A stretch of DNA of 32,000 nucleotides from Candidatus Harpocratesius repetitus (GTDB lineage: Archaea; Asgardarchaeota; Lokiarchaeia; Sigyniarchaeales; Promethearchaeaceae), in the NCBI GenBank assembly GCA_021498095.1, contig JAIZWK010000001.1, forward strand, positions 1,950,001-1,982,000, read 5' to 3'. The notes beneath the pieces are model-generated. The model had not been told where the DNA came from. It made no database searches and saw only the letters and a program-made list of their open reading frames with translations. Both the position numbers and the translations under genes were made by a program. Positions 1 to 32,000 of this stretch are shown here, in pieces. Within the stretch, counting starts at the first letter, position 1, and each line of letters opens with the position of its first letter.

Positions 1-578
1 CGAGTAAGCCAATGCATAAGTGCAATCTTATTTCGATAATCTAGATGAATAGATGGTTCATCTAATATCAAAATTTTCGGTTGTAAAGCGATTATTGACG
101 CCAATATAACTCGTTGTTTTTGACCTGCAGACAAATTCATGGGAATTCTGTCTTTTAGATCGATAATATTCAAATTTTGTAAAGCATCTAAGGCTAATTT
201 AGGATTCATTTTTAGATTAAGAAGCCCGAATTTCACTTCATCTAAAACGGTATTGCTGAATAATTGAGCATTTAAATCTTGAAAAACCATACCAGTTGTT
301 TGGGCTAAAGAGGCTAATTTTGTTTTGTGTACAAGGTGACCATCAACAATAATTTCTCCTGAATATCTATTTCCTTTAATGGCATGAGGAATAATTCCTT
401 TTATTAAATATGCTAAAGTAGTCTTTCCAGAGCCTGAATTACCTGCAATGCCCAGTATCTCTCCTTTGTTAATTGAAAAATTAATATTTTCATAGATAGA
501 TCGTGATTTCTCATAAGAAAAGGATACATTGTGAAATTCTATGATAGGAGAAGGAGAATCGTTTGAATCTTGTTTCAT
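1..578 (-). CDS. ABC-family ATPase, EcfA/CbiO-like energy-coupling-factor ATPase (partial, runs off left edge)
   Basis: Not in the ORF track; translated by hand from ATG at 578: MKQDSNDSPSPIIEFHNVSFSY... Walker A GNSGSGKTT, Q-loop GMVFQD, signature LSAGQKQRV, Walker B ILILDEP. GGTGAT SD motif at 587-592 (minus). Lies downstream of a small polytopic membrane gene. Confidence 0.9.
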   Translation of the reverse strand, partial: MKQDSNDSPSPIIEFHNVSFSYEKSRSIYENINFSINKGEILGIAGNSGSGKTTLAYLIKGIIPHAIKGNRYSGEIIVDGHLVHKTKLASLAQTTGMVFQDLNAQLFSNTVLDEVKFGLLNLKMNPKLALDALQNLNIIDLKDRIPMNLSAGQKQRVILASIIALQPKILILDEPSIHLDYRNKIALMHWLT

Positions 579-720
579 TGTTGTAGATCACCTAATTATT
601 GGTTATCCATAATAAAAAAAAGAGTATATTATTGTTAAAAAAAAGGACACTCTTTCAATTATTCATTTCTCTCAATTAATAATAATCAATCAAACTCCTC
701 AGAGATGAAAGTGACTATTT

Positions 721-1413
721 TTACATTTGAGAAAAGCGCGCATAAATTGCTGTTTTTTTAAGTTTTAAAAATAATCCCCATGAAATATAACACATAATTA
801 TTGTGGGTAAACTTGATGTGATTCCACAAACAAGGGAAAATTTAACCAAATTCCAAGAAATCCCCGTGACTGGAATTGAAACAAAACTACTGATATTCCA
901 AAACGCATTAAATAAATTACTAAAACCCATTACATAAGGAAATTGGAAAAGGGTCCAAATAGTAAAAGTAGATAACCACCAAATAGTACTACCTAAAATG
1001 CCAACCAAAATTGGGCGAATAATCCGAATTTTAATAAGATATACTGCATCCAATACAATACCAATAATTATTCCTACAACGATTTTATAAATTCCTGGGA
1101 CTGAACCAAAAAAAGTTGTAGGTGCCGCAATGGTGCCAAAAATTATCATATAAAGAGTTAATGATCCAAAACGATCATCTATGAGATATTTGGTAAGTGA
1201 AATAAATAAAAAATTAAGTGGAAGCATAATCAGAACCCCTGCAATTATATGTGAAAAAAGCAGGATGAATGAAGGACTTAATAATAAATCAATTCCAACG
1301 TTTGTTGCACTCATCAGTGCAATGAAAATTATATTAACTAAACTTAATGATTTTTTTACATTTTGATGTGTTTCTTGTTTTAAAAGCGGAGAAGATCTGT
1401 TTTTTTCAGTCAT
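721..1413 (-). CDS. Polytopic membrane protein, putative ECF transporter substrate-binding (S) component
   Basis: About 230 aa with about 6 hydrophobic helices. Directly upstream of, and co-oriented with, the EcfA-like ATPase. I prefer ATG 1413 (MTEKNR) over the track's TTG at 1422. Substrate unknown. Confidence 0.6.
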   Translation of the reverse strand: MTEKNRSSPLLKQETHQNVKKSLSLVNIIFIALMSATNVGIDLLLSPSFILLFSHIIAGVLIMLPLNFLFISLTKYLIDDRFGSLTLYMIIFGTIAAPTTFFGSVPGIYKIVVGIIIGIVLDAVYLIKIRIIRPILVGILGSTIWWLSTFTIWTLFQFPYVMGFSNLFNAFWNISSFVSIPVTGISWNLVKFSLVCGITSSLPTIIMCYISWGLFLKLKKTAIYARFSQM

Positions 1414-1628
1414 TATAATCAATGATAGAATAAGTTCAGTATTATCTAAATGCTTGTAAAATGATTATTACATATTTGATTTTCACCATTTGAGGATCAA
1501 AGATGATCATCTAATTGTCATTTTTCGATCTTTTTTATTAGATAATATGAATTATAATCAAAAGTCGAAGATAATCAGAAGAAAGTAAAAAAAATAGAGG
1601 TAAAAAAAATTAAGAAATCGTAGGAAAA

Positions 1629-3125
1629 TTATCGTCGTTTCCCTGCTTTATGGATTGCCATTCCGTGAGTATCTTCAACAGCTTCTAAAACTATCTCACT
1701 TAATGTAGGATGAGAGTGAATGACACTAGCTAGCTGATGAGTGGTCAATCCTAAACGCATTGCTACAGAAATCTCTGAAATTAATTCTGGTGCAGCTTCA
1801 CCAATACATGATGCACCAACAATTAGATCTGTGTGTGCATCGACAATGACCATCATGAATCCATTTTCTTCTGCCATACATTTTGCTTTGCCAGAACTGG
1901 CGTATGAAAATCGGCCAATTAAAATATCACCATATTTTTCTTTTGCTTCTTTTTGTCGTAATCCAACAGAACCAATATTTGGGTGAGTAAATGTTGTGGC
2001 TGGTACAGTGTTGAAATCTGCTTTCTGAGGATAAACTCCTTTAAATCCTCCAATACTGCTTAATGCATTCATAACTGCAATATCTCCTTGATAAGATGCA
2101 AAATGTGCTAACATCAATATTCCTGTACAATCACCAATTGCGTAAATTCCCGGAAAACTGGTTTCCATTGTTTCATGGTTAATTGGAATAGAACCTCGTT
2201 GAAGTTTTATTTGAAACTTTTCCAATCCTAATCCATCAGTGTATTTTTGTCTTCCAATACTAACCAAACACATTTCTGCTTCTATAACTTGTTTTTCGGC
2301 TTGTTCTATTTGATCTCGTTGGGTTTTTGCATCGCAAACTACTGCTTGAACTCCATTTTCTGTTGTTTTAACTGAAAGAACATTTTTTGATTCGTGAATA
2401 TCAATTCCAAGATGTTTTAATTTCTTTTTAAGAGTTTTAACAACTAGTTTTTCTTCATTAGCTAATATTGTAGGAAGATATTCTAAAATCGTCACCTTTG
2501 TCCCGAACTCAGCAAAAATATTCGCAAATTCACAACCAATTACTCCTCCTCCTATTATAATAAGAGTTTTTGGTAATGTTTTAAAATCTGAACGGAGAAT
2601 ATCATCAGAATCAAGGATTCTTTTATGATCAATATTGAATGCAGGAATTGCTGCTGGTTTAGAACCTGTTGCAATTATGATTCTTTTAGCTTTAATTTGA
2701 ATATTTGAGCCATCATCTTTCTGAATATTGACTGTAATGTTTGTATAAATATTACCTTCCACTAAAGAGCCGAATCCTTTAAAGACTTGAACTTTTTTAA
2801 CTTTACACAGTTGAGCAATACCATCAGTCAGTTCTTTTACAACCTGATTTTTTCGTTCAACTGCTTTTGCAAAATCATACTCAATCGGACCTTTAACATG
2901 TATACCAAGGAGATCTGCCTTTTCTTTTAAATCAGCAATCATTTTTGCAGATGAATAGAGGGCTTTTGTTGGAATGCAGCCCCAATTACTGCATGTACCT
3001 CCCAGTCGGGACTCCTTCTCAATTAGTGCAACTTTAGCACCATAAGAAGCTGCTCGAAGAGCTGCATGGTATCCTCCTGGTCCAGAGCCAATTATCGCAA
3101 GATCATAAATATCTTCAACACACAT
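1629..3125 (-). CDS. lpdA: Dihydrolipoamide dehydrogenase (E3 / L-protein)
   Basis: FAD motif IGSGPGGY, redox disulfide GGTCSNWGCIPTK, NAD motif IIGGGVIGCE, YAIGD, C-terminal HSHPTLSE catalytic His-Glu dyad. Confidence 0.95.
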   Translation of the reverse strand: MCVEDIYDLAIIGSGPGGYHAALRAASYGAKVALIEKESRLGGTCSNWGCIPTKALYSSAKMIADLKEKADLLGIHVKGPIEYDFAKAVERKNQVVKELTDGIAQLCKVKKVQVFKGFGSLVEGNIYTNITVNIQKDDGSNIQIKAKRIIIATGSKPAAIPAFNIDHKRILDSDDILRSDFKTLPKTLIIIGGGVIGCEFANIFAEFGTKVTILEYLPTILANEEKLVVKTLKKKLKHLGIDIHESKNVLSVKTTENGVQAVVCDAKTQRDQIEQAEKQVIEAEMCLVSIGRQKYTDGLGLEKFQIKLQRGSIPINHETMETSFPGIYAIGDCTGILMLAHFASYQGDIAVMNALSSIGGFKGVYPQKADFNTVPATTFTHPNIGSVGLRQKEAKEKYGDILIGRFSYASSGKAKCMAEENGFMMVIVDAHTDLIVGASCIGEAAPELISEISVAMRLGLTTHQLASVIHSHPTLSEIVLEAVEDTHGMAIHKAGKRR

Positions 3126-3356
3126 AAATACTTCAAAACGGAATTAAACAAAAATCTTACGAAAAAAGTTCAAAAGGATCGTTTCTTAGCTCATTCTGCA
3201 GTGAATTTAATGGTGATTTGCAAATTTTCGATAATTAATCAAATTCTTATGTCGAAAATCAAATAATTGATCATAAATTTTCGTCATTAGAATATAGTTG
3301 TTATTCATATAGATAATTTATTTAAAAATTAAAAATAATATTATTAGTAAATAAAA

Positions 3357-4736
3357 ATGATACTTACAACCCCAGATGAGAAATCATTAGTTATTTCAAA
3401 AAAAAGAGCGTCAAGGCTAATATCTATTGATTTTTTACGCGGTTTATCAATGCTATGTTTAATTTTTTTTCATGCTTTTGAAAAAACAATTTCATCTGAC
3501 TTCTATGATCAGTTTTTTCAATTACCCAAGTTTCAATTTGTTTTATTAGGAATATTTTTTTATTTTGCAACTTGGAGAAGTGTTTTTCTCATAATATCTG
3601 CGATTGTTTTAATGTATACATGGCAAAAAGCGACCCAAAAGGGCGTACCTTCTTATAAATTGTATTTCCAAACCATCCTTTGGGCTATTTTGCTGTTTGG
3701 TCAAGGAATAATGATTCAAGTTTTTTGGAATCCTTATACTGGTCTTTATCAATGGATAAATACAGGAGAAGCAAATATTTCAAGATGGTTGAGAGGAGTA
3801 CAATGGTCTGATGCAGTGGAAACCATAGCAATTGGGATTTTTTTAACTGCAAATATTCAATTTTTATTGGATATTATATTAAAACCTTTAAAAAATAAGA
3901 ATCGTTCTATTTCAAATATTCAAGTTGCGGTTTATATCATTTTCTTCTTTATTACATTATTTTCAACTAAGTATCTAGGAAATTGGGTTCTTAATACCTA
4001 TGGTTTGGGTATTAATCAAATTCAAAGTGCTCCAGCTAGTTCATTTAGCGATAGTATGAAATATTTAGGATTAGCACTGTTAGTGGGATATCAAGAACCT
4101 ATTTTTCCTTATTTTACGGCTACTTGCATTGGAAATATAATCGGAATCATGCTTACTGTTCCAATTTTTAACCGAAAAAGATTTTTGTTACGAGGTTTTA
4201 CACTAAGTTTTATTTTATTAATTACTGGATTTGGTTGGTGGATTTTCCATGATCATTTGTACTTTGGAGGAATGTTTATGATTCCACCAGATTGGTTGTT
4301 ACTTGTAAATACCGGCATTCAACTAGCAGTTATTTTAATCTTTTTATGGGTTTTTGATTTAAATACAGATCATACCATTAAAGAAAAACATCGTAATAGA
4401 ACTAAAATAATTCGGAGTGCAGGAGTAATTTCGTTAACAATATTTTCTCTACAAGCGGTAGATTATATACCTCGATGGATCTTAAGCAAAATATTTAACA
4501 AAGATTTCTTAGGGTTTGGAAAACTTTCCTTAGGTTATGCTATCATCTGTGGATTTGGTGCTTTGTTATTCTGGATTATTTTAATAATAATCTGGAGAAA
4601 GATTTATTTTATCGGATCTTTTGATTGGTTTTTTGCTTTAATTAGAAGGAAAATAAAAAATAGTCCAGTTTCATGGAAAGATCCTCTATTGTCTAATATT
4701 ATAATATATCAACCAGATTTTGCATTTAAATACTAA
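3357..4736 (+). CDS. Polytopic membrane acyltransferase-like protein (DUF1624 / HGSNAT-catalytic-domain-like)
   Basis: N-terminal RLISIDFLRGLSMLCLIFFH matches the RxxxxDxLRGxxxxxMxxxH pattern of this clan. About 11-12 TM segments. Confidence 0.65.
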   Translation: MILTTPDEKSLVISKKRASRLISIDFLRGLSMLCLIFFHAFEKTISSDFYDQFFQLPKFQFVLLGIFFYFATWRSVFLIISAIVLMYTWQKATQKGVPSYKLYFQTILWAILLFGQGIMIQVFWNPYTGLYQWINTGEANISRWLRGVQWSDAVETIAIGIFLTANIQFLLDIILKPLKNKNRSISNIQVAVYIIFFFITLFSTKYLGNWVLNTYGLGINQIQSAPASSFSDSMKYLGLALLVGYQEPIFPYFTATCIGNIIGIMLTVPIFNRKRFLLRGFTLSFILLITGFGWWIFHDHLYFGGMFMIPPDWLLLVNTGIQLAVILIFLWVFDLNTDHTIKEKHRNRTKIIRSAGVISLTIFSLQAVDYIPRWILSKIFNKDFLGFGKLSLGYAIICGFGALLFWIILIIIWRKIYFIGSFDWFFALIRRKIKNSPVSWKDPLLSNIIIYQPDFAFKY

Positions 4737-5078
4737 AAAACAAAAAGATTTTTTAATTTTTCTTGGATCTCCAATAATTAGGATTTTATTACCGTCTATA
4801 TCCCAACAATCGAACATTGAAACCATTTTGGGAATATCCCTAATTTCAGAAATACGAACTCCATTTTTTTTTAAATATTCTTGAGTTACTTCGAGATTAT
4901 TTACATTCAAAGTTAATGTAGTGGATCCATGAATAATTTCTCCTTCTTTCTTAAGATCTAACCCAATTCGAACTCCTTTTACAGGAAGTTCAAGTTCGCA
5001 CCATCCAACTTCATCTCCCCCTTCCCAAGCAATAGAAAAACCAAAAATAATTGTATAGAACTTTTTTGCTCTGTTCAT
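4686..5078 (-). CDS. VOC / glyoxalase-bleomycin-resistance family protein, possibly N-terminally truncated
   Basis: RAKKFY..IFGF, then LNVNNLEVTQEYLKKNGV and MFDCWDIDGNKILI (the F.D.DGN pattern). Overlaps the convergent gene's 3' end by 51 bp. Confidence 0.75.
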   Translation of the reverse strand: MNRAKKFYTIIFGFSIAWEGGDEVGWCELELPVKGVRIGLDLKKEGEIIHGSTTLTLNVNNLEVTQEYLKKNGVRISEIRDIPKMVSMFDCWDIDGNKILIIGDPRKIKKSFCFLVFKCKIWLIYYNIRQ

Positions 5079-5154
5079 ATCTTGTTACTCTATAAATACC
5101 ATTTTAGAACAATCTCTTCGGTCTTTTTTCTTGTACTTACTACATATATTAAAA

Positions 5155-6093
5155 TTAATCCTTAAATTTTAGTTCATTATCGAGATCTTCTTCATTATCT
5201 TTAATATCACTTTTTAAAGGACCTCGTGAAACTTTAATTTCATACTGTTTATCCAAAGGCTTAAGTTGATCTACAAATCGATCTTTTAATAGATAAAAGA
5301 GAATTGCTTCAATCGTTGCTGCAAAAAAGAAGAAACTTTTTCCAAATGCTATATTTACCTCTGGATCGTTTGGGGTATATTTTTCTATTACATAAATCCA
5401 AATACTCACAAATAACCCAATTGCTCCTATAATTAACGCAAAGTTTCGACGAATTTCTTTACGTATTGGACCAATATTTGCTACTGAAGGATGAAATTCA
5501 GAACGATAGAATTCAAATGAAAACATTCCAAATCGAAAAGTCTTTATTGTAAAAAGAAGAATACCAATGCTGACTAAAATTGTGCTGTGAAATTGAATAT
5601 TTAGGATGAAATCTTCAAAACCAGTTGTATGAACAGGATATTCCCAAAGGAAGAAGAATGTTAGAAATTGGGAAAATGAATAAACTGCAAATATAAAAAT
5701 ATATCCATAAACCAAATAGCTAAAGTAGAGCACAATTGGAGCTGTCCATTTATATTTTTTATAAGCTTCTGCAGATTCTGTTTGTTCTCCTACGTATTCT
5801 AAAGTTCCACCAATTATTCCAAATCCTGCAAGAATGTAAACAATAAAGCTAAAAACATAGGCTGTTTTAAAATGAAGCAAATTTTGAAAATAGTTTTCAA
5901 TATTGTTTAGAATTGTATTCCAATCAGGATGATCTGTTAGAAAATAAATAACTATAGTAAGAATAATTGAGACTATTAAATAAACAAAAAAGATTATTTT
6001 ATTTTCCATTTTATAAAATATCCTACCTAAAATTGGACATATTATCCCCACCACTACGATTATAAGAAGAAGAATCCAAATACTTATCTCCAT
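5155..6093 (-). CDS. Hypothetical polytopic membrane protein
   Basis: 312-aa ORF with about 7-8 hydrophobic segments and a charged C-terminal tail. No family motif recognised. Confidence 0.75.
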   Translation of the reverse strand: MEISIWILLLIIVVVGIICPILGRIFYKMENKIIFFVYLIVSIILTIVIYFLTDHPDWNTILNNIENYFQNLLHFKTAYVFSFIVYILAGFGIIGGTLEYVGEQTESAEAYKKYKWTAPIVLYFSYLVYGYIFIFAVYSFSQFLTFFFLWEYPVHTTGFEDFILNIQFHSTILVSIGILLFTIKTFRFGMFSFEFYRSEFHPSVANIGPIRKEIRRNFALIIGAIGLFVSIWIYVIEKYTPNDPEVNIAFGKSFFFFAATIEAILFYLLKDRFVDQLKPLDKQYEIKVSRGPLKSDIKDNEEDLDNELKFKD

Positions 6094-6247
6094 AACTAGA
6101 ATCTTAGTTGGATCTCCTTTTCAAGATTTGCCTTTTTTTAAATATTAAAACTTATGAGGCTCTAGCAATTTTTTTTATCTTAATCAAATTCTATCTTTTG
6201 GACCAATATTTTCGACAATATTCCAGCGCATCCAATTACTATTTTAG

Positions 6248-6444
6248 TCGGTATTTTTAAACCCTTAAATGCGGTCAAGAATTTCACATTTCCATCATTT
6301 TTCTTTGAATTATTGACTTAATTATATATTTTTTTCTTAAGCGATGTTTCGACAAATTTAAAATTGGGATAGATTTGGGTTTTGTGGATAGTCGATGCAA
6401 GATTTTCGGATTTCCTTCAATTTTTTAAATTCTGCTATAACCTC
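6248..6444. repeat. Dispersed 197-bp intergenic repeat, copy 1
   Basis: Ungapped manual alignment to 17003-17199 gives 24 mismatches in 197 nt, with identical blocks of 26, 34 and 36 nt. Confidence 0.95.
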
Positions 6445-6561
6445 TTATCAACAGCATAAAAATTTTTAATCAAACTTGATCAGTAAAAAATTATCATTAT
6501 CATTATAAATTGTTGTAACAAATTAACCTTAATAAAAGTTCTAACCTAGATTAATTTAACA

Positions 6562-7635
6562 ATGGAAATTGAAACTTTATTTGAAAATTTAATCAAGGGA
6601 GATAATCCCATCATACAAATTCAAGCTGCTTATGATTTGGGAAATCATCCAAATCATGAAAAAGCTTTAGATGCTCTTCTCAAAGGTTTAGTAGTACCTG
6701 ATTCTGATGTTAAGCTAACTATTTTGGATATTCTCCTTCAACCAGAATTTTTTGGTGAAAAAATAGTTCTTCCATTATGTGATTTACTAAAGGATGAAGA
6801 TGCAGAAGTGCGTTCACAAGCAGCAGAAATTTTAGGAACAACAAAAGATAATCGCGCAATTGCTCCATTAATTTCTTCGTTGCATGATTCTGATAAAGTT
6901 GTCAGATATGCAGCAATGGCTGCTTTAGCAAATATTGGGGATCGCAAATGCGTTCCTTCGATAGAAGAATTTGTAGATTCTGATGACTGGGAAGATCGTT
7001 ATCAAGCTGTCGATGCAATTGGAATGATTGCTTCCCCTCAATCAGTCCCTATTTTATTGAAAGCACTTCATGATCCAAAATGGAAGGTTCGTGAAAATGC
7101 TGCTTTAAGTGTAGGACATTATAATCAAAAAGAAATAATTCAAGCATTATTTCAATTACTGGATGATGATCAAGAAGAAGTCCAAGCAGCCGCTGTATAT
7201 ACTTTAGGTGATTTTCGAGCTAGGCAGGCTGTTCCTATTTTAATTGATTTCTTAAAATCTGATTCAGATGATTTACTTTTAGTAGCTTTAGAAGCTTTAT
7301 CAAAAATAAAAGATCCAACTTCCATTCCACCAATTATTACATTGTTAAACCATAATTCTCCTGAAATATCACGTGCAGCTCAAGAAACTCTTGATGTATT
7401 TAGGGATGTTGTTTTAATCGAACCACTAATCTCATCACTTCGAGAAGATCCAATTATTCGATATCTCACACACAGGTTAAAAAAAGTTTCTAATAATCAA
7501 AATAAAAAGAAATCTCTACATAATCTAATTAAAGAAATGCAACTTCCAATATGGGTTGAAATGCTTCTGAATGAAATTATGATTAAAGATCAAGAATCTG
7601 AAAGAGAATCAGAATTAGAAAATAGAGAATCATAG
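6562..7635 (+). CDS. HEAT / PBS-lyase-like repeat protein
   Basis: Tandem ~31-aa repeats such as LCDLLKDEDAEVRSQAAEILG, SSLHDSDKVVRYAAMAALA, KALHDPKWKVRENAALSVG and QLLDDDQEEVQAAAVYTLG. Confidence 0.92.
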   Translation: MEIETLFENLIKGDNPIIQIQAAYDLGNHPNHEKALDALLKGLVVPDSDVKLTILDILLQPEFFGEKIVLPLCDLLKDEDAEVRSQAAEILGTTKDNRAIAPLISSLHDSDKVVRYAAMAALANIGDRKCVPSIEEFVDSDDWEDRYQAVDAIGMIASPQSVPILLKALHDPKWKVRENAALSVGHYNQKEIIQALFQLLDDDQEEVQAAAVYTLGDFRARQAVPILIDFLKSDSDDLLLVALEALSKIKDPTSIPPIITLLNHNSPEISRAAQETLDVFRDVVLIEPLISSLREDPIIRYLTHRLKKVSNNQNKKKSLHNLIKEMQLPIWVEMLLNEIMIKDQESERESELENRES

Positions 7636-7689
7636 AATAAAATAGAAAAAAATGTTTGGATTAGATCCAAAAAAAGTGTATTTTAGAAA

Positions 7690-10600
7690 TTATGAATTTA
7701 ATTTTTCATTTTTTAATTTACGCGCTACTTTATCCGGATTTTCTTTCACTTGCTTGAGAAAATCTTCTTTTTGTTGTTTTGTTTCTTGAACCATTTCTTT
7801 TCTTAATTCTACATTTGCTTCTGCTTGACGCATTGCTTGCTTTAATGTATAATGCGCTTCTTTCAGATCATGTTCTTTTTTATAAATATCATAATCAATT
7901 GAAGCTTCTTTTGCACTTAGATAATATTGCAATTCATGTTTTTCTCGCTTTTCTTGTACCTGTGAGTAGTAGTTCTTAGCTTCGTTTAACAATTTTATTG
8001 CTTCATTAATATTTTTCTTTGCTTCTTTTAGATCTTTTTCTGCTTGAACACGTTCTTCACGTTCAGATACTAATTCTTTTTTCGTTTCTTCCCATTCGGA
8101 TAATTCGTCTTCTTTTGCTTTTAATTCGGTTTTTGCTAATTTCAATTGTTTCTTTGCATCTTCGAGTGCATCTTCTGCATCATTGAAAGTTGTTTGAGCA
8201 TCATCAAGTATTTTTTGAGGTTCTATTCTTTTTTGTTCTAATTTTTGAAGATCTTCTTCTTGTGCTTGTATTGTTTCTTTTATTTGTTTTATATCAATTT
8301 GTTGTTCTTCAAGTTTCTGCATTCGTTTCAATTTCTGCTCCAATTCATCTTGAAGTTTCTTTGTTTCTTTTATTTCACGCTTTTTATCTTTGATTTTGTC
8401 TCCTACTTCATCAAGTTTCAAAATTATTTCATCAATTGCATTTTGATCTATTGGATCTCTCTTCTTCTCTAGTTTTAGATCTGATTTTAATTCTTTTTCT
8501 TGAGCTTGAAGATTATCCAAATCCTTTTCCAAGATATCAAGTGCATTTACCTGCTCTAGATCTTGCTTAGCAATATTGTAATCTTCACTTGCATTTTTAA
8601 ATTCTGCTTTTAATTCTTCCCCTTTCTCAAGTAATTCCGACGATTTAGCTAATTCTTTTTTGGCTTTTTTGATTTGTTCATCAATTTCTTCTAAGTTCGA
8701 TTGTGCTTCATCTAACGCATTTTTAGCCAATTCAAATTCATTAAGTTTCTCTTCCTTTAACTTTTCCTTTGAACTAAGATTTTTTTGTGCTTTTTTTACT
8801 TCATCTGTTAATTTATTAATATTATCTTCAGCATTTTCGATATCAGCATCAATAACAGATATTTTGCGAGAAGAATCAACTGCATTTTGAGTTTCAGTTA
8901 GTTTATCTTGAGCCATTTCATGATATTGTTGTGCTTTTGTTAATTTTTCTTCTGCTTGTTTTTCAATTTTGGATGTATTAGCAAGCAATTTATAGTCTTC
9001 AAATTCCTTTTCTGCAGATTTTAAGGCGATTTTAGCTGCTTTGATAACAGGTTGGGCTAATTCTGCTCTCATTTTTAAATAATCAAGATTTTTCTCCACA
9101 GCCAAAATTTCTTTATTAACACTTTCGATATCTGATTCAATGGAAACTAAGCGTGCTTTCATATTATTAGTTTCATCTACTTTATTTTGAATTTCAGTGA
9201 GTTCTGCTTGTTGTTTTTCATATTTCTTCTGGACTTCTGCTAAGACTTTATCTTCTTTTTCAACTTTTTTCTGTAATTCTTCATAAGCCCTTAATTTGGT
9301 GTTGTATTCTTTCATTAAAATCTCCTTAACATCTTCATCTTCCGTTCCATCAGCAGTTTTAGGTATTTTTGGCTCTTTTGGAGGTTTTCTTGATTTAAAT
9401 TCTTTTAAAATAGTATTATAATTCAATTGTTGTTGTTTCAATTTTTGATTTTCTTGCTCAAGTAATTCTTGTTTTTGCGTTAGTTTTTCGTTAAGGTTTT
9501 TTGGAATTTTGTTAATTGCCTGTTCTAGTTCTTTTTGTTCATTTTCAAGAGATTTTAACTTATTTTTCAAGTTTTTCAATTGTTGTATTGCTGCTTCATA
9601 TTCCTGCTGTTCTAATTGAGATTTTTCAAATAGCAACTTCATATGGGCAAGTTTTTCTTCACTATTTTTCTCTTCTTCTTTTTCTTCTAAATCTTCAACT
9701 AAGCTTTCTTCTTTAGTTCCTTCACCTAATATTATTTTTTTAGAAAGCAGATAATTGTTAAGTGTATTTGTAATTATTTGTTCATTTTCAATTGTTTGTA
9801 ACATTTGATCTTTAATCTGTTTGCTTAATTCGGTTAACATTTCTTTTACTTCAACTAAAGTAAAAGAATGTTTTCTCACAAAACCTCGACGTTCTAAAAC
9901 CCATCCACTATACCAATAGTAAAAGCCAATATATACAATAACTACTACAAGAGAAGTTGCAATGTTTAATCCTTCTTTAGTTAAACCTTGTCCTGTAATG
10001 AGTGACCATTGTCCTCCCCAATAGCTGCCAACTAATAGAAACATCAAAAATGCAAGATTATATTCCGTAATTTTGGAACTTTTAAGTGTAGTCCGTATTT
10101 TTTTACCGAATCCTCGAAGTAAATTAAAAATTGTGATCAGCATTAATAAAATACTTGTTATCCAATCAATAATTTGACCTACTAGTTGATCTGGAGGATT
10201 TTCTCCTGAAATGGCACTCATTCCTATTCCTGTATTTAAAATCGAAAAGAGTTTCAAATAGAGGAAAATACTGAATATTAAAAAGAACATACCTGAGAAA
10301 ACATTTGGAGTATCATTCTTTTTGCTTAGTTTATAAAGCGAAATTTGTTTTGTGAGCAGAAATATTAATAAAACTAAAACTAAAACCGACCAAACTAGTA
10401 CAAATAGCAGTGAGTTATTTGCGAACCATACTTCAGGAAAATACCTTGTAAGGAATAATACAAAATCAGATAAACCTGTAATATTCGTTGCTTGGTCTTT
10501 CCATTCTCCATAATAAAATACTTCTGGTGTAAATTTACCTATAAAACTTGGAGGTGTGTCAGTAAAAATTTGATAAAATTCAGCTGTATCCATGAAAATA

Positions 10601-11550
10601 TATAGAAGTGTGAATATAATATGAATTAATAGGGGAATAAAGACAATTAGGTAATTCCTCACTGCAATTTTTCTCAGTACTTTACTTTTCTCAACATTTT
10701 CATTTTTAACTTGAAATTTAGCTTCTGAACGAATCGCTTGACTTTCTATAGTTGTTTTAACAAAAAAGATTTGACCTGCATTCCAACCAAAATAAATCAA
10801 CGCCAAGATTATTCCAAATAATGCTTGAAATGTTAGAAAATCTAATTGGTTTTCTATTGCTGCATCAATTACATTCCACCAAAATATACAAAATCCAAAA
10901 CCTACAAAAAATGTAATCAAAGATAATACCAATTTAATTATCCATCCACCTTCAACAAAAAGAAGTTTATGAATTTTTAAATTACGGCTCATCCAAAATA
11001 AAAGTGCATTTGCAATGATCAGTCCAATAGCTAGGGTTATAATTAAAAATTGCTTGAAATTTTGAATATTCTTTTTCCCCAAAAAATTATCCACTGGACT
11101 TGGAAAATCAATTGCAGCTGCAATCCCGATAAGAGTTGCAAAAATGATAAATAAGATCGTATAAGGAAGAACTCGTTTATCAAAAACTTTCATAAATTGT
11201 CCTTCAACTATTTCTGAGGTTTTTGCATTTAATTCTTGTTTTTTTTGCTGAATCTTTGCACGGAACTCCTTACGTTTAGATATTTTTAAATGACGTTTCA
11301 TAGCAGGAGTGCTCATTTTTTGTTGTAAATCTTCTTCCCATTTTTCACTAGAAGATTCTTCTTGATTTTGTTCATTTTCTTCTTTAGAGGTATTTTCTAA
11401 ACTTTGATTAACTTCTTTTTCTTCTCTTGATTCTTCTTTTAGACTTTCAATATCTTCATTGCCATCACTTTCATCGCTTAATTTATCTTGTTCTTCTTTA
11501 GAATCAAGCATTTTTTCTTTTATATCATCATCAGGTGATTTCTTACTCAT
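7690..11550 (-). CDS. Large hypothetical protein: acidic N-terminus, about 10 TM helices, very long C-terminal coiled coil
   Basis: 1286-aa ORF. Residues ~1-75 are D/E/S-rich, ~128-550 hold about 10 hydrophobic segments, and ~630-1286 are K/E/Q/A/L heptad-rich. No Walker A motif. Confidence 0.85.
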   Translation of the reverse strand: MSKKSPDDDIKEKMLDSKEEQDKLSDESDGNEDIESLKEESREEKEVNQSLENTSKEENEQNQEESSSEKWEEDLQQKMSTPAMKRHLKISKRKEFRAKIQQKKQELNAKTSEIVEGQFMKVFDKRVLPYTILFIIFATLIGIAAAIDFPSPVDNFLGKKNIQNFKQFLIITLAIGLIIANALLFWMSRNLKIHKLLFVEGGWIIKLVLSLITFFVGFGFCIFWWNVIDAAIENQLDFLTFQALFGIILALIYFGWNAGQIFFVKTTIESQAIRSEAKFQVKNENVEKSKVLRKIAVRNYLIVFIPLLIHIIFTLLYIFMDTAEFYQIFTDTPPSFIGKFTPEVFYYGEWKDQATNITGLSDFVLFLTRYFPEVWFANNSLLFVLVWSVLVLVLLIFLLTKQISLYKLSKKNDTPNVFSGMFFLIFSIFLYLKLFSILNTGIGMSAISGENPPDQLVGQIIDWITSILLMLITIFNLLRGFGKKIRTTLKSSKITEYNLAFLMFLLVGSYWGGQWSLITGQGLTKEGLNIATSLVVVIVYIGFYYWYSGWVLERRGFVRKHSFTLVEVKEMLTELSKQIKDQMLQTIENEQIITNTLNNYLLSKKIILGEGTKEESLVEDLEEKEEEKNSEEKLAHMKLLFEKSQLEQQEYEAAIQQLKNLKNKLKSLENEQKELEQAINKIPKNLNEKLTQKQELLEQENQKLKQQQLNYNTILKEFKSRKPPKEPKIPKTADGTEDEDVKEILMKEYNTKLRAYEELQKKVEKEDKVLAEVQKKYEKQQAELTEIQNKVDETNNMKARLVSIESDIESVNKEILAVEKNLDYLKMRAELAQPVIKAAKIALKSAEKEFEDYKLLANTSKIEKQAEEKLTKAQQYHEMAQDKLTETQNAVDSSRKISVIDADIENAEDNINKLTDEVKKAQKNLSSKEKLKEEKLNEFELAKNALDEAQSNLEEIDEQIKKAKKELAKSSELLEKGEELKAEFKNASEDYNIAKQDLEQVNALDILEKDLDNLQAQEKELKSDLKLEKKRDPIDQNAIDEIILKLDEVGDKIKDKKREIKETKKLQDELEQKLKRMQKLEEQQIDIKQIKETIQAQEEDLQKLEQKRIEPQKILDDAQTTFNDAEDALEDAKKQLKLAKTELKAKEDELSEWEETKKELVSEREERVQAEKDLKEAKKNINEAIKLLNEAKNYYSQVQEKREKHELQYYLSAKEASIDYDIYKKEHDLKEAHYTLKQAMRQAEANVELRKEMVQETKQQKEDFLKQVKENPDKVARKLKNEKLNS

Positions 11551-11718
11551 CTAACCATCTCCATTTTTGTACATTATTCGCAATTATTAAGTATAAGGTG
11601 ATTATACACGCTTTTTACTTTTATTAATTTATTTTAATTACACAATAGTTTTTTATATAATCAAAGTAGATAAAATATAAGAGAAAAAATTTAAAAAAGA
11701 TAAATAAAGGTTATTTAA

Positions 11719-13290
11719 TTAAGACTTTTGGGCTTTTCTGGCTTGATATGCTTCTTTCCCTGCTGAATTTAGGATTTTTGGAAGTGCAGATGAATATGCT
11801 TTTAGATCGACTTTGTGTTTTGTTTCAATAGCAGTTTTTAATCGAGTTAATGCTTCATTCAATTGATTTTTCGTATTTTCGCTCAAAAATTCCGCATCTT
11901 CTGTCAGCATTTTTTCCGCTCTTTGAATGTAAAGTTCTATTACCTTCGCATTAGTCTTTTCTTCATTTTTTCGTGCCTTTTTCACGAATCGATCAATACT
12001 CATCATCGTAGTCGCTTTTAAACCAGCTTCAATAATCATTAATTGAATGTTACGATGACCTCCAAGGACTTCCATTAGCCGTGCTACATTTTCTCCTCGA
12101 TTGATCATATTTTGTGATCCTGGTTCATTTATTGCACCTCTACCGCCCATAGTTTGTACTACTTCGTAAGCAGCATGAAGTGAATACTTAGCAGCTAAAT
12201 ATTTTGCTTGTGCGGCTAAAATTGCTACAGTTCCTTCATCCATTGGATTGGGTTTTTCTCCTTGATGGATTTTTTTACCTACTTTTTTATCGTAAAAATC
12301 TGCAACTTGAAATGCAAATGCAGTATAAGCTGCAATATGTGCATAAAGATCAGAAAGAACATGGCTGATGCCCTGATATTTTAACAATGGTTTTCCAAAT
12401 TGATATCGAATTTGTGAGAAAATAGCTCCTGTAGCTAATGTATGCCATTCTCCTGCCAATGAGCCTGAAGTAATAGCAATCCTTTCTGGAGTCAAACCAC
12501 GGAATAATCGACGATATCCTTCTCCTGGTTCTGCAATCATACGATCTGCAGGGACTGTAACATTATCATAAGTCACCTTTGCAATTCCAATACCTGGTGC
12601 GGCTGGAATACGCAGTCGTTCGGCTTTCAGACCTTCATCTCCTCTTTTGAACAACCCCAACATCATTGTTCGTCTTGGATTTGATATGTCGGTAACTCCA
12701 TATGTACTGTAATAATCTGCAACTGCCCCATTAGTTGTATATATTTTTATTCCATTATATGTAAAACTCTTATCATCGTGAATTGTGGCTTGAGTCTTCA
12801 TATTTACTGCATCGGAACCATTTTGCATCTCAGTGATTCCAATTCCTCCGATTGCTGTTCCGTCCCAAATTTCTTCTAAAGCTTTTTGTTGGACATCAGT
12901 CCTTTTTGGATTGTGAAAAAGAGAATTTCCAACAAGAATGGATGATGCCGTCATTGCAAAATCTACTTCAGGTGCCATCCCATTTACTGCGATATTCAAT
13001 AACATCTGATGTTTTGATGAACCTTCAATCCCGTCATATGGATTCATTCGTTGGAGCATTCTTTTTTCTCCCAATTTGGGAGCTATTGTATAAACATCAT
13101 CACGATTTACATCCTTTTGAAGTTTGATACAATTTTCTTCAAATTCAAGCAATAACTCTTGCTCTTCTTTACTTAATAATGGAAATATATTCGCATTAAT
13201 AAACGAATAACGATTACGAAGGCTTAGAGCCTTATCAAAATTTTTTTCCAATAAATTAGTATACACTGCGTCTGAAAGTTTAATAGGCAT
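11719..13290 (-). CDS. Acyl-CoA dehydrogenase family protein with C-terminal helical extension
   Basis: GGIGITEMQNGSDA (TE...GSD), YNGIKIYTTNG, RYQFGKPLLKYQGI, VQTMGGRG. I prefer ATG 13290 (MPIKL), which is preceded by GTGAT. Confidence 0.92.
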   Translation of the reverse strand: MPIKLSDAVYTNLLEKNFDKALSLRNRYSFINANIFPLLSKEEQELLLEFEENCIKLQKDVNRDDVYTIAPKLGEKRMLQRMNPYDGIEGSSKHQMLLNIAVNGMAPEVDFAMTASSILVGNSLFHNPKRTDVQQKALEEIWDGTAIGGIGITEMQNGSDAVNMKTQATIHDDKSFTYNGIKIYTTNGAVADYYSTYGVTDISNPRRTMMLGLFKRGDEGLKAERLRIPAAPGIGIAKVTYDNVTVPADRMIAEPGEGYRRLFRGLTPERIAITSGSLAGEWHTLATGAIFSQIRYQFGKPLLKYQGISHVLSDLYAHIAAYTAFAFQVADFYDKKVGKKIHQGEKPNPMDEGTVAILAAQAKYLAAKYSLHAAYEVVQTMGGRGAINEPGSQNMINRGENVARLMEVLGGHRNIQLMIIEAGLKATTMMSIDRFVKKARKNEEKTNAKVIELYIQRAEKMLTEDAEFLSENTKNQLNEALTRLKTAIETKHKVDLKAYSSALPKILNSAGKEAYQARKAQKS

Positions 13291-13462
13291 AGTTATCACA
13301 ACTTTATCTCAAAAATTTTCCTTTCATAAATACCCTAAAATATCTGGTAAGGAATTCTTTTCCTTCTACTTAAAAAAAGATATTTTCGGTTTTTTCACTG
13401 AAAATAATAATATCCTAGATGATAATTTTAGCAAAAATATGATTTGAAAACAAAATTTTGGT

Positions 13463-15070
13463 TTAATTTGTTAAATATTTTTGAAGTAAAGTTTCCAATA
13501 TCGCTTCAGATTGATTGTCTGGGAACGTTTCATTTATGTTGATGCCTTTTGACCTACAAATCTGTAAAATCGAAATAAGATGTGGTGAAATAATCATTTG
13601 ATGGTTGTTAATTATTTGTATAATTTTTTGTAAATCATATCGTTGATGCCAAAAGGTAAAAACTCCTGTACTATGTTCTGCTTTTGGACGAATGTGAAAC
13701 TTTTGTTCTAATATATAATTCATTTTTGCTGTTAATTTTGCAATTCTACCATACATTTTTCTAGAATTTGAGGCAAAATCACTAACATTCACAGGTATTC
13801 GAACATGAAGTAATAATCCTTGACCTTTTCTGAAGTTTAAATGTCCGTAACCAATAATTATAGGAGGGAACTCAAATTCAACTAAATTGGTATTAATTTC
13901 ATCTAATACTTTTTTTAATTTATTTGGGGGCATTAGAATATCTTCAAATCCAGGAAATCGGATAAACTCTTGTGAAGGATCATTTGATTTTGTCTGAATT
14001 GCTAAACCTGTTCGTTCATCCAGAAAATTCTTATACTGATTTACGTCAAGTTTTTTCTTTGAAATGTTTCCGAAACTGCTAACGACGTTTGAAAATCGAG
14101 TAGTAATGTTTTTAGTATCCTTAAGTAAAATGGCCCAGCGGATTGGTTTATTTTGTGATAATTCTTTAAATTTACCTGGAATGTCTGTAGTTGATAGAAT
14201 AAACTCGCAGTTAAGTGGAAAAATCTTCTGGTTTTGAATTTCTTGAAGTGCTTCGAAAATAAAGTCGAAATTATCACCGAACAAGACGAAATGTGTTAAA
14301 TCTTGTGGATCTGAGGCGCGTGCTAATCGAATCTTTGCATTTAAAATAACTCCGTATAATCCCATTCCTCCAATAATTCTGTTGAATAGATTGTGCTCAG
14401 ATGGATTTCCCATTTTATGAACTGTTCTGATTTCACCCGTCGGGAGCAATATTTGCATCGAATCTATCCAATCATAAATGGGTCCGAGTTTTCCAGATGT
14501 AATACCACTTGCGTTTGTTCCTATAAGACCACCAATTCGAACAGGGAGTTTAAATGCACTACTTGGTTGACATGGAAAAATAAACCGATTTTTTGTTTGT
14601 AAAGGCACATATCGAATTAGTTTAGAAACCAAAATGGATTGATCAACTTGTATAGTGTAAGAATCAACGTCCATTATAATTGAAGGTGTTTGGGTTACAA
14701 GCTTCTCAAGATCAACTAAAACAAAGGATGTGGCAAATCCACCACTTAATCCCGTTTTTCCTGAGGCAAATGTAAGAGGAATATGTAAAATATCAGCGGT
14801 TTGAAGTATTTTTTGCAATTGAGAAACTGTACGTGGTTGACAAATGATTTTTGGATTTAAATGAAGAAAAGAGCAATCTCTTATACTATATGCTAATATT
14901 AGGTTATCAACAATAATATCATACCCTAAGATTTCTTTAGAATTTTCAGATTGGTTCTGAGGTTTATATCTCCTTTGAAATCCTTGATCTTCTAATTTTC
15001 GAATGAAATCTTCTAAATTATTTTGGTTATTTATTCGATCAAGGTTCATATTTAATAAAATAAAATGCAT
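13463..15070 (-). CDS. FAD-binding oxidoreductase, GlcD / D-2-hydroxyacid dehydrogenase-like (PCMH fold)
   Basis: ASGKTGLSGG, PCQPSSA, IGGLIGTNASG, GGMGLYGVI. C-terminal metal/substrate His residues in GYGHL, LLHV and AEHSTG. The start could be ATG 15049. Confidence 0.85.
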   Translation of the reverse strand: MHFILLNMNLDRINNQNNLEDFIRKLEDQGFQRRYKPQNQSENSKEILGYDIIVDNLILAYSIRDCSFLHLNPKIICQPRTVSQLQKILQTADILHIPLTFASGKTGLSGGFATSFVLVDLEKLVTQTPSIIMDVDSYTIQVDQSILVSKLIRYVPLQTKNRFIFPCQPSSAFKLPVRIGGLIGTNASGITSGKLGPIYDWIDSMQILLPTGEIRTVHKMGNPSEHNLFNRIIGGMGLYGVILNAKIRLARASDPQDLTHFVLFGDNFDFIFEALQEIQNQKIFPLNCEFILSTTDIPGKFKELSQNKPIRWAILLKDTKNITTRFSNVVSSFGNISKKKLDVNQYKNFLDERTGLAIQTKSNDPSQEFIRFPGFEDILMPPNKLKKVLDEINTNLVEFEFPPIIIGYGHLNFRKGQGLLLHVRIPVNVSDFASNSRKMYGRIAKLTAKMNYILEQKFHIRPKAEHSTGVFTFWHQRYDLQKIIQIINNHQMIISPHLISILQICRSKGININETFPDNQSEAILETLLQKYLTN

Positions 15071-15178
15071 AATTCTTTAATTTCTTGATTAGATATGTAG
15101 TTAAAGGTGATAAAGAGGAATAAGAAAAAATGTCAAAAAAATACCTCATTCCTTTGATCAAGAAGGAATTTAAAAGAT

Positions 15179-15418
15179 TTATTCAAAATCTTCTTTTTGA
15201 ATGGTAATTCGTTTCAATTCGCCTTTCGACGAACCTTTAGATTTTCGCGGCAGTTTGTTGATTAATTCTTTAGCCGCTTCTTCAACCGCCTTATCTAGGT
15301 ATTCGTGGACTAAATCTTTAGCTTCGCCAGAAATTCTTATTTTTTTGTCTCCTTCCACGAATAAATCCTTTACTTTCGATACACGAATATATTTTGTGTC
15401 ATAGCCCAAATTTATCAT
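15179..15418 (-). CDS. Divergent histone-fold protein (extended basic L2 loop, truncated alpha3)
   Basis: alpha1 VSKVKDLF, L1 RISGEA (cf. RVSDDA of HMfB), amphipathic alpha2, and RITIQKED (cf. RKTIKAED) with the R-x6-D pair kept. AGGAG upstream. Alternative TTG start at 15409. Confidence 0.75.
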   Translation of the reverse strand: MINLGYDTKYIRVSKVKDLFVEGDKKIRISGEAKDLVHEYLDKAVEEAAKELINKLPRKSKGSSKGELKRITIQKEDFE

Positions 15419-15484
15419 GCTCCTACTTGATAGTTTTCGAATCAGAACAAAGATCTGACTCTTAATAGAAATACTGAGGCCGTC

Positions 15485-15492
15485 TATTTAAA
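15485..15492 (-). promoter_or_regulatory. Putative TATA box (TTTAAATA) of the divergent histone gene
   Basis: TTTAAATA on the minus strand, about 67 nt upstream of ATG 15418. The same octamer precedes the other histone gene. Confidence 0.5.
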
Positions 15493-15935
15493 TATATGCT
15501 TATTTTAGCAATTTGAGTGAGAAAAGCGACAAAAATAACATAAAACTTTCAAATTTGCGTTGATATCTGTGTGATCTTCATGGAAAAATTGCTTTGAATT
15601 TCAGTTTTGAGATGAAGTCGTTATAAATTAGCAAAATTGGGAGTAAATTTCGATGATCTAAATGATACATGCTTCTTTGATTATTTAAATGTTTTGCCCG
15701 AATCGACAAAAGTTTTGACCAGATTTCCCACAAAGTTGCATATTTTGGCTCGTTTTTAACTTTAATAAAATGTGATATATTTCTCTAAAATGGTATTTTA
15801 AGCGACTTTCATATTTAGCTCTATTTTATTATTAAGTTTTATTTCCAATATAAGAAAAGATGTTCCAGATGAAATTTCTCTCCAGCAAATTTATGGATTT
15901 TCTGGTAGTAAATAAGTGTATTTTTTGTGGGAAAA

Positions 15936-16012
15936 TAATTGGCAATGGGCTATTTTTAATTAATTGGCAATGGGCTATTTTTAATTAATTGGCAATGGGC
16001 TATTTTTGATTA
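15936..16012. repeat. Tandem repeat, 3 x 25 bp (TAATTGGCAATGGGCTATTTTTAAT)
   Basis: Units at 15936-15960, 15961-15985 and 15986-16010 (the third has one A>G change). No spacers. Confidence 0.95.
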
Positions 16013-16614
16013 CGAAGGATCAATTCACTAACACCTCGGTTTGATTTTTTTTCCCCCATTTTCCGATTAATTGAAATATTCGCTTAATCTCTAAATCATT
16101 CGACTCATTAAAGAGAATTTTTGGGCTAAATCGGTGTGGAACAATGGCTATTCCTAAGATTTCTGGTTTATTTGTGATTGTAATATATGCCTGAAGTTGC
16201 TGTTCTAAAACCTCAGGTGTTTTAGGACCAGTTTAATGCACGCGAATCTCAATCACACTAATTATATCCTCTGCAGGATAAATCGATTGACTTTTGCCAC
16301 AAATAGTCTTGTATTTCCTTTATAACAACTGTAACTGCGGAGAGTACATTTTTTACCAGTTTGAGAGTTTTATGAAAAATATCAATTTATGCATATCCCT
16401 GCTTTTCCTTGTCAAAAGTTTTAAATTATTGTACGTTTTACTTATAAATTTCAATGAAATTGCCAACAAGATTTTTTTGAAGGATAGTTTTGAAATAATT
16501 TAAAAAATAAGGCTTCTCTTAATTGATCCTTTATTCTTAAAAATAGTCTGGTACAAAAATTTATATTTTGAATTACTTGATGTAATGAAAAAAAAACTTG
16601 AAAAATAAATTTGG

Positions 16615-16842
16615 TTATTTTCTTAATTCAATTAAATTTCCTGCATCCGCTTTTTTTAATGGATTTTTCTTAATATAAAGATAAATTAACACGCCTGCAT
16701 AAAGCAAAGAGAGTAAGCCCATTGTTATAGCTAAAGCACTATTATGAGTTATTAAACTTGTAATAAATTTGTAGATTGGAAAAAGTAAAAACAAAGCTGA
16801 TAATCGGAGGCGATTACGATATCGTTGAACTGGTGTTGACAT
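16615..16842 (-). CDS. Small two-TM membrane protein
   Basis: 75 aa with two hydrophobic helices flanked by basic residues. ATG start, with AT-rich promoter-like sequence upstream. Confidence 0.6.
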   Translation of the reverse strand: MSTPVQRYRNRLRLSALFLLFPIYKFITSLITHNSALAITMGLLSLLYAGVLIYLYIKKNPLKKADAGNLIELRK

Positions 16843-17002
16843 GAATAGTTACATAAAGATAAAAAATAATAAAAATTTTAATATATCGGTTAAAAAATTA
16901 AATGAATTGTATTGTTACAGCGAACATATCATGATTTTTCATAATTGGGTTAATTAAAAATAAATTGCAGGATATAATTTGTAATCCATAATCCTGGCTT
17001 TT

Positions 17003-17199
17003 TCGGCATTTTTAAAACATTAAATGCGGTCAAGAATTTCACATTCCTATCATTTTTCTTTGAATTATTGACTTAATTATATGTATTTTTCATAAATGAT
17101 GTTTCGACAAATTTAAAATTGGGATAGATTTGGAGGTTAGGGATAATTGATGAAAGATTTTAGAATTTTCTTCAATTTTTCGAATTCTGTTATAACCTC
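17003..17199. repeat. Dispersed 197-bp intergenic repeat, copy 2
   Basis: Same orientation and length as 6248-6444, about 88% identical. Confidence 0.95.
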
Positions 17200-17261
17200 A
17201 TAAAAAATGAATAAAAAAGGATTGAAAAATATCTTTGAATTAAATTATTTACTGTGGTTAA

Positions 17262-18707
17262 TTAACCCGCTATAAGGTGATGAGGGTTATATTTTTTCAC
17301 AGCACTGATATGTTGCAATCCATTCAAATATTTCTTCTCCCAAACCTGCCAACGTCGATTCAGATGATTTGCATAGATTCCAACTAAAAATTCTGTGATC
17401 TTTCCATGAAATAGTTTGTTGAAGACATATCTATATCTGTAAAATCTTCCATGTGCCCAAATTTGCATCTGTTGTAAATCCCAAAGTGTAAAATTTTTTG
17501 GAACAAATTTTACATGGTGAGTATCGAATTCCTGCCAGTAACTATCTATCCAACGATTAGAATTCTTCATTTCGTAATAAAACTCAGTCCCAGGTAATGG
17601 TGTTAAAATGAGAAATTGTGCCGTTCCAATTTTTTGTTTAATCGCAAATTTTACGGTAGCTTTAATTGTTTCTTTTGTATCAGAATCAAAACCAAGTACA
17701 AACATTCCATGAATCATAATATTGCGTTTGTTAATTTCTTTGATTGCCCACTTAATATCTTCAACAGATTGATGCTTTTTCATCTCTTTTAGAGCATCTG
17801 GGTTAATGGATTCAAAACCAATGTACAACGTCACACATCCTGCTTCTTTCATTAAATCTAATAATTCTGGATCTTTAGCAATATCAACACGCACTTGCGT
17901 ACTCCATGAAAATACTCCTCCAAATTCCTTTTTATGTGATATAATCTCTCGTAGAAGTTTTTTGGTACGGGACTTATTAGCAGAAAAATTATCATCATAA
18001 AAGAAAATGATATTTTTTTTAGGATCATACTGTTTCATTTCATCAATGACATTTTCTACTGAACGATAACGATATTTTCTTCCAAACATGGCGGTTACTG
18101 AGCAAAATTTGCAATCAAATGGACACCCTCGAGATGTTTGAAATGCTATTGTGGGTTTAAGAGAAATTCCGTTCATTTCTACTCCACCTGTATCGAGAAG
18201 ATTATAATCTGGAAACGGAAGTGAATCTAAATCTTCAATGGGCGGTGGGAGTGCATTATGTTGTATGATTTCTCCATCTTTCCAAGAAAGTCCGGGAACA
18301 TCTTTTAATGGCTTATTTTCATTAAGTGCCTGCACCAAAGCTGGAAGTGGGATTTCTCCTTCACCTCGGATTACAAAGTCGCAGTAGTCCAATGCTTCTT
18401 CAGGAAGTGCGGTGACATGAGGTCCACCAATTACAGTTGTAATACCACGCTTACGGAAATCTTGAGCTATTTGATAAGCTAACGGGGCAGTGGTGGTAAT
18501 AGTTGATAAACAAAGTAAATCTGGCTTTAAATTCAACGCTAAAAAATCACTTTTTTTTAAATAATATGCTTTGGTAATATATCCGAGATCACGTAAGATC
18601 GTCGCCAAAAGGGTTGATCCTATTCGTGGTAACTGAAACTTTGAGTAAATATGTAGCTTTTCAGTTTTTGGTTCACAAAAAATGATCGTTTTTATTTTTT
18701 GAGGCAT
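17262..18707 (-). CDS. Cobalamin-binding radical SAM protein (class B methylase / BchE-HpnP-like)
   Basis: N-terminal B12 domain (VIGGPHVT, IRGEGE), TSRGCPFDCKFC CxxxCxxC motif, FFYDDNF, YIGFES, LTPLPGT. I prefer ATG 18707 (MPQK), which follows a GGGGATGAT SD-like motif. Confidence 0.92.
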   Translation of the reverse strand: MPQKIKTIIFCEPKTEKLHIYSKFQLPRIGSTLLATILRDLGYITKAYYLKKSDFLALNLKPDLLCLSTITTTAPLAYQIAQDFRKRGITTVIGGPHVTALPEEALDYCDFVIRGEGEIPLPALVQALNENKPLKDVPGLSWKDGEIIQHNALPPPIEDLDSLPFPDYNLLDTGGVEMNGISLKPTIAFQTSRGCPFDCKFCSVTAMFGRKYRYRSVENVIDEMKQYDPKKNIIFFYDDNFSANKSRTKKLLREIISHKKEFGGVFSWSTQVRVDIAKDPELLDLMKEAGCVTLYIGFESINPDALKEMKKHQSVEDIKWAIKEINKRNIMIHGMFVLGFDSDTKETIKATVKFAIKQKIGTAQFLILTPLPGTEFYYEMKNSNRWIDSYWQEFDTHHVKFVPKNFTLWDLQQMQIWAHGRFYRYRYVFNKLFHGKITEFLVGIYANHLNRRWQVWEKKYLNGLQHISAVKKYNPHHLIAG

Positions 18708-18725
18708 AATAATCATCCCCAACAA

Positions 18726-18801
18726 TTGTTAAATCTACATATTGTTGGTTCTATATATTGTTAGATCTACTATCTTATAAACTTTTTGTTAGATCTACTT
18801 A
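18726..18801 (-). promoter_or_regulatory. TATA box (TTTATA, 18776-18781) embedded in four imperfect 16-bp direct repeats; putative operator array
   Basis: Plus-strand units: TTGTTAAATCTACATA 18726, TTGTTGGTTCTATATA 18742, TTGTTAGATCTACTAT 18758, TTGTTAGATCTACTTA 18786. A purine run (AAAAAG) lies just upstream of the TATA on the minus strand. Confidence 0.65.
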
Positions 18802-19047
18802 CTCAACTTTTTTCATAAAAAGAAAATGATTACTACTTCAATTAAAATTCATACTCTAAAATTGAAAAATTAGCGGTAAATGTAATACATATCAGAAAAA
18901 AAGCAAAAAAATTCAAGATACTGGCTAATTTCACTGTAATCGTGTAAAAAAATTGATTTATAAGTAATTACATCATTTGTAATAATCCCACAAAGGAAAT
19001 TCGCTATAAATTTAAATATTTCTTAGCTTAATATTAAGACAAAAATA

Positions 19048-19434
19048 ATGATAAAAATGAATTCCAAAAGAAGCATTAAAAGTGATGCCTACTGCATTCG
19101 TTGTAGGTTCGCCATATCATATGATCCAGAAGATCCTTTTTGCTTTGAATGTGGACTAATTTGGGAGAAATATCATAATAAATATTATAAAGAAAAATAT
19201 TGTCACAGATGTGGTAGAAGATGGAGAACAAGTAAAGTTCATCCGTTTTGTGATAAGTGTGTCCATTTACGCCCCCCTAAAGATCGGATTCCTAAGATCA
19301 CAAAATCCAAAGAAGAAATTTTAAAGAAAGCAATTCATCCTGATTGTCCACCTCATGATTGGGTAATTATTGATTGGGTGGAAGATCGCAAACAAGAACG
19401 ATGCAGTAAATGTGGAAAAATACGAAAATCTTAA
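19048..19434 (+). CDS. Cys-rich multi-zinc-ribbon protein
   Basis: CIRC, CFEC, CHRC, CDKC, then C-PP-H ... CSKC. The start may be ATG 19057. Confidence 0.75.
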   Translation: MIKMNSKRSIKSDAYCIRCRFAISYDPEDPFCFECGLIWEKYHNKYYKEKYCHRCGRRWRTSKVHPFCDKCVHLRPPKDRIPKITKSKEEILKKAIHPDCPPHDWVIIDWVEDRKQERCSKCGKIRKS

Positions 19435-19493
19435 AGAATTTACAAATTATTATCTGATTTTATTAGATTATATTGGCTTTTTTAAAAAAATTT

Positions 19494-20738
19494 TTAGAAA
19501 ATAATAAGTAAAGCAATCAAAATACCTAATCCACATAAAAATCCAACCAAAAATGCTCCAAACTTTGAAAATAAGAAATTCCTAACGATTGGAACCTTAA
19601 ATTGGATCGCTTCATATGGACATAATTCAGTGCAACAATAACACGTAATGCATGCATTTCCATCCCAAATTGGTATATCTTTTCCAATTTCTATTCCATT
19701 AGGTGGTGTGAGTGCTTCTACAGGACAATTTTGCCAGCAAGTCCCACACAAACGACATTTCTCAGGTGATACCTGCCAACGAGATCGATAGAGAATTTTA
19801 GCTGCATAATTATGAATTTTCCGCGGAACCAATTTAAGAAGGCCGAGTGGTAATTTCTTTGGGGGTTTAAATTTTCGATAAACATGCTCAAGGGCTTCGC
19901 CTTTAATAATAAATTTTTCTAAATTTAAAGAGCCAATTCCTTTTTTGGCTCCATGTTCAAGATATAAAACTTGGTTGTGATCTAATCCTGTAAGTTTACA
20001 TACGAGGCGATCTAAAGCTAATCCATCATATCCCGCCAAAATAAGATTCCATTTAACTACATCACCAGCTGCAGGACCAAATCCCTCCATAGCATAATAT
20101 CCATCAATAACAGTTAATTGTGGTTTTACAACTGAATAGATATCGACTAAAGCTGCTGTAAATTCATCTACTCTTGGAAAAAGTGTGTGCATTTTAGCTT
20201 TATTACCTAAAAGTACTGTTCCGAAAATATTCTTGATACAACATGTAAGTGTACATAATTCATGGGTTTTAATTTTAGGCAGATTTATTATAAGATCTGC
20301 TTCATCAATTAATGAACTGCTGATGAATTCGCTAAGTACTAAAGGACTTGGCACATGATAGGTTTTACGAGGAGATTTCTCAAAAGGAAAGCACTCCACT
20401 TCTTCTTTTTCGCAAATGGCTTTGATTCCGGAACCCCTCATTGCTTTTTCAGTCAAACCTGGATTTCTTCCACCAGAGCTGTCACAAACAATAATTCGCT
20501 CGGGAGAAAATTGTTTTACCCATCGAATGACTGCTTGTAAAACTAAAGGATGGGTAGTAACTGCTCTTTCAGGAGGTTTACCTGAAAGAATATTCGGTTT
20601 AATAAGAATTTTCATTCCTTTTTTAGGGAATAGTCGGGATGCATGAATATCTTCTAATGCTTTAAATACAGCACTTTCAACATTTTCTTCCCGAATTCTT
20701 TGTAACGAGATTAAATCTCCATCTTTAGAATAATTCAT
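19494..20738 (-). CDS. DUF362 domain protein with 2x[4Fe-4S] ferredoxin domain and C-terminal TM helix
   Basis: ILIKPNIL, TTHP, IINLPKIKTH, IKN, VIDG...EG.GP. Ferredoxin motifs CRLCGTCWQNCP and CITCYCCTELCP. Hydrophobic C-terminus. Confidence 0.88.
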   Translation of the reverse strand: MNYSKDGDLISLQRIREENVESAVFKALEDIHASRLFPKKGMKILIKPNILSGKPPERAVTTHPLVLQAVIRWVKQFSPERIIVCDSSGGRNPGLTEKAMRGSGIKAICEKEEVECFPFEKSPRKTYHVPSPLVLSEFISSSLIDEADLIINLPKIKTHELCTLTCCIKNIFGTVLLGNKAKMHTLFPRVDEFTAALVDIYSVVKPQLTVIDGYYAMEGFGPAAGDVVKWNLILAGYDGLALDRLVCKLTGLDHNQVLYLEHGAKKGIGSLNLEKFIIKGEALEHVYRKFKPPKKLPLGLLKLVPRKIHNYAAKILYRSRWQVSPEKCRLCGTCWQNCPVEALTPPNGIEIGKDIPIWDGNACITCYCCTELCPYEAIQFKVPIVRNFLFSKFGAFLVGFLCGLGILIALLIIF

Positions 20739-20876
20739 GAAATAACATATACTTTTTTTTGCAAATAAATCTATTACTTATAATACAACTTAATCTGAAT
20801 ATTAAATGATTAAATACAAATATCAAAGAATTTTGTTCAATTCTTTCTGTTATTTGCTTTTTTCTCTTGGTTAGGC

Positions 20877-21500
20877 TTAATAATTTATTAAATGAGAAGT
20901 ATCGTTGAATTTTCTCAAAGTATGTTGTTTATATTGATTTATCAGCAAATATGATAAACTGGCTGTTGAACTCCAAAAATGAGCCTTTTTTAGCAAAGAT
21001 TCATCAAATTTTAGCCACCAAGCAACAATATATGCTAAAGTCCATCCATGAGTTACAATAATTAAATTCTTTTCTTGTGAAGAAGTAATTTGCTCCATAC
21101 ATGCACAAACTCTATTAAAAAACTGTCTTCTAGATTCGCCTTCATTAAATTCTTGATAATCTAAATCAAATATTTCCTTATTTTCGGGATTTCGATGCTG
21201 TTTTGCCCATTCTTTGGTTTTTCCAGCTGCAACTCCCGTATTTATTTCCCGTAGATTTTTTTCTACAATAAATGATAAATTGAGATAATTTCCGATAATT
21301 TCAGCTGTTTGTAAAGCACGCTTTAGATCAGATGAAAAAATTTGAAAATTATTTGGATCTATTTCATTTTTTAATCTTTTTCCGATGAGTATTGCTTGTT
21401 TTCTTCCTAATTCAGTTAAAGGAGTATCCGTCCATCCTCCACTTAATTCATTAACGTGATGTTCAGATTGACAGTGCTGAATTAAAATAATTTCATGCAT
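20877..21500 (-). CDS. Histidine phosphatase superfamily (phosphoglycerate-mutase-like) protein
   Basis: QHCQS variant of RHGES, DTPLTELGRKQA, SSDLKRALQTA, LREIN, IIVTHG. Confidence 0.88.
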   Translation of the reverse strand: MHEIILIQHCQSEHHVNELSGGWTDTPLTELGRKQAILIGKRLKNEIDPNNFQIFSSDLKRALQTAEIIGNYLNLSFIVEKNLREINTGVAAGKTKEWAKQHRNPENKEIFDLDYQEFNEGESRRQFFNRVCACMEQITSSQEKNLIIVTHGWTLAYIVAWWLKFDESLLKKAHFWSSTASLSYLLINQYKQHTLRKFNDTSHLINY

Positions 21501-21565
21501 AAGCAATTATATTTATTCATCGTTTTTTTAATTTATTTTTTTGCATTTTTATGCATGAATTGATT

Positions 21566-22459
21566 TTAAACCATCTCAAATTTTATCACATGAGGAATAT
21601 ATTTGGGAAACCTTGAAGAAAGTCTTTCTTTAATTAGATTTAGACGTTCCAAAGCGATTTTGCAATATTTTTCTGAAATATCAATTCCAATAAATCTTCG
21701 GTTGAGCATATATGCCATTTTTGTTGTTGTTCCTGCACCATTTAGTGGATCTAATATTAAATCACCTTCATTCGACCATGAAAGGATATGGTCTTTTGCT
21801 AATGCTTCAGGAAACAGCGCTGGATGTTCATAAGCAATAGCATCTGTTGTTGTATGCCCTCTACCTGTTTTATATCGCCATATGTTGAAACGCATTCCGT
21901 ATTCATTTACTTTTATTCGTGTTGTATCATCTTTATGTGAAATTGTTCCATCTTTTTTCCTTCTTTTTTTTGAAAAAGTATATTGTGATTTATTTGGGCG
22001 ATCTATTAATGGATTAAACGTTTTAGGTTTCCCTTTTGAGAAGACGAACATATATTCAAAAATCTGATGATAGCGAGTCTTGGAAGGAAATGCAAACCCA
22101 CTTTTTTGATATATCATAGTATCATGTAATTTAAATCCCTTCGAAATAAAACCTAAAGCTTGTTTAAACGAGCTACCTGTTTCAGATCCATTTATTGTGC
22201 TATCTCCAATGATCCAAACTATAATACCCCCTGGTTTTATTACTCGAAACAATTCTTGGGCGAGAAGATCAAAATTAAAGTGAAATCCTTGATAATCACG
22301 TAAATTGTCGTAAGGTGGGCTCGTAATTGTAAGATCTATCGAATTTGACGAAATTTGTGGTAAAACTTCGAGACAATTTGCGTTAATGATCGAATTAATC
22401 GGAATATGATTGTGGGGACTAATTTCTATAGAGTGATCTTGCTTTTTAAGATTATTCAT
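21566..22459 (-). CDS. Amino-DNA methyltransferase (N4-mC/N6-mA, beta class), orphan
   Basis: Motif IV TSPPY precedes motif I DPLNGAGTT, with HPALFP and FIGIDI. No neighbouring endonuclease gene. Confidence 0.92.
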   Translation of the reverse strand: MNNLKKQDHSIEISPHNHIPINSIINANCLEVLPQISSNSIDLTITSPPYDNLRDYQGFHFNFDLLAQELFRVIKPGGIIVWIIGDSTINGSETGSSFKQALGFISKGFKLHDTMIYQKSGFAFPSKTRYHQIFEYMFVFSKGKPKTFNPLIDRPNKSQYTFSKKRRKKDGTISHKDDTTRIKVNEYGMRFNIWRYKTGRGHTTTDAIAYEHPALFPEALAKDHILSWSNEGDLILDPLNGAGTTTKMAYMLNRRFIGIDISEKYCKIALERLNLIKERLSSRFPKYIPHVIKFEMV

Positions 22460-22891
22460 TTCAATCAGCTGGAATTTCCTTGCATAATTTATGGATTTCT
22501 TGATAAATAAAGCTTTTCAACTAAATTTAAGAGATTATTGGCACTATTTCATCCAATCGTCACATATTTTTAAATTTAAAAATTATTAAACATATTTACT
22601 ACATATAGACTACATAATTTCTATATATGTTCTATCCATCTAAAATCATCTGTTTTCGGAATATTTTTGCGTACGAAAGAGATTCATGAAATATATTCAA
22701 AATAGCTATATGTCTTCACAATTTATCATCTGTTTTGCTGTGAATGTATTGCAAAGATAAGGAAACTAACTTTTGCTTATTTGAGATCATACATCTCCTA
22801 CTCGGAATGAAACAAAAAAGGTTTTAAAGGTTCTGATCAAAGTAATATTTGTATAAATGATTTTTTGATTAAATATCAATGATGATTACAA

Positions 22892-23692
22892 ATGGGTAAG
22901 CTAATGAAAAGGTTTGTCAAACACATTATTCGTTATAACCCGTTGGACTATTTTATTCCGCGGTTGCGAGCATTTTATCGAAAATTGGGGATATTGGATT
23001 ATTTAGACCGTCAGACATATTGGGTTTTATGGAAAATTGTTAGAATACTCAAACGAAAAGCGTTCCCAGGCGAAACTACAGGAATAGCGAATGTTCCCAT
23101 GTCTGGTGCAGGAATATTTATTTCAAACCATAGCCATTTGTTCGACCCATTCTTATCTGCTTCTCAAGTTCACCGCCCGGTTCATTGGCTTTCAAAAATT
23201 GAGAATTTTTATACTCCTTTCTTCAGACCAATTTTACAAACTACGGGATGTATTCCAGTTCGAAGAGGTCAATCTGATCAAAATGCTATTCGATTAGTTA
23301 GACAAAAGTTAGAAAAAGGTCAAATGGTAGGAATCTTCCCAGAAGGAACTCGAACACGAACCGGCAAATTAGGTCGATTTCACACAGGTGCTGCACGAAT
23401 GTGCTTAGAATACGGCATCCCTTACGTTCCATGTGTTGTTATTAATTCTTATAAATGTAAAATTGGTGATAAAATTGACGTACACATTGGAAAACCAAGA
23501 TATCCTCCAAAAGGAATTGAAGTGAATTATGAAAATTCAAAGTGGTTTACCGATTTAATGCGTCAAGATATTGTAAGATTATTACAGAAATATGATGTAA
23601 ATAAGACGATTGAAATTCCTGCTGCAATGTTAGAACCTCCTGTAATTCCTGCACAATTTAAGGAATTATATATCGATCAAAAAGTTCGATAA
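22892..23692 (+). CDS. plsC: 1-acyl-sn-glycerol-3-phosphate acyltransferase family (PlsC/LPLAT)
   Basis: Catalytic NHSHLFD (HX4D), IPVRRG, IFPEGTRT, FHTGAAR, IPYVP. The exact acceptor is unknown. Confidence 0.85.
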   Translation: MGKLMKRFVKHIIRYNPLDYFIPRLRAFYRKLGILDYLDRQTYWVLWKIVRILKRKAFPGETTGIANVPMSGAGIFISNHSHLFDPFLSASQVHRPVHWLSKIENFYTPFFRPILQTTGCIPVRRGQSDQNAIRLVRQKLEKGQMVGIFPEGTRTRTGKLGRFHTGAARMCLEYGIPYVPCVVINSYKCKIGDKIDVHIGKPRYPPKGIEVNYENSKWFTDLMRQDIVRLLQKYDVNKTIEIPAAMLEPPVIPAQFKELYIDQKVR

Positions 23693-23852
23693 CAATAAAA
23701 TTATTCAAAAAATCTTTTTTTTACTAATTTTATTTAAATTTTCTTCAATTTTTCTATTTCTAATTCATTCTTTCGTTAATTATCAAATTCTTTTTCTATA
23801 TTTACCAAATTCTTATTAATTTTAAATTTGTTAGAAGATAAGAAATAAATAT

Positions 23853-25289
23853 CTAACGTTCCGGTTCAATTATTATAGATTGATGTAAAACTTCTGCTCT
23901 GTTTTCCAAGATAGATTGAATATTTGCAATATCGTTAATAATTTTAGTTCTGGCATAAATCCATAAAAATATTCCTGGAATTCCAATGGATGAACAAATT
24001 AAAGCTGTAAGTAGAAAATTATTATTAGTATATTTTAACGCTGCAGCCCCAACTAAAGGAGCAAGTCCTGAAGCAAAAATTTCTAAAAATTGATTAACGC
24101 TCGAAATGAATCCTTGAGCTTCTGGAAGATTGATTGCTTGAAGAACTGGGGGTTGATTGGTTAAATAGAGGACTCTCGCTGTAATAATTGTAAAAATAAT
24201 TACTCCAAACAGCCAAAAACTCGGTTTCTTAAATACATCTCCCCAATTAATTTGACCTCCGGTTGAAATATAATCTAGTGGTGTTAAAAATGCAACAATC
24301 AAACCTACAACAGATAATGTAACAGAAATAATAATAAAATCTACTCTGATTTTAATGCCTTTCTGTGCCCATCTGTCTACTTTTTGAGTAAAAAAGGTAA
24401 CAGATAGAATAATTGCAGGTAGAGCAAAAATCACGAATATGATGGATACATTATTTGAATCTAAATTAATTGGTGGTTCTTTCAAATAAGGTATGATTAA
24501 AAATAATATTACATCAAATAAAATGCATGTAAAAATACCTTCAATAATTGCGACAATATTTGTTGTGGTAAGTATGGATTGTCGAAAACTTGCTCGATTT
24601 AGCTGATAACTATAACTAATTTTCTCTTTCTTTAATATATGTGCTAATTTTTTCGAAGAATGATGTGCCCTTGGTGGTTCTTTTAGAAAGATAATCAAAA
24701 TAATGATACTTCCTCCTAACAATAAACCAATTATTATGAAAAATATACGCCACCATCCATGTTTAAATGCAATCGCAGAAAGGATCATACCAGCATTACT
24801 TAATATAAGGTTAAGTGCATAATATATACCAAAAAATTGAGATCGTTGTGATTCTGTTAAAAAATCACTCGAAATGCTGTGAACTAATGGGTAATTGCCT
24901 CCAAGTCCAATTCCAGCAATAACACTTGCGATAATAAAAAAGATCCACAAGGTTCTATGACTTGAGTGAGGTATAATTCCGAATAATATACATGAAAAAG
25001 CAGAAAATGAGGTTGTAATAATAAATAGAATTTTTCTATTGAATCTATCTGCTAATAAACCGAAAAATAGCCCTGCAATGGCCCACATCCATGATCTTAC
25101 TGATAGAATTAAACCTGATTGAATTGCATGTACATGAAAGGGAGTATTTGGCCAGATAAGAGTCGAAATATTAACAATGTTAATTAGTATTACTGAATAA
25201 ACAAGTGAAACTAAAGAGTATGTAAAGAATATTGGCCATAATTGAAAAATAGATGAATTTTCTCTCTGTTTTTTCAAAAAATTTTTCAT
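23853..25289 (-). CDS. MFS transporter
   Basis: Motif A GLLADRFNRK, about 12 TM segments. ATG 25289 with a GAGG SD removes the track ORF's overlap with the upstream gene. Confidence 0.9.
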   Translation of the reverse strand: MKNFLKKQRENSSIFQLWPIFFTYSLVSLVYSVILINIVNISTLIWPNTPFHVHAIQSGLILSVRSWMWAIAGLFFGLLADRFNRKILFIITTSFSAFSCILFGIIPHSSHRTLWIFFIIASVIAGIGLGGNYPLVHSISSDFLTESQRSQFFGIYYALNLILSNAGMILSAIAFKHGWWRIFFIIIGLLLGGSIIILIIFLKEPPRAHHSSKKLAHILKKEKISYSYQLNRASFRQSILTTTNIVAIIEGIFTCILFDVILFLIIPYLKEPPINLDSNNVSIIFVIFALPAIILSVTFFTQKVDRWAQKGIKIRVDFIIISVTLSVVGLIVAFLTPLDYISTGGQINWGDVFKKPSFWLFGVIIFTIITARVLYLTNQPPVLQAINLPEAQGFISSVNQFLEIFASGLAPLVGAAALKYTNNNFLLTALICSSIGIPGIFLWIYARTKIINDIANIQSILENRAEVLHQSIIIEPER

Positions 25290-25365
25290 AAATATTCCTC
25301 GATTGATAATTGAATCAAAGTTACCTTTAATGTTAATTTTATGAATTATATAAAAAATGAATTTC

Positions 25366-26271
25366 TTACCAATATTGACCAAAAATAGTATCGTATTCTT
25401 CAGGAACAAACTTTGCTGTTCCTGAACCAGGTGTTAAGGTAAGTTCTCCAAAGTATATATCATTATTTACTGAAAATAAATCAACCCTAACAAAATCGAT
25501 ATCTTCACCTAATTTTTCAGCAATAGCAATTAATTCGTCAAAATTTGCTGGTTTTTCATCATATTCTGGACTAATTGGTTCCCCAATTGCTAGATCTAGC
25601 TTTTCCCAATCTCTGGTGTAATTGTTTTGATAATAGTTAAGATAGCGTCTTGCATGTACTTCAATAAAACGGGCAATACCATGAAAAACATAGATTTTAT
25701 AATCAATTGGAACAACTGCATCTTCATTATTTGGTTGTATAAATTCTTCAATTATGATTTTAGGATGAATCTGCCAGTAATGTCGTTCATTAAATATAAT
25801 AAATTTTCCATATTTCTTTTTTAGCCATTTTCTACATTTTTGAACAATTTCATTCTGTGTATATTTCTTTTTTGAAACAAAATCATATCCATTACTGATA
25901 ATCATAATCCAACCTGATCCATGATTAGCTTTAATAACATATTCATTTGGTAATTGATCGAAAGGAATTGTTTCTGGTTTATCTGTTACATATAAAAGTT
26001 TAGCTAGTTTGACTGTAGTTCCTTTTAATTTAACATATTCTCTAACAGCATATTTATCTGCCATTGTGGTATAAATTTTAGGATAGTTTTTTTGACGCAT
26101 TCGTTCTCTTATTTTATAATTGAATGTTCCTTTTTTAGGAAAATATATAAATGGTTTGCAGACATTTTGAAAGGGCGGTTTACGCCAAATGAATAAAAGC
26201 AAGAATAATAGGATTGTGAGAAAAAGAACCCCTCCACAAATTCCCAAAAAAGTTATAACTAATTGACCCAT
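25366..26271 (-). CDS. TupA-like ATP-grasp fold amidoligase with N-terminal membrane anchor
   Basis: ADKYAVREYV, VIKANHGSG, IIIEEFI, DYKIYVFHG, FVRVDLF, YFGELTLTPGSG. Hydrophobic residues ~4-29. Confidence 0.85.
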   Translation of the reverse strand: MGQLVITFLGICGGVLFLTILLFLLLFIWRKPPFQNVCKPFIYFPKKGTFNYKIRERMRQKNYPKIYTTMADKYAVREYVKLKGTTVKLAKLLYVTDKPETIPFDQLPNEYVIKANHGSGWIMIISNGYDFVSKKKYTQNEIVQKCRKWLKKKYGKFIIFNERHYWQIHPKIIIEEFIQPNNEDAVVPIDYKIYVFHGIARFIEVHARRYLNYYQNNYTRDWEKLDLAIGEPISPEYDEKPANFDELIAIAEKLGEDIDFVRVDLFSVNNDIYFGELTLTPGSGTAKFVPEEYDTIFGQYW

Positions 26272-26427
26272 GATGCGAATATTGTGAGCTGATATTTAAA
26301 GTAATCGGATACCATTTATTCTTTCTAATAAAATAATTTTTGAAAAGATGCTTCACTCGTGAACTTTAAATAGGAAATCTCTTTTAAATTTATAATAATT
26401 AAAAAATGCTATTTTAATTTAATTCTT

Positions 26428-26620
26428 AAATGTGAAAGGAATGGATTCAAAGCTTAAAAAATTCGCTAAATTTCGCTGGTTTAATAATGTAGTACCTCAT
26501 ACTACTGTTAATCCAGTGATTTATGGGCTTATGAATTCTTTCTCTTCATGCTAAAATTGATCACGCTTGATGTGTTTCACCAAATTTTTGAATCAGTAAT
26601 CCTGTAATCCTTTCACATTT
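26428..26620. repeat. 13-bp perfect inverted repeat pair bounding 193 bp of non-coding DNA
   Basis: AAATGTGAAAGGA at 26428-26440 and TCCTTTCACATTT at 26608-26620. Confidence 0.6.
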
Positions 26621-27528
26621 TGATTTCACTCACATCATGCTGATCGTCTTTTACAATAAAGCTAGATTTGGTTATGTGTAAAAATATTTATGAAAATACA
26701 TTTTTCAGCAATCTAGAATTATTGAATTATCTAAAAGAAAAAATGATAAAATAACCCGATGTACAATTTACAATATAATAATTTGGGAAAATTTGTGTCT
26801 GAATTAGTTGTATTTAGGTGGAAATTGCTCTGTTCTATATACTTGCAAATAGATAGGCTTTTATTTGAACATAACCTTATAAGATCTTAGATCGTAATTA
26901 ATATATTATTAATCTATAAAATTTCATTAACTACGATCTTGCAAAAAAAAATATCAAAAATATAAAACTAAATGATTATCATGAAAAATATCCGCTTTCC
27001 ACAACCATTTTGTCATTCATTTACCTGGAAGCTTCGCAAATACGTTTCAATTCAAAATTCAAATTCGTTTTTCATGTTGAAGTATGTTGCGATAAAATCA
27101 GCTAATCCTCAGGTAAATAGGGGATCTATTTCCTTTTTAAATGTATTTCCCCAAATGCAAGGAAAGTTGGACGCTCATGCATCTTTTAGATAATACAAGG
27201 AATATTCAGACTGAAATTATCAATTAAGCATTTCTGTCTCGAATAATTCCTATGTAATTTTATTACTTTCAACTTTTCTTCTTTAGCTGTTAATCATTGT
27301 ATTCCTACTAATCAATTGGAATGCCAATGGAATAAACGAACTACGACCATTTCTTTGATATTTGTGTATAATCATATCAAGGTTGCGGTTATAATCGAAC
27401 CACCTTTTTAAAATACATCTGCTTTCCTACTGCTGATGTTATATTACTTATAATAAATCAGAAATAAGCGGAATTCAAAAAAAATAATCTCAATAATAAA
27501 CCAAATTCAAAAATTAAGTGAATAAAAT

Positions 27529-28821
27529 ATGCTAAATATAAAATCTGGAACTAAATCAGAAGAACTGCAAAGAGAAAGTCAAATACAGGAACAATTGCAG
27601 GAGAAAATACATGATTATATGCACTATCAAAAATTAAATAGGAATTTATGGTTGATGTATTTCATCCGAGGTTTTTCTAGCATCCATTTCTTCGGATCTG
27701 TAATGATATTATTTTTCGAAGATTGGGGAGGTATTTCTTTCTCTGAAATCATGGTCTTGGAAGCTATTTTCACCGGTGGAATATTTATATTAGAAATCCC
27801 TACAGGAACTATAGCTGATAAATACAGCCGCCGACTCTCTCTAATATTTTCCTATATGGTAAATATTATTGCCATATTTATATATGTCAGTCATGCGAGT
27901 TTCATAACATTTGCTTTGGGAGAGATCACTTGGGCTGCAGCAACCGCATTAAATTCAGGCGCCTCTGATGCATTTCTTTATGATACATTAGTTGAATTAG
28001 AACAAGAGCATCGATCAAAAAAGATCTTTGCCCGTTTGCAAAAAATTGGATTAACTACCATGATCATTGGAAGTCTTTCAGGCGGATTCATTGCTGTTAA
28101 CTTTGGGCTCAGTGCCACTATGTTATTCTCAGCATTTCCTTTGATCATTGCCTTAGGGTTGAGTTTTGCTTTGGAAGAGCCTGTAACTCATCAAACAAGT
28201 CGAAAAGATAGTCCTTGGGAAATCTTTGCAAAAGGATGGAAGAATATTCGCAGTAATGCTTCTCTTAAAAGATTAATTGCGGATTCAGTCGTTCTTTCGG
28301 TTGTTGCATATTATATCCTATGGATCTGGCAAAAGCGCGTAAATTCATTAGCTTTAGATGTTACATGGTTTGGATTGATCCATACAGGGATGATTGTCGC
28401 CCAAATCTTGATCTTATCGGTTTTCCGTCCATTAGAGCGAAAATTTGAAGCCCGTGGGTGGCAAAAAGCCAAGTTGTTGATCATTCAAGGGACTTCATTC
28501 GGAACCGGGCTTGGAATCTTGCTTATGGGAATATTCGATACTCTTTGGGTGGTTATCCTAAGCATTATTTTAGGTGCTGGATTAGGGCTCTCTCGTAGGG
28601 TTATTCTGACGAATTATATGCAAAAACATATCTCTTCGGAGCAACGTGCCACTACCATTTCTACTGTTTCAATGATTCGAATGGTTCTTTTACTCGTACT
28701 CAACCCGATCATTGGCAAAGCGGTTGAATACAGTATGTTGTTGACATTATTGATATTAGGTGGGACGGCTATAATTTGGAGTTTAGCTAATCGCTTACAA
28801 GAATCTGATTTAGTTGATTAA
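27529..28821 (+). CDS. MFS transporter
   Basis: EIPTGTIADKYSRR motif A, SGASDAFLYDTL and QRATTIS motifs, about 12 TM segments. Confidence 0.9.
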   Translation: MLNIKSGTKSEELQRESQIQEQLQEKIHDYMHYQKLNRNLWLMYFIRGFSSIHFFGSVMILFFEDWGGISFSEIMVLEAIFTGGIFILEIPTGTIADKYSRRLSLIFSYMVNIIAIFIYVSHASFITFALGEITWAAATALNSGASDAFLYDTLVELEQEHRSKKIFARLQKIGLTTMIIGSLSGGFIAVNFGLSATMLFSAFPLIIALGLSFALEEPVTHQTSRKDSPWEIFAKGWKNIRSNASLKRLIADSVVLSVVAYYILWIWQKRVNSLALDVTWFGLIHTGMIVAQILILSVFRPLERKFEARGWQKAKLLIIQGTSFGTGLGILLMGIFDTLWVVILSIILGAGLGLSRRVILTNYMQKHISSEQRATTISTVSMIRMVLLLVLNPIIGKAVEYSMLLTLLILGGTAIIWSLANRLQESDLVD

Positions 28822-29422
28822 TCCATCATCGTCAGATTCTCTTTTTTTTATTTTTCTTGATTTTCTTTCTTTTTTTATTTTTCAATTTAATTTACAGATA
28901 ATTTTTAAGAAATCTCTAATTTTCGTGCTTGATACTTATCTATCATTTATTAAATCAATAGATCATTTTTTGTGAAGTATAATACATTTTCTCTTCCCAT
29001 TTAGAAAAAACACTCCAAATATCCATACACGCTCGATTTCTGGTTAATGGTTATTCATTTATTTATACATCCATATGCTTCCAAAAAACACTTTTTTTAT
29101 GAACCTTCTTTTCTGATTGCACTAGTTTTAATTTTCTTTTCACTGATATTATACAATTCGAGCTTATTTGTTATGATTTTTTTCATTTCTTGCATGTCCG
29201 GCTCGCCAGTCTATCGTGCATATTTTTTTAGAATATTAATCTATCGGCGAAAATATTTAATTTCAACTAAAAAGATTTGAGTTATAGAATGAAATAATGG
29301 ATCTCTTCTCTTAAATTAACCGGGTAATGTATGAAAATTTTGAATTCCTATCACTATTTTTTTTGTCGAACCACTGAAATCCGTTCATCTTCTTACCCAA
29401 AACACCCCAAAATTCCCAAACA

Positions 29423-29430
29423 TTTAAATA
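29423..29430 (+). promoter_or_regulatory. Putative TATA box (TTTAAATA) of the histone gene
   Basis: TTTAAATA about 100 nt upstream of ATG 29530. A GGAGAG SD-like motif lies just before the ATG. Confidence 0.45.
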
Positions 29431-29529
29431 CTTATTCTGAAATATATTAATTAGATTGCTAATATATATCGGGGAAATAATGCATGTTTTAACCCCAAAA
29501 ACTGCAATCTGTAAAACGGAGAGATTATT

Positions 29530-29748
29530 ATGGCTAAGAAAAAGAGATCATTCGCCTGGTCACCAGTGCGAAAATTAATGAAGAAAAGTGGCGCCAACAT
29601 CGTTGCTCGAGATGCAGTTGAAGCCTTAATCATTGATTTAGAAAAAACCGCTACGAAATTAACCAAGAAAGCTTTGGGTTTTGCTAAACACGCAAAGCGG
29701 AAAAAGATTGCAAAAGAAGATATGGATCTTGCCATTAAATATTTGTAA
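29530..29748 (+). CDS. Archaeal histone (HMf-like fold, short basic N-terminus)
   Basis: Aligns without gaps to the HMfB fold: SPVRKLMK (alpha1), long alpha2, HAKRKKIAKEDMDLA (cf. HAGRKTIKAEDIELA). Confidence 0.93.
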   Translation: MAKKKRSFAWSPVRKLMKKSGANIVARDAVEALIIDLEKTATKLTKKALGFAKHAKRKKIAKEDMDLAIKYL

Positions 29749-29782
29749 TCGTGGCGGATTACGTTTTTTTTCCTTCTTTTTT
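29745..29782 (+). terminator. Hairpin plus T-tract terminator after the histone gene
   Basis: GTAATC-gtggcg-GATTAC stem-loop overlapping the stop codon, followed by a long T-rich run. Confidence 0.6.
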
Positions 29783-30131
29783 CATTTAATGAATCAAATT
29801 TTGTTCTGATTACTTAATAGTTCATCAAATTCAATAGAATAAAAATTTCTAATTATAGAATTAGATCATATTTTTTTTCATGAATAAAGATAATATCATC
29901 TTGGATTAATTCAGAAAGGATAATATTTTCATCGAATGACTAAATTCTTCGAGGTTCTGCATCATTAGCTGGGACAAATATTTTTATTCATGTTTTTTTT
30001 GATCAGCTTACATGAAAAAGACGAGTATAGCAATCAAAGTCATCAGTAATTCCAATATAAATTGATAACAACGATAAGGTAGAATAAGATTCATTCAAAT
30101 GAATTAAAGTAAAATGATGAAAAAATTATTA

Positions 30132-30395
30132 TTAGCTCTCTTCAAACCAAAAACCACAAGTGTCTTTTGTCAAAAATTCCTTATTTGAGCGGGGATATTT
30201 TCGACATGCGATAAAACGGATAGGATATATGGTACATCTTGCTTTATTATTTTCATCATATCTAAGAAAAGGGCATACATTTGGAAGTTTACAACACGCT
30301 CCACAACGATTACATGAGCCTCTGCGTTTTTTGCTCACTGGTAAAAAAATACTAATGGTATTACGGTATAATTTTGCCCAATAATTATTCTTCAT
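30132..30395 (-). CDS. YkgJ-like CxxCxxCC cysteine-cluster (Fe-S/Zn) protein
   Basis: CNRCGACC, CPFL, CTIYPIRFIACRKYP. Confidence 0.85.
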   Translation of the reverse strand: MKNNYWAKLYRNTISIFLPVSKKRRGSCNRCGACCKLPNVCPFLRYDENNKARCTIYPIRFIACRKYPRSNKEFLTKDTCGFWFEES

Positions 30396-30485
30396 ATTAT
30401 ATTTGAATTTGTGTGTTATTTCCTTTTAAATTTTGGAAAAATCAACTTTTATATATAATTTTAGTGATAGTGGGTATTGAAGATA

Positions 30486-30765
30486 ATGAATTCTGAAAGA
30501 ATTGTCAACCAAAATGTGATGAGAATAAACCGATATTCCTATTTCTTCCCGTTAACTAACCAAAAAATAAGTAATGTGAAACTATATGTCCGCGGAGAAT
30601 GCAGAACTACGTGAAATCGTTACTCCAAGCCAAGTGATTGCCTCGGATCCAAGCTTATTAGCTGGAAGAGGTGCAATAAAAGATATCAACGGAGAAATTA
30701 TCTCTATTTTCGTAGGATTAAAAGAAATCCAGGGGAAATACGTAGATGTTATTCCTTTTTGCTAA
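30486..30765 (+). pseudogene. Small ORF pair (42 aa at 30486-30614; 59 aa at 30586-30765), possibly one ~92-aa gene split by a +1 frameshift
   Basis: Both ORFs fall below the track cut-off and were translated by hand. Removing one G at about 30594 joins them as ...KLYVRENAELREIVTP... A TATA-like TTTTATATA lies about 40 nt upstream of ATG 30486. Confidence 0.45.
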
Positions 30766-32000
30766 ACATATTATTTATAATGGAGATGTTTATGCTTCTC
30801 TTCAAAAAATAAAAGATAATTCGATTGATTGTGCAATAACTTCTCCTCCTTATTGGTCACAGCGTAATTATGGATTTGAAAATCAGATTGGAAACGAAAA
30901 AACCCTTGATGAGTATTTTGAAAAATTGCTCTCAATTTATAGCTTATTACGAAAGAAAATTAATAATAAAGGTATTTTTTTCCACAATATTGGTGATAAG
31001 TACATAAACAAATATGGAAATAAACCTCTTGGTATGATTCCATATAAACTAGCATATTTTATGGTTCAAGAAGGATGGATTCTTGAAGATATTATTATCT
31101 GGTATAAACCCAATCACATGCCTTCAAGTGTAAAAAATAGATTTACGAATACTTATGAACCTGTATTTGTTTTTGCAAAAATACCAGATAATTACTATCG
31201 TCTGAATAGGAAATTGAATAATTCCTCTAATATCTTAAAAATAAATCTTCAAACAATTTCTTATGCACATATGGCGACTTTTCCTGAAAAACTTGTTGAA
31301 AGTTTACTAAAATTAGGATTACCAAAAAATGCGACTATTTTAGATCCATTTGCAGGAGCCGGTACGACATGTAAAGCAGTACAAAATTTGAATGAAAGAA
31401 ATAACTTCAAAATGAAAAGCATTATGATTGAAGCTAAATCAGATTATGTTAGCATAATGATGAAAAGATGTAATATTAAAAACGAGAATATTATTGGTAC
31501 TGATTATATTCCTTATGAAAAGAGAAAAATAATCGATAAAATCTCCGTTTCTTCCAATAATATCACTTATGATGATATTAATCCTAAATCTATCATTATA
31601 AAACACTTGAAAACGCAAGAAGAATTCAATGAATTTATTCCTAATTTATTTAATAATGATTATTCTGACAATTTGGATGATGACGGATTACTATTTATTA
31701 TTTTACCTGATCATGATATTGAAAAAGTATATAGTATTTCAAAGGCAAAAAGATGGATTATTCGCAATATGCTTGTTATCCCTACAAAAGATAAGAAGGA
31801 TTGGGTTCCGATCTTTTTTTTAGTTAAAGACACAAAAATGGTTAGATATCAATTTCAAATTGATAATATTCGAATTAATCATCTTCATAAAATCGAAGAA
31901 AACTGGAGAAAGGTTAATTTTTTAGGTTATAAGGTCATAAAATCACAGTCTATTACGAAAAATCCGCAAAATGGGATTATTATAAAAGTAATTGGGAAGT
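30746..32000 (+). CDS. Amino-DNA methyltransferase (beta class, probably N4-mC) with long C-terminal extension; partial, runs off right edge
   Basis: Not in the track because it has no stop in the window. From ATG 30746: IDCAITSPPYWSQRNYG, NIGDKY, IIWYKPNHMP, YEPVFVFAK, HMATFPEKL, ILDPFAGAGTT. Open for 418 codons. Confidence 0.93.
   Translation, partial: MLFLFAKHIIYNGDVYASLQKIKDNSIDCAITSPPYWSQRNYGFENQIGNEKTLDEYFEKLLSIYSLLRKKINNKGIFFHNIGDKYINKYGNKPLGMIPYKLAYFMVQEGWILEDIIIWYKPNHMPSSVKNRFTNTYEPVFVFAKIPDNYYRLNRKLNNSSNILKINLQTISYAHMATFPEKLVESLLKLGLPKNATILDPFAGAGTTCKAVQNLNERNNFKMKSIMIEAKSDYVSIMMKRCNIKNENIIGTDYIPYEKRKIIDKISVSSNNITYDDINPKSIIIKHLKTQEEFNEFIPNLFNNDYSDNLDDDGLLFIILPDHDIEKVYSISKAKRWIIRNMLVIPTKDKKDWVPIFFLVKDTKMVRYQFQIDNIRINHLHKIEENWRKVNFLGYKVIKSQSITKNPQNGIIIKVIGK

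What the first reader, a model, noticed from the sequence alone, without database searches (positions are those of the whole stretch)
15179..15418. Histone variant with a 9-residue basic Gly/Ser/Lys insertion in loop L2 and almost no alpha3
Seen: the distance from the L1 position (R of RIS) to the L2 Arg is 42 residues, against 33 in the window's other histone and in HMfB. The extra segment lies in PRKSKGSSKGELK. The protein stops two residues after the conserved Asp (EDFE*) and lacks the His49-equivalent. Known: His49, Asp59 and alpha3 build the four-helix bundle needed for (hyper)nucleosome stacking, and L2 contacts DNA. Alpha3-truncated prokaryotic histones bind DNA in non-nucleosomal modes. 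Inference: this protein cannot stack canonically. It may act as a capstone that limits hypernucleosome length, or as a DNA bridger. The K/S-rich loop resembles a histone tail placed internally and could be modified.
Basis: partly seen in the sequence, partly recalled or inferred. Interest (0 to 1): 0.7.

Follow-up and report, generated by a model that had tools for sequence, protein, structure and literature searches.

The report
Known Lokiarchaeal HLoC short histone
This small gene encodes a real, highly conserved histone-like protein of Lokiarchaeia with a rigid extra basic loop and almost no third helix, but a 2026 preprint already lists this exact protein under the name HLoC, so only its function remains open.

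Summary
Window 15179-15418 (minus) encodes a 79-aa protein, or more likely 76 aa from the TTG at 15409. It has histone-type alpha1-L1-alpha2, an RxTxxxxD motif (R70/T72/D77), a stop two residues after the Asp, and 9 extra residues between L1 and L2 compared with the window's canonical histone.

It is not new. The identical sequence (FW102, MCF2140031) is listed as an "HLoC-type histone" in Cho et al. 2026 (bioRxiv 10.64898/2026.07.02.735847). That preprint reports HLoC at 0.2-2.4% of the proteome in four cultured Loki strains, then excludes it from further analysis. This scan also flagged the same family earlier in another genome (first-reader note only).

What I add:
- The "insertion" is the most conserved, fixed-length part of the family (LP[RK]K[ST][KR]G..KG.LKR.T). 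It is predicted to be a closed loop, not a tail.
- A handshake homodimer is predicted (0.78; best control 0.00).
- Natural tandem doublets fold as double histone folds.
- The domain is fused to TIR, SAP and LRR modules.
- The family is confined to class Lokiarchaeia.

Most likely it is an abundant, non-polymerising, DNA-binding histone-fold dimer. The capstone and modifiable-tail ideas have no support. DNA binding is inferred, not shown.

The parts
15179..15418 (-). HLoC-type histone-fold gene. 79 aa from the ATG at 15418; the probable true start is the TTG at 15409, giving 76 aa.
   Evidence: ORF and translation. Identical to FW102 MCF2140031 in Suppl. Table 3 of Cho et al. 2026. Start-codon comparison with orthologous loci.
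15329..15343 (-). L1 motif K26-I-R28-I-S30. R28 is 40/44 conserved and is predicted to pair with L2 of the partner chain.
   Evidence: Conservation. Predicted contacts 28/29 with 72/73 of the other chain.
15215..15250 (-). Extended L2, residues P57-L68 (PRKSKGSSKGEL). This is the family signature. The 9 extra residues are about K59-E67.
   Evidence: P57 and G62 invariant, G66 and L68 in 43/44, K61 97% basic. Fixed length in 113/120 domains. The relaxed hhalign extension puts an 8-residue gap in the canonical histones here. In the doublet model the equivalent loop has pLDDT about 95, with bridge-type residues R55 and L65 flanking it.
15188..15211 (-). RxTxxxxD motif (R70-I-T72-I-Q-K-E-D77), followed by only F78-E79 and the stop. 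This is the truncated alpha3.
   Evidence: DSSP helix 75-78 in the model. Motif definition from Schwab et al. 2024.
15485..15497 (-). Conserved archaeal BRE/TATA-like element ATATATTTAAATA, 67-79 nt upstream of the ATG.
   Evidence: Present in near-identical form upstream of most of the 11 orthologous loci compared. Promoter function is inferred.
15457..15468 (-). Conserved leader or initiator-proximal motif. The window has CTATTAAGAGTC; the consensus is TAATTAAGAATC.
   Evidence: Alignment by eye of the upstream regions of orthologues. Function unknown.
15420..15423 (-). GGAG ribosome-binding motif, 10 nt upstream of the TTG at 15409 and 1 nt upstream of the ATG.
   Evidence: Sequence. Comparison with L010.

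Best explanation
The gene encodes the single HLoC-family protein of Candidatus Harpocratesius repetitus FW102. HLoC is a Lokiarchaeia-restricted, alpha3-truncated histone-fold protein.

Two chains are predicted to form the classical histone handshake dimer. The alpha2 helices cross at residues 44-45, and L1 of one chain pairs with L2 of the other through the R28/T72 pair.

Each end of the dimer carries a rigid 9-residue basic loop (K59-E67, between flanking R58 and L68). It is held in shape by invariant Pro and Gly residues and lies next to the usual L1-L2 DNA-binding site. Conserved basic residues on the N-terminal strand and alpha1 (K9, R12, K15, K17) complete a basic face.

Because alpha3 and the His/Asp bundle residues are missing, the dimer cannot polymerise into a canonical hypernucleosome.

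I infer that it is an abundant accessory chromatin protein, at about 5-12% of the canonical-histone signal, that binds DNA as a dimer or as some non-canonical oligomer. I also infer that the same fold has been reused as a nucleic-acid-binding module in TIR, SAP and LRR fusion proteins.

Status of each step:
- Shown: sequence identity to a listed HLoC member, conservation, and taxonomic distribution.
- Predicted: fold and homodimer.
- Taken from a preprint: abundance.
- Inferred: DNA binding and the role of the loop.
For: Identity: the exact sequence is in the HLoC list of Cho et al. 2026. The organism and assembly are named.

Homology to histones:
- hhalign of the family against the genome's own canonical histones gives 78.5% probability, E 1.7e-5, in correct register.
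- There is a weak CENP-X hit (E 5.5e-4).
- The nearest named language-model clusters all carry PF00808.

Fold:
- The natural doublet P0058 models at pLDDT 94, pTM 0.87.
- Its 10 best VIA matches are all single-chain double histone folds: 1f1e Z 7.9 (rmsd 3.3, 131 aligned), 1q9c Z 7.4, 9cvt Z 7.3, 7n8n Z 7.1, 1wwi Z 6.8, down to 1r4v Z 4.5. Unrelated rows start at Z 4.0.
- Foldseek's best hit is 1f1e, probability 0.99, E 0.011.
- The monomer model's weak matches (Z 3-4) are mostly histone folds, including HBb 8cmp, HTkC 9f2c and HLp 9qt0.

Dimer: complex prediction scored 0.78, with 0.00 as the best of 3 controls. That mark was reached by 20 of 30 proteins solved as pairs of one chain and by 1 of 23 solved as single chains. 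The runs agree in at least 98% of contacts, and partner pLDDT is at least 86. Contacts are those of a handshake. Histone dimers are well represented among solved structures, so this pass shows likeness to them.

Loop: conservation and fixed length.

Expression: HLoC was detected in 4 of 4 cultured Loki strains at 2.42, 2.04, 0.93 and 0.21% of iBAQ. The TATA element is consensus-like and conserved.

DNA link:
- One fusion has SAP domains and lies beside an SMC-like ATPase gene and a DUF3276 gene.
- Long acidic tracts recur next to the basic domain.
Against: - No DNA-binding experiment exists for any family member.
- Sequence-only searches do not reach curated histone models. PF00808 is absent for the window protein and appears in 1 of 44 members at E 0.043. 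There is no NCBIfam hit. The profile search against PDB sequences returns no histone.
- The monomer model is middling (pLDDT 79, and 57 in the loop).
- Structure matches have Z below 8, a range the tool warns can be reached by unrelated helical proteins.
- TIR and LRR fusions fit a protein- or ligand-sensing role as well as a DNA-binding one.
- The abundance figures come from an un-reviewed preprint, and iBAQ is noisy for very small proteins.
Confidence: 0.6

Rival explanations
1. Capstone. HLoC heterodimerises with a canonical HLoA or HLoB histone. The mixed dimer has only one working four-helix-bundle side, so it terminates hypernucleosome growth.
For: alpha3 and the bundle residues are missing. 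The ratio of HLoC to canonical histones is roughly constant and low, 0.06-0.12, across four strains (computed). In the preprint's AlphaFold2 screen, the histone-interacting prey cluster 'H' contains all 11 Loki histones, including HLoC.
Against: All 13 natural doublets pair two HLoC-type halves. A confident homodimer is predicted. By DSSP, alpha2 has only about 22-24 helical residues, short like alpha3-truncated histones as Schwab et al. define them, and L2 is longer; both would strain the L1-L2 pairing in a mixed dimer. No heterodimer test could be run here.
Confidence: 0.1
2. Face-to-face (FtF) type tetramer. Two HLoC dimers close into a torus and wrap about 50-60 bp, as proposed for HTkC and the Haloferax FtF histone. 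One figure legend of the preprint labels HLoC a 'face-to-face histone'.
For: It shares the alpha3-histone features: a 4-residue alpha3, a short alpha2 and RxTxxxxD. The monomer model aligns to HTkC 9f2c (Z 3.0, rmsd 3.0, 56 aligned). Label in Extended Data Fig. 3.
Against: The FtF tetramerisation residues (the R48/N52 pair of the FtF profile) are not conserved at the candidate positions. Position 50 is K in 19/44 and position 54 is D15/A8/N7. The 13-15-residue longer L2 sits next to the region FtF histones use for dimer-dimer contact. The same preprint counts 'alpha3' and 'HLoC' as separate classes in Suppl. Table 1. The tetramer was not modelled here.
Confidence: 0.15
3. Not a chromatin protein. 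The histone fold serves as a protein-protein or ligand-binding adaptor, as in TAFs, NF-Y or CENP-S/X, and the invariant loop recognises a protein or small-molecule partner.
For: The best Pfam hit is CENP-X. The best monomer fold matches are TAF-type histone folds in SAGA and TFIID (6tbm_J Z 4.0, 6mzc_O Z 3.9, 4wv4_A Z 3.8). There are fusions to TIR and LRR signalling modules. Near-invariance of a loop is typical of a specific binding site.
Against: Proteome-level abundance of 0.2-2.4% is high for an adaptor. The DNA-contacting R-T pair and the basic alpha1 face of histones are retained. There is a SAP fusion in an SMC-like neighbourhood. No conserved partner gene lies next to it beyond local synteny within its own family.
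Confidence: 0.15

Closest known systems
HLoC histone family (Cho et al. 2026, bioRxiv 10.64898/2026.07.02.735847)
   Same: The sequence is identical to the listed FW102 member. It is 70% identical in the multiple alignment (71% by BLASTP) to L. ossiferum HLoC.1 (UYP44902.1). Length, motifs and taxonomic range match.
   Different: Nothing differs; it is a member. The preprint names the family, measures its abundance and then excludes it from analysis. The words 'loop' and 'insertion' do not occur in its main text. The main text and the supplementary text held here do not mention tandem doublets or TIR, SAP or LRR fusions, although its list includes two longer proteins of 206 and 229 aa.
alpha3-truncated histones: face-to-face HTkC (PDB 9F2C), bacterial dimers HBb/Bd0055 (8CMP) and HLp (9QT0) (Schwab et al. 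2024, PMC11390915)
   Same: alpha3 is reduced to about 4 residues, alpha2 is short, the RxTxxxxD motif is present, and the protein ends 1-3 residues after the Asp. The fold matches are weak but recurrent.
   Different: L2 is 13-15 residues longer and carries an invariant P...G...G signature. The FtF tetramer residues are not conserved. None of the 17 categories in Schwab's Suppl. Table 2 describes this family. There is no significant sequence hit to these PDB chains.
Canonical archaeal nucleosomal histones (HMfB type; here the window's own HLoA.1-like gene at 29530-29748)
   Same: The alpha1-L1-alpha2 register, the L1 and L2 motifs and the handshake dimer are shared.
   Different: There are 9 extra residues in L2. 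The 10-residue alpha3 and the His at the end of alpha2 are absent, so there is no four-helix-bundle interface.
Single-chain double histone folds: M. kandleri HMk (1F1E), SOS histone domain (1Q9C), Melbournevirus doublets (9CVT, 7N8N), DUF1931 (1WWI, 1R4V)
   Same: Natural HLoC tandem doublets are predicted to adopt the same pseudo-dimer (Z 7.9 to 4.5).
   Different: Sequence identity is only 8-19%. HLoC doublets have the extended L2 and truncated alpha3 in both halves. The window protein itself is a single domain.

Membership tests
HLoC family (Cho et al. 2026) | Sequence membership in the authors' list, or close similarity to HLoC.1 and HLoC.2 | tested here: met
   Identical to entry ASG_L_LOKI-FW102.MCF2140031. 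70% identity in the alignment (71% by BLASTP) to the L. ossiferum HLoC.1 cluster.
HLoC family (Cho et al. 2026) | Restricted to Loki and related lineages | tested here: met
   32 of 400 Asgard genomes match. All strong matches lie within the organism's own class, and only 3 marginal hits (E 2e-5 to 9e-4) lie outside it.
Histone-fold superfamily | Helix-loop-long helix-loop-helix fold forming an antiparallel handshake dimer with L1-L2 pairing | tested here: met
   These are predictions only. Homodimer score 0.78, best control 0.00, with alpha2 crossing at 44/45 and 28/29-72/73 contacts. The doublet model (pLDDT 94) matches double histone folds at Z up to 7.9.
Pfam PF00808 (CBFD_NFYB_HMF) / NCBIfam archaea_histone NF043032 | Score above the curated cut-off | tested here: not met
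   The window protein has no hit. 1 of 44 family members reaches E 0.043. There is no NCBIfam histone hit. I therefore do not file it under these models.
alpha3-truncated histones (Schwab et al. 2024) | alpha3 of only 3-4 residues | tested here: met
   DSSP helix 75-78 and a stop after residue 79. Definition.
alpha3-truncated histones (Schwab et al. 2024) | alpha2 4-5 residues shorter than in nucleosomal histones | tested here: met
   alpha2 is 22 residues in the monomer model and 24 in the doublet model. By my count on the sequence, S30 to P57 is 26 residues, against 30 for the equivalent stretch of HMfB as I recall it.
alpha3-truncated histones (Schwab et al. 2024) | RxTxxxxD motif in L2/alpha3 | tested here: met
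   R70, T72 and D77 are conserved at 84%, 98% and 84%.
Face-to-face (FtF) histones | Torus-shaped tetramer of two dimers | not tested
Face-to-face (FtF) histones | Conserved tetramerisation pair (R48 and N52 of the FtF profile) at the end of alpha2 | tested here: inconclusive
   The candidate positions 50 (K 19/44) and 54 (D15/A8/N7) are not conserved. The equivalence across the long L2 is uncertain.
Nucleosomal (hypernucleosome-forming) archaeal histones | About 10-residue alpha3 plus the alpha2 C-terminal His that build the four-helix bundle | tested here: not met
   The sequence ends 2 residues after D77, and the only His is H38.
Capstone histone variants | Attaches to a hypernucleosome end through one intact interface and blocks extension | not testable with these tools
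   This needs heteromer modelling with controls or biophysics. Homotypic doublets argue against it.

The most novel reading that the evidence does not exclude
The invariant L2 loop is a new recognition element that turns the HLoC histone fold into a portable nucleic-acid sensor. Asgard archaea would then use it both as an abundant chromatin accessory protein and, as tandem doublets, as the sensing domain of TIR-, LRR- and SAP-containing proteins. That would make it a histone fold recruited into immune or signalling proteins.
Probability: 0.15. Interest if true: 0.7.

Novelty: already known. Interest (0 to 1): 0.33.

Why it matters
Lokiarchaeia are among the closest cultured relatives of eukaryotes, and their chromatin is being studied as a model for the origin of nucleosomes. 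HLoC makes up about 5-12% of the canonical-histone signal in these cells. It is the one histone class in the recent survey that was set aside unstudied.

Three results make HLoC a defined target for biochemistry:
- Its unusual loop is rigid, invariant and fixed in length.
- It is predicted to pair with itself.
- The domain recurs in TIR, SAP and LRR proteins.

The finding itself (a histone fold with a truncated alpha3, specific to Loki) has already been made by others, so it is not a discovery.

Tried and rejected
- Pfam, NCBIfam, and single-sequence and profile searches of PDB sequences gave no histone family above threshold. There were only a weak CENP-X hit and chance hits (AlkD2, YfiA, Hsp90).
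- Foldseek of the monomer model found nothing with E below 1.
- hhalign with the narrow alignment A1 gave only 13-16% probability. The wider alignment A3 was needed.
- Searches for longer fused relatives in the word-indexed database found nothing, which is weak evidence. The fusions came from the exhaustive representative search instead. One of its hits, P0096, is a repetitive coiled-coil protein, and I discarded it as spurious.
- In IMG/VR viral contigs, 101 pattern matches were found but none was confirmed as a relative.
- RNA evidence: no RNA holder was listed for the locus, so read mapping was not attempted.
- An exact look-up of the L. ossiferum orthologue found nothing on record.
- Literature searches by locus tag and by the name HPsC were uninformative.
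- Rfam found nothing in the whole window.
- The bacterial-type terminator scan and an RNA fold downstream of the stop were not significant. Only T7 and T6 runs lie 40-60 nt after the stop.
- The antisense ORF 15201-15404 (+) is conserved only as a shadow of the real gene. I rejected it as a gene.

Full report
**1. What is in the sequence**

Window 15179-15418 (minus strand) is an open frame of 79 codons. Residues are numbered from the ATG.

The protein reads, in order:
- a conserved N-terminal strand (Y6, K9, Y10, R12);
- a short alpha1 (about residues 13-19);
- an L1 with K26-I-R28-I-S30;
- a long alpha2 (residues 34-55 in the model);
- the segment L56-P-R-K-S-K-G-S-S-K-G-E-L68;
- K69-R70-I-T72-I-Q-K-E-D77-F-E, followed by the stop.

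The distance from R28 to R70 is 42 residues. In the window's canonical histone (29530-29748, P0001, PF00808 E 5.7e-10) the equivalent positions I24 and R57 are 33 apart. The only His is H38.

The start codon needs a small correction. A GGAG lies 1 nt before the ATG but 10 nt before the in-frame TTG at 15409. The same-genus orthologue has ATG at that codon, and most homologues are 76 aa. The mature protein is therefore probably 76 aa.

**2. It is a real, conserved gene family**

- The word-indexed search found 52 close homologues at 61-93% identity, all from Lokiarchaeia/Promethearchaeota records.
- The exhaustive representative search found 64 hits.
- In 400 Asgard genomes the family profile matched 32. 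These include 13 of 13 genomes of the organism's own family and several other families of the same class. One large family of the same order had only 5 of 135, all 5 genomes of one genus. Outside the class there were only three marginal hits.
- The organism's own genome has one copy, plus eight PF00808 histones.

**3. The "insertion" is the core of the family, not a tail**

In a diverse 44-sequence alignment:
- P57 and G62 are invariant;
- G66, L68 and T72 are present in 43 of 44;
- position 61 is K/R in 97%, position 65 is basic in 88% and position 58 is basic in 88%;
- position 60 is S/T in 77%;
- position 63 is acidic in 70%.

The spacing between the LP and the KR.T is identical in 113 of 120 domain instances. 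The exceptions are halves of tandem doublets that are 3-4 residues shorter or 4 residues longer.

In the high-confidence doublet model the loop has pLDDT about 95. DSSP marks single bridge-type residues at both flanks, R55 and L65 of P0058, which are equivalent to R58 and L68 here. I read this as a closed loop of 9 residues (K59-E67). That is exactly the length excess over canonical histones.

Compared with alpha3-truncated histones, which have a shorter alpha2, the excess is about 13-15 residues. The model's residues 9-78 align to 57 residues of HTkC.

**4. Is it a histone fold?**

Sequence models alone do not establish this:
- There is only a sub-threshold CENP-X hit (E 5.5e-4).
- PF00808 is hit by 1 of 44 members at E 0.043.
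- NCBIfam gives nothing relevant.
- A profile search of PDB sequences returns no histone.

Profile-profile comparison does give support. The diverse family alignment against the genome's eight canonical histones scores 78.5% probability, E 1.7e-5, in the correct alpha1-L1-alpha2 register. Extended at a relaxed threshold, with low per-residue confidence, KRIT..ED aligns to RKK....D and one 8-residue gap lies opposite S60-E67.

Structure prediction agrees:
- The monomer model is middling (pLDDT 79). Its weak matches (Z 3-4) are mostly histone folds, including HBb, HTkC and HLp.
- A natural tandem doublet (P0058) models at pLDDT 94, pTM 0.87.
- The doublet's ten best matches in an exhaustive structural comparison are all single-chain double histone folds: 1f1e Z 7.9, 1q9c Z 7.4, 9cvt Z 7.3, 7n8n Z 7.1, 1wwi Z 6.8, down to 1r4v Z 4.5. 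Unrelated proteins begin at Z 4.0.
- Foldseek also ranks 1f1e first (probability 0.99, E 0.011), and its next 30 or so hits are fused or doublet histone pairs.

These Z values are below the level the tool regards as safe for helical proteins. The argument therefore rests on the consistency of the hit list and the gap to the unrelated rows.

**5. Dimer**

The homodimer prediction scored 0.78, with 0.00 as the best of three controls. That mark was reached by 20 of 30 proteins solved as pairs of one chain and by 1 of 23 solved as single chains. The runs agree in at least 98% of contacts, and partner pLDDT is at least 86.

The contacts are those of a handshake:
- alpha2 crosses alpha2 at residues 44/45;
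- L1 residues 28/29 touch L2 residues 72/73 of the other chain;
- the N-terminal strands meet at R12.

Loop residues 57-67 are outside the interface, so they are free to contact something else. Histone dimers are common among solved structures, so this pass shows likeness rather than proof. The existence of tandem doublets made of two HLoC halves (13 examined) is independent genomic evidence for homotypic pairing.

**6. It is already known**

Cho et al. [quoted passage not shown] They say it is peripheral in their similarity network, restricted to Loki and relatives, and "excluded from further analyses".

Their Supplementary Table 3 lists the exact 79-aa sequence of this window as FW102 MCF2140031. 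The organism is Candidatus Harpocratesius repetitus FW102, GCA_021498095.1.

Their Supplementary Table 1 reports HLoC detected in all four cultured Loki strains, at 2.42, 2.04, 0.93 and 0.21% of total iBAQ. That is 0.06-0.12 of the canonical-histone signal.

One figure legend calls HLoC a face-to-face histone, but the table counts "alpha3" and "HLoC" as separate classes. The words "loop" and "insertion" do not occur in the main text. It is the only paper in the library that holds the term HLoC together with histone and Lokiarchaeum. The 17 categories of Schwab et al. 2024 do not include this family.

An earlier first-reader note of this scan flagged the same family in another genome.

**7. New context found here**

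The domain occurs in several fusion architectures:
- as tandem doublets alone;
- behind an N-terminal TIR domain and an acidic linker (three proteins);
- behind SAP domains (one protein);
- as a single domain followed by LRRs and Cys-rich motifs (one protein).

Several members carry long poly-acidic tracts.

The SAP fusion lies downstream of an SMC-like ATPase gene and a DUF3276 gene. A TIR fusion lies near a small GTPase gene.

The window gene has a consensus-like TATA element (ATATATTTAAATA) and a conserved leader motif shared by most orthologous loci compared. Local synteny (small membrane protein, then HLoC, then an FAD-binding oxidase) is kept in several but not all of the compared loci of close relatives, and so says little.

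**8. Interpretation**

The most likely reading (about 0.6) is an abundant, non-polymerising, DNA-binding histone-fold dimer. Its two L1-L2 ends are enlarged by a rigid basic loop, and R58-K59-S60 resembles a second copy of the RKT-type L2 motif.

- Shown: identity, conservation and distribution.
- Predicted: fold and dimer.
- Reported by others: abundance.
- Inferred: DNA binding and the role of the loop.

Rival readings are a capstone acting through heterodimers (about 0.1), an FtF-type tetramer (about 0.15) and a non-DNA adaptor or sensor (about 0.15).

**9. Verdict**

The family and this very protein are already in the literature, so novelty is "already known". Interest is modest. What remains interesting is that the function is open, together with the invariant loop and the TIR, SAP and LRR fusions.

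Noticed in passing
window 15933-16012: Three head-to-tail copies of a 25-nt unit (AATTAATTGGCAATGGGCTATTTTT, 93-100% identical) lie in the long spacer upstream of the HLoC gene.
   Followed up: no
window 16000-16025 and 16521-16546: A 26-nt inverted repeat pair (81% complementary) brackets about 547 bp. The spacer between the HLoC gene and the next gene is about 1.2 kb here but about 550 bp in the same-genus locus L010, so this could be a small inserted element.
   Followed up: partly
window 15457-15468 (minus) and orthologous loci L010-L019: A conserved motif (consensus TAATTAAGAATC) lies about 17-20 nt downstream of the TATA element in orthologues from several genera. It could be an initiator, a leader or an operator.
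   Followed up: partly
window 29530-29748 (+): The window's canonical histone is nearly identical to L. ossiferum HLoA.1, with a short MAKKKR N-terminus. Elsewhere the genome encodes three long-tailed HLoB-type histones whose alpha3 is also short, ending 5-6 residues after the Asp (L003, L005, L007).
   Followed up: partly
L023:534-8175: The SAP-HLoC doublet fusion (724 aa) sits downstream of an SMC_N/AAA_23 ATPase (814 aa), an unknown 722-aa protein and a DUF3276 protein. This may be a DNA-related gene cluster.
   Followed up: no
L022:511-3162: A TIR-HLoC doublet fusion (421 aa) lies close to a divergently oriented Arf/Ras/Roc small GTPase gene. Schwab et al. describe Rab-GTPase-histone fusions in Lokiarchaeota. 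I did not test whether their histone part is HLoC-like.
   Followed up: no
proteins P0057, P0060, P0068 (C-terminal regions): Three doublet-containing proteins end in a similar unannotated module of about 50 residues after an acidic linker. It has no Pfam hit.
   Followed up: no
window 15201-15404 (+): A 67-aa antisense ORF lies inside the HLoC gene and appears conserved in relatives only because it shadows the real gene.
   Followed up: yes
protein P0014 (homologue in a JGI record): One HLoC homologue is annotated by its source as 'formaldehyde-activating enzyme involved in methanogenesis' and another as 'histone H3/H4'. The first is evidently a mis-annotation.
   Followed up: no
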